64,000 nt of DNA, taken from positions 10,121,480-10,185,479 of the forward strand of contig CM121342.1 of the NCBI GenBank assembly GCA_051530055.1, read 5' to 3'. This stretch comes from Neoechinorhynchus agilis (lineage: Eukaryota > Animalia > Acanthocephala). Below are positions 1-64,000 of the stretch, piece after piece (position 1 is the stretch's first letter; every line of letters starts with the position of its first letter). Below the pieces are notes generated by a model that ran no database searches, was not told the origin of the DNA, and worked only from the letters and a program-made list of their open reading frames with translations. The translations under genes were made by a program, and so were the position numbers.

Positions 1-44
1 ATAAACAAGTTTTATTAGTTGTTCAAATCGCATTTGAGAAAAAA

Positions 45-2584
45 ATGCGTCCAAAGGTTCCTTGTAAGATTGCTATCCAATGGAAAAAGAAGAAATTGAA
101 ATTAGGTCGGCGACTGGATCGTCTTCGTTCATTAAAGCCGGAGGTTACAACCAAGAAAGTTAGGGCACCAAAGCAAACTATAATGAACGCCGGAAGTTTT
201 AATTTAATTCAATCGAATGTTCATGATTTAGACGATAGAGAACTGACCAGCGGTCTACTGATCGATCTTCTCGAGAATCTTGTAAATGATTGTGTAAATC
301 AAAGAAGTGCTAGAAGTTTAGAGAAGCACGTTCGATTGATGGAGATTGTATTGAGGCGGATAAATTCGGGAAAGATATTGATTTTTGTTTTTGACCGACT
401 AACAGTGCTGATTTCTCGAATAGGATGGAAAGCAAAAGAAAAGCATTTGTTGAAACGCTCAATAGATCTTCTTAGTAAACTCAGTGGTCAGTTTCATCGA
501 TATTATGGACCCATCAACCAGTTTTATGTGACCGCAAATGAATATTGCACTGTTAGTTTGATTGAACAAAACTGTGCCAGTCGCCAATACGAGCGGTATT
601 GTTCGTTTTTTCGAAAGATGTGGATCATTGTAACCGATGAAGACGATATTGGACCAAGTGCATTAGTATTGGCTAATCTTATTGACTCAATAATCGATCC
701 AAACGTTCTTTTCAAAGAGGTTTTGTGCTTGTACCTTTTTGCTTTAACTTCCTCCTCTCAATTTGAAGGACATGAACATATATCCGGAAGTTCTTTTACA
801 ATTGTTCAAAACAATGATATGCCGTTTTCCGTACAAAACAACGGAATCTATATTGATTTCTAACAAAAACGAATGCTCTCTCGTTAGTATTTTTGTTTGA
901 GATGTTTCTTAAAATACTTTTTTTATAGCGAATTATCAAATAATTGATTTATTTGATAATTCGCTATAAAAAAGGAAATGATGAACATCTTTCCAATTTC
1001 TTAAAATAATCACCAAAAAACAATATATAGATACAATCAACTAATTCCGATAATGTCATTGGAGTCAATTTGGCCATCAGTAGTTTTGTGTTTAAATGTC
1101 ATCAATACATTGAACGAACTTCTGTGTCGGTTGAACATTTCTCGGTCGTTGGTGAATACGTGTGCAATATTTTCAAATCGAGCAACGAACAACGCATTAA
1201 TGCAAAACGAATCATTCGAATAATCGATAGTTATATTGATTGCGGGAGTCAGCTAGTGACGATCGGATTAAGCATTGAATTATTGAAGAGCCTTTTGGTT
1301 TATGCCACCGAAAAACATGAGTTATCCCAGTCTAGATATGCTGCAATTAATTGCGCTTTTCGTCTTCGTCGAAGTGCGAAATTCAAAGATCTAAATAGTA
1401 CCGATCACGAAATTGATTCGGTGCTAATCGATGTTCTGTCGAAAACTCTTAGTCAATGTGTGCCACATTATGGCAATCCGAATTGTGATTCAATGATCTT
1501 ACTCGTTTGTAACAAACTGATGTCATATTGTGGACATAATCAACATTCAATTCGTCTCATTGATGTCATTGAACAATTAATGCTAAGACTTCTCTCAAAT
1601 CTAAAGCTGAGAAATCTTAGCGATATCTGATCTGATTAGTTGCCGTCAAGAAGCGCTCAGTGAACAAGTTACTGTCAATATTATAAAAGTCTTTTTGCTA
1701 TATAATCATCAATCGATCCGTTTAGGCACATTCTTGTCTCCAATGCGAAAATCGTGGCCTCTTCATCTTATTCAAGACATTCTCAAAGCACAAACTGATT
1801 CTGATCGTAGTGTGCTCTCTTTGAGTCTTATAGTCGGCATATCTCGAAGCAAAATCGAGGAATTGCAGAAAATAAAAACGGAAGATCCCAAATCAAGTCC
1901 TGATATTATTAGAATTAGCGACGAAGAAATCGTACGGCACATTGAGCTTTGTGATTTGGTGATCGATTTTATTGAACCTACGAGTTTAATGTGGGGCCTG
2001 CAGCATGTTGCATGCGCTTTGAAAGCCAAAATACCAGCTGAAACTCTGATAGGACTTATACTTGCTAGTCCGTTCATATGCCTGACGCCTGAAATTTTGA
2101 CGGTTTTAGAAGTTGGCTTGGATTTCGCCAAAAACAATTCGGAAAAATTAGAGCATATGACAGCTTTAATAAAAACACGGATTTCTCAACTAAAAATTCG
2201 TGAATGGATAATTTCGGTCGAAAAAGCCAATTGTCGACAATTCTGTTTTCTTAATCATTCAACAGCAAATGGAGGTTTGTGCTTTCTCTGTCTTTTTCTT
2301 AACACAATTATTCCTATTTTCTTTGAAAAGTCGTTTTTGTTCATTTTTTTAGGATTCGTCGTGCATGAATACTTCTTTTCGACTATGAATCTTTTTAAAG
2401 ATGACTTTGTTTCTTTTTTTTACGTTGAACTCCTAAATCTTTATAAATGTACATTGTCTACAAAAATTGCGACCATTTATCGTTTTTAATGTTTCTTTTA
2501 GGATACTCAATAGCATCAAACAAACGACTACATATTTACGATTCATACTTGAGTTTGTATCATGAATACTTTAAAAGCAATTAA
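45..2584 (+). CDS. Multi-exon gene of unknown function, probably alpha-helical/HEAT-like; weak resemblance to the huntingtin C-terminus
   Basis: Three long same-strand ORFs (45-863, 1070-1630, 1695-2489) separated by intron-sized AT-rich gaps. Motifs IREWIIS and GGLCFLCLFLN loosely recall huntingtin VRDWVML / TWSLSCFFVS (from memory, not searched). Boundaries approximate. Confidence 0.4.
919..973. repeat. Perfect 25-bp inverted repeat with 5-nt loop, probably intronic
   Basis: ttttttatagcgaattatcaaataa (919-943) is the exact reverse complement of ttatttgataattcgctataaaaaa (949-973). Confidence 0.9.
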
Positions 2585-2693
2585 AGTTATGATAAGTTAA
2601 AATATGAATAAATGATCATTGTTTTTTTGCTTGTTTCGTACAACACCGATCTTTTTGATTCGTGTTTCAGATTCTTTTTCTCTTCTTCAAAAT

Positions 2694-5600
2694 ATGCGAT
2701 TCTTGGTCTTTCTGCCAAAATCGTATTTGTCCACTAGGAGCATTATAGGAAAGATTGGTATTCCAGCAGAGTCTTGTAATCGAGTTGCACTCGTTCCAGA
2801 CTCGGTAACCAAATTTACCAAAATCGGTTAGTCTTTTACGAAAATTCACTTGATAACGAGAAATATGAACGCTTAGGAGTTCGTGTTAATATCGAATCTG
2901 GAGCAGGCAAGAAGGCATTGTACAGTGATGAGATGTACAAGGCGGCGGGTGCAACCATCGTTTCGAATTTTGCTGATTTGGTGTCCGATTCAGACCTCGT
3001 AGCACAAATACGTTTGCCAAATGAAAATCAAATCGAACAGTACAATCAACCGAATCTATCTTTAGTTACTTTGGCTAAACCGTACAAAAATCTACGAATT
3101 CTGCAAGGCTTAAATAAGATCGGTGCACTCTATGGTCTTGATTTGCTTCCAAGAACAACACGTGCTCAAGTTTTTGATTGTATGAGTTCAATGAGTGTAA
3201 TTGGCGGATACAAAGCTGTTATTGAGGCTGCCAATATACTTGGTCGACAGCTTGGATCTCACATCACTGCAGCCGGCCGGTTGCCACCTAGCCGCGTGTT
3301 AATTGTTGGATGCGGTGTTGCGGGTTTGAGTGCTGCTGGCACGGCCAAAAGCATGGGTGCCGTTGTTAGGGCGTTTGATGCTCGGAAAACGGCTGAAGAG
3401 CAAGTCAAATCTATTGGTGCCGATTTTGTGAGTTTAGATACAGATGATATTGAAGACACACGAACCGGATATGCGAAGGAAGCCGACAATGAGCTTTTGT
3501 TAGCTGAACGGAAGATTTTATCCAAAGAGTGTTCTTTAGCTGATATTGTGATTTGTTCCGCTCTTGTCCCTGGAAAACCCGCTCCATTGCTTGTCACAAA
3601 GCAAATGATCGAATCTATGAAGAGTGGATCGGTTATTGTGGATATGGCAATAGAAGCAGGAGGAAATTCTGAGCTATCGGGGATTGATGAATGTTTTCAA
3701 ACCAACAACGGCGTAACTATTTTTGGTGCTAGTGATTTGGCAGATCGCGTGCCGAAACAAGCAAGTGATTTCTTCTCAAATAACATCACGGCGTTTATCA
3801 ATCTTCTCAGTAAGTTTTTAATTTTCGCTTCAGTTGTATTCAAGACAAAAAGACTTTAAGTAAATGAAACAAACGAACCTGGTGATCAGATCATTGTTAA
3901 AAGGTGTTTATGTGTGAAGAGTGGTAAAGTGTTGTGGTCTATGCATGATCACGAACCTCAAAACGTGATTATAAAGCCGAAACCACCACCAATTGACCCA
4001 CAGTCAAAAAAAAGTAAATATGGTCTTACGAAGATGCCAAAGGACCTAAAACAATGAATTTTTGCGGATTTAGTCCAAATTCATTGTCATAAAGATGTCA
4101 ATTCAAATCACATCGTCAATTCTGGCTCTTATGTACGTTACTCACGCTTCATCTAGCATTCAGTTCGCTCATCAGACGTCTACTTTTTCTCTTGCCTCCA
4201 TTGTAGCCTACAACACGATTTGGAAAGTAACGCCAGCTCTTCACTCGCCTTTAATGTCCGGTCAGTTTATCACATCGAGAGAAAAAATTGGCACTTTTTA
4301 AAATTTAACAATCTTTAGTTACGAATGCCATTTCCGGTCTTACAGCAGCAGGCGGTCTGCTTTTACTTAGCGGCAACACCAATTTGCTCCTAAATTCACC
4401 CATCAGTGATTATTTGGCTGCACTTGCTGCACTCATTTCGGCCGTCAATATTGGTGGAGGATACGTGATTAGTCATCGAATGATCAATATGATCGACAAA
4501 AAAAGTAAGGTTTTTTTCTTCGCAAATCGTAGGATATCTTTTTTTATTATTATTATCTTTAGACACAGGAAAATCCAATTTGCTCTTCCTGATTCCGCCG
4601 TCCGTTGCTACAATTGCACTCTGCACACTACCGACCATGTCGGCAACTGTGAATTCCAGTCTTATTTACGGAACATCTTTGGCATCAGCTCTATGTTGTG
4701 TTGGTGCATTGGCTGGACTGTCTAAACACGAAACTGCCAGAATTGGAAATGCGTTATCAGCAGTTGGAATCTTTTTGGGATTATCTTCAATAATTGCTTC
4801 CAAATCGCCATCCTTTGAACATCTCGAACAAATGGCTCTATTATTAGGATGCGGTGGAGGGCTTGGATCGTTGATCGCAAAGTCGATCCAGGTAACAGAA
4901 TTGCCACAACTTGTAGCCGCATTTCACAGTTTTGTCGGTCTTGCAGCTAGCCTTACAAGTTTTGCTCAATTTTACCATTCGTCATTGCCTAAATCAACGA
5001 TCTACTAGTTGCATCTTTACAAGAAGATCAATGATGATAATCTCACTGACGATACGTTTCTCTACCTTTCATCAACTCTAGGAGCGTTCACATTCACGGC
5101 TTCTTTAATAGCATATGGTAAACTGAGTGGAACGATACCAAGTTCTAGCTCATTGAAGAACGTGGATGGTCTTAATGCTCTTTTGGTATTTACATCAGCA
5201 GCGTCTTTATTTGCTTTCGTCCCGTTTCATTCGTTAAGTCCGCTTGCAGTAGGCACAATGGCTTCGTTGATGTTAGGTTGTACTGGCGTTTGGAACATAG
5301 GCGGTGCAGATATGCCCGTCTTGATTGCTTTTTTGAACAGTTCATCAGGTTGGGCTCTTTGTGCCGAAGGATTCATGCTCAATAACGATCTGATGTTAAT
5401 TGTGGGTTCGTTAATAGGATGCAGCGGAGCAGTTTTGTCGACCATAATGTGTAAAGCGATGAATCGTAGCTTAAAAAGTGTTCTACTCCCAAAAAAGAAA
5501 CGGTCTTCCAAGTATGGGTTAAAAAACAATGCAAACAAACAATATAATTCCGAGACAGTTGGATCGGTCGTAGAGAGCTTGCAACAAGCACAAAATATCA

Positions 5601-6073
5601 TTATAGTGCCGGGTTATGGACTCTGTGTAGCGAAAGCCCAATATCCACTAGCTCAGATTGTATCATACCTTAAAGACGATTTGAAAAAACAAGTCAGGTT
5701 TGCAATTCATCCGGTTGCTGGTAGAATGCCTGGACAGTTAAATGTTCTTCTCGCTGAAGCTGGAGTACCGTACAAGGACATTTTTGAAATGAGCGAAATC
5801 AATAACGACTTTTCCATCACTGATTTAACTCTCGTGATCGGGGCTAACGATACAGTGAACAGTTTAGCTGAAGAAGATCCACAGTCTCCAATCGCAGGAA
5901 TGCCGGTTCTTAAAGTGTGGAACTCAAACAAAGTTGTATTCTTGAAGCGGTCACTGGGAACTGGATATGCTGATGTTGATAATCCGGTGTTCTACAAGCA
6001 AAATACAGGGATGCTATTGGGTGATGCAAAATCAATGTGCGACCAATTATTGGAAAGTTTAAAAAACAATTAA
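2694..6073 (+). CDS. NNT: NAD(P) transhydrogenase, single-chain dI-dII-dIII type, multi-exon
   Basis: GIPAES..RVALVP; NIESGAG; [12 protein letters not shown]; [11 protein letters not shown] (NAD binding); [11 protein letters not shown]; [16 protein letters not shown]; [10 protein letters not shown]; VPGYG; [22 protein letters not shown]; IGANDTVN; LGDAK. Short GT-AG introns. One unresolved in-frame TAG at 5006-5008. Confidence 0.96.
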
Positions 6074-8224
6074 AATCTACTATTATTGTTGTTAGAAATA
6101 AGCGCTCTCACAAAAAAATGGTTTATCCGCAATGATTTTTCAAATAACTATTAGATTCGAAGCATGAACGTTGTTTTTTTCAATGTTCAACAGTTGCTTA
6201 ATGTGAAGAAACGGTCATAGGCGAACTGAAACATATAAATGTGATTTTAAAAGTGTGATGATAGTGCCTCGTTTAATAAAAGAACTGGTTTAAAAGCGGG
6301 AGCTGCGTATATTGTTTTTAAGCAAGAACATCCTTTATTTGAATTAGTTTTTGTGCGTGTTGATTAAAAAAGCTAAATTATTACGTGTCTAATCTTTTGA
6401 AAAACGAAAATGAGTCATTTCTAATTTCAATTTTTTTTAAATCCGTAAAGTTAAATAAGCAAGGCAAAAGGAAATTCAACTGTAAAATTAGAGAGATCTT
6501 CGATTTGTCCAGAAAAAAAAGAATAAAATCCAATTCCAAGCATCGAACAGTTTTACACCTTTAAATTCCGTTTCCGTGAACCGTCCGGTGTAGAAATTAA
6601 TCAAGAAAAATTAAAACATGCTCACAGATAATTTAATACCAATAAAGAAGCCTCTGTTTAATTTGAATCGAAAACTCATTGGTTATTAAAGATGGACTTG
6701 GAGTTTATTTAGCTACGTAACCTCCCGTTCACGATACTGCGACGTTTTCGTCACTTTCCAAATGAACAACTTTAAATTCGCAATCCGGAAAACAATCATT
6801 GGTTATATTCACTTCATCGGGAGCTCCGATTGTTCCGTCGCTAAAAAGAACACAAATAATGACTTACTTTATTCGGAATCCTCACTATGGATCTATGACA
6901 GCAATGCTATATTTATCCCATTTAAGCGAACTGTAGGGACGTGTGGGAGTCGAGACGATTTTAAGAGTCTATTTAAAAGTTTTAGCACCAATTTGCAATT
7001 TATAAACTTACAATATCCCTAAGCAATCTATATCCAAACACTCTTGGTTGTTTACTTTCTGGTTGTTTCCCGCAATTCACACGAATCTTAAAACAATTTT
7101 TCGAACGTTACAGCAATAAGAATTCAAAAAAACTGACTAAATCACCATCCAAGTAAAACGTTCCAATGCTATATTCTGATCCACTCATTTTATAAGCTGA
7201 TTGTATACTCGGAAAGTACTTCGGTTCTTCGTTAGTATTGCACAAGATGACTTCTCCTTTTAAAATAAAAATTAAAAAAGAAGAGCAAATGCGAACTGAC
7301 AAACCCGTTGCAAAAAAACGAAAATATCTAAACATATCTACGCGGAATATTCTGTGACTACTAGTACTCAATATATAATCTCCAAATCGAACATAAAAAT
7401 ATTTCGCCAAATATATTCCTATTTCCATAAAATAGAAATTAAATTTTATTTAGAAAATATTTACCATGGAATAAGATATGAGGGGAAGATATGTAAAGAT
7501 CCATCCATTCGATTTTTTTCGCTTTATTTTGAGAATATTGATCATCAATTCCTCTAAACATAAGAAATCTTTTAACTATAAAAATGTGTTTTATCACCTT
7601 TTACAAATCAATTTCCATATACTTGGATTTATGGAAATAGCATGAAGTTTTCTACATGTCTTAAGAGCAATTTTCAATCGTTATTTTCTAACTTTTTTAA
7701 TAATTACCAGACCAAACTGAAGAAGAGAGCAAATATCAAAATTGTGATCGACAAAAAAAACAGATGCGATTTTTACCAAAACTTCATTTGGAAGATCAGG
7801 AAGTTTCTTTGTCTAGACAAGGGAAAACGAATTGTAGAATATTTTGCTTACTTTCTGCATTTTTAGTGATTTCAACGTCTTTTTTTCGCCTAGAAATATT
7901 AATCAAGGAAAAATGGGAAAAACCAGTAATACCGTACAATCGCCATCAACCTTTTTCATTTTTCCTTCCAATTTTATCTAAATTAGCAAAAGTGAAGATT
8001 TCCAAGTCGAAAGCAATCTCGTCAATGATAATGTCGGCGTGGTGCCTTCGATTTTATTCCGCTGTCTTTGGTTATGGAGTTTCACCCAAATTTTCGATTG
8101 CAAATGTCAATTCAGAAACAAGCACGTCGACGAGCTCTACGTCCCACTTTGCTTTCCCTCTCACGAAAGCAACAGCACATCAGCATCCATATATTCGAAA
8201 GGGTAATATTCTCAATGATTTGTG

Positions 8225-8470
8225 TAGGCCGAAAAATGAAGTAATTTATTGAATCTGATATTTCGTAGGCTCAATTTTGTGAATTTATCAAAGTTGGTTC
8301 GAGAGTAAATTTTTTGTCTTTAATGTAAATTAACCTAGCGAAACAACCTTTTGCCGAAATATCAGATTCAGTAATTGTTTTGATATGGCCGAAAAAATCA
8401 ACTAATTTAGTGAATCCGATATTTCGGAGGCACAAGATTGTGCCTTCATCAAAGTTTGTTCGAGCGTTAG
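8225..8470. mobile_element. Two tandem partial copies of palindromic MITE-like family 1, abutting the left end of the array
   Basis: The motif gccgaaaaa..taattta.tgaatc.gatatttcg.agg..caa...tgtg...t.atcaaagtt occurs twice and matches arms at 20859, 58194 and 62275. Confidence 0.6.
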
Positions 8471-8481
8471 TTTTTTGCTGA

Positions 8482-11400
8482 TTTTATGCGCTTCCGTGAT
8501 CCAAGAAATCGGTGAGTTGTGTGTCAGAGGAAAATAATTAGCCATGGAAGGGAAGGACACTTCAACGCTGAATAAAAAGTAACCGGCTAGCCAGATTAAA
8601 GATAAAAATATTTAAACAATTACCCAAGGTTTAAATCTGGGAGGGTTTGTACGTTCTGTAGTTGTGGCGAGGTTCCCTGTTTCCGAGTCAAAAGGTTCAA
8701 GATCCATTATCGCCGTTGACTCATAACCAAAGGAAACGAAATATTGCTGAAGGAAGAATATTCACTGGTGAGCTCTGTCTCCTCGGAGAATATCTGAGGA
8801 TCCGGAGGGATGCGTACAAACTCTTGGCCGTACGGTCGCGGGCATTAATTGGTTTTATGCGCTTCCCTGATCCAAGAAATCGGTGAGTTGTGTCAGAGGA
8901 AAATAATTAGCCATGGAAGGGAAGGACACTTCAACGCTGAATAAAAAGTAACCGGCTAGCCAGATTAAAGATAAAAATATTTAAACAATTACCCAAGGTT
9001 TAAATCTGGGAGGGTTTGTACGTTCTGTAGTTGTGGCGAGGTTCCCTGTTTCCGAGTCAAAAGGTTCAAGATCCATTATCGCCGTTGACTCATAACCAAA
9101 GGAAACGAAATATTGCTGAAGGAAGGAAATTCACTGGTGAGCTCTGTCTCCTCGGAGAATATCTGAGGATCCGGAGGGATGCGTACAAACTCTTGGCCGT
9201 ATGGTCGCGGGCATAAAGTAACCGGCTAGCCAGATTAAAGATAAAAATATTTAAACAATTACCCAAGGTTTAAATCTGGGAGGGTTTGTACGTTCTGTAG
9301 TTGTGGCGAGGTTCCCTGTTTCCGAGTCAAAAGGTTCAAGATCCATTATCGCCGTTGACTCATAACCAAAGGAAACGAAATATTGCTGAAGGAAGAATAT
9401 TCACTGGTGAGCTCTGTCTCCTCGGAGAATATCTGAGGATCCGGAGGGATGCGTACAAACTCTTGGCCGTATGGTCGCGGGCATTAATTGGTTTTATGCG
9501 CTTCCCTGATCCAAGAAATCGGTGAGTTGTGTGTCAGAGGAAAATAATTAGCCATGGAAGGGAAGGACACTTCAACGCTGAATAAAAAGTAACCGGCTAG
9601 CCAGATTAAAGATAAAAATATTTAAACAATTACCCAAGGTTTAAATCTGGGAGGGTTTGTACGTTCTGTAGTTGTGGCGAGGTTCCCTGTTTCCGAGTCA
9701 AAAGGTTCAAGATCCATTATCGCCGTTGACTCATAACCAAAGGAAACGAAATATTGCTGAAGGAAGAATATTCACTGGTGAGCTCTGTCTCCTCGGAGAA
9801 TATCTGAGGATCCGGAGGGATGCGTACAAACTCTTGGCCGTATGGTCGCGGGCATAAAGTAACCGGCTAGCCAGATTAAAGATAAAAATATTTAAACAAT
9901 TACCCAAGGTTTAAATCTGGGAGGGTTTGTACGTTCTGTAGTTGTGGCGAGGTTCCCTGTTTCCGAGTCAAAAGGTTCAAGATCCATTATCGCCGTTGAC
10001 TCATAACCAAAGGAAACGAAATATTGCTGAAGGAAGAATATTCACTGGTGAGCTCTGTCTCCTCGGAGAATATCTGAGGATCCGGAGGGATGCGTACAAA
10101 CTCTTGGCCGTATGGTCGCGGGCATAAAGTAACCGGCTAGCCAGATTAAAGATAAAAATATTTAAACAATTACCCAAGGTTTAAATCTGGGAGGGTTTGT
10201 ACGTTCTGTAGTTGTGGCGAGGTTCCCTGTTTCCGAGTCAAAAGGTTCAAGATCCATTATCGCCGTTGACTCATAACCAAAGGAAACGAAATATTGCTGA
10301 AGGAAGAATATTCACTGGTGAGCTCTGTCTCCTCGGAGAATATCTGAGGATCCGGAGGGATGCGTACAAACTCTTGGCCGTACGGTCGCGGGCATTAATT
10401 GGTTTTATGCGCTTCCCTGATCCAAGAAATCGGTGAGTTGTGTGTCAGAGGAAAATAATTAGCCATGGAAGGGAAGGACACTTCAACGCTGAATAAAAAG
10501 TAACCGGCTAGCCAGATTAAAGATAAAAATATTTAAACAATTACCCAAGGTTTAAATCTGGGAGGGTTTGTACGTTCTGTAGTTGTGGCGAGGTTCCCTG
10601 TTTCCGAGTCAAAAGGTTCAAGATCCATTATCGCCGTTGACTCATAACCAAAGGAAACGAAATATTGCTGAAGGAAGAATATTCACTGGTGAGCTCTGTC
10701 TCCTCGGAGAATATCTGAGGATCCGGAGGGATGCGTACAAACTCTTGGCCGTACGGTCGCGGGCATTAATTGGTTTTATGCGCTTCCCTGATCCAAGAAA
10801 TCGGTGAGTTGTGTGTCAGAGGAAAATAATTAGCCATGGAAGGGAAGGACACTTCAACGCTGAATAAAAAGTAACCGGCTAGCCAGATTAAAGATAAAAA
10901 TATTTAAACAATTACCCAAGGTTTAAATCTGGGAGGGTTTGTACGTTCTGTAGTTGTGGCGAGGTTCCCTGTTTCCGAGTCAAAAGGTTCAAGATCCATT
11001 ATCGCCGTTGACTCATAACCAAAGGAAACGAAATATTGCTGAAGGAAGAATATTCACTGGTGAGCTCTGTCTCCTCGGAGAATATCTGAGGATCCGGAGG
11101 GATGCGTACAAACTCTTGGCCGTACGGTCGCGGGCATTAATTGGTTTTATGCGCTTCCCTGATCCAAGAAATCGGTGAGTTGTGTGTCAGAGGAAAATAA
11201 TTAGCCATGGAAGGGAAGGACACTTCAACGCTGAATAAAAAGTAACCGGCTAGCCAGATTAAAGATAAAAATATTTAAACAATTACCCAAGGTTTAAATC
11301 TGGGAGGGTTTGTACGTTCTGTAGTTGTGGCGAGGTTCCCTGTTTCCGAGTCAAAAGGTTCAAGATCCATTATCGCCGTTGACTCATAACCAAAGGAAAC

Positions 11401-13049
11401 GAAATATTGCTGAAGGAAGAATATTCACTGGTGAGCTCTGTCTCCTCGGAGAATATCTGAGGATCCGGAGGGATGCGTACAAACTCTTGGCCGTACGGTC
11501 GCGGGCATTAATTGGTTTTATGCGCTTCCCTGATCCAAGAAATCGGTGAGTTGTGTGTCAGAGGAAAATAATTAGCCATGGAAGGGAAGGACACTTCAAC
11601 GCTGAATAAAAAGTAACCGGCTAGCCAGATTAAAGATAAAAATATTTAAACAATTACCCAAGGTTTAAATCTGGGAGGGTTTGTACGTTCTGTAGTTGTG
11701 GCGAGGTTCCCTGTTTCCGAGTCAAAAGGTTCAAGATCCATTATCGCCGTTGACTCATAACCAAAGGAAACGAAATATTGCTGAAGGAAGAATATTCACT
11801 GGTGAGCTCTGTCTCCTCGGAGAATATCTGAGGATCCGGAGGGATGCGTACAAACTCTTGGCCGTATGGTCGCGGGCATTAATTGGTTTTATGCGCTTCC
11901 CTGATCCAAGAAATCGGTGAGTTGTGTGTCAGAGGAAAATAATTAGCCATGGAAGGGAAGGACACTTCAACGCTGAATAAAAAGTAACCGGCTAGCCAGA
12001 TTAAAGATAAAAATATTTAAACAATTACCCAAGGTTTAAATCTGGGAGGGTTTGTACGTTCTGTAGTTGTGGCGAGGTTCCCTGTTTCCGAGTCAAAAGG
12101 TTCAAGATCCATTATCGCCGTTGACTCATAACCAAAGGAAACGAAATATTGCTGAAGGAAGGAAATTCACTGGTGAGCTCTGTCTCCTCGGAGAATATCT
12201 GAGGATCCGGAGGGATGCGTACAAACTCTTGGCCGTATGGTCGCGGGCATTAATTGGTTTTATGCGCTTCCCTGATCCAAGAAATCGGTGAGTTGTGTGT
12301 CAGAGGAAAATAATTAGCCATGGAAGGGAAGGACACTTCAACACTGAATAAAAAGTAACCGGCTAGCCAGATTAAAGATAAAAATATTTAAACAATTACC
12401 TACGGTTTAAACCTGGGAGGGTTTGTACGTTCTGTAGTTGTGGCGAGGTTCCCTGTTTCCGAGTCAAAAGGTTCAAGATCCATTATCGCCGTTGACTCAT
12501 AACCAAAGGAAACGAAATATTGCTGAAGGAAGGAAATTCACTGGTGAGCTCTGTCTCCTCGGAGAATATCTGAGGATCCGGAGGGATGCGTACAAACTCT
12601 TGGCCGTATGGTCGCGGGCATTAAGTTGTTTTATGCGCTTCCCTGGTCCAAGATATCGGTGAGTTGTGTGTCAGAGGAAAATAATTCGCCATGGAAGGGA
12701 AGGACACTTGAACACGGAATAAAAAGTAACCGGCTGGCCAGATTAAAGATAAAAATATTTAAACAATTACCTAAGGTTTAAATCTGGGAGGGTTTGTACG
12801 TTCTGTAGTTTTGGCGAGGTTCCCTGTTTCCTGGTCAAAGGGTTCAAGATCCATTATCGCCGTTGACTCATAACGAAATGAAACGAAATATTGCTGAAAA
12901 AAGGAAATTCACTGGTGAGCTCTCTCTCCTCGGAGAATATCTGAGGATCCGGAGGGATGCGTACAAACTCTTGGCCGTATGGTCGCGGACATTAAGTGGT
13001 TTTATGCGCTTCTATGATCCAAGAAATCGGTGAGTTGTGTGTCAGAGGA
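8482..13049 (+). repeat. Tandem array of a structured-RNA element: 13 core copies, units of 371 bp (one 369) and 270 bp (three)
   Basis: Unit spacing from ORF-track starts 8662, 9031, 9301, 9672, 9942, 10212, 10583, 10954, 11325, 11696, 12067, 12438, plus a diverged last copy near 12809. Each core is closed by ggtttgtacg/cgtacaaact. Homologous to 27461-27843. Confidence 0.97.
8732..8800 (+). ncRNA. Degenerate hammerhead-like core in the array unit (first copy shown, repeated in all 13)
   Basis: AC-GAAA-tatt ... ttca-CTGGTGA-G ... aata-TC-tgag. Homologous to the intact core at 27646-27714 but with A6->G and a broken stem II (ggaaac/gctct). Confidence 0.45.
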
Positions 13050-14064
13050 GACTTCAAAAATAAAATTTTACTGAAAACGTAAATGTTAAGCTTTGCTACG
13101 ATAGTGGAAAATCAATCGCCTAATGTCATTATTTTCTCAGTAATATCATGATATTTTCTTATTTCCTGATAATCGCTCTGCAGTTACTTTATAGCCTGAA
13201 AACAATTTAATGAATATAGTCAATGGATCGATGGAGAAAGGTTGTAGTGTGTTTAAATTGTTGGATGTGCGCTTTTTAGGTCCTTTTCGTCTTAATCGTC
13301 TTCCTTGGACTTTGTTGCAAAAGCACTATCACTAATACGTTCTCGATTGAAGGCGGAGGTTGTGTTTAGAGTTATTAATGTTTTTTATGAGACGTTGTCG
13401 TAAAAGCTACATTTATTTGTTCAATGAATTTGCAGCGATCACTGAAGGAACTTGCGGATCTAAAATAACATTCTCGACAGCATTCCCGGTCGTGTCAATT
13501 ATCCGTCTTTCTACTTGGAATATTCGCTAAGATCTGTATTAATTATGGAAAATAACTTAATCAATGGTGATTGGAAAAAATCATAAAGTTTGGAAATTAC
13601 ATACCAAATTTTTGCTTCGCAATTCTATCATGCCAGTCATTATATTTTGTTTTCTTTTTCAAGCCTCTATAAAAATGGCGGCGGCGGACTTTAGAATCTT
13701 TATTTTCCCTCAAAAATCAAATTCGAGTTTCCTTAATTGCTAGAGAACTTAACATATCCACATAAAAATAAACTTTAATCACGGATTTTCTGGTTGGTGT
13801 TTTATTGGAAGTGAAGGATTGTTTGGGTAAGAAATTTCGTAACATGAACGTTCTCCAACTAGAAATTTTCCGTTTCTCGAGATTGTAATAATTGAATGGA
13901 AAGTGGCGGAGACTACACTTTATCTTATACTTCTTTTTCCCGTGAAAAACCTTTCTAACGCATTTTTAAAGGTGAAAGTTATGATTGAATGTAAACTCAC
14001 CCAAAATATTCTTTAACTAATGAATGTCTTGGATTATTATCTTCGGGGAAAAGCTATTTTTTTC

Positions 14065-14195
14065 TTAGTTTTTCCACTCCGGATCTAAGTTCACTAATTT
14101 GGCGATAAACAGCTTAATAACTTTAACTGATTATCCGACGTGAAATATCGGTAATAAATTAGTGAACTTTTGAATCCGAGGTGGCGAAACTATTA
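14065..14195. mobile_element. Palindromic MITE-like family 2 copy
   Basis: Arms ccactccggatctaagttcactaattt / aaattagtgaacttttgaatccgaggtgg match 18800-18930 and 21153-21340. Confidence 0.65.
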
Positions 14196-14757
14196 AAAGG
14201 ATGACTAATAAATGTTTAATATTTTCGATTTGGAACGATTGAACGTCCGACCTAAATTAATTTGAGGTGTGTCTAAAAGTTAACTTTCTTCACATAGCAC
14301 AATTTGCATTATATTTAGTACAGCTCCTCGACTACAATAATGATGTTGCAAATAATATTCTAAAGATATTATATTTTCATATTAAAGATTAACAAACACT
14401 TATTTGCTCAAAAAGCACGCTTATGAGCCAACGGCATAAAGAATTTAAAAATAAGGAGATGTTGTATTCAAAAATTTGTATAATGATTGGACATCACTGC
14501 GATTAACTTTTAACAAATCCAGAAATTTCCATGCCTCTTGTGCTTAAATTCCTAAACCTTGAGATATTAACCATATTCTTTATTTTGTCGCTCTCTGACG
14601 TTTAAATGATTTTCGCAAATGGTTAAGAAATTCCAACAATGCCTCCGAAAATGCGTATATTTTTGATGACTAACTCCTTTGAGTTTGATGAAACTCTTTT
14701 AAAACTACTTTCCTCGTTTCTGGTGAAAAAGCAGAAGTCTACTAACTCATTCTTCCT

Positions 14758-15947
14758 ATGTCCAAAAAAGGAAGGACTACACTTTTTATTGTGAATCCAA
14801 AATCCGGTAGTGGAACTGCTTTGTCTCTTATACAAAATGCAATTATATCAATTCAAAATGAGATCGATGGCCAATACGAGATAATAAAAACTCGTAAGTT
14901 CATATGATGAATTTCACGCTGGTTGCTACAAATCTTATAGAAAGGTCTAAACGCGGCGAAGAAGTAATTCGTGATATTGATATTTCTAATTTCTCAAAAA
15001 TTATCGTACTAGGCGGCGATGGTACTTTGCACGAAGTATTCCTAACATTATTTTCTTTGTTTTCTCAAAGACTTTTTGCGATAGGTGATTAACGGACTTA
15101 TACGTTCGCACAATGATCCTCCACCGCTTGGAGTCCTGCCATGTGGATGCGGAAATGGTCTTGCGTCGTCTATATTCTTCACATCTAAACGAAAGGCTCC
15201 TGATCAATCAAAAGAATTCGATTCGCTTTCGAATCGAAATCATTTGAACTAAAAATCTTTTTAAGCATATGACTGAAACTATTGCGAACGGAAACACAAT
15301 TCGAGTACCTTTGTTAAGAGTCGATGGCGCTAAAAATGAACATATCTTTTCATTTATGAGCATTACGTGGGGATTAATTGCCGATATTGATCGAGGAAGC
15401 GAACCGTTAAGGTTTCTATCCAGTTCTCGATTCGATATTGCAAGTATTCTCTATATAATCAGTAATTTCTTCACTTTTCATATCTCTAGCTCATTCTTTT
15501 TTCTTTTAAGACCGCAAATTGTACAAAGGAAGATTGTCTTTTTTACCTTACGATCAAAACGACAAAACGAAAGGGCGATCGATTACTATAGATGAGGAAA
15601 TCCCGTCTAATTGGCAAGTTATTGAACGAAATTTTATTGGGTTTATTGCTACTCTTATACCTTTGGTAACGACGAGTACATTCGCAGATCGGGATCCAAT
15701 TAATGAAGAAAGAGATTACATCCACCTTCAGTTCTTCACGGATGATATGACACGGTTAGAACTGTTGAGATTTTCTATTCTTATGAAGAGGGGAGAGCAT
15801 CTTTGCAATGAAAAGTATCGATCGCTGAAAACTAGAATCTTCCGCTTTGAATCAGATGAAGGACATTTGATGATTGACGGAGAATATTTCACCTCCAAGA
15901 AGGTCCAGGCCGAAATATCTGATCGAAAAATTCAAATCTTTGTTTGA
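14758..15947 (+). CDS. SPHK: Sphingosine kinase (DAGK catalytic domain family), multi-exon
   Basis: FIVNPKSGSG; IIVLGGDGTLHE|VINGL; PLGVLPCGCGNGLASS; FSFMSITWGLIADIDRGSE.LRF; YKGRLSFLP; GHLMIDGE. Confidence 0.9.
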
Positions 15948-16545
15948 TTCCATCATTATATAAAATTGCTAATAATTTTTTTTCTTAACCGCTGACTTCA
16001 ACCTTTATGGCTATTTTTTTATTTCGCGATCACAAGTCGTTTTTTCCGATCACGGATTATTATTTATTAAACAATACAATTTTACATTTCTAAAAAATAT
16101 GGATGAAATTGAAACTATTTTTTTCGAGCATACCAATCAGATATTTTTTGTAGAAAAACTTATCTTTTATAGGAGTTCAATTTAGTAATATTTACTCAAG
16201 TTTTCAAAAATTATTTTGCGATTAGAAGTCGTTTTTCTAATAACGGATTATTATTATTCTTGAATGTTCGCATTTTTGTTTACGAAAATATTACGAAGGT
16301 ATAAATTACTTTTCAACAAGCTAACATTTAATCAATTTTCTCGGACGCTTATGAATTCAATGAAATTCGGACACAGCCTGCAGAATATCTCTTATGCAAT
16401 AAATGGCTTTAAGCTTTTACCCTTAGTGCACCTTCGCACCTAAAATTCTATACATTTTGTTTATTTAGAAATCTCCGGTGTTACTTTGTAATATCGTTTA
16501 GGCTGTTCTCACTTTTTATCATGTGTACAATTGAATCCTGTTTGT

Positions 16546-16734
16546 TCATGGCGATTTTGGGAAGCACATTTGTTTGCTTATTTTTTTGAGGTGATTGTAA
16601 CGCGAAATTGGATTGCAAATGAATCGAACTTCTTCAAACGTGGTTTCCAAATTGTTTAAATTTGAATCGAATTCTTCAATGAAGGCGCGTTTTTTTTTAA
16701 TTTGGCTCTCGACTCGGGAAATTTCCTTTTTCAT
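16546..16734 (-). CDS. Coiled-coil exon, possibly SSNA1/NA14-like
   Basis: KEISRVESQIKKKRAFIEEFDSNLNNLETTFEEV resembles the SSNA1 segment [31 protein letters not shown] (recalled, not searched). Confidence 0.35.
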   Translation of the reverse strand: MKKEISRVESQIKKKRAFIEEFDSNLNNLETTFEEVRFICNPISRYNHLKKISKQMCFPKSP

Positions 16735-16969
16735 AGCCTCCTTGTCTAAAGTTACATGTTTTTATAGTAGAAATGATTTTTAACGTTTTGAATAAATCAA
16801 CTATAGGCCATAGATTTGAAATGCGCGCAAATTGTTTTGGCTAGGACTAATTGTTATTGATAAAAAATTTCATATTTTAAATTCGAGCACAATTTTTAGT
16901 GCTTACCTTTCTCATTAACAGACAAGGAAGCATCGAAGTTTGCCATTAAATTTCCTATTTACGTTTTTT

Positions 16970-17500
16970 TCAAGCACAAAATAAAGCAAGTTCGCACTTA
17001 CCAATATCGCTGGTGCCCTTTGAATACTTTTTGTGTGCCGTCAACTCCTTGACAGTGTCACTGAAACTCGCTGCAGTCTGGACAATTCCACCTAAAGAAT
17101 TGTTCGTGCTTCCGTTTGAATTAATGCCCAACGTTTTTGATTTATGAATACATTCAATGATCATTTGACGAAGCAGATCGTATCTCCTCCACGGCATTGA
17201 TAACTTGGACGCTTCATAGAGTATTCGCATCTCATTTATTATATCCTTTCGCTTCTTCCACCCAGGTTCAATGTTGGACAGTATTTCAAGTTTTGTTCTT
17301 AGTTCGTGCTTTAAATGAGTAGCAGACATGCTATCTCGGTCTGCAGGAATAGACGAAGATTTATGATGTTTTGCTTTGACAATCCAGTCAAGGTTCAAAC
17401 GGCGTTTGCTTTCCTTACTCATCCTGCTCATCGCTTTGATTAGATACTCTAAATAAATGCGAGTGCTATGAAGAGAAAGACCGTTTTTAATATGGAACAA
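16970..17500 (-). CDS. Hypothetical protein (176-aa ORF)
   Basis: ORF length in AT-rich sequence only; no recognisable motif. Confidence 0.35.
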   Translation of the reverse strand: MFHIKNGLSLHSTRIYLEYLIKAMSRMSKESKRRLNLDWIVKAKHHKSSSIPADRDSMSATHLKHELRTKLEILSNIEPGWKKRKDIINEMRILYEASKLSMPWRRYDLLRQMIIECIHKSKTLGINSNGSTNNSLGGIVQTAASFSDTVKELTAHKKYSKGTSDIGKCELALFCA

Positions 17501-18799
17501 CTATCCGATTGTTTCTCATGTGAAATGAAAGTCTTTTTCTACCTTTTGCGTTACACTTCTAGTGTCTTTTTAAAGCGTATCTTACGTGTGGAAAAAAGAA
17601 CACATTTAAAACATTGCGTTCGTTCAAGTGGCCCCTGTTTGCCCTAACGAAAGTTCATGGAGAAGTGTGATCTTAAAGCAACCGCAAGGTCATCTTAGTA
17701 AAATTGAGAATCAAAATATGCGATTCATAAACACTTTTAAGACAGCAAATCAGAATACTGTTACGGTGGGCAATTTTAAATGTGGTTTTTCTCTCGATCA
17801 AGGCCTATTTACGACGTTTTCAGTGATATCAGAAAATTGTTTTCAAAAATGGAAGATAGATTTTATGTCGCTTTTTATATAATTTAAATTTTTTTCATTG
17901 TTATTTAGGTCGCTTTTCGACACCCGAAAGAGAGATCATTAAAGACGAATCAGAGAGATCATAATATGCTTTGCAGATTTATTTCCGGCAATGAAAAACA
18001 AAAGATAAGATTGGATCATTGATAAACAAACCTTTAAAAATAAGCAATTTTCGCCCTATTCACAATATTTCGTCCACTTTTTTCCTAATCGGATATCGAA
18101 AAGATCTCATATGGAATTTAATAATCGATTTTTAAAGTAAATGAAATTAAGGTGCTGTCCGCGAAATGCACTCAACATTGACGACACAATTTAAAAAAGT
18201 CAAAATAAAGCTAATTAAAAAATTTAAACGTATTCTTGCACACTTTTCAAGTAGATCCATTCGATTTAAACGAATAAAAGTTGTATTCATTTTTTTGCTA
18301 AATTTTAAAAATATGGTCTAAAATACATTGCAAAATAATCTTTCCGACTAAGGTGCGTGTAACTTGTTGTATTTCACCTTGGCGTTTAATTTTTTGCACG
18401 TTTTATCCTTGCCAAGTCCAAGAACTTACATTTGTTGTCATTCAAATTTACCTGTCTACTAGCGGTGTTGATTATTGATAAACGAACCGTTTGGGGAAAT
18501 TCGTTGATACTTTGGTTATAAATTCGGTAACTTATCGACATTGATCATTAAAATACATAGACGGAAATACGAGATCTCATGCATCCGATCTAATTTTGTT
18601 CAGCAAAAAGACAATAAGCGATCACATGACAGCAGCTGGAGTCTGCGCTCCAGACGATGTGCTCACTTAGTACTTTATAAATTAGGATTTGCAAACCTAA
18701 GACTTTTCAATCGGTTTCGTAACCTTTTAATCCAACGGGAGATCCAGAAAACCTTTTGCATCCATCCTTTTATTGCACAGGTTGATGTGTTTTTCGGCC

Positions 18800-18930
18800 T
18801 TGCAACCCCGAGGGTCTAAATTCACTAATTTCGGATCATTCCGACATTTCCCAAAGTTTGTCATTGTTTAAGTGTTTTATTCGCACTTGGTGAACTTAAA
18901 TCCGGGATGGCAAAACTATCAAAAGAAAAT
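18800..18930. mobile_element. Palindromic MITE-like family 2 copy
   Basis: ttgcaacccc..ggtctaaattcactaatt / ggtgaacttaaatccgggatggcaaaac arms. Confidence 0.6.
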
Positions 18931-20858
18931 AAAAATTTAACGTCAATTCAACATTAGTTTTTATAAAATTTGGCAAAACAAGATTTTAGCGTACTCTTTA
19001 TTAGCGCAAATGGGTTTGTCTAAAAAGCAGATTCAAGGAAGTACTCGCAAATTCAACCGGTATTTATTAAATAAATAACAACAAAAATCGAGCGACAGAT
19101 TCAACCCAATCGACCCAAAATTTTTGAAATCTATACAAACATGATCCGTACGTTTCATAGGTCATTATAACATTCCGTTCATTGTATTGTTCCTCAGCTG
19201 TAAACCTGATAAAGCAGATATATGAACGGTCATCGGTCCTCGTGTTCAACAGTCGATCTCTATTTATGACCACTTGCTCAAGTAAAGAATTGAGACTATG
19301 GTCACCATTTATCCTTTTTCTGCATTGTAAATGACAAAAGTTTATCAACAGACAACAATGATCGGAATTTTCCCCGGATTCCGGCAATAATGGAGCGTAG
19401 TACACTTTTAATCCTCGTTCTGGTCTGTATTCATGATTACTATTGGCTTTTGAAGTCGTTGAAGGCCCAATAGAAACTGTCTGATCAAGTGAAAAAGTAC
19501 GCCAATTACAGTAGGAAGACGCTGAACACGAACAATGGGTTTCATTCATTTGTTTTATAAATTGAAGTGAGAATCGAACAACTGCCAGTATATATACGAA
19601 GGTGTTCAGTTCCTATGACGACCTTTCGACATTTCAGGCCTTTCAAGTTAAAAAGAAGAAGGAAATCGAGTATGATAAAGGCATTCCGCGAGATAAACGG
19701 TGAGTGATTATCAAAAAGAAATAGTTTACCTGTGTATACTCGCAAAGACCAATGAAATATTACCTTGCCAACTAGACCGAAACCTATTGTCAACACTTTT
19801 TGGAATTTTAATTTTCCATAACCTCAAAATGTACACATAATATTTTTTTATTTGAAGATTGAATTGTTCATGAAGTCATTTCTTTGCTGAATTCGATATT
19901 TTGGTGCACAATCTTGTAAACTTTTATCAAAGTTGTTTGCAGAGGAAAATACAAAAAATCTTGGGAATAAATTTCGTAGTGTTAGATTCCATTCAATCCA
20001 AGAGGTGTTAGTGTTTTAAGAACATGTTCTTTAAATAATTTTGCATTTTATACGCTTTTTTTAGCAACAATAGACGCTAATGACTATTCTAATGATTTTG
20101 GTTGCTGCAAATTGTCGTCCAGTTAGTCTCGATTTTCTTCAGCAATGGCGACAAATATAATTCTTTGGCATAAAACTTTTATAGCCTAAAGGCGAATAGC
20201 CGTCCATTCGCAAATTCGGATACACTTCGTGATACGTAGGAATTGCATCATAGACTTGCTTCATAGTTCGCTAAGTCACTCGGAAACAGCCGAAGTCAAG
20301 CTTACATTCGGTTCTGAGAGCGTTCGCAATAAATGTGATTTTGCGATCATTTTATGGTTCTTTTTTAAAAACTATTGGAAACATATTTAAGATCAATTGT
20401 GTGCTGGATTTACATATATTCGTTAGAGTGACTTTATCTGGAATTTCAACAATTATCCCCTCTTCGAAAATCAACAAGAGTAGTCTTATGTTAAAATGCA
20501 TTTTAACATTACTTTTTGTAGATTTAGAAGACTGCAAATGAAGAAAACTGTTTGACCATTGAATTCTTTACAGCTTACTTTTTATGTGATTTAAATCGGG
20601 CAAATGAAATGTAAATTTATTATATTTTATATCTTCACTAAGAAGTATGTAATGGATTTGATTTAATCATTGACAGAGAAATTCCACCGCGCTAATCAAA
20701 TTAGAATTGCTGTTAACATACTCATGGGCATGATAGATATATTTATTGATTTGAAATATTTCACTAGTCAAAAAATATAAAATTATTTGAAAAGTCATCA
20801 TAGAAATGAACTCGTTCAATTTCCCGGCTCGAAACTCCACTTATATTTGTTAATGGCA

Positions 20859-21007
20859 GAAAATTTGAAGTAATTTATTAGGTCCGATATTTGGGCTCAC
20901 AATCTTGTATGCCTTTATCAAGGTTGTTTTTTTCCAGAAAACAACCTTGATGAAGGCGCAATATTTTGCGCCGAAATATCGGACCTAATAAATTACTTCA
21001 AATTTTC
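20859..21007. mobile_element. Palindromic MITE-like family 1, full hairpin copy
   Basis: gaaaatttgaagtaatttattaggtccgatattt... / ...aaatatcggacctaataaattacttcaaattttc; inner arms atcaaggttgtttt / aaaacaaccttgat. Confidence 0.8.
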
Positions 21008-21152
21008 TTGCCAGCCGTAAGACGGCGAAAGCTCGAAAATAAAGATTTTCTTTATCACTACAAAAGTTCGTCCAAGTGTCAATTTAGAAATAAAAGTTGA
21101 TCAATCCTGCGGTTGTGCATAATTAAAAATTCAATCTTCAAACACTTTATTT

Positions 21153-21340
21153 ATACTTTCTTTTGGTAGTTTTGCCACCCCGGATTTAAGTTCGCTAATT
21201 TATTTCCAACATTTCACATCGGATAATTCCGACATTATCAACAGACCTTGGGAAAATGTCAGAATTATCCGAGAGGTCAAAGATCGGGGAAATGAATTAG
21301 TGAACTTAAATCCGGGGGCAAAATTACAAAAAGAAAGTAT
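21153..21340. mobile_element. Palindromic MITE-like family 2, full hairpin copy
   Basis: atactttctttt..ccccggatttaagttcgctaatt / aattagtgaacttaaatccggggg..aaaagaaagtat; inner arms cggataattccgacatt / aatgtcagaattatccg. Confidence 0.8.
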
Positions 21341-21879
21341 CTTTTCTCCGAAGATAATAATCCAAGACTCTATTTATAATTGTTTATTTCGCTCGAACAT
21401 AAGCCATTGTGGTTGCCTTGATATTTGATTGGACCAATGTTTTTCGAAAGCGAATAAAACGCAAAAATGTCTCATTACATCAAGAGGCGAAATGTAAGTA
21501 TTATCAAATCATGTCGTGAGAAGGGAACCAAATGAATTTCAGTTAATTTAACTATTTCTCGATTCAAACACGAGTCATGGAAAGCATCATAGCAATGCTT
21601 TCCTCCGATGTGTGACGAATCCACATTCTTGCACAAATGAGTTTATTTTAAAAACTCCGTCAACGAGGTTTTTAACTAACTATTTCCGTGCAACGTCCTC
21701 GAAATAAATTGAATTGCTTTCAGACATTTTTCTCGCGCAAATAAAAATCTTTATTTTCTTATCATTTTTCTGTAGTTCTTAAAGAATCGTTTTAACGTTT
21801 CACACGCATATTACAATTTTTCATACAAAAAGGGATGAAAAGGCACTTTTGACTATTTCATATTGTAAAAAGTTGTTTT

Positions 21880-22012
21880 TGTGATTATAAAAATAAAGAC
21901 TGATTTATTGATCTCAATATTCCATCCGTCTCATTTGCAAACAACCTGGAGAAGTCTGACGAGACGAACGAAATATTGATATCAATAAATCAGTCTTTAT
22001 TTTTGTAATCAC
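21880..22012. repeat. Inverted repeat, ~42-bp arms, 50-nt spacer
   Basis: gtgattataaaaataaagactgatttattgatctcaatatt pairs with aatattgatatcaataaatcagtctttatttttgtaatcac with few mismatches. Confidence 0.85.
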
Positions 22013-22541
22013 CAAAAAATACGCAATATCATTTGCCGTGTTAGGACCACATTTATTAGACTCCTGATGTGTGTGTTTTAATTTCGAAGAGTCGATTTCT
22101 TTAATGGAACTATTTGATCTATTTCTAATCAAAAACAGCAATATTTAATCCTTTATTCCAGATCGTAGATTTACACGCAATGAATATTGATGCTCTAACG
22201 AATCTTACAGGACGACTTTTTCCTTTTGGCACAATGAAATCCCAGCGTGATGTAATTAAAGTTCCTGAGCGCATTGTTCAAAATTATACGCAATATTTTG
22301 CGTGATGTCTAGCTATTACTATTTCTGCTTTCCTTCCATTATTTAGGTAAAGTGCGCGAGCAAAGAGACAAAAAAGCCCCTCCAGCAGCTACAAGAGTCA
22401 ATGGAGGTAAGTCGGATGATTGGAAGAGTTAGAAGGTTTTATCAAAAATAATTACTCATTTAAAAATATAGCAAAATAGTCGGTAAATCAACGAGAAGAA
22501 TACATCTTCCTGTATTTTTTGTCCTTATTTAGATTAAAGTG

Positions 22542-24285
22542 ATGGTAGCTTTACTCTCATGCTTTTTGTTCTACTTAGCCACGGGTCAACTCCAAACCCA
22601 GGATGGAAATATCACCATCGCCGGTGAGCTAACCAATACGTCCTGAGACACTAATGCTTGTGATTTTAGCTTTTGAAAAAAATTGGCAAATAAGACCAGT
22701 CATCGGTAAGGTTTTAAGTAAATCAACTTATATAGAAATATATTTGTTTCCTTTAGGAATTTTGGCACAGGAAACCAACGGGGTATTCGAAGATATGCCC
22801 GATAAGTCGTATTTGCCGGCGTCGTATGTAAAATACGTGGAATCTGCGGGAGGAGTTGCGTTACCAATAAGGTTTTTGCACAGTAAATTAGGGTTTGGTT
22901 TCTAGTTAAATTTTTAGATTAAATCGCAAGGACGAATACTACAGAAAAATATTTGAAAATATTCATGGGTAAGTTTGAAAATCAGTACTCAAGGATTGAA
23001 ATAAAATTCATTTATAAAATAAACCAATGAGAAAAGTCGAATTGTTGAAGATTTTAAACTTTGTTGGTGGAAAGCGGCTGAAACCTCAATGATAAAAAGA
23101 TAAATTTAATGTTAAAAATAGAGGGATAATACGGCAATGAATTTATGCTAATCCATGAAACCTCTATTGTTCAAACTAGATATCCTCGAAAAAAACGCTT
23201 AATAATGCATTGAACTTTAGTTATAATCGAATACCTAAGGATCAAAAATTTCCCGCACCGAATTTTGGTCTTTTAAATTCACTGAAATATCGAAGTATGT
23301 AAAGCTGCAATCGTTTTAATTTTTGCTTAGATTAATTTTACCCGGCGGTGAGGTTAGTGTGGACAACTCCGAATACGCTAGACTATCGCGAATGTTCTTT
23401 GAATGGGCAAAAAAGGTGAGTACTATTAGATGTTTGAAAGGTGTAATACAAACTCTTAAAAAGGCAAATGATAACAACGACACATTTCCAATTATGGGGA
23501 TATGTCTTGGTTTTGAACAATTATTCTACCTCGTCGCGGAAAAGAATCCATTGACTTATTGTAGAGGCCGGAACTACAATACGAATATAATCCCAACAAA
23601 AAGTATGCCTATTTTTATCAAAAACGAAAAGCACTTATTAAAAAATTTGAAGAATGGAGCAAATGTAAGATGTTGTCTTTAATGTCAGAGCAAATGTCTC
23701 ATGATGTGACTTGCAAGAACATTACCTACAATTATCATCAATATTGTGTCGAACCGGAGGTGATAATTTTTTTTGCTAAAAACTACGGTGAGCCAATTCT
23801 GTCGCTTTAACAATTAGACGTTCAACAGCAGTAAAAATCTGAGAGATTTCTTTTTGGTTGGAGCACTTAGCTACGATCTTGACGGTCTTCCTTACATTGC
23901 CTACGCTGAGGGTTAGTTGCACTTTTATGTTATTCAAAGATGGATGAAGAATGTGTTAAGCTCGCCGGTATCCATTCTACGCCTTCCAGTGGCATCCGGA
24001 AAGACCATTGTTCGAATGGACTCGGCATGGAATTACACACGCGCGTGAATCGATCAAAAATGGACATTTTTATGTCGCCCAATTTATAGATGAAGGTAAA
24101 GGCTAACCGAAATGTGGATATACCGCTGCGTCCAAAAACATTTAGCAATGAAAAGTCGACATGAATTCAGAGAAAAATACTTTGATTTACTTGTTTATAA
24201 CTATCAACCGACTTTTACCGGAAGCATATCGCCTTTTATGCAATCCTACATATTTGATGACTTTTCCGATGATAAGAATTATTGA
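22542..24285 (+). CDS. GGH: Gamma-glutamyl hydrolase (class I glutamine amidotransferase fold), multi-exon, with signal peptide
   Basis: RPVI|GILAQ; SYLPASYVKYVESAGG; LILPGG; MGICLGFEQL (catalytic Cys); YPFYAFQWHPE (catalytic His); C-terminal YNYQPTFTG..SPFMQSYIFD. All introns seen are GT-AG. Confidence 0.93.
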
Positions 24286-27200
24286 AACGCGAATTGTCCA
24301 AATCTTGAAAACCAAGAAACTCTGTTCCGGATTGAAAGGTTTAAAACCAACCACCACCGCTATCAAAACGATAAGTTATCCTGAAATAATAAAAAAAGAG
24401 TCCGCGATTTATGTCTGGAAAAGGAAAGCGGGCATTATTGAGAGTTTTGACTTCATTGATAAAACAGCAAAATCTTTTTTAAGAATTCTGGAAACATCTA
24501 AAGATTCTAACGGTAAAGACGTAAAACGGTTTTAGAAGACAATGAATCTTCATGCTCCTCAATTGGAAAATTGCAGAATTTTTGTATTTATCACACGATG
24601 TTAATAATATTAAAAAGAAAATTCAAGTCGTTCAATTCTTTGTCGACAGTTAAGACGTCTCAGAAATATTCGAAGAAATCTCGCAATCAATGAACATACC
24701 CAAAAAAATTTCAATGATCAAAGTACCACTGAAATGAGTATTCAACAAGAACTTGTTTGCTTCATTTGAATGTAATTAAGATATTTTTAGACGGATTAAA
24801 AGACCGAAAATAAAACTATTATTTTTAAATAAACGAATAGAAAATGTACAAAAATCTATCATGATATTTAGAGCAATAATGATTGGCCTGCGGTTAATTT
24901 GACTCAAACTATGTTTTCTAAAGCATACGATTAACGTTATTTTTTTGGATGATCGATTAATCACTGTGGATTATAGATATAGATATTCTATTTAATTGTT
25001 CCTTTGGGTGGATGTGTATTCTCGATGGCGAATCGTTACACACTCGAGCTTTATTATTGAAATCAACCTTGCGCATTTTCAAGGTCTCAGCCTCCTTTTC
25101 AAGCATCTAAAAATGGTTGTGGTGGGGTTACCTAAGTTCCCGAGTCAAGGCTACCAATTTAGGTACCGCACCACATCCATTTTTAGATGTTGAGAAGGAG
25201 GCTGAGGCCTTGAACATTCGCAATGAATATTTCAATACTAAAGCTCGAGTGTATTACAATTCGCCATTGAGGAGATATAGATATATAATCCATTGTGATT
25301 TTTATAATATTTCACAATTCCTTTTATTTAAAAGGCACTTTCTAATGCGCCGGTGGGTTCATTTGCCGTCTGACATATGAAGAATGAGATTCTATGAGTC
25401 ACATGACCCTAAAGAGGCATGAAATTCACGCTGAATTATACTCTGATTCATTCTTTTTTCAATGAAATTGAGGATATTTTGATTTTTTGAAATCTGGCCC
25501 GAAACTAGTAAAAGGTTCCATCAATGACGGATTAATCAGACATGTTGTCAAGGCGAAATCTCCAAGTGATAGATGACAATATAAGTCGAGAAATTCCTCA
25601 CATTGAAGTACACGGGTAACAGAGTGCTATAATGATGATCCTTATGAACGCACATCATGATTTCTGTGTTCTAATCATCCTATAAATCAAAATAGACGTG
25701 CCGGATGAGTGGTGGTGGTAAAGAATCGTTCCAGCAGGGCATTAACGGTACATTGCTCGACCATTTCCACAAAAGTCATCAAAAAAGAGATTAAGGAAAA
25801 GTGTGCACTAATGGGAGAACATTGGGCTTCGTTCATCACTAAAGAAACAAAATACGAATCACTGGCGCTTCGGGATTCCTGCAAAACGAATCTTCCTAAT
25901 TTGCTTTTCCTTAGAGGACAAATAACTGAGAAGCAATCAACGGAAGAGGAAACAAAAAGGCAGCTGTCTCTAGAACGAAAAATGACGGCAAAGAAAAATG
26001 AACATGGCTGCGAGTACTGCTTAAAATGGCTCGCGGATATCGTCTCCTGCTTCTTAAAAAAAGGACCGTAAGTACAAATCGGGCTTACTGAAAAGGAAGT
26101 CCAGGCAGACCATTTAGATTGAATCATTGTTGTATTTACTATCAGGCGCCCGTTCTAATATTGTCATAGACGATGGCAAATGGGTACTTGCGTTACAGAA
26201 AACACGAACTGACACCCCGGTATGCGACCGGCTCCGATTTTATCTAGTTACTAAGGACTAACAGGAAGCTATAAAAATCCAAGAAAAACCATGATCGAGA
26301 AAATCTTTACAGTATTATCAAAACGAAAAACCAAGTGGGACGGGATTCAGTAAGTTGAGAGAAGTGATCTGCATTTTTACGGTTGCGTGAAGTTCTATGC
26401 AACTTAGGGTCCTGTGAATATTTTATCGATCATTTTCTCTCCTAAACCTACAATAAAAATCACACAAATAGTTCATAAATATACTTTAAAAATATAAAAC
26501 ACTTTTCAAAAAGGTTAAGTTCATTTCACAAATCTTCTATTTTTCGCCTAACGACCATATATATACTTTAAACATTGACCTCAAGAATGGTTGATATGCG
26601 AGTACACTTAGGTGGAATTCTTAGACGTAAGATCGGTTGAGAAGTTTAATTACAACATCCTCCGGCTCAGTCTCATTAAGAGACTGATGCTTTGACACTT
26701 TAAACAGATTGAAGATCACAAAGTGGAATTCGAGCGGATAGTAGGCGGGTTGTGTAATAGGAACCGTTGCCGTTTCTACGGGGAGGGGGATCCGAATGGG
26801 CGAAAGTTTTTCTTCTCAGTTTCTGATGCAGCGGAATTATTTTATCATAGGAAATCGAGAAGGTCAACTAGGTCACGAATAAATTCGGCTATAATCTCAA
26901 CAAACTTTTACTACTAAATAAACAAAAGTAGGTTTAATAGCATGAGACAGTTATTCAACGAACATTTAGCATCCTAGAAGCTAGCAAAAGGTTTGCCACG
27001 CACGTGAACGACTAATGTAATATAGCCACGAGCGTTGACTTCTCACTCAAAAGACAGAATCTAATTGTGACATTCATCGAGGTTGTTGATTGTTCATCGA
27101 GGACATTCGCGAACTAAGATTGCCACTCAACCGGGTCGTGTTGATGGCGCGTGAAATGCCAAACAAATGGTTTGAAAGGTATATATACATTTCAGTTTAA

Positions 27201-27563
27201 AGTTTCGTGGAAAGCCAAGTTTAAGAAACTTCATTACAGCTTATTCTTGGCATAGTTGTGTAACTAGTCATATTTCATTCATGTTCTTAATACAATCTTG
27301 GGTTTTTCCAGAATAGACACAATGTCGCGAATTTAATAGGTAAAAAATATTTTAAATGTTTGCTACAAATATCTGTTAGTGAAGATTGGCCAGCCGGTAG
27401 CTTATATCGATGTGTGGCCTATTATGACATATAGACCACACATCGATATACATCGATATAAGTTACCGGCTGGCCAATCTTCATAAAAAAATCTTAATTC
27501 AATGGCCTTGAATTAATAATTATAAAATTGGCTGAGTTTGTACGTTCCGCAGTTGTGTCGAGG

Positions 27564-27618
27564 TGGTCAAGTGAACTAATGCCCGTGATCCCGATTAAGG
27601 GTCAAGTGGTTCGAATCC
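27564..27618 (+). promoter_or_regulatory. tRNA-derived internal Pol III promoter (A box and B box)
   Basis: A-box-like TGGTCAAGTGA (27564-27574) and consensus B box GGTTCGAATCC (27608-27618), within a tRNA-like D-arm/hairpin/T-arm segment. Confidence 0.65.
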
Positions 27619-27645
27619 GTTGCCGCCAATGACGCACAACCAAAG

Positions 27646-27714
27646 GGGACGAAATACCGCTGAAGGGAGGAAATTCACTGATGAGTCCCGCCTCCTGGAG
27701 GTATCCGAGGATCC
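27646..27714 (+). ncRNA. Hammerhead-ribozyme-like core with non-standard strand order
   Basis: gggac-GAAA-tacc (27646-27658); CTGATGA-gtccc (27678-27689); ggta-TC (27700-27705). Stem II is 5 bp with G10.1-C11.1; stem III is 5 bp; stem I is weak. Confidence 0.55.
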
Positions 27715-27849
27715 GGAGGAATGTACAAACTCGTACCGGATGGTTCAGTGCATTGAGTAATCGAATTACTACTCCGAGCCAGGTCGGTGGGCTGCGTGCC
27801 CAAAAATTAACAGCCGTGTCATAATAGGCCGCACATCGATATATCTGTT

Positions 27850-29295
27850 AATGTTGCACAGAATTATTCCCAATTAACTTTATGAGCAAATCAAGTCTGT
27901 CTCTCAAAACAAATAGAAATTCAACCGTTAGCAAAACAATTCGGTTTAATATGCAAGGAGAGTGCTAAAAAAATTGATCAGAATTTCTTTAATTTTTTTA
28001 CAAATTTATCAAGTCTAAATTTTAAAAACAAATGAAAATTTAATCATTGATTTTGTTAAAATTAAGAAAAAAATTTGCTTTAATTTGTCAGGAAAATGCT
28101 AGAAGTAATTTCCTATGTTTCTCAGATTTTTCCTAATTTTTTTGAAATTTATTAAGTCCAAATTTAAAAATCAAATAAAAAATTTGATCATTTATTTTGT
28201 TAAAAATAACAAAGCAATTCCGTTTAATGTGCCAAGAGAATGTTATAAATATTCGCTAATGTTGACTAGATTTCTTATTTTTTTACAAATTTATCAAGTC
28301 TAAATTTTAAAATCAAATAAAAGTTCAATCATTAATCTTGTTAAAGTTGAAAAATACAATTCGTTTTATTGTACCATGAAAGTGCAAGAAATATCTGCTC
28401 AAGCTGCTCAGATTTTTTCTCATTTTTTTACAAATTTATCAAGTCTAAATTTTAAAATCAAATAAAAGTTCAATCATTAATTTTGTAAAAAATAAAAAGG
28501 CATTCGTTTTAATGTGTCAGGAAAATACTGTGAATATTTGTTCAAGTTGCTCAGATTTTTTATAATTTTTTTACAAATTTATCAAATATAAATTTTAAAA
28601 TCAAATGAAAGTTTAATCATTAATTTTGTTGAAATTAACAAAAGATTCGTTTTAATGTGTCAGGAAAGTGCTATGAATATTTGTTCAATATGCTCAGATC
28701 TTTTCTGATTTTTTGTTCAAATTTATCAAATCTAAATTTTAAAATATACTAAAAGTTGAACCGTTAATTTTTTTGAAATTAACAAAAAATTCGTTTAAAT
28801 GTGTCAGGAAAATGCTATAAATATTTGCTAACGTTGATTAGTACTCCTTTATCTTATTTTACAAATTTACCATGCCTGTCTCATAAAAACAAATAAAAGT
28901 TCAATCATTAATTTTGTTGAAATTAACAAATATTCGTTTCAATGTGTCAGGAAAGTTGTATGAATATTTGTTCAAGTTGCTCAGATCTTTTCTGATTTTT
29001 TGTTCAAATTTATCAAATCTAAAATTGAAATATACTAAAAGTTGAACCGTTAATTTTGTTGAAATTAGCAAAAAATTCGTTTTAATGTGTCAGGAAAATG
29101 CTATATTTGCTAACGTTGATTAGAATTTCTTTATCTTATTTCTACAAATTTACCATGCCTGTCTCATAAAAAACAAATAAAAGTTCAATCATTAATATTA
29201 TGTTAAAGTTAGAAAAAAACCATTCGTTCTAATGTGCCAGGAAAGTGCAAAGAATATCTGATCATGTTGCTCAAATTTTTTCTAATTTTTACAAG
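27850..29295. repeat. AT-rich degenerate satellite, ~144-bp period, ~10 copies
   Basis: The anchor caaattt recurs at 28001, 28286, 28431, 28574, 28718, 28862, 29005 and 29145. Confidence 0.9.
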
Positions 29296-29940
29296 ATGAT
29301 CAGATGTGTATATTCTTAAGAAAACCGGGTATCTTTTTTCATGCACCGCACGTCTATTCGTCTTATTCAACTCATAGTAGAACGCATGAGCTTTTCTGAC
29401 TCATTTCAGGTAGCCAGTTATTTTGTCATCTATTCTTAGGGACAACTTTGCTTAATGTGGTTGAACATCGTCAACGTTGTCCTTAAGAGATAGATATCGT
29501 TGACGATGTTACGTCGAGTTGGTGTTTATAAGCTAAATACCGTAGGTTCAAGTTAGCGATCAATGCTTACAATAGAGAGAGCGATATTGATCGTCTACTT
29601 TAGATCTCTTGGTTTTTGTTTAACGATTTGAAAACGACGGAATAGTATGGGGGACTGTACGCATTGCTAAACTCATTTCCCGACCCGAATAAACTCCCAT
29701 TGGCATAAGTAGTGCCTGCTGCGCTTCAACTAAGCGTGACTCGTCTTCTCCAACTCGCAATCCTCTCTTCTTATGCCACTGATTCCGTCAAATCCGGAGC
29801 CATCGTCACATGAAATGCCGCCGCCCTACACGAGTGCGTTATATCTATAGCGAACGCACTCACACTTGTTGTTATTGTGAAAAGTGCGATTGTGGGTGGA
29901 GTTGCGCCATTGAGCAACGTTTTTTATATTAATTGTAGAT

Positions 29941-32900
29941 ATGGCCGCAAAGGCCCCTCGCATGGTATTCACATCCCCGACACCTACAGGCCGTGGTCCT
30001 CGGCGTAGGAAGCGGACTCCTCCGCCTCCTCCGTTACAGTCGTCCGACGTAGAAGCCGACCGAAGTAGCAGTAGTGGATCCAATTGCTGCAATACAACCG
30101 GTTCTTTACGGGAAACACGAGTAACGGAAAGCGTCGAACACATTTCACAATCAATCAATCGTTCGTCCCGCCATACACCTACATCTCTTCTAAACACTGA
30201 GGACTTCACAGATCATTCAAATCCTAAAAGCAAGCAACAGAAACACTTACTCAAAGAAGTCTTCTCTGGATATGAGAGTGAAATCAACCAATACAAAAAA
30301 GAGGATGGAGCGGTTTGTTGCCATTTGAACGGTGGAGAACGAACACGATCGGTACCAGTTCAGTTGAACAGGATATCGTGTCCTCGTATTGAAGAAGGCT
30401 CATTAAGAGAGAAGCTCTTTAAGGAAATGTCATTTACCAGGATCAACGATCGGATTCATGCACAAAGACCGGTACATTACTCACCTCCTCCTGTTGAAGT
30501 CTCGTTTCCCTACACTAACCAACCACGATTGCCTCAACTTTTTATAAACGAGACCTACCAATCTTATGAAACGACGAGTACTCTTTTGCCTCAATACAGA
30601 ATAAAAAGCCCTCCACCATCCGTTAAAACGGAGCAAAAGTCCAAAAGTCGAGATGTGGGTGTTCTTCACAAGGCTGAGAAATCGACTAAAGATCGTGGAG
30701 TTAGCCCCATACCAGGTAATCAAGATCCAATTCGTTGTGAAAAAGAGACTCGGATTGAAGTTGATAACTTTTATCGAGAAAAAATAAGACTGTTAACAAA
30801 TGAATTGTGTCAAGCTAAGAATATCATCAAGCCCCAACGCCATGTGGGTATTAATTTCAGACCAAGTGTGACGGACCGTGCGTTGAACACGGACAAGATA
30901 TTGAGTGGAACTGAGGTTGCGCTGCAATGTAATCGTAATCCTGAGACTCGTGATGCATGTATTCAGCATCAGCCAAAGCCAAAAGATCTTACCGAAAGGT
31001 ATGTTCAAGCAAATGCGCCATTATTGAGTACTTTAACTCAATGTGAGTTACTGAAGGACACCATTCGACCTGTTTGTAAGGACGCCAAAAACGATACAAG
31101 TGGGCTGATTGAACTCGAACACGTTTCAACGACAGCTTTGATAGAGCAAATGGACAAACAAACGAGTACAAGTGGAATTATGATGCAGAAATCAATTAAT
31201 GTTCAAACTGATAAGGTCACATTCAAAAGTAGAGATGCTGGATGTGACACGAAATCGACAAAGTCTACATTTACTAATACGGAAACTAAATCAGTCATGG
31301 ATGCTGGTGTAGTTGTGCAATCTACAACAAAGACAGATAGAGCTTCAAGTCCAGTCTCGGAATTATGCGCGGAAAAGACGTTGATCGAGGTTTTTAAAAA
31401 GGAGTTTAAAGATGAACAATTTGAGGTGAGCTTTGAGAGACAGGATGATGAATGTAAATGTGATCGGACTACTATTATGAATGAAGATCAAGGTACTTTA
31501 AAGGGAATTTTAAAGAAATCGACAGCTCCGGAGGCTGAGGACGCAAAGAAAGTTGCTACTATTTATGACGGGTAAGTGAACAAAAACCTCTCAAATTCAA
31601 AACATCTTCTCTTTAGATCTGAAGAATACAGTCGATCAGTTGAAAGTATCGATGACGGGCAAACTCAGCATGAAGTGGTCGGCACCACGAAGAGGTATGA
31701 AGAAGACAAACCTGCTAGTCCGCAGCATGATAATATCCCAGCTACCCAAAGCACTTCCATCATCCCTCTGAGTCCGTGTGTACGCTTCCTGCTGATATTT
31801 ACAATAGGCTTTTCGGTCACTTTTTTCTTTGTAAAAAAGTTGGCCTTCCCGACTTGATTTAAGCTCTCACACACACATCCACACATCGACGATGGAAACT
31901 CGAATCGTTGCTCGCGTGTGCGTTCATTGTGTTTGGCAATTTATGATTGTATGTGTAAAATAATATCTATAATTTTTTCTTATATATAGATGATTGCATG
32001 AGCTCGTTTGATAAGAACATATATCCTGCTAACCCTCTTCACAATGCTTATGTAGAAAATGTACTTTAAAAAGATTGAAATTTTATTCATTCAGGTCGGT
32101 AGAGGTATGTGATATGGATGATGATCTGCAGGAACTTTATGTTGCCTGTCTTCTTTTAAATGAACATCTATTTGAACCTGGCACAACGGATAAACTGAGA
32201 CTGGTAAGTTATTAAAGTATACTAGTAGTCGTCGAATATTTACTTAGCTTTTACTTATTTTTGCATACAGCAAATTGATTTGCATTTTTTAAAATTCGTA
32301 CAATAGCTCCTATTGTTTTGAATTCATTATTATTTGATAAAAGAAAATTCTTTGTTTTCGGGCGTATTGTAGCATTTAAAAAGTAGAAAACCATTTTAGG
32401 TTCCTGAGTGAAATTTTCACAGGTTCGGTCAATTAAATAGACATTAGCGATCGCATCATTGGTGGGATTTTTAACCACACCTAGATAATTAAACATTCTA
32501 AATACTGCAAGGTAGTCTCCAGATTTCACTGTTTTTCGTTATTTTTCGATCTAACATCAAAGTAAATAGTAAAAAAAATTAATAAAAAAGATTTTTGAGC
32601 ATTGCTTAGCCATTTTTACAATAAAGGGTAAGGTTCGTTATTTGGAAAAAAACCATACGCCTCTTGCGAACATTTTCCAGCTCAGAGACGATGTGTTTAA
32701 TAAATTGGATTATAAGTGGTTGAATTGGCTAAAAGTATGAAAAAACGACAGTTAATACATCAATTAAGATCATGATTGGTTGGAAACTTAAAAAAGGGAT
32801 TAAAATTAACTAGATAAAAATCAGTTTAATAAGCGAGCAATACCATTGAGAATGATTTTTTAGGAGAGAGCCGTAGCGGTCATCCAGCAAGACTGGTTTC

Positions 32901-33600
32901 AGGCATCAGCGGATGATACAAAGTGCAGTCCAGAGTCGGTTGCAAGATTGCTAAACGTATTTCGTAATTTCTCGAATTTTTTATTGGAGCGAGTCGTAAA
33001 CATGACCGATGCAAACGTAAGTTAAAACTCGATTTTAAATGAAAATACTCAAATGGGCCAAAACAGGGGAATTCAGCTATTCACCACGCAATTTCAAATG
33101 GCAATTGGGAGATCGTGGGTCTTCTTATGGATAGTGGAGTATGTGATGTTAATCTTCAAAATGAATTAGGATATACTCCAGCAATGTTATGTTCAGCGCT
33201 CATACTTTCTGATGCAAACTCAGCTCAAGCGAGTGCATACCGCCGGATTTTTATTGAAGGAAACGTTAATATACGAACAAGGCAAACTGGGTACACGGCG
33301 CTCATGCTAGCGTCAGAAAGAGGGTTCGTTGAAACCGTTCAAATGCTCCTATCAGCTGGCTCACAAGTCAATTTGCAAGATAATGACGGTCACACAGCTC
33401 TAATGAAAGCCGTGGACAATAATAATTTCAATGTAGTCGAGCTTTTGTTGAAAGCAGGGGACTGCGATATAAACCTCGCTGATCAAAAGGGTTTTTCTGC
33501 AATCACAAGAGCGACGAAGGATTCTCGGAAGGATATCCTACACCTGCTTTATAGTAGTAGACAAAGTAAGAGTGGTGGATCGTCCAAAAGTAAGAGGTGA
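29941..33600 (+). CDS. KANK: KANK-family protein (low-complexity/coiled-coil region plus C-terminal ankyrin repeats), multi-exon
   Basis: VVNMTDAN|GNSAIHHAISNGNWEIVGLLMDSGVCDVNLQNELGYTPAML; GNVNIRTRQTGYTALMLA; QDNDGHTALMKA. The upstream ORF has KANK-like RDVGV/RHVGI/RDAGC repeats. No KN motif seen, so the 5' end may lie upstream. Confidence 0.8.
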
Positions 33601-33903
33601 GTAACGCTAGTTAAGAAATGAGGGATTTTTGAACTTATTTGATCTTAAAAGTCGTCCGGTGGAGTATGGCAACAGCCGATGGATACCCAGGAGGTGACTG
33701 GTGAGCAGCCTAAGCTCTACTAATATCAAAATTTTTCTTTTTTGTTGACACGATCAAAGCAAATAGTTAAAGAAATTTTAATATTTTAGTTTATGCTATA
33801 ATTTTGAGTATTTACGACGATACGCTTTACAATTTTTTTAAGTAAAAGCATTTACACGGCTTGCTTGCCGATTAAAATTAAACGGGCAACGCTCAGAGAA
33901 ACA

Positions 33904-34137
33904 TTTTGTATTTGAAATTTAGTTTTAAGAAATTTAAATTAGTCTGAAAATTCCATAATTAATACTACAACTCCATATTCTACGATATGTATATATGCTT
34001 TTGCCGTTTAAAGTTGAACGGATAACGCCCAGAGGAAGATTTTGCATTTGAAATGCAGTTTTAAGAAATTTATATTGGTCTGAAAATTCCATAATTAAGA
34101 CTACAACTCCACATTCTACGATTTGTAAATATATATG
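33904..34137. repeat. Direct duplication of ~95 bp at 136-bp spacing
   Basis: ttttg.atttgaaat..agttttaagaaattta.att.gtctgaaaattccataattaa.actacaactcca.attctacgat starts at 33904 and 34040. Confidence 0.85.
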
Positions 34138-34413
34138 ATTTCGCCGATTATTTACAAAAATTTCCAAGAACTTTCAGTGTCGATCTAACGACTAAGAAGG
34201 CATTTTTGATTCCCAACCTAATTCTCGAATTTTTGCTTCGATTGAGCCAACCTTGGTTTCTAAGAATTATTTAACGTATCAACTACTTCTGCTTAATTCA
34301 TCAGACGTCCAGCGTTTAGGACCGTAGAAATATGAGCCTGACCAAATGGTGAGCTTATAAAAATGCACTTTTATTGCACTTTGTTGAATGTGAATGGGCA
34401 CTCAAAAAACTGG

Positions 34414-35344
34414 CTACAATTTCACACCCGTGTGAATAGCGGCGATTCCACATGTGAGGTTTTCGTATTGAACATTAGAAAATCCAGCATCCTCGATCTT
34501 CTTCTTAAATTCCTCTTGATTTGGAAAAACGCGAATGCTTTCAACAAGATACTTGTATGCATGATAATCATCAGCAACGATTTCGCCCATAATCGGGATA
34601 ATATTCATCGAATACCAGTCGTAAACACAGCGGAATACAGGATTTGTCACCAAACTGAACTCTAAACATGCGAATTTCCCTCCTACACGTAAAACTCTAT
34701 ACCCGATCGCATTATGTACTCGATTGTCATTAAAGTTAGAGAAAAAAATTTCTAATTAAAGCGACCATCTTATTATTTGTACAAAATTATGTAAAAATTT
34801 TTCGAGACGCCAATAGATAAAATGCGAACAGGCTTCAAATAAATGCTTCTCTGATCACCTGATCGAAATCTTTACAATTTCGCATTCCAAAAGAAATAGT
34901 GTACAAATCGAATTTGCCATCTTCGAAAGGAACATGTTCCCCGGCACACTGTACTCTTTCCACTCGGTCCTTAGTCTGTGGAGAATCTTGTCTGTCCCGA
35001 TGACAAGCAGCTAGCATATCACCATTAATATCACACATAGTGACCGTGGATTTAGGCATAAATGCAAGTATTCGATCGGTTATATCGCCAGTTCCAGCGC
35101 ACATATCCAGCACCTTGATGTTCGATTTTGGCTGTCGAAGGCTGCGGACATAATAGTTTTTCCATAGTCGATGGATACCGCCACTCATTACATCGTTCAT
35201 TATGTCATATCTCGTCGCTACTCGGTGAAACAAATCATTGACCAATTCTTGACGTTCTTCTCCTGATGACACTGATTTATATCCGAATGAGGTGTTCACT
35301 ACTTGGCGGATACTTAGCTTGGTTGGAAGGGCACGGCGAAGCAT
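34414..35344 (-). CDS. COQ5: 2-methoxy-6-polyprenyl-1,4-benzoquinol methylase (UbiE family)
   Basis: TSFGYKSV; FHRVATRYDIMNDVMSGGIHRLWK; LDMCAGTGDI; YTISFGMRN; GGKFACLEFS; YSMNIIPIMGE; YKYLVESIRVFP; GIAAIHTGVKL*. Confidence 0.95.
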
Positions 35345-36239
35345 CTCAAAGAAAAAAGGAGCGAACTTACAAATGTGAAAATTGTGATTTTTTTGAATTT
35401 AAATATGAAAATTAGCGTGGGCTTTTTCCGCAAATGCAGAATATGGAAATATAGAGAATTTAGAAGAAGAAAAAACGTGATGGAAAGAGGTAGGTGAAGT
35501 TTTTTCAGTAAAACGAAGGCAGCATTTTCATAGAATTAAAAATACCGTCAGTATATGGAAACTCATGCCGATGACACCCTTTTCGGCAAGATTCAGTGCT
35601 ACAGCTTTCAATTTAAAGTCACTGAGAGAGAGCAGTCACTCATTTAGCGTGAAAACGACAAAATTGTTGAATCAAAAAAGAACGCAACTGATAGCGTTTT
35701 TGGAGCTAATCGATATTTTTAAACATTCGCCTTGACCTCATCATTCGAATATCTCTATTACAAAGTTAGAATTAATTTGAAACACAAAGAATATCAGATC
35801 AAAAAGCTCTTTCAGAAAACCCAAAAATTAAAATAAAACCAATTAAATTAAAAGATGTCAGACTTCATAGTGGTGGCCGTAGCTACCGAGCAGAGCTGTC
35901 TTCTCTTCGAGTACCTTTCACCAAAACGCTTAAACCTGAACATTAATAGACGAAATGGGTACTTTTCGAAGACCTCAATGATGATACAGAATTCGGCGGA
36001 GACTGGGACCCCGGTTACTGCTGCAACCGTCAATCTGAACCATCGTCTCAATTTCTAGTTTTCGTCATGGAATGTGTTGATTTCTAAGGTGAACCAATAG
36101 GATCTCAGTAACATGCGACTAGATCTCAATGACTCCTAGCTTTTTTTGTGATGGAAAGCATTAAAATGAATCAATTTTGGATCCGATGCGGTCAACAACT
36201 TCATTTAATGGAAGTATTGATCATGAACGGAATCATGTC

Positions 36240-36900
36240 CTGGAACCAATAAAAGTTCATTTGATCGTATTTGATTCCATATAGCTAGCTTCAATTGTTG
36301 AATTAACTATTATTTTCGATTGAAAATCAGCTTACAATTAAAGAAATGGATCAAATAGCGAAACAAAACAATAAATAAATTGATTCTGGAACTAATAAAA
36401 GTTATTTCGGTCGTATTTGATTCCGGATAGTAAGGCTCAATTGTTCAAAAACAATTTTTTTCGGCTGAAAATCAACTTAAGTTTAAATTAATTGTTGATC
36501 TTAGCGAAAAAATAAATTGATTTTAGAACTAATAAAAGTTATTTCGGTCGTATTTGATTCCGGATAGAAAGGTTCAATTGTTCAAAAACAATTTTTTTCG
36601 GCTGAAAATCAACTGAAGTTTAAATTAATTGTTGATCTTAGCGAAAAAAAAGCTAAAAATAAATAAATTTTTAGAACTACTAAAAGTTATTTCGGTCGTA
36701 TTTGATTCCGGATAGAAAGGTTCAATTGTACAAAAAAAATTTTCGGCTGAAAATCGACTTAAGTTTGAATTAATTGTTGATCTTAGCGAAAAAATAAATT
36801 GATTTTTAGAACTAATAAAAGTTATTTCGGTCGATTTTATTTGAGATAGAAAGGTTCAATTGTTCAATGAACTATTATTTTCGACTGAAAATCATCTTTA
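36240..36900. repeat. Tandem repeat, 135-148 bp period, ~5 copies
   Basis: The anchor gaac.a.taaaagtt recurs at 36243, 36389, 36526, 36674 and 36809. Confidence 0.9.
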
Positions 36901-37111
36901 GATTAAAGAAGATTCCTCGTTGCGAACCTGAAATCGCTGCATTTTGTTTCATTTTAGCAGCTGAATTACGGACCATCGATGCTTCAAATCTCGATCGATT
37001 TGCAATAGTTAAAAACAAAGAATTCTTTTCATCTGATCGGATGCCTGAAAGAAATGTTCCACAAGTCCAATTTTCTCCATTTAAGTCTAAATTTTGCTTT
37101 AACAATTCAAA

Positions 37112-39808
<2,697 letters not shown>

Positions 39809-40511
39809 AAAAGCGATATTCGTCAATTTTGCTACAATGGGAATGCAAATAGAAAAATGTTGCATCTGAGATCTTTTGCATTAAGAATTGCAAATTTAAT
39901 CAGACGCATCGCATGTTTTCTTTACTATGAAAGGTTTTTTATTATAATTCTTTAATGGGTAACGCATTTTTTAATTAATCCTCAATTATTTCCGCTCTTA
40001 ACATTCACACGACGATTTTTCTAAGTTCAACATCATGAGATCGAAGCCAGGATAGTGAGTAAAATCGAGACCAGGTTCCGTTCGGAAGGAAAATATATTA
40101 ATATTCCTATCGGCAAAAAGTCAAATTGGAATCTTGAATTCGTACGAAATGTTATTTTCTCGGTTTATCATCAATTTTTTGGAACATTATTTTAAGAACA
40201 AAAAAAGTAAATTTTCGTTTATTGATCGTCGATCAATGTTTTGGATGGACACATTTTGGAGTATTTGAGATCTATAATCACTATTCCAAATGTGCAATTT
40301 TAGTCGAGGACGCAGTTTTGGTAATTACAACGTTAGTAAGGATTTGCTCACGTGAGGAATTGTTTACACACTTTAGACTTGTATATGAATGCTTTTCATA
40401 AACAATTCGGAAATCAATATTGGCGTCATTTGTCTTGTTTGCGTGTCGGAACTTTATTTGAAAGCAACTCTATATATAAAAACTCACAACACTACTGTCT
40501 ATCGAACGAAA

Positions 40512-41519
40512 ATGGTTAACGTTGAACTTACGAGTAAACTATCGCAATCTCCACGAATACCGACGAGTTGGCTCAACACAGCACCGGTGTGTAAATCGTT
40601 AATAAATGGCACATTCGCAGTGTTCAAAACTCCACTATCCTCCAAATACGACGACCAAGTGACGGACGGTATAAGATTTACTCCAACGATCGCCATGAAA
40701 CGGATTCGACGAGTCGCAGGTCATAAAGAGATCTCAGCGGTGATAAGTCTCGTCAGGAAAAAACACTACTATGATCCAGCGGAATTCACGGATACTTGGA
40801 ATGTTCCACATTTCTGTTTGCCGTGTAAAGGACAAAACCAATGTCCAGACCTTGAAACGAAGAACCTGTTTGTCGAGATTTGCGAATTTCTCAAACAATA
40901 CAAACCGAACGCAGTTATTGGAGTTCACTGCACCTTAGGTTTCAATCGTTCCGGGTTTCTAATTGCATCGTATCTTATTGAAAAGGCGGCTTATAGCTTA
41001 AGGAAAGCAATATCGGAATTTCGCGAAAATCGATTCCCGGGTATCAAAACGCCTCACTATATTCACGGACTTAGGATCCTTTATGGTTCTAGACGATTCA
41101 GGATAATCATAAATCGAAAAAGTGATACATACATACCGCCATCGAAGGATACGACCGTAAGTGATAATTCGCTTGCAAATCAGGATATTGGACAGAATAT
41201 TGATCGATCAATCTTACAGCAGAATCCAGTTCGTACTGAAGATGTTCAAGAAACGTCTCGAAAACGTCGCTTTAGCGATAAACATGAAGAATATTCGTCC
41301 ATCAAGCGACGATTTGTAGATTATTCAAGTAAAAATGAAAATGGTGGAAGAGAAGAGGCTGCCGTGGAGTCACGGAAGCGATTCAGAGTAGATCTCGAGA
41401 AAGACGAAGTTGCGCAGACACTTACAAAAAGCGAGCTGTTAAAAGAGATCTGTAAAAGAAAGAGGAATGCAGAGGATTGTGAAGAAAAGAGGGAATCAAG
41501 TAAAAGACAACGTCTATGA
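40512..41519 (+). CDS. Intronless stand-alone cysteine-dependent RNA 5'-triphosphatase (capping-enzyme/DUSP11-PIR-1 family domain) with a charged, NLS-rich tail
   Basis: PRIPTSWLN; FAVFKTPLSSKYDDQV...RFTP; VIGVHCTLGFNRSGFLIASYLIE; F...R.PGI...HYI..L...YG. No guanylyltransferase domain follows. Confidence 0.85.
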   Translation: MVNVELTSKLSQSPRIPTSWLNTAPVCKSLINGTFAVFKTPLSSKYDDQVTDGIRFTPTIAMKRIRRVAGHKEISAVISLVRKKHYYDPAEFTDTWNVPHFCLPCKGQNQCPDLETKNLFVEICEFLKQYKPNAVIGVHCTLGFNRSGFLIASYLIEKAAYSLRKAISEFRENRFPGIKTPHYIHGLRILYGSRRFRIIINRKSDTYIPPSKDTTVSDNSLANQDIGQNIDRSILQQNPVRTEDVQETSRKRRFSDKHEEYSSIKRRFVDYSSKNENGGREEAAVESRKRFRVDLEKDEVAQTLTKSELLKEICKRKRNAEDCEEKRESSKRQRL

Positions 41520-44500
41520 AGTGTCATGGACGGTAATGTCGTGTAAATGATCAACAAAATTGTCGCACGAAGAACGGCGCTATGGATTATTGTGACCAAT
41601 AACCTTGCGATGCTGTTAACAAATAAATTGGCGACGAGAAAAACATTTTTATTGGGCGAGCATTTTTAATGTTATTTTGTAGATTTTACTCAATTCCGAT
41701 CCTTTCATTAATCTGATTGATTTCCCTTTGTTTATCCCAAATGTTTCGAGGACCCATGCTCATTTCCCCTTAATCTCGACAAATTCGATTTTTTCCCGTC
41801 CTTAGATAATAACTTTTTTCTTTGATTTCTAGTCTAAAACGTCGAATTCTCGGTAAGGTTCTTTATATTTCTTAGAATACGTTTTCTATTTTTGCCCAGA
41901 GTACTCGTTTGACTGTGGTGTTCAATGAATCACCGATCGCGGGTAGCTTTGCATCTTCTCCTTTGATCCTCTTGGTCTCGGATTTGAATCCCTTTTTCAT
42001 TCACTACCTGGATTGATTTTCTTTTTATCTTTTCAACATCTCTAGTATACAGCATTTTTACACTTTTTCGCTTACTCCGTCGATTTAGATCGCTGTAGCT
42101 ACTCATTTTATAATTCGAACTATTTTCAGTCTCCAACATAGCGTTAGACAAATTAATATCATTTAGCTACAATTGAGAGCTTTAAAATTAAAGATTAGCT
42201 TTTCCGTTTCATTTTTATTTCCGCTAAGGAACGACAAATGAGATTTTATTGAACCCGATTAAAGCTAAAATATACAATTCGCTCAGCAATTTTTACTGCA
42301 GAACTAAAAATGCGGTAGGAAAATTGAGAATAATGACAATAACGGTGACGGTTTAAAGTCCCTTTTAATCACATTTGACATTACTAGAGAATTTAGAATA
42401 TGCAAATAGGCTATTTTGGCTTGAGTTGAAAATAATTACAAATGTAGCGATAAAAATAGACATTTGTTCGCGTTTCAATCACTCAGTTCTCAAATAAATC
42501 ATGAGCCTGAGAAAATAAAATCGATGTTCATGACCTCTAGAGGACAATAAATTTCAAATTATGAGTTGGACTTTCCCGATATCAATAAAAAACCCGGGAT
42601 AAGGCGTTATGGAAATTTGAATGTTAATTTTAGGGCGCATGTCGAATACAGATAATGCGAAAAGTATTTAGACAGAGCAACTTGTCTCTTGCCGCTTCAC
42701 GAGCTGGAAAGGCAAAAGACCGAAAAAGGGAGAAATGCAAACGCATCGATATGTCGCTCTACATTTTAAAAACCTCTCGCCATTGAGACGATTGGTGCCG
42801 TCGGACCAAGCACCGCAGGATTTTTTAACCAAGGTTAGAAAATTCTTGATGGGAACAGCAAAGGAAGAGGATCAGCGATTCCGAAAGGGAATCCTGGTTG
42901 TACCCTTGGGCCCTTCGTTCCAATCGAAACTTCGAATTACTTTAAATGTGTTTACACTTGGGATATTTAAATTTCTTAAACATAGAAGAGCTTTCAGGAA
43001 AAAGTCCGTCACTGAGATGTGAAATTGTTTGGTTATTTTTAGTCTAATTTTGAAACTCATCTGTGACTAAGAAAGCCAAAAAAAATCTGTAACCGAGCAA
43101 TGCTACAAAACGAAATACACAACAAAAACAATTTTAAAGTTTTGTGTTATTTGGCACATTTCACGTTTATTGCGAAATTAAATCGAACAAAGTTCACGAC
43201 TTAAATACAATGTGATATCCTGCTCCTTCAATTCAATCGTTTATTGGCGACGCTCAATAATGTACCCGCTTGCAGTACTCATCTAAATAAGCAGTTTCAA
43301 ACGTTTCGTTAGAGTGGCATTTCCTTCGAGTTCCCTAGTATTTACGCTCCTTTTTCCTCCCTAATGAAGAACACTAGAATTCCTCTTGTTTTTTTGCATC
43401 GGATACTAAATTATGCAAACGTCTTAAGACCACAGCGGAACTCTGTGTTGGCTCCTAAGTAATACAGCAACCGTAACACAGTGTTTTACCTGCCAAAAGA
43501 CCCCAAATTCAGTCTCATTGTACAGTTTTGATTTTATTCCGACTGAATTTTTTTATAAACTGATATAAAGTCTTCTCAACAAACAATTTTCTATATGTGC
43601 GTTAGTAGAATCAAGTGCACCATAGCGGCTCGCTTGCACTCGAGACAGTAAAGACTCCCGTAAGCGGCGTATACATGAGAAATATTGTTGTAGAATTGCT
43701 TCCACTTTTTACACTTGCGCCACCATAGCAGCCTATTTTCAATTGCCTTGTACTCCCTTTCACTACAGAGCAGACTTTCTATTTGAAGTCATTGGCTCAC
43801 TGAGTGTACGAGAAAAACTACTTCTTTTAGAGTTGAATGGTGGCAAAGTTGTAACGCCGCCCAAGCTAATCATCAAGTGCTCACACCTATCGAACAATCG
43901 TGAAATTAACCAACGAGACTTAAATGAAATCGTTTCTATTAGCCGTCGTCATTCTACACTATTTTGTGGTAGACGCTCTTAAAGTGAATGCCTACTATGG
44001 CAAACCGGCTGGTGAGTATCATTCACGGATATTTTTATTATTGTAAATCGGATTTTTCATTTATTTCTTTGTAGGTAAATATAGACAAATATGGAGAGAG
44101 AGTTTAGGTAGAAAAATCGCCGAATGTATTGAGGATCAACTTGAGAACGGTGAATCAGCCGAAAGTGCATATGACTTTTGTGATCGGATTTGGAATGCCC
44201 AATATGGCAATTATTTTCTACACTTGCCACTTCACAACCTAGAGACTAGTTAGCTCCTTTTATCCCGAAATCCCACATTAATCATGCCGTATAGGTGACG
44301 GTAGAAGACTTATGAGATCCGAAAATGATGAATATCTACGATACGCACCATTATTCTATCATCCGTGAGTACTTTTACGTTCTATACTCAATACTTTTGA
44401 TTGTATACATTAAAGAAATAAAAAAATCCTATCGCCAAAATTTCAAAGTAATGTTCTTTTCCAAATAATCAACGTTATTTTACTGTATTTGTCCAGAGGA

Positions 44501-44633
44501 TTACAAACCAAGTCATGCAGAACATCTATCATCCATAAAGACATTTTCGAAAACGCCATTTGAAGAAGTAATGAACCAATATGTTTGTTAATTTTAAATA
44601 TCGATTTAATAGAGAGTTCGTCGGCGACACATT

Positions 44634-46323
44634 ATGTCCATTTTAATGGCGTCAATGCTGAGCACAGTTGTTGTATTCGCAGCAGTTCTTTTCGTTTGGT
44701 CTGCAACGGGTAAAAAGGGTAACACTTATAAGGATTCGACAAATCGGTTTAATTTCAAGCGGACGCTGAGACGATGGTTTAAGAGAGGTGCCAAAGGTGA
44801 AGATTGTCAGGTAAGTCCTTAAACTAGTAAATATTTAGAAAGGAATGCTTGGTTTCTTACCAGGATTTTTGTCTTCGTTCATGACATTTGAGAACATCCG
44901 TGCTCAAATGTATTTAAAAAATTTCGACTGTCTCGGGGTTTTCGAATACTTTTCTATTTAAGACACATTATGCTAAAAAATACTGGGACATAAATCCCAA
45001 TGATCTTTAGCACCTAATACATGGCAGTGAAGATTGTCCTCGACTAAAGGTCAACGACAGAGTTATTGAGATTCCGGATGAAAGTGATCAGATGTAATTA
45101 ATTTCATTTCTGTATTTATAAAATAAGTTTTATTTAGACTTAAAGATTTTTACTCTGGAATAAAAATGGAAACTGTTCATGCACTAATGGCAAGTCATAG
45201 TTAAGTTAGGAAACTGTTCAAAAAAGGTTTAAAGGCTTGCCTTGAGAAGTACAAGGACCAGAAAGTAATCGACGACGAATGGACGTCTCTTTTGAAGTAC
45301 AACAGTATTGCTGAACCAATGAAATTAAGTGGTCCAAGACCGAAACTTAGTTATAATGAGATTGTAATCGATCTTTTATAATTAATTTTGAATTCAAGCT
45401 TCCATTATTGTTTAGTATGACGACGATGTTCAAAATGCGACCTATATAGCTTCAGGCTGGCCGCATTTTGGTTGTGGTCATGAGTTTTGGAATCTTGTTT
45501 GGCAAAAGGAATGTGAAGCGGTGGTCAATTTATGTCTTGAAGATGAATTCGCCGAATTATATTGGCCTAGAGAGGAAACCAATGTTATTGTCCTTGGACA
45601 TCTTGAGGTATTTAGGACACCCATCAAATCACGTTGCTTTCCCATTTTGTAATTAGCTGCATTTTATTTCCGAGCACAAATATGATGAGAAGTTTGCGAT
45701 CAGGATGTTTTTGATCCGAGATAGAATTTCCAAATCGCATCGGACTGTTTGTCAATATCACTATTTTTCATGGAGTTCAGCTCTCGAAGAACAACCAGAC
45801 ATACAATCCCTCTTAAGCTTTAGAAGGTATGCTACTCTAATAGTTGTTGTTTTTTCTCACATTTTAATCGGATAAACATTAAAAGGGCAATAAATCGATC
45901 GATTCTGACAAAGCCAAGTCACAATTCAATTATTTTGGTTCACTGCGGGTATTTATTAAATTTATTTAAGAGTTAGTTTTTTCTATGCTTTTTAACAGCG
46001 ATGGAGTCGGCCGGACCGGCGCATTTATTCTGTTAGATCTTGTTTTGAAACGTATGGTCGATAAAGGTATTTTTCCGGGTTTCTTCAATTTAAATTTCTG
46101 GGTTTTAAAGAAGCCAAGGAAATAAATGTTAAAGCAACTCTTCAACACCTAAGAGATCAGCGATCCGGAATAGTTCAATCTAAGGTATTTGTCTCTTATA
46201 TGGAAATGCACTTTAAACCCTTTTTTCCATTAGGACCAATATGAAACAGTGCTGATCGGAATCGCAAAGGAAATCGAGACAATGATGAAAATCTGCCAAG
46301 ATAGCTTTAGTCGTAATATTTGA
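44634..46323 (+). CDS. PTPRN: Receptor-type PTP of the IA-2/PTPRN subfamily (probably catalytically inactive); 5' exons likely further upstream
   Basis: TM helix ILMASMLSTVVVFAAVLFVW; YIASGWP; FWNLVWQ; LYWP; ILVHCG|DGVGRTGAFILLDLVLKRM; INVKATLQHLRDQRSGIVQSK|DQYE. The IA-2-type Asp follows the catalytic Cys motif and there is no WPD loop. Confidence 0.8.
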
Positions 46324-46925
46324 GCAAAAAAATTAAAACATTAATTGTTGTGAACTTTTGATATCGTTTGACATCTATAAATGTGCGTTTAATGCGTTGC
46401 AATCGTAAAACGGTTTATAAACGAGGATCAATGTTCAAAGTAATTTAGTTAACTGAGGTACCTACAATCGTGAATTTGATTTATATCTTGACGAAAGTTT
46501 GTGACTTTATACGGTTTCGTTTAGCATTATATGGCGAAAACCAAAAAAGACGACCTAGGAGTTTAAGGTTAATTTTTAATATAGGACGCGATTATCATTG
46601 CAGAAATGGATATTTTTTGATTGTTTGTATAGAACGCAAAAAATCTTAATAAATATTGAAAGTTTATTAAACATTTTAATAGAAATAAAGAGATCTTGAT
46701 ATTGGAAAAAAAATTGTTAGTTGTTTTATCCGTTAGAATTAAACAATCAAATGGTGAGAAAAACTCTATCAACACTCTCGTGCATTCAAAGCATCGATAC
46801 ATCATTATATTAACAGGTTTTTAAAACGATGGCAAGAGAAAATAGTAGTATAAATCCCTGGAAATGATTTAAGCGGCTTTCCTCGAAATATAACACTTTA
46901 AAATGTTTATTTCAACCAAATGCAC

Positions 46926-49618
46926 TCAGTTATGGCTACGACGATGTCGTGATCCAATTGAATAGTTGGAAATACGCCTCTTCCAAGATCTCTCTTCGCC
47001 AACTAAATACCTATCCTGGTCGTTTTCATTGTTCAAGGTCGTTTCCAATGTTTCCGGCGTGTTTAATTCAGTAAGTATAGCCGCATACTGAGATCTTGAC
47101 TTATCAAGACATTTATCCCATTTGATTTCTAAATTAACGAATTCTTCGCAATTAATCTCGGTTAATTGTTCTTTTTGTTCTTGTAAAAACTGCTTGGCAT
47201 CCGTTGCGAATTGTTCGAAATTCATGTAAACATCCTCATCGATTTTTTGCCTTAGTTTTTCGACAGAAACAGGGTGGTATTCTTGTAGATTAAAAAGGCA
47301 ATCCCCAATCACTTTTAGCATTACTTCATACCTTTGCCTCAAAAGTGAGAATTCCAAAAGAGTGGTTCGTTTCGAAGCCCTAACTTCGTCCATCATTAAT
47401 TGGAGAACATTGATTACACCCGTTTGCTGAATACGCACGCTTTCGAACGTACCAATCGTCCGCATTCTCAATGAGGCGCCGTTTCGTTCACATCGCTTAA
47501 GAAACCAATAAGCTAGAATCCGATCAAAAAGGAATCCGTCGTCGTTTCCAGTTACCTCACAACATCTTTTTCTAATTTCATCAATTTTATTCTCTTCAAT
47601 AATTGGATAAATCTTTTTGATTGAATTCACCTTAAGTCCAGTCCGATTAACCGTTAATTCTCGCAATTTAACGTCGGATCTTCTTAAATGCCGATGACAA
47701 GTGAACTCCATAAAAATCTCGCCGTTCTTTGAAATAACTGATCCTTCATAGCCGGCAGACCGAGCACAAAGTGGATGAAATTTGTGAGTGCACATTGTAC
47801 AGGTCACGCAAATCCCGTCGTTACATTGGGCGCATACTGAACATTTGAGTTGTTTTGAACATTGGTCTTTTGAGAGATTTTTTGCCGCTAAGAAACATAT
47901 CGCGTGAACCCAGTGTTCGTCATAAGACCACCGGATTGCTATTTTATCATCAATGGTTGTACAAAGATCACAGTTCATGTCCGGTTTAGGATCCGGTTCT
48001 GAGCATGTGTCACAAAACCACTCCCGTTCAGGAATACTCTCAACACCATAACACTCTTGATGAGCGACCATTCCGCATTGACCACAACGAACCAAAACGT
48101 TCCAGTCGTTTTCAGTTTCATCCGATAAACATACCACACAAGTCCAATCATCGTTAGAATAGTCCATGTCCGAGTTATCCAATTTCGAGTTTCGCTCCAG
48201 TCTATCCATAATCAACTCCAATTCACATGCATTCAGTGGAACTGTCAACTTAATGCATTGTACTTTCACTCATGCAAAAAGATTGAAGATTAGTTGTATT
48301 TTCCTAAAACAAAAACCTTTTGTTTTGTCAAAATCGAATTTTATAGAAAGTGCGCAGTTTTTTCTTCTTCAAACCTACCATGATATTCCCAAATGTAGCT
48401 TTCAAAAACGCTTGGATATTAATCGATATTGGGTAGCGGTGATTATATGATCAAAAGTTTATTATTTAGTTATTCATAACGTAAATAATTTTTTATTAAA
48501 GACAATTTCGAACTAGTTTATTCAATTAATAAACGATACAAGCGTCGAAACTTATTTACCAGGTGAGTTTGACTTGTGGTATAATCATAATCCTCGGGAT
48601 AAAAGATATTTTATTGATCATCTCACATCTTAAAAACCAAAAACGCAATAACCGATCTTTCGAAATATTTCATATCAATAAAATATCTTTTTTTATCCGG
48701 GGATTATGATCACACCACAATTCAAGCTTGCATATTATTTCACGTTCGGATAAGGGATTTAGATTGATTAAAAATCAAGTATTTTACTATTCGCGCATTA
48801 GCTACCATTTCAGTTGTCGGCTTAAATATTTATATCCTTCCTTGAGGCGTTATCGTTTCAATTAATTCAACTATAATTTGTATTAGTTTTCTTTAATAAA
48901 AATTTAGATATCAATCACGAAAAATACCAATAAAAATCCAAGGAGATGGGTTCCGATATCCTAATCTAAACAAAATTCTCTTTGAATCATATGATATTCT
49001 AAATAAGACTTTAAAACTTCATTGCAATCTCCCAATGAGTACCCGTTGTTTCTGCTAAGGACGCTCAAACTGCTATAAAAATTAATACGCAGAAGTTCGG
49101 TTCAACTATTGAAACTTAATTTATGAATAATATTGCCAATATTAATTTTCCTAAAATAGCCGGCCCAACACCTGTGTAATGCGAGTCCTAAGTTCAATTG
49201 GACAATTTAAAAAAAATTTACATCAAAAACTAAAAAAATTTAATGCGCTTTACTTTCATTCAAACGAACATGAGTAAACGCGCAATGCTTGTTCGTTTAT
49301 TTATATCTAAAATTCTCGATTGAAAGATCTTTCCCATAACCAAGAATCGAAGAATAAGGTTTCTAACCACCTAAAATCTTGTTCATCCAAAATGTAACCC
49401 ACCCCTTCGTATTTTGGCTCTTTTCCTTCAATTCTAACCAGCGTGTCTATGACCAAAGGATTAGAAATCGTGGGTTTGGTATTCGTTTTACATCTATTGA
49501 TTGTTTTTTCATCAGTGCCGTCTTCGTCCGCATCCAATTCTAATCGTAGAATCGTATCCGCATTTAATAACGTTTCTCTTTTAACTTTCTCGTAATCGTT
49601 AGCGGCGGTCGAACTCAT
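46926..49618 (-). CDS. BRPF1: BRPF/BRD1 (peregrin)-like scaffold: EPL1 region, PHD-zinc knuckle-PHD, degenerate bromodomain
   Basis: 5' exon GYILDEQDFRW (49307-49618); LELIMDRLERNS; CVVC..RCGQCGMVAHQECYGVESIPEREWFCDTC; WVHAIC; KFHPLCARSAG; RILAYWFLKRCERNG; YMNFEQFATD. Confidence 0.78.
48575..48719. repeat. Intronic inverted repeat, ~40-bp arms
   Basis: tgtggtataatcataatcctcgggataaaagatattttattgat pairs with atcaataaaatatctttttttatccggggattatgatcacaccaca. Confidence 0.8.
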
Positions 49619-50711
49619 TTTTTCGCTCAATATAAACTCACAAGTACATTTCAAGCGCGTATTGTGCACGTGAGTTGGTCGAGTTTAAAACACGGTTGAC
49701 GATGTGTGGAATTGTAGTAAATATTTTTTCAGGGTTTTAAAACATATACTTAGACCTCAGAAAGTCAATACGAGTATTCGATAGTTTCGGGTTTTGAAGC
49801 TTTAAAAGTAGCTTCACTGCAGTTCATAGGATCGTTTTAATTTGACTGTAGTTCGACCTTCCAGTCAAATAAGCGTGGACGATTGCGTGCAAATTTTGGT
49901 TCGCAAATTTGCGCTGACAATTGTTTGGATCATTTAAGACTCCCGGATCCTCCAGGCGGACCGGGAACCTCTAAGGTCAGTAATGGTGAAGGTAGAAATT
50001 TGTTAGATATAATTCCTAATTCTGATTTTGATGGAGCTCTGGGTTCATCGCTTCCCGTAAACCAGGAAGGTGGTTATCACTTTGGTATCTCCGGTTTTGA
50101 TGGAGATTTGGGAGCATCGTTGAAAAATAGGTATAATCTCCGACCAGTTAAAAAGGAGGAGTATATTGTTGTCATTAAAAATGAAGATCTGTTCAAAAAG
50201 GAATTGGAATAAAAAATATCGCAAACGAATATGCCAAAGCTTATCCGAAAAATTCTAAGATCTTCAAAAGAATATTTCAATATTCTCATAAAATTGTCCT
50301 TTTTTGAGAAAAATATAAGAAGGATTTCCTGAAACTCCAGGAAATGCAACATCTTGATCCTAAAAGATAAAAAATATGTAAGAGATCAGTTGGGAATAAT
50401 ATTTTTAAAATACTTCTTTAAGGCAAATCCCAAATGCAATGTTGGGACAGACATTGACGATGCATGTCGAAGGGACGGACTGTCGATCGAATTACTTGGT
50501 TTTAACGTCACCTTCGCAGTATTCAAGAATGAGATGGATGATTTTATACTCATATCAATATTATGGAAAGCCTCTTTTCCCAACACCCTCATGTTTATTC
50601 CAGATTTATTATCGAACGGAAAATGGGTGTTTTATTTGTTTATTGCTTCAAATTTTCGACGCCTTGCGTCTTCGTCAGGAAGCTTTTCTTCGGTTAATCG
50701 AAGGATACATG

Positions 50712-50907
50712 TTTTTCCCCGATTTGGCGAAATTTATTAAATTATTCAAAGGGTCAATATTTCGACTAGCTTGTGAGTCTTCTTCAGGACGTTGCTTGTG
50801 AGTTTTTAAATATTCGAGTTCGAGCAACGTCCTGAAGAAGACTCACAAGTTAGTCGAAATATTGACCCTTTAAATAATTTAATAAATTTCGCCAAACCGG
50901 GGAAAAA
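50712..50907. repeat. 87-bp-arm inverted repeat, 22-nt spacer
   Basis: 50712-50798 versus 50821-50907, with only a few mismatches. Confidence 0.92.
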
Positions 50908-53741
50908 TGCAGAAAATGTCAGGGGCACATGGCATACAAATGCGATAAAAATGCAGCTTGCACTCACTGCAGTGGGGAGCACCTGTTCAGTAATTGCAAA
51001 AAACAAATCCTGTAGAAAATGTGTTAACTACATTTTGAACCATATGGCATACGATACCAGATGCGAGGACGCAAAAAAGTATTTGAATTTTTTCATTAAC
51101 AGTGGCGAGAGTAGGATAATGGAGACAAGGGATCAGTAAAATATATTTCTCAAAATCCTCATCAAGAGCCAGATTTGAAGTCCATCAAATCAGATTTTAT
51201 TAGAAATGAGAATAAGGAATTGAAAAGTTCCTTAAAAGCTTAATTAAAACCTTAAAAAGGTTACAATGGGAGGGGGCGACGTTGAAGGTCGAGGAGGCAT
51301 TAAAAAGAGCTTTGCCTATTCCCAGCCTGGAAGATACCAAACCCGATTCGGGACCGACCAAGAAGGTATATGCAAACAGATAGTGTTCGTTTTTTTACAT
51401 GTAATATTGGGTAATCCAGGAACTTAGATAAATTAGATAATGATTTGTTTGGTGGGTTTTTACAAGAAACAGGGACCTTCCATCATTTGGCTTACCTATT
51501 TATGAATGTTCTTTAACTAAGCCAATCTACCCATCAAATAGTAAAAACTACTCCGGTGGTTTACAATCATTTTTGAGAAAAGATATTCAACCGAAAATGA
51601 TATGTGAAATTCATACGAATGAGCACGTTATTCAGATAATATCATCCCTGAATCCCTTTCTAAATAAGGAAACTTATTGCGGGCCTTAAAATAATTTGGG
51701 TGAATTTCTACCGCAATCCAAAGTGTAACATTAGAAAATCATTAGAGGTCATGAAAGAGCTCTTAGAAGTTTGGAAGCCTGATGTCATGACTGGTGACTT
51801 CAATAATAATTACTTGAATGCCTTTAGAAGCTTATTCTCATCTAACTATACCACCATTATCTCTCAAGAACCCTCGTTCCACAATTGGTCGCAGATGGAT
51901 CAATAGTAAGTAGATTTAAATGCTTTATTCACCTTGGAAATCCAAATGAGAATGAGCTGGCGTCTGGGTCATGATGCTTCGTTCTTCACAAGCACTGGCC
52001 GAGTCTTTGAAAAAGCGTATAAAATTAACACCAAATCTATTTTGTTTTTTAATAAATTTTTATTGGAACGAATTACCGCAATTGTTAGCTGTGCTGCTTA
52101 GGTTCAGAGTTGATCTTAAAACAAACTAGAAACGCAGGCTTTAGGCGTCGTCAAGATCGCAATTTGGGATTTCTTATTAAATTAGAAATTGAAGCTAGAG
52201 AAAGCGGACATCACTCAATTGCTCAAGTATTTAAAAAATTACTTCTCCTCTATTGGAAGGAGATTAAAAAAGAGAGGAAAAATCTATTGAAATGTGCAGT
52301 TTCTCTAAAAAATGGTGGAATATAATTTTAAATAAGAAATTTGTTGACTGGAAGTCCAAAGCAGGTTCAAGGATAGGGTGCTCTTCCTATCCTGAAGCAG
52401 TTAAATCAATTTGAAACTACCATTTGGGTGAAATCAGACCCGAGCCATATTTAAGACCAATTAATTTTAACGATAACTTGGAGGAGAGTGATTATTTTCT
52501 TACCGGTGCTGATTTTATAAAGGCTTCGTTGGTGGGTCACTCATTGGCTCATAATACGTTCGCGCCTCCATCGGCAATATTTAAACTAATAACCGAAGAG
52601 GTTAAGTCTGTGATGATTTCGAAAATATGTTTTAATTGGGAATTTATCAAATAATGGAGATTAATAAAGTCAAACGTATTTAAATTCCCCAAAATAATTG
52701 CAAAAAGATCACGCAGGTCAAGGAACTGAGGCCCATTTCCATTCAAGAACCCCTCATTTCCATAATTGAAAAAGCGATAGCATGGAAGCTCTTAGATTTC
52801 GTTCAAGATAATCATTTAATTCCGCCTTTCATGCACGGTTTTGTTCCAGAGAGAGGTGCCCACAGTCTGATGGAACAATTAATGGATTTATCTAGAGAAA
52901 GATAACGATATGTCAACGTGTTGCTACAATTAGACATATCGAAAGCGTTCGATGAAATTGATCGCTTTTTTATCTATAAGACTTTAAGATTTGTCAAAGT
53001 GCCTAAAAAACTTATCTACCATACTATGATCCTATCAGAGACAAAGGGGGCCTTTTTTGAGCTTGATAAGGATAAGAGAATTTTCTATCCTGTTCATGGA
53101 GTCACCTTTATCACCAATCTTGTTTGTGGTAGCTATGCCTTTTTATTCAAAAACTTCAAGCTTAAAAATGGATCTGAAATTTTCGTTTACGCGGACGATA
53201 TTTCCTTTTTTTATCAGAGAGGTTTCTGGGAAATGTCCCAGAGGCAATTAAAAGTTGGCTGCAAAAAATAGGAAAACTACTGGCGAAAGCTCATCTGGAT
53301 ATAAATCTCCAAAAATGTCTTATTATCCCTAACAACCAGACCAGAGCAACTAATCTTAGAACTTTAACACTTTTATCTAATTTTAAAGAGTTGCCGAAAA
53401 TTTAGAAAAATAGCAAGTTATTAGAACTTAAGGTCCCGTTATTTGGATACCCGATTTACGAGTTGGGAAGGATTCGAAATATGTTTTATAAAGCTAAACT
53501 CATATTGAAAAGGGGGAAACGTTTAGGTATAAATGATAAAATGGTGATAAATATAATTAAAACCCTTATTTTTGGTACAATTTGTTTTTTATGAGGCAGA
53601 CTGCCAGAACAACGATTAATGATGTTTTTAAAATCTTCCCGATTGTTAAAAAGATCAAGTTCTTATCAGCGGAATCAAATAAGGCATTGAATAAAGATCT
53701 GGCGATTTTCTTTTTATCCAAAATATGGTTTTATAGCTGTA

Positions 53742-54596
53742 CAGGGTGTAACACACCCTTAGTACCCCCCTCCACAAGGAAAACTATTACAGATATTCTG
53801 ATGCGGTTTTCGGGGTTTGAAATCTTATTTCAATACGCTTCTGAACACACCCTTACTACCCCCCTCCACAGAAAAAACAGTGAATATAGAAAGATGTGCT
53901 TATCACCATTGGAAAGCTTATTTCAATACGGATTCAACGGTATATCACACTATGACATTCAATAATCAGTTAGGCCGCCATTGGCCTCCAGAACAGCCTT
54001 GATACGGGCAGGGTAGGAGCTCAAGAGGCGCTCGAACAGGCCGATGTTTCCGCGCAGCCCGGTCAGCACGGCGTCGATGGCTCGACGCCGTGCTGCTTGG
54101 GAGTGGTCTCCGTCCTGCCGGAGATGCTCCTCGACCCCGTCCTTGATGATCGCTCCAATGTGTTCAGCGGGGTTGAGGTCCGGAGACGACCCGGGCCACT
54201 CGGAGCTGGAGAAGAAGTCGAGTCCGGAATCCCGGAGGAGCGCCTGGGTTGCAAGTGCCTTGCAGCACGGCGCCTTGTCGTGGAGGAAGGTGACATCTTG
54301 GACGCTGAGCACGTTTTGGGATTTTTTCAAGAAGGGAATGACCTGCTCCGACATAATGGAGCGGAAGTATTCGCCGTTCCACTTGGCCCCCTCCTCCTTG
54401 ATGACCCAGAGGATCGCCTTCGCCGCGAACACCACGAAGATGCCGATGCAGGCTGGGGCTTGGGGGAGGCTGCGGGGGCAAAGTTATATATCGTTAGAAG
54501 CGTATTGAAATAAGCTTTCAAACCCTAAAAACCGCATCAGAATATCTGTTATAGTTTTCCTTGTGGAGGGGGGTACTAAGGGTGTGTTACACCCTG
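53742..54596 (-). mobile_element. Non-autonomous IS630/Tc1/mariner element, DD37E type, 855 bp, ~101-bp TIRs, TA duplication
   Basis: TA|CAGGGTGTAACAC...GTGTTACACCCTG|TA; TIRs at 53742-53842 and 54496-54596; a degenerate inner repeat of the TIR at ~53845-53930. Confidence 0.95.
53959..54470 (-). pseudogene. C-terminal fragment of a DD37E transposase
   Basis: TFLHD-KAPC...EWPGSSPDLNPA-E, with 37 residues between the second D and the E. The N-terminal DNA-binding region and first D are deleted. Confidence 0.9.
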
Positions 54597-56510
54597 TAAA
54601 TATAAATTCGCAAAACTTGTTTTTAATTCACACAATCAAATGTTCCTGTAACTAATGAAAGCAAAGTTTTATTCCACTAATTTTAAAGAAATTATAATCC
54701 GAGACTTCTTAAAATCATTTGTATTCCCCTTCACAAACGATGAGTTACCTTAACAGATCTTAGTATCATTTATAGGAAATGGAAGTATTCGAAACCAAAC
54801 ACTGCTAAATGCGCTTATTCTTTGTTTTGATAATTGCGCAGAGACAAAAGTGTGCGCAATAACGACTAAATCTCAAACAATTGTAGAAAAGGATTGTAAT
54901 GGAAGTTCTTAGACAATGAATGATTGTAACCAGTATGAGTTAATAAATAAATAAAGTCATTACCACTAAACAGTGAACTTCAAAGCTCTTTAAAAAGTAC
55001 CTCAAGAACTTTCTAGTGGTTTATGAGTCCGGAAATGCGCTTTTCAATAAGAGTACCATAAATAAAACTCAAGTCCACCTCATTTTAAGGCCCAATTTTA
55101 CTCTTTTCTTGAAAAGTCTTTTTAATTTCATCGTCTTACCTTTGTCAAAGGAGAACCAATAAATATTTGTACTGCAAATTAAAATAGTTGATGAGGTTTT
55201 ACAAAAGTTCAGCTGTGATCTTTTTCATTTCTATGATTGGAAAGGAAAATATCTTAACAGAGACTTATTTTATTATATAAGTTCTACAATTTTTAAGGAA
55301 AGATTTTCAGGATCTTTTACACTTCATTTTTAGAAACCATTTAAAGTATAGCCAGAGGTGCTTTCCGTTTTTATCCAGACTCTCACACTCTATGAGTAAA
55401 TCAATGGAAATTTGTGTGTTAAAGTAGCAACATTGAAGTGTGGAAAGTTCATGTTGGTTGTTGAACAGTTCTGTGGCTTTGTAGAGCTGATGTCCAGAAT
55501 TCTCTGTCGCATTGAGCGGCTACTAAATCAAGTAGAATTTCACACGACTCTATGAGTAAACAATATAATATTTTCAAATCAACGGTTATTTGTATGTGAA
55601 ACAATTAAAGGATTTTGGACTTAACTTACAAGCAATGACTGATGAAGTGAGGTTTCCTCTTTCGAAATATTTCGCGAACAATGAAATGATTTTTAACCGG
55701 GTGATTATCTTCACCACAAGTCAAAATGTACCATCCCGAAGGATTTTCTCTCGATATGATTAATTAAAGGATTTTACGCCGGTTGGGGGATCTCGCAACT
55801 ATGTGTATTCGTAAGTTTAGAACCGATGAAAGTTTCGTTCTTTGACATAGAGGTGCAAGTCCAATTTTGGCCGTACGTGAGTACCTAATTGATGCGATTG
55901 AGAAACGAATTTATGCTCAATCAAAATGTTACAGGCTTGCTTATTCAGGAAAATGGGAAAACCCTACATAGTTTTATCGTGAAAGTAGAAAAATGTTAAC
56001 ATCGCTGAGAAATTTCAGTTAGATTTTTTCGCCAGAACAAACTCATTGAAATTGGATCACAATTTTGAAATCTGTGCAAATAAAGGATTAGTGAACTTTA
56101 GGCACAGAAGCTCCGGTGTGTTTCATTGACAAGGATGAGGATCGGAAAAGAGCGTGATTCACACAAGGAAACTCAATAGAAGGCGATTTCAAAAACGGAT
56201 ACACCGTTTGTTCGACGTAAGAAAATTTTTAATCTTGTTAACTTAAAATAAAAAACGCTATCTCACATTCGCGACAACAACGAATAAACAAAAACTGAGT
56301 TTAGGCTAAAGATTTGCGAAAAGTTAAGATATCTCAAGTGGTTCATCGTGCAAAATTCAGCCACGAGGAAGCAGACTAAGTAAAAATTCGGAAAATTGGC
56401 ATTATTGACACGATAGATTTCAATAATCTCACCTCTCAAAAGCTTGGAAGATCTTCATCTTAATTTGGGTCCAATAGTGAGACATATCAGCGGTGTCCAT
56501 CAGAACACTT

Positions 56511-57540
56511 CTAGTCGTTTTCAATCACATTCCAGACTTGAATCGTCGGTTTATTGCCGCGGCATCCGCTAACGACGAGCTGATTTCGCTCATCAAAATC
56601 CAAACAACTCACAGAAGCGTCATGACATCCGTGACTTAAATGGCTAGATTCGCCAGATTGAACATTCCAACTATGAACAGTGCCATCATCAGCTCCACAG
56701 ACGACATAATCTCTAGTTCCTTTCATAAAGATGCTTTGTGTAGGGTATTTGTCATTTTGATGACCTTTAAAAGATTGTACGACATTTGTGTGGCACATTT
56801 CCCAAATTCGGACAGTGCTATCGAGGGAAGCCGTTAGGACATATCGACCGTTTCGGCTAAACCGAGCCGACGATGTTTCGGCTATCATTTTTCCTCTTTC
56901 CGATAAAACTTTTACACATTTAGCTTCCTTAACATCATAAATTTTAATGGTCGAGAATGACGAGTTCGATTTGTTGAGGCATTTAAAATAAGAATCGTCA
57001 TTCAAGCCTACAATCCCCACCGTCTCCACATAATACCAAAAGAGAACCGTTCCAATTGAAATGTACATTCGTAACTCCACCTTTCATAACCCAGAACTTC
57101 CTAACTTCATTAGCATTCCTAAAATCAAAGAGAAATATAAATCCATTGACGGAACCACAAGCCATCAGTGTTCCTTGTGGCTGATAAGCAATGCTAACAA
57201 GTTCTTCTGATTGAGAATTTCGCCATGCTGATTTGAGCAATCCGTTTCGAACGTCGAAAAGGCAAACCTGTCCGACTTCATCAGTTGCAGCCAATGATCC
57301 GTCTTCCGACGGAGAAAACCAACAATCCGTTAGACCATGGCCGTGATTCAAACGAAGAACGTTACTTCCTGTTTTATTGTGAAAAAAATACAATGTTCCA
57401 TCTCGATTAGTGGCTGCAAATAGACTTGAGTTCGTAGCAAAACGAACTGAAGTGAAGTCAAGCAGACCAGCCGAAATTTTATAGCGACCTTTTAAGTATG
57501 CACGTCGATGCAAGTGAGCATTTTCGGTCACTTTAGACAT
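56511..57540 (-). CDS. WDR5: WD40 protein, WDR5-like (COMPASS component)
   Basis: SARFSRNGRYVLTASLDSTVRIWE; FKGHQNDKYP; YVVCGADDGTVHSWNVQ; KPTIQVW. These track the WDR5 C-terminal blades. Two overlapping frames join near 56950-57025. Confidence 0.7.
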
Positions 57541-58193
57541 CTTAAAATTTGAAATGGATAAATGGCGCATTCGAGAGGAATAGAAGAAATTCCTAATTTA
57601 AGGAAGAGAACCATTTTTTAGTAATTACTAAAATCTATGATAAGCATGCCAACCGGATCTTTATGATATATCTTTTATCCACTTAGGAAAACACCACAAT
57701 TCAAACTTTTCATCCAGAAGGATTTTCAATAAATCTTTGAGATTCCTTGCAAAAGAAACGACGATTTTGAGACCCATTTACTAAATTGCTTTTTTTTATT
57801 TTGTGCGTTATAAAAGTGAACTCTTTTTTTTAAAAGGGGCATTTTGTTTCAGATAAAAAATATATAATAAATTATTAATGTGAATTTTGCTAAACATGAT
57901 ATTTAGAAAAAGGCAGTTTAATCATCAATAGTTTAACATTTTGTTAAAATAAACACTTAATGATTACCGAACATCGCTCTATGGGTCAGAATCATCGAAA
58001 TTCTTTGAAAAGAAAACAGTGGATGTCTCATGATTGCTTAAAGTTTATGAAACGAATTTACGATTAAAATCGAGAGTGAACATTTTTGTGCGTCGTTCAA
58101 TTGGATCAAAGAATTTATAAGAATCCGGTGGATAAAACATCCCGAAATTCAAAAGGATTTTCTGTTTGAAAATATTAATGTGTTTATCAAGGT

Positions 58194-58316
58194 GAAAAAT
58201 TGAAGGAAAGTTTACTTAAATCCGAGATATTTCGAAGACACAATCTCGATCAAAAGCCGTACATTATTATGACTCCGAAATATCTAGGATTCAAGCAAAC
58301 TTTCCTTCAATTTTTC
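58194..58316. mobile_element. Palindromic MITE-like family 1 copy (shortened)
   Basis: gaaaaattgaaggaaagtttacttaaatcc.agatatttcg / cgaaatatctaggattcaagcaaactttccttcaatttttc. Confidence 0.75.
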
Positions 58317-58766
58317 CGAAAAATACATTTAATCAATAAAAACTGAAGGCGAAACGTTGTCGTGCGTGTGACGAAAGCAAAACGCATTAAATTCACCGGA
58401 AGAAATGGGTAGCTTAATTTTTAGTGAGAAAGACGTTTTATTAGGGAAATGGCACGCGTTCAAAAGTTAAGCGTACTTTGTAGTCATTTAGTCATTGGTA
58501 ACGATTTTTATAATGGAAAAATCGCTTTGATAAACGATTGGTAAGGATATACTTTTTCCAAGCTTCAAAATATTCGTCGTCGTTCAAAAGTCCTCTGTGC
58601 TGATCTGATTGAACGCAATTAAGAATCATTGAGAACATAAAAATGAAAAGGCGGATCAACATCAAAATTAACGTGTTTGCTTCACATTTCGAGGTCAAAT
58701 AAAGTCGTCATGGCAACGAGAATGGGTTCTGAAAATGTTGTGCTATAGAACAGAGACGATACAAGA

Positions 58767-59099
58767 ATGGAATTCTCACAAATTAAAAGCAGAGTTTTGT
58801 CCGCTGTTGAAGAAACCCTTAAAAATGAAGTCTCAATTGGAACTAACGGTCCTTATTTTTTGGATAAGATAAATACGAGTATCAGAAGGCAATTGAAGGA
58901 ATTGGCAGAAAAGGAGAAAAAATCGATAAAATTGGTTATTTTTGCGACGTTTAATGATGTCCAAAAATCAATGGAGGTTCAAATATATTCAAATGGAAAT
59001 CTGGATGCTACTACAGACAATGCTTTTGTGTACAAATATTCTACTAAAAGCATAGAAGCGGTCATTTACACTTACGTATTGATTCGAAGGGACAAATGA
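58767..59099 (+). CDS. Dynein light chain, Tctex-1 family
   Basis: 110 aa; I.....EE.L, ..KINTSIRRQLKEL....K.VIFATF, ..LDATTDNAF.YKY.....AV...Y match the Tctex pattern. Confidence 0.7.
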   Translation: MEFSQIKSRVLSAVEETLKNEVSIGTNGPYFLDKINTSIRRQLKELAEKEKKSIKLVIFATFNDVQKSMEVQIYSNGNLDATTDNAFVYKYSTKSIEAVIYTYVLIRRDK

Positions 59100-59136
59100 G
59101 TGTTGAATTGACTTTGAAATATTTTCGTTTGCGTTT

Positions 59137-61420
59137 TTAAAGAGGTTTTATTTCATCTTTACGAGTTATCTTTTGCATCAGCTCAAATAATTCCGTTGCT
59201 TGGTCCGAGGTAAGAATCGAATGATCGAATAAAGTAGTCAAATGCAAAACGAAACACGTTTGGATGCTTGGACGGGTCTTGAAGTGCTCCTCGGACTTTT
59301 TAATGAAATTGCGACATGCATCGAAAACATCGGTCTCGCTTAGTATCCGGGTTTTGTAGACGAAGCGCGCCCAGAGTAGCATAAACGATTTTTCTGATTC
59401 ACTAACATCTGAAAAATCGTTTATTCTACTCTCGTGGTATTGAGAAAGCCATGTTTGGGTCCAATCTTCGCTAAAGCACTTTAGACGTGTTTAGAAAAGT
59501 ACAATAAGTCTATTTTTATTATTTATAATAAAGTTATCCATAGATTGTTTTTGATCAATGCGAAATAAAGAAAATAATTTAATATTTCGTCCTTTATGTG
59601 TGGGACATAGAATCTTCTCGGATATCATAACCTGAAATGAACCTGAGGAAAGACCCAACCTCTCCATAACCATCAAACCCGACCGAACCAGTAATCCACC
59701 ATTCATTTAACAAATCAGAACTCGAGTGCTCACGAGATATAAACAATTATGAAGAAGTTCTACATGTAGAGAACGAAATATTAAATTATTTTCTTTATTT
59801 CGCATTGACCGAAAACAATCTTAGGAGTTATGCCCGACCAATATGTTATCATTAGGTCGGTGCTCAAACGTCAACTGATATAATCAGTCATTATCAATTC
59901 AAATTCTTTGTGAGTTTTCGCTTACATATTAGAAAACACACAAAGAATTTGAATTGATAATGACCGACCAATATGTTGATCGCAGCAGACCAATTCGATC
60001 ACTCGGTGTCGTTGATGGTTCAGTAAAACATTAATAAATAGTCTCATTGGCACTCTTGCAGAAGGTTGAGATTCAAACATTGGCTGACCATTGCGATCGT
60101 GAGACAACTCTCATAAATGACACATCAGTCGTTCCATCTCCAACGTCGAAAACGATCACGTTCAGAGCATTGGTAATCGACCGGCGATGCAGCGCAAAAA
60201 ATTGACGTCCATTTATTAAATAAGATTTTTCCTAAAAGATTGTTATTGAAAAATATTCAACTTTCATTAAATTTTCTAGTACAAAATTATAATTTTGAAA
60301 CTTCATGTTTAAAAGTTTAAATTGTAAAAAATATATTATTGAACTTAGTGGTTAAATACGACTAAAGTTGCTTTTACAATAGTCCTTCTCGCCAGCATAA
60401 TGAGATCGAAAATACTCATCCGGGTAATATTCTCGATATCTGACAGTTTTTTGAACATCGTATTGATCCTTATTTTCACAAGTATTGGTAAATCGGGAAG
60501 GAGAATGAACTCTTGATCTTACATAAACTTCAAAAAGAATTTCACTTTCAGTAGAAGGCCACTGAGCGCCTTGTTCTCTGAAGTTTTTAAGATTCGTGGG
60601 ATTAACCTTAAGCCGTCCGTGATAGAGATCATAGTGAGTAAGCAGTCCACGTGGATTATCGAAAGTCCAGTTTAAACAAAACAAACAGTTTCGCCCATCG
60701 TGTTTAACTATCAACTGTTCAATTTTTCCATGCCTTAAGAGGTACATTACTTTATTTTTGTACGCGTCGCTCGAATCACTCATCCGAGATCGACTCAAAT
60801 CTTGTTCGTAAAACTGTCGGGTCAATAGTCGACACTTTAACCGGTATCCTTCAGATAGAGCAGCGATTAGTAATCCAAGCCGAAGTCGAGCAATCGGGAT
60901 CGGTTTAGTTTTAAGATCCGGATTATCAACTGATTCAAGAACGATCGTGTCGTCTCTGCTGAGCTGCAAATATTTACCACATCTAATGGTTTCGTTTGTT
61001 ACAGTAATAGAACTTTTCCGTTTTGAAAGATTAAACACGGAAACACTCTAACTGTCGTTCATCCGAATCGATGGTCTTGTTGACCGTTAAATAAAGTATA
61101 CCTAGAATTTTCGTGTTTTTACGGGACGAATGGACATAAAATGGCATTGAAAATTCATTGGACTCATGAGCAACAACGTCACATAAGTATACTTCCTTCA
61201 AAATATTCCAACGTTCATTGAAACTCATCGATGGCGGATCGAGAGACTTTTGGCAATAGTCAATGGCGTTTCTTGTAAAAAGTGAAAAATTCAACTGCTC
61301 GTGTCTTAATGACAAGTAAACGTAGATTTGAAATGGTTTTTGAAATGAATCAATAAACGCTGATTTATCGGTAACGAAACGGCGTCGTCCGCGACGGGCA
61401 TTGGAATAGCTTTGGTCCAT
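59137..61420 (-). CDS. SUZ12: Polycomb protein SUZ12-like (ZnB motif, C2H2 finger, VEFS box), multi-exon
   Basis: AFIDSFQKPFQIYVYLSLRH; CLFC...LLTHYDLYHGR; SEDW..TWLSQYHESRINDFSDVSESEKSFMLLWARFV; ACRNF...FVLHLTTLFDHSIL. A canonical 37-nt intron joins the two long ORFs. Confidence 0.85.
59887..59964. repeat. Perfect 26-bp-arm hairpin, 26-nt loop, within the SUZ12 locus
   Basis: gtcattatcaattcaaattctttgtg (59887-59912) is the exact reverse complement of 59939-59964. Confidence 0.92.
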
Positions 61421-62274
61421 CTTTAATATTGGCGAAAATCACAAAATTGCGTTTTATTTTGTAATTTTTGTATGGAAAAGAAAACTTCCCCGTTTAAAAT
61501 ATATATGATTAAAAGATTATCGAACAGGGTAATAAAATTTAACCTTAAAAGATTGATGGCGGTGAAAAATTGAAGGAATTTATCAAGTCCAATATTTCAG
61601 AGCATAATCTTGTACGCCTTTTGATCAAGATTGTTTTGGTGTTTTATTCGCGCGTGGCCACAAAAAACAAAATTTTATATATAGAAAATGATATTTGTAG
61701 CCTCTTTTTTAACAAATAAATCACTGATTAATTTTATTCTTTAGAGTGAAGAAAGCCAAATTAGGGTACGTCAAATAATCCATCGTTTTATAAGATTTCA
61801 AGCTTCAAAAAAGCGAATCGATTGCGCTTAAATCTTGAGCTCCAATCGGAATCAAAAAGTGGTCCATAAATATGATATCTTCGTATTCCCTAAAATTGAT
61901 TTAAATTGCCAATTTGTTTAAAGAGACGAAAAAAAGGATAATTTGTATCGATTTTACAGTCTCCGGAAGCTTTACTTAGATTTTGTTGGAGAATTGAACC
62001 GCAATACTTAACTTATACCCGTCGATTTTTCCCGCTGATTTTTGCACGATTGCATACATAAAAAATTGAGCAAGACACTGGTTTCCTACATAAAATCATT
62101 CAGTGTTATCCGAAAAATAGCGAAATCTTTCGGGTTATGCCATGTGAATTTTAGGTATCCATTAGCCTAGACCTAAAGTTGGAAAAATCAAGTTGACCTT
62201 TCTTTGTTTTCTAAGATGAAAATTCTGGAATTTTTATTGGTAAATTTATGTGTTTGTTTTTTATGGCGGTTAGA

Positions 62275-62413
62275 AATTAAAGGAATTTATTAAATCCGAT
62301 ATTTTGGAGTCACAATCTTGTACACCTTTTAATCAAGGTTGTTTGGAAGTTTTTTCAAGTGTACGTACGAGATTGTGCGCCAAAATATTCGGACTTAATA
62401 AATTCCTTCAATT
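62275..62413. mobile_element. Palindromic MITE-like family 1 copy (another partial copy near 61560-61640)
   Basis: aaggaatttattaaatccga.tattttgg.g.cacaatct.gtac / gtacgagattgtgcgccaaaatattcggacttaataaattcctt. Confidence 0.8.
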
Positions 62414-62514
62414 TTTTCGCCACAAAACACGAATAATTCAATCTTCAAGCGTAAATTTGTGCACTAGGAACAAATTTGAATAGTAAAATTTATGGAGCAA
62501 TTACATTTATAATA

Positions 62515-64000
62515 CTCAAAATCATTATCGATTAAGATATAAATTGCCGATATGTGACGAGGTACCTTGTTATATGATTAGAAATGTTTTTGTTAGTAAT
62601 TTAACAAACTGATAATGCTCCAGACGAGGTTAAAATCGTCTTTAATACAAAAAATCCTTTACCGGATGAAGGCCTAAATAACATTTTTGGCTATAAATCG
62701 GAGACCAATGCTAAATCGCCTTTGTGTAAGTTTCTGAAGTTCTAATATTGACGATCTTAAAATCTATTACATTCGCCAGAAATTATTATTTTTTATGAGT
62801 TTCCTCCATTTCGAAGCACTTTATTTCCTTTGCTTTTCCTAAAGATACGATCTTCTTATTTTATTAAATAGTCATTTCTTTTGCCCTTAAATTGACAGTT
62901 GCAAAACTCCATGGGCGCTGAAATTTATGGAGAAATTCCTTTTATAATATCTAAGTTAAAATGAAGTGCTCTTAAAAATCATTATCGATTTAGATATAAA
63001 TTGCCAATTTGTGATGAGGTACCGAGTTATATGATTACAGTTTTATTAGTAATTTAACAGACTGATAATGAACCTAAAGACGTTATAAGCGTCTTTGATA
63101 AAAAAATACTGTATGAAGATCTAAATAACACTTTTGGCTTTAAATCGGAGACCAATGCTAAATCGCCTTTGTGTAAGTTTCTGAAGTTCTAATATTGACG
63201 ATATTAAATTCTATTACATTCGCCAGAAATTATTATTTTTTATGAATTTCCTCCATTTCGAAGCACTTTATTTCCTTTGCTTTTCCTAAAGATACGATCT
63301 TCTTATTTTATTAAATAGTCATTTCTTTTGCCCTTAAATTGGCAGTTGCAAAACTCCATGGGCGCTTAAATTTATGGAGAAATTCCTTTTATAATATCTA
63401 AGTTAAAATGAAGTGCTCTTAAAAATCATTATCGATTTAGATATAAATTGCCAATTTGTGATGAGGTACCGAGTTATATGATTACAGTTTTATTAGTAAT
63501 TTAACAGACTGATAATGAACCTAAAGACGTTATAAGCGTCTTTGATAAAAAAATACTGTATGAAGATCTAAATAACACTTTTGGCTTTAAATTGGATACC
63601 AATGCAAAATTGCCTGTGTGTAAGTTTCTGAAGTTCTAATATTGACGATATTAAATTCTATTACATTCGCCAGAAATTATTATTTTTTATGAGTTTCCTC
63701 CATTTCGAAGCACTTTATTTCCTTTGCTTTTCCTAAAGATACGATCTTCTTATTTTATTAAATAGTCATTTCTTTTGCCCTTAAATTGGCAGTTGCAAAA
63801 CTCCATGGGCGCTTAAATTTATGGAGAAATTCCTTTTATAATATCTAAGTTAAAATGAAGTGCTCTTAAAAATCATTATCGATTTAGATATAAATTGCCA
63901 ATTTGTGATGAGGTACCGAGTTTTATGATTACAGTTTTATTAGTAATTTAACAGACTGATAATGAACCTAAAGACGTTATAAGCGTCTTTGATAAAAAAA
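62515..64000. repeat. Tandem array, 447-457 bp unit, more than 3 copies, running off the window end
   Basis: The anchor atcattatcgatt starts at 62521, 62978, 63425 and 63872. Confidence 0.97.

Follow-up and report, generated by a model that had tools for sequence, protein, structure and literature searches.

A tandem array in the acanthocephalan Neoechinorhynchus agilis, probably derived from an abundant retrozyme-like element with a putative G-C-S hammerhead core

Introduction

Animal non-LTR retrozymes are short non-coding elements whose monomers of 150-450 bp occur in tandem, as dimers to multimers, with a hammerhead core in each unit (PMC7229834). These hammerheads are canonical type I motifs recognised by Rfam-type models, and the elements give rise to abundant linear and circular RNAs (PMC7229834). 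They have been reported in rotifers, the wider clade of the worm studied here (PMC7229834; Cervera and de la Pena, NAR 2020). Hammerheads are also associated with Penelope-like elements, where they take the form of minimal type I motifs active as dimers (bioRxiv 10.64898/2026.07.22.740005; PMC8557442).

The three blocks of a hammerhead, here called G (GAAA), C (CUGAnGA) and S (the cleavage site), can be placed in six orders, of which G-C-S is the one its own discoverers doubt. Type GCS has been published for one bacterial sequence only, GCS-1 of Caballeronia peredens, which adjoins a protein gene and was rated doubtful by its authors for want of covariation (PMC10085705; NAR 2023). The type-GCS hammerhead does cleave in vitro, slowly, at 0.014 per min (PMC10085705). 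With the blocks in this order, the core must fold with two pseudoknots.

Here we analyse a window of 64,000 nucleotides from N. agilis (assembly GCA_051530055.1, contig CM121342.1, positions 10,121,480 to 10,185,479), in which a sequence-only reading had picked out a tandem array as a candidate member of a retrozyme family. With a probability of about three in four, we read this tandem array as the decayed product of local amplification of a small (~390 bp) retroelement, itself non-coding and non-autonomous, with many copies in the genome. The dispersed family to which it belongs is a retrozyme-like element whose consensus carries hammerhead blocks in G-C-S order.

Results

The 13 head-to-tail copies of a ~371-bp unit described in the sequence-only reading were recovered both with Tandem Repeats Finder (periods 369/371 and 270 bp at 98-99% matches) and with an anchor motif (Table 1). 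Ten copies measure 369-371 bp and three measure 270 bp, and they are 94-100% alike. The 270-bp units, at 8945, 9586 and 9856, all lack their last 101 bp through one precise deletion common to the three; units 6-9 are identical, and divergence is greatest in the end units. The array is indeed more GC-rich than its flanks (0.44 against 0.30-0.34), a value that lies within the low G+C of retrozymes (<45%). Its units contain only short open reading frames with TTG starts, and an exact-product look-up with the 74-aa unit ORF found nothing on record. Two sister arrays with other flanks lie on the same contig.

Table 1. Positions, within the window, of the features of the array and of the related solo copy
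Feature	Position	Strand	Remarks
Tandem array	8482-13051	+	partial unit, then 13 core copies; Tandem Repeats Finder span 8482-13049
Leading partial unit	8482-8575	+	3' domain only
Core copies 1-7 (anchor motif)	8576, 8945, 9215, 9586, 9856, 10126, 10497	+
Core copies 8-13 (anchor motif)	10868, 11239, 11610, 11981, 12352, 12723	+
Reference 371-bp unit	10126-10496	+	identical across four consecutive copies
Closing stem P1, 5' strand, reference unit	10193-10206	+	pairs with 10357-10373
Block G, array unit (GGAAAC-GAAA-UAUU)	10282-10295	+	GAAA intact; stem II strand changed
Block C, array unit	10311-10326	+	CUGGUGA, with G in place of invariant A6; stem II strand GCUCU pairs 3/5
Block S, array unit (AAUAUC/UGAG)	10338-10348	+	stems III (5/5) and I (4/4) still paired
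CTTCAAAAATAAA	13052-13064	+	matches the usual A-rich 3' tail of the family
Possible target-site duplication, TTTTGCTGA	8473-8481	.	right copy TTTTACTGA at 13066-13074
Inverted 3'-terminal fragment (linker and tail)	27369-27430	-	head-to-head with the solo copy
Solo family copy	27431-27842	+	slightly longer than one unit; terminal redundancy GGCCRCACATCGATAT
Closing stem P1, solo copy	27534-27548	+	pairs with 27718-27732; 15-16 bp (27533-27548/27718-27733) in the minimum-energy fold
tRNA-like head, solo copy	27564-27618	+	A-box-like TGGTCAAGTGA at 27564-27574; B-box/T-arm GGTTCGAATCC at 27608-27618
Block G, solo copy (GGGGAC-GAAA-UACC)	27645-27658	+	
Block C, solo copy (UUCA-CUGAUGA-GUCCC)	27674-27689	+	
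Block S, solo copy (GGUAUC/CGAG)	27700-27709	+	predicted cut after C27705

The last unit of the array appears to lead into CTTCAAAAATAAA through an internal deletion of ~75 nt. The flanking nonamers TTTTGCTGA and TTTTACTGA agree at 8/9 positions, a match in AT-rich sequence that could be due to chance and is only suggestive of a target-site duplication. The array starts inside a unit, its right end bears the family tail, and it is flanked by this possible 9-bp duplication; it may therefore have come as one multimeric insertion. Its source would have been a subfamily already carrying CUGGUGA, and unequal crossing-over would afterwards have homogenised and expanded it.

The closing stem, the T-arm remnant GGTTCAAGATCC and the hammerhead-like segments noted earlier are found in every unit, but the segments are mutated at an invariant position of the core. 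CTGGTGAGCTCT is present in 13/13 copies and CTGATGAG in 0/13; all 13 thus read CUGGUGA where a type-GCS core requires CUGAnGA. Stems I, II and III retain 4, 3 and 5 pairs, and the A-box region is missing (25 columns deleted). The earlier suspicion that the copies are decayed is therefore borne out by CUGGUGA and a 3/5 stem II in every copy and by the lost A-box region. Lacking that region, stem II and the invariant A6, the array units are predicted not to self-cleave and to form an inert satellite.

A live retrozyme locus would transcribe the array as a multimer, from which ~371/270-nt RNAs would be cut out, circularised and reverse-transcribed in trans. Unit size, tandem layout and low G+C suit such a locus, as do stems I and III, which are fully paired in every unit, with a two-position compensatory exchange in stem III relative to the main family. 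We nevertheless regard it as very improbable, given the replacement of A6 by G in all 13 copies, the broken stem II and a predicted fold no more stable than that of shuffled sequence (z -0.77 on the + strand and +0.56 on the - strand).

RNA evidence points the same way. The three RNA runs available hold true RNA, since the GT-AG introns 7659/7708, 7812/7852 and 7888/7937 are absent from DNA reads. Contigs from these runs do touch the array, but they are 74-226 nt long, and their depth of 3-25 is a sum over ~20 units that are nearly identical; the neighbouring gene reaches 32-96, and a flank contig at 13045-13233 has 3. Background level in ~20 copies would account for the depth over the array. 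A search for unit-length or circular RNAs, as the sequence-only reading had suggested, thus returned only short, low-depth array contigs, from libraries that appear to be mRNA-Seq (PMC12690905) and would under-sample non-polyadenylated RNA; contigs, moreover, cannot show ends or circles.

One contig, of depth 32, connects a spliced minus-strand gene (exons 7708-7812 and 7937-8232) through a 152-nt intron to 8385-8521, inside the first partial unit. Being joined to that gene, this piece, the only linked one, is antisense to the hammerhead strand, which further disfavours a live retrozyme locus. It could instead suggest that the array has been co-opted by the host, whether to supply the adjacent gene with a promoter or 5' UTR or to serve as clustered genes for a structured host RNA. 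However, contigs end wherever repeat words set in, and 8521 therefore does not mark a mapped start of transcription; moreover, only the edge unit is involved. The units also match no Rfam family and are decaying copies of a dispersed element, of which two sister arrays have other flanks. We consider co-option improbable, and return to the array as a decayed, amplified product of a mobile element.

The diverged homologue that had been pointed out at 27.4-27.85 kb is real. This solo copy has an nhmmer match over the whole profile (E 7.5e-100) and a BLASTN match at 76-79% over ~150 nt; the inverted fragment beside it is identified by a self-match at 27380-27483 and by 27403-27429 against 27817-27843. 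Its claimed 15-bp closing stem is recovered in the minimum-energy fold. The double compensatory exchange tatt/aata versus tacc/ggta likewise proved genuine and affects two positions of stem III, distinguishing the array subfamily from the main family. All type-GCS core blocks are present, uninterrupted, at 27645-27709, and include CUGAnGA, GAAA, A15.1-U16.1 and H17, with 3, 5 and 5 pairs in stems I, II and III (stem I 3/4, with a C.A adjoining the cut site).

Relatives of these two loci are abundant. With the 371-bp unit as query, a first look gave 530 candidates, 69-81% identical and spread over all three large contigs; the 14-nt signature CTGATGAGTCCCGC, with at most one mismatch, has 868 matches and GAAAATTATCAGCCGTG has 302 occurrences, each against 0-1 for a control. 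Copies are dispersed, with a median pairwise identity of 75%, and many form dimers and short arrays; the non-coding monomers measure 360-400 bp and the array periods 361-403 bp. Their 5' starts are scattered along the profile, 162/215 hits end within its last 20 positions, and the 3' ends gather at two A-rich sites. Target duplications of 11-13 bp flank three loci (L040, L095 and L057). Many copies are longer than one unit or begin, at the 5' junction, with an inverted 3' fragment. Head-to-head inversions in which the 3' ends point outwards are found in the solo copy, L045, L049, L056, L131, L136, L147, L103, L126 and others. The 5' truncation, the target duplications, the copies exceeding one unit and the head-to-head inverted 3' ends show that copies have multiplied through reverse transcription with priming at the 3' end. 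They often arrive as short arrays or expand into them.

The element reconstructed from the consensus comprises four parts, namely a tRNA-like head with A- and B-box motifs, a 15-bp closing stem, a G-C-S hammerhead core, and a 3' domain with an A-rich tail. In the core, all core nucleotides and three stems of 4, 5 and 5 pairs (I, II and III) are adjacent and in register, in the order G (GAAA), C (CUGAUGA) and S. Every core nucleotide and all 14 stem pairs are kept in 12/107 sampled copies, 29 copies are near-intact, and the hammerhead region is the best-conserved part of the family. Stem I is only 4 bp long, and block C can be drawn into a competing local hairpin, ACUCA-CUGA-UGAGU with GGAGG/CCUCC on its flanks.

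A manual search of the circular unit and of the junctions between units led us to reject the canonical hammerhead orders (types I, II and III): stems III and I do not fit into the 23 nt that separate GAAA from CUGAUGA, and block C is not followed by any GAAA with a suitable stem II strand. A hammerhead on the antisense strand was rejected as well, since the core motifs are absent from the complement. Rfam searches (at gathering thresholds and with E up to 10) of the window, the array, ten intact-core loci and a 447-bp array returned no match to a hammerhead or any other ribozyme, to tRNA or to snRNA, in answer to the earlier proposal to look for a known family. Rfam matched only long hairpins, to miRNA models from plants or animals, and we take these to be inverted-repeat artefacts. 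Pattern scans of metagenomes for the G-C and C-S block pairs gave no matches.

Selection on RNA structure, which had been proposed from the two loci, fared less well. Across 76 non-redundant copies, covariation in neither the closing stem nor the hammerhead stems exceeded column shuffles; in the hammerhead stems this applies to the paired fraction as well as to double changes, and the observed pairing was reached in 34/500 shuffles for stem I, 166/500 for stem II and 26/500 for stem III. RNAalifold found no consensus pairs in 39 near-full copies. The proposed test of covariation across copies thus gave no signal, and the claim of selection comes down to the one exchange in stem III and one stem in the 3' domain. 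Such an outcome is expected for neutrally decaying copies, yet lends no positive support.

An alternative is that the family is an ordinary tRNA-derived SINE moved by a LINE or a Penelope-like element, with the hammerhead blocks a relic or a coincidence and the arrays purely DNA-level duplications. The consensus has an A box TGGTCAAGTGG and a B box GGTTCGAATCC ~35 nt apart and a perfect T-arm, and an A-rich 3' tail, 5' truncation and target-site duplications of the SINE type are present. The boxes are strict, however, in only 9/36 (A) and 7/36 (B) copies, ARAGORN called no tRNA when run on the window and on 16 loci, the Rfam tRNA model had no match, and a conserved TTTT inside the unit argues against a full-length template made by Pol III.

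The absence of covariation in the hammerhead stems fits a SINE, and it is the whole 195-270 region that is conserved rather than the catalytic nucleotides specially, U7 being conserved like its neighbours. In a SINE, this region would serve another purpose, for instance recognition by the reverse transcriptase. CUGAUGAG can also be read as part of a simple palindromic hairpin, and the CUGGUGA subfamily has still multiplied (L025, L026 and three arrays), so spread may not depend on catalysis. Against coincidence, CUGAUGA, GAAA, A15.1-U16.1, C17 and three helices in register are unlikely to arise together by chance (~1e-4, by rough estimate), the motif sits in an element otherwise retrozyme-like, where a hammerhead is expected, and the GCS order can cleave in vitro (PMC10085705). 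On balance we think an ordinary SINE unlikely, though it is the alternative to be taken most seriously for the family.

Discussion

By itself the array is an ordinary satellite, the decayed derivative of a mobile element. Of more consequence is the family, which places the G-C-S order inside an abundant animal retroelement that otherwise resembles a retrozyme. We suggest, tentatively and at rather less than even odds, that intact copies encode a working type-GCS hammerhead, which would be without precedent in animals and would for the first time give this type a clear biological setting, and which may be efficient only in multimeric transcripts. If so, hundreds of copies and several subfamilies would give the biological support that is missing from the single published GCS example. 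Such elements are missed by standard hammerhead models, so retrozyme surveys built on those models would be incomplete.

Multimeric transcripts of intact copies could be cut by the putative hammerhead after GGUAUC. The core might fold as a double pseudoknot within one unit or, since the family is tandem, in the ordinary unknotted topology with block C of the upstream unit. Cleavage would release unit-length RNAs that tRNA ligase could circularise, as in animal retrozymes. A monomer circle could fold the core only as a double pseudoknot and would thereby be protected from re-cleavage. Self-cleavage and circles, as read from the sequence, are putative. The family raises the questions of whether nature uses the G-C-S order and whether a tandem layout allows a ribozyme to recruit a strand of the adjacent unit.

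GCS-1 and the family share the succession of a GAAA block, a CUGAnGA block and a cleavage-site block, and intact family copies hold all the conserved core nucleotides (PMC10085705). The former is a single bacterial sequence, whereas the latter belongs to an animal and comprises hundreds of mobile-element copies and also occurs in tandem, with cleavage predicted.

The proposal that the family consists of retrozymes is partly supported. Monomer size (371/270 bp in the array, within the retrozyme range), dimers to multimers, low G+C, dispersal and a hammerhead core in each unit agree with described retrozymes (PMC7229834). The core differs from their canonical type I hammerheads in its non-circular G-C-S order, to which Rfam models are blind, and the abundant linear and circular RNAs of retrozymes have no counterpart in the three, apparently mRNA-Seq, RNA runs (PMC7229834). 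The family also adds a tRNA-like head and solo copies that are 3'-anchored and 5'-truncated (PMC7229834).

Partial tandems, inverted head-to-head copies whose 3' ends face outwards, 5' truncation of variable extent, target duplications and association with a hammerhead are common to the family and Penelope-like elements, but the family differs from their minimal, dimeric type I motif (bioRxiv 10.64898/2026.07.22.740005; PMC8557442).

A tRNA-like module beside a hammerhead may have a parallel in animals. Sm-alpha of Schistosoma (Ferbeyre et al. 1998) is reportedly a satellite of SINE-like character that combines Pol III boxes with a hammerhead of canonical type I, experimentally active. Sm-alpha and the family both have units of ~335-390 bp, tandem and dispersed copies, a tRNA-like Pol III promoter module and a hammerhead, but no sequence relationship.

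The machinery that mobilises this non-autonomous element would act in trans. Among ORFs beside family copies and in the window, Pfam recognised host genes (NAD(P) transhydrogenase, phosphatase, PHD, WD40 and TYW3) and no reverse transcriptase adjoining a copy. It also found one 150-aa GIY-YIG ORF ~1 kb from the copy in L026. The genome itself has many reverse transcriptase matches, and GIY-YIG matches lie inside open frames of 703-826 aa.

Retroposition and insertion signature

We place the array in a dispersed non-coding family of about 390 bp that behaves like an animal retrozyme and shows insertion features of the Penelope type. The retrozyme interpretation is partly supported, self-cleavage and circular RNA being predictions. 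The search with the 371-bp unit covered the whole 46.2-Mb assembly, whose three large contigs measure 19.4, 16.4 and 7.8 Mb, and returned 530 first-look candidates. Apart from the window array, this search brought up, among others, two sister arrays (94-99% identity), other short arrays, and dozens of stretches with 69-81% identity spread over all three large contigs. Allowing up to one mismatch, a 14-nt family signature is present 868 times and its reversed control 0-1 times; spacings of 361-403 bp are frequent among the signature matches. A 17-nt signature of the 3' domain occurs 302 times. About 120 loci were fetched and aligned to a family profile, the solo copy in the window being among the near-full copies, and median pairwise identity was 75% in the 36 non-redundant near-full copies.

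Matches to the profile start at scattered positions along the unit, and 162 of 215 end within the last 20 positions. Past the profile end, copies terminate at either of two A-rich sites, ...GATACTTAATAAA or, a short segment further, ...GTTACCGGCTGGCCAGACTTCAAAAAAA. Target duplications of 11-13 bp flank three simple 5'-truncated insertions (loci L040, with an exact 11 bp, L095 and L057). Many copies extend beyond a single unit and include the beginning of a following one, and in many an inverted 3'-terminal fragment adjoins the 5' end, such that two 3' tails point outwards; the solo copy has the same head-to-head layout. Partial tandems and head-to-head copies, which the family has in common with Penelope-like elements, are the insertion signature described for that group, and animal retrozymes have been argued to be non-autonomous derivatives of it (2026 preprint, bioRxiv 10.64898/2026.07.22.740005). 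The genome holds many reverse-transcriptase matches and 145 GIY-YIG matches, some within open frames of 703-826 aa. At two places GIY-YIG matches recur every ~410 bp in open frames of ~134 aa, which suggests a tandem array, perhaps a gutted Penelope-like element, whose short unit encodes the start of a GIY-YIG domain.

Location of the features (window coordinates unless a contig, locus or the consensus is named; G000:C2 is a contig of the N. agilis assembly)
Feature	Location	Strand	Description
Spliced gene	7600-8521	minus	GT-AG introns 7660-7707, 7813-7851, 7889-7936; RNA depth 32-96
Skipped segment	8233-8384		152 nt, ends AA..AT on + strand; between gene and array
Hairpin	8343-8441		matched by Rfam miRNA models; directly right of the skipped segment, overlapping its end
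Tandem array	8482-13049		periods 369/371 and 270 bp
Solo copy	27369-27430, 27431-27842		inverted, then direct
A/T-rich array	27974-29290		period 143/287 bp; begins ~130 bp past solo copy
A/T-rich array	33865-34132		period 136 bp
A/T-rich array	36243-36910		period 137 bp
Long hairpin	62274-62414		directly before 447-bp repeat
447-bp repeat	62518-64000		3.3 copies at 95%; continues beyond window end
Sister array	G000:C2:10042878-10044136	minus	~3.4 units
Sister array	G000:C2:9762597-9763854	minus	~3.4 units
GIY-YIG recurrence	G000:C2:5204799-5213238		
GIY-YIG recurrence	C2:4549311-4554649		
Subfamily array	L030:1974-3070	minus	block G missing (gap ~25 nt), blocks C and S kept
5' part	family consensus		variable, A/T-rich
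Closing stem	family consensus		15 bp, GAGUUUGUACAUUCC / GGGAUGUACAAACUC
tRNA-like head	within closing stem		acceptor-like stem, A-box-like TGGTCAAGTGG, perfect T-arm with GGTTCGAATCC
Hammerhead block G	family consensus		GGGGAC-GAAA-UACC
Hammerhead block C	family consensus		CUCA-CUGAUGA-GUCCC
Hammerhead block S	family consensus		GGUAU-C|UGAG
3' domain	family consensus		9-bp stem 3' of closing stem, then linker, then tail
9-bp stem	consensus 280-288 / 311-319; solo copy ~27739-27790		GGUUCAGGG/CCCUGAACC, in 3' domain

The tandem array

The sequence-only reading had described a tandem array of ~371-bp units, richer in G+C than its flanks and carrying particular stems and motifs, and all of this was recovered. 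Tandem Repeats Finder reports a single array with matches of 98-99%, an anchor motif places 13 core copies in it, and its G+C is 0.44 versus 0.30-0.34 in the flanks. Ten units measure 369-371 bp; the other three (starts 8945, 9586, 9856) measure 270 bp and share one exact deletion of the last 101 bp, which takes out the 3' strand of the 9-bp stem and most of the 3' domain. Units 6-9 are identical and divergence is greatest at either end (14 to 48 differences), the pattern expected under homogenisation by unequal crossing-over. DNA reads from another individual cover the array at ~2.6x the flank depth in total, which corresponds roughly to the array plus its two near-identical sisters elsewhere on this contig.

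The left end falls within a unit, at consensus position ~298, and the last unit skips to CTTCAAAAATAAA, the customary family tail. The entire array is bracketed by TTTTGCTGA (8473-8481) and TTTTACTGA (13066-13074), which match at 8/9 positions, as could happen by chance in A/T-rich DNA. These boundaries suggest one multimeric insertion later remodelled by unequal crossing-over. Both sister arrays (loci L009-L013, L018-L021) have a first-unit offset of 92 and a last-unit offset of 237, and in DNA reads the same two junctions show up as loose ends at positions 12443 and 9181; the two arrays resemble segmental duplicates derived from a single piece of an array of this kind.

Hammerhead blocks in the order G-C-S

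The GAAA block (G), the CUGAnGA block (C) and the cleavage-site block (S) jointly supply all invariant core nucleotides, the A15.1-U16.1 pair and C17, with the stems in exact register (II, 5 bp; III, 5 bp; I, 4 bp). Their linear, and thus cyclic, order is G-C-S, which no circular permutation of types I-III gives, so a one-unit core could fold only with two pseudoknots. Rfam model searches gave no hammerhead, as expected given this order. Six block orders were defined by Eckert, Weinberg and colleagues, with types SGC and CSG validated; for type GCS, the order shared by our family, one bacterial sequence was found that cleaved in vitro at 0.014 per min, and the same authors rated it doubtful because covariation was lacking (PMC10085705). 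The literature searched holds no other mention of type GCS. In a tandem transcript, an upstream block C with the next unit's G and S would stand in the usual order of type I, the loops being large. The proposal of a retrozyme holds for the family's habits, which are like those of animal retrozymes, but not for the canonical type I hammerhead that defines them, in place of which the family carries a type-GCS core.

Among 107 sampled copies spanning the hammerhead region, CUGAnGA is retained in 61 and GAAA in 90; 12 show no loss at any core nucleotide or in any of the 14 stem pairs, and 29 are near-intact. The solo copy has an intact core and intact stems II and III, with a C.A mismatch in stem I adjoining the cleavage site. 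All 13 array copies read CUGGUGA (invariant A6 to G) and pair at 3/5 stem II positions, and array copies lack 25 alignment columns, the A box among them. The compensatory change noticed earlier is real and lies in stem III (UAUU/AAUA in the array versus UACC/GGUA), in a subfamily whose core is already mutated; loci L025 and L026, which likewise carry CUGGUGA, have an intermediate form of the stem, UAUU/GGUA, in which G.U pairs occur. The window array is a decayed, probably inert cluster of family copies. At locus L030, a subfamily array has formed from units with blocks C and S alone; amplification thus also hit copies with an incomplete core.

RNA structure and the tRNA-like head

Across 76 non-redundant copies, covariation in stems I, II and III, the closing stem and two competing local helices did not rise above column shuffles. 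The sole helix clearly above them was the 9-bp stem (18 double changes vs 6.6 expected; 0/500 shuffles), a weak signal because shuffles ignore relatedness; the acceptor-like stem exceeded them marginally. The RNAalifold prediction contained no consensus pairs. Missing covariation is expected, with low power, when copies decay neutrally after insertion. Selection on RNA structure, as first proposed, is not demonstrated, the hammerhead and closing stems doing no better than shuffles. Fold z-scores were -2.86 (+ strand) and -2.50 (- strand) for the solo copy, and -0.77 and +0.56 for the array unit. Neither ARAGORN nor the Rfam tRNA model called a tRNA; strict A boxes are left in 9/36 copies and strict B boxes in 7/36, and TTTT inside the consensus unit counts against Pol III making a full-length template.

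Transcription at the array

Three runs taken beforehand as RNA proved to be so: they skip introns 7659/7708, 7812/7852 and 7888/7937, which read CT..AC (GT-AG on the minus strand) and which none of the DNA reads skip. Once joined, the exons of this minus-strand gene contain an open reading frame in which an F-box-like LPDLPNEVLVKI motif occurs. One RNA contig links them over a non-canonical intron (8233-8384) to 8385-8521, within the array's first partial unit, into which the gene's 5' untranslated part extends. The skip occurs in an RNA contig of depth 32 (X4), with a 151-nt variant in X5, and neither is seen in any DNA read.

RNA inside the array amounts only to contigs 74-226 nt long with a depth of 3-25, pooled over ~20 near-identical units, and the unique right flank has a contig at depth 3 too. 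Such a pattern agrees with background or read-through transcription rather than with an abundant small RNA. Since this evidence consists of contigs, blind to ends, strand and circles, and the published libraries are apparently mRNA-Seq (PMC12690905), circular RNA could have escaped notice.

Other repeats in the window

The 447-bp tandem repeat at the window end has no Rfam match. The three A/T-rich tandem arrays show matches of 74-87%.
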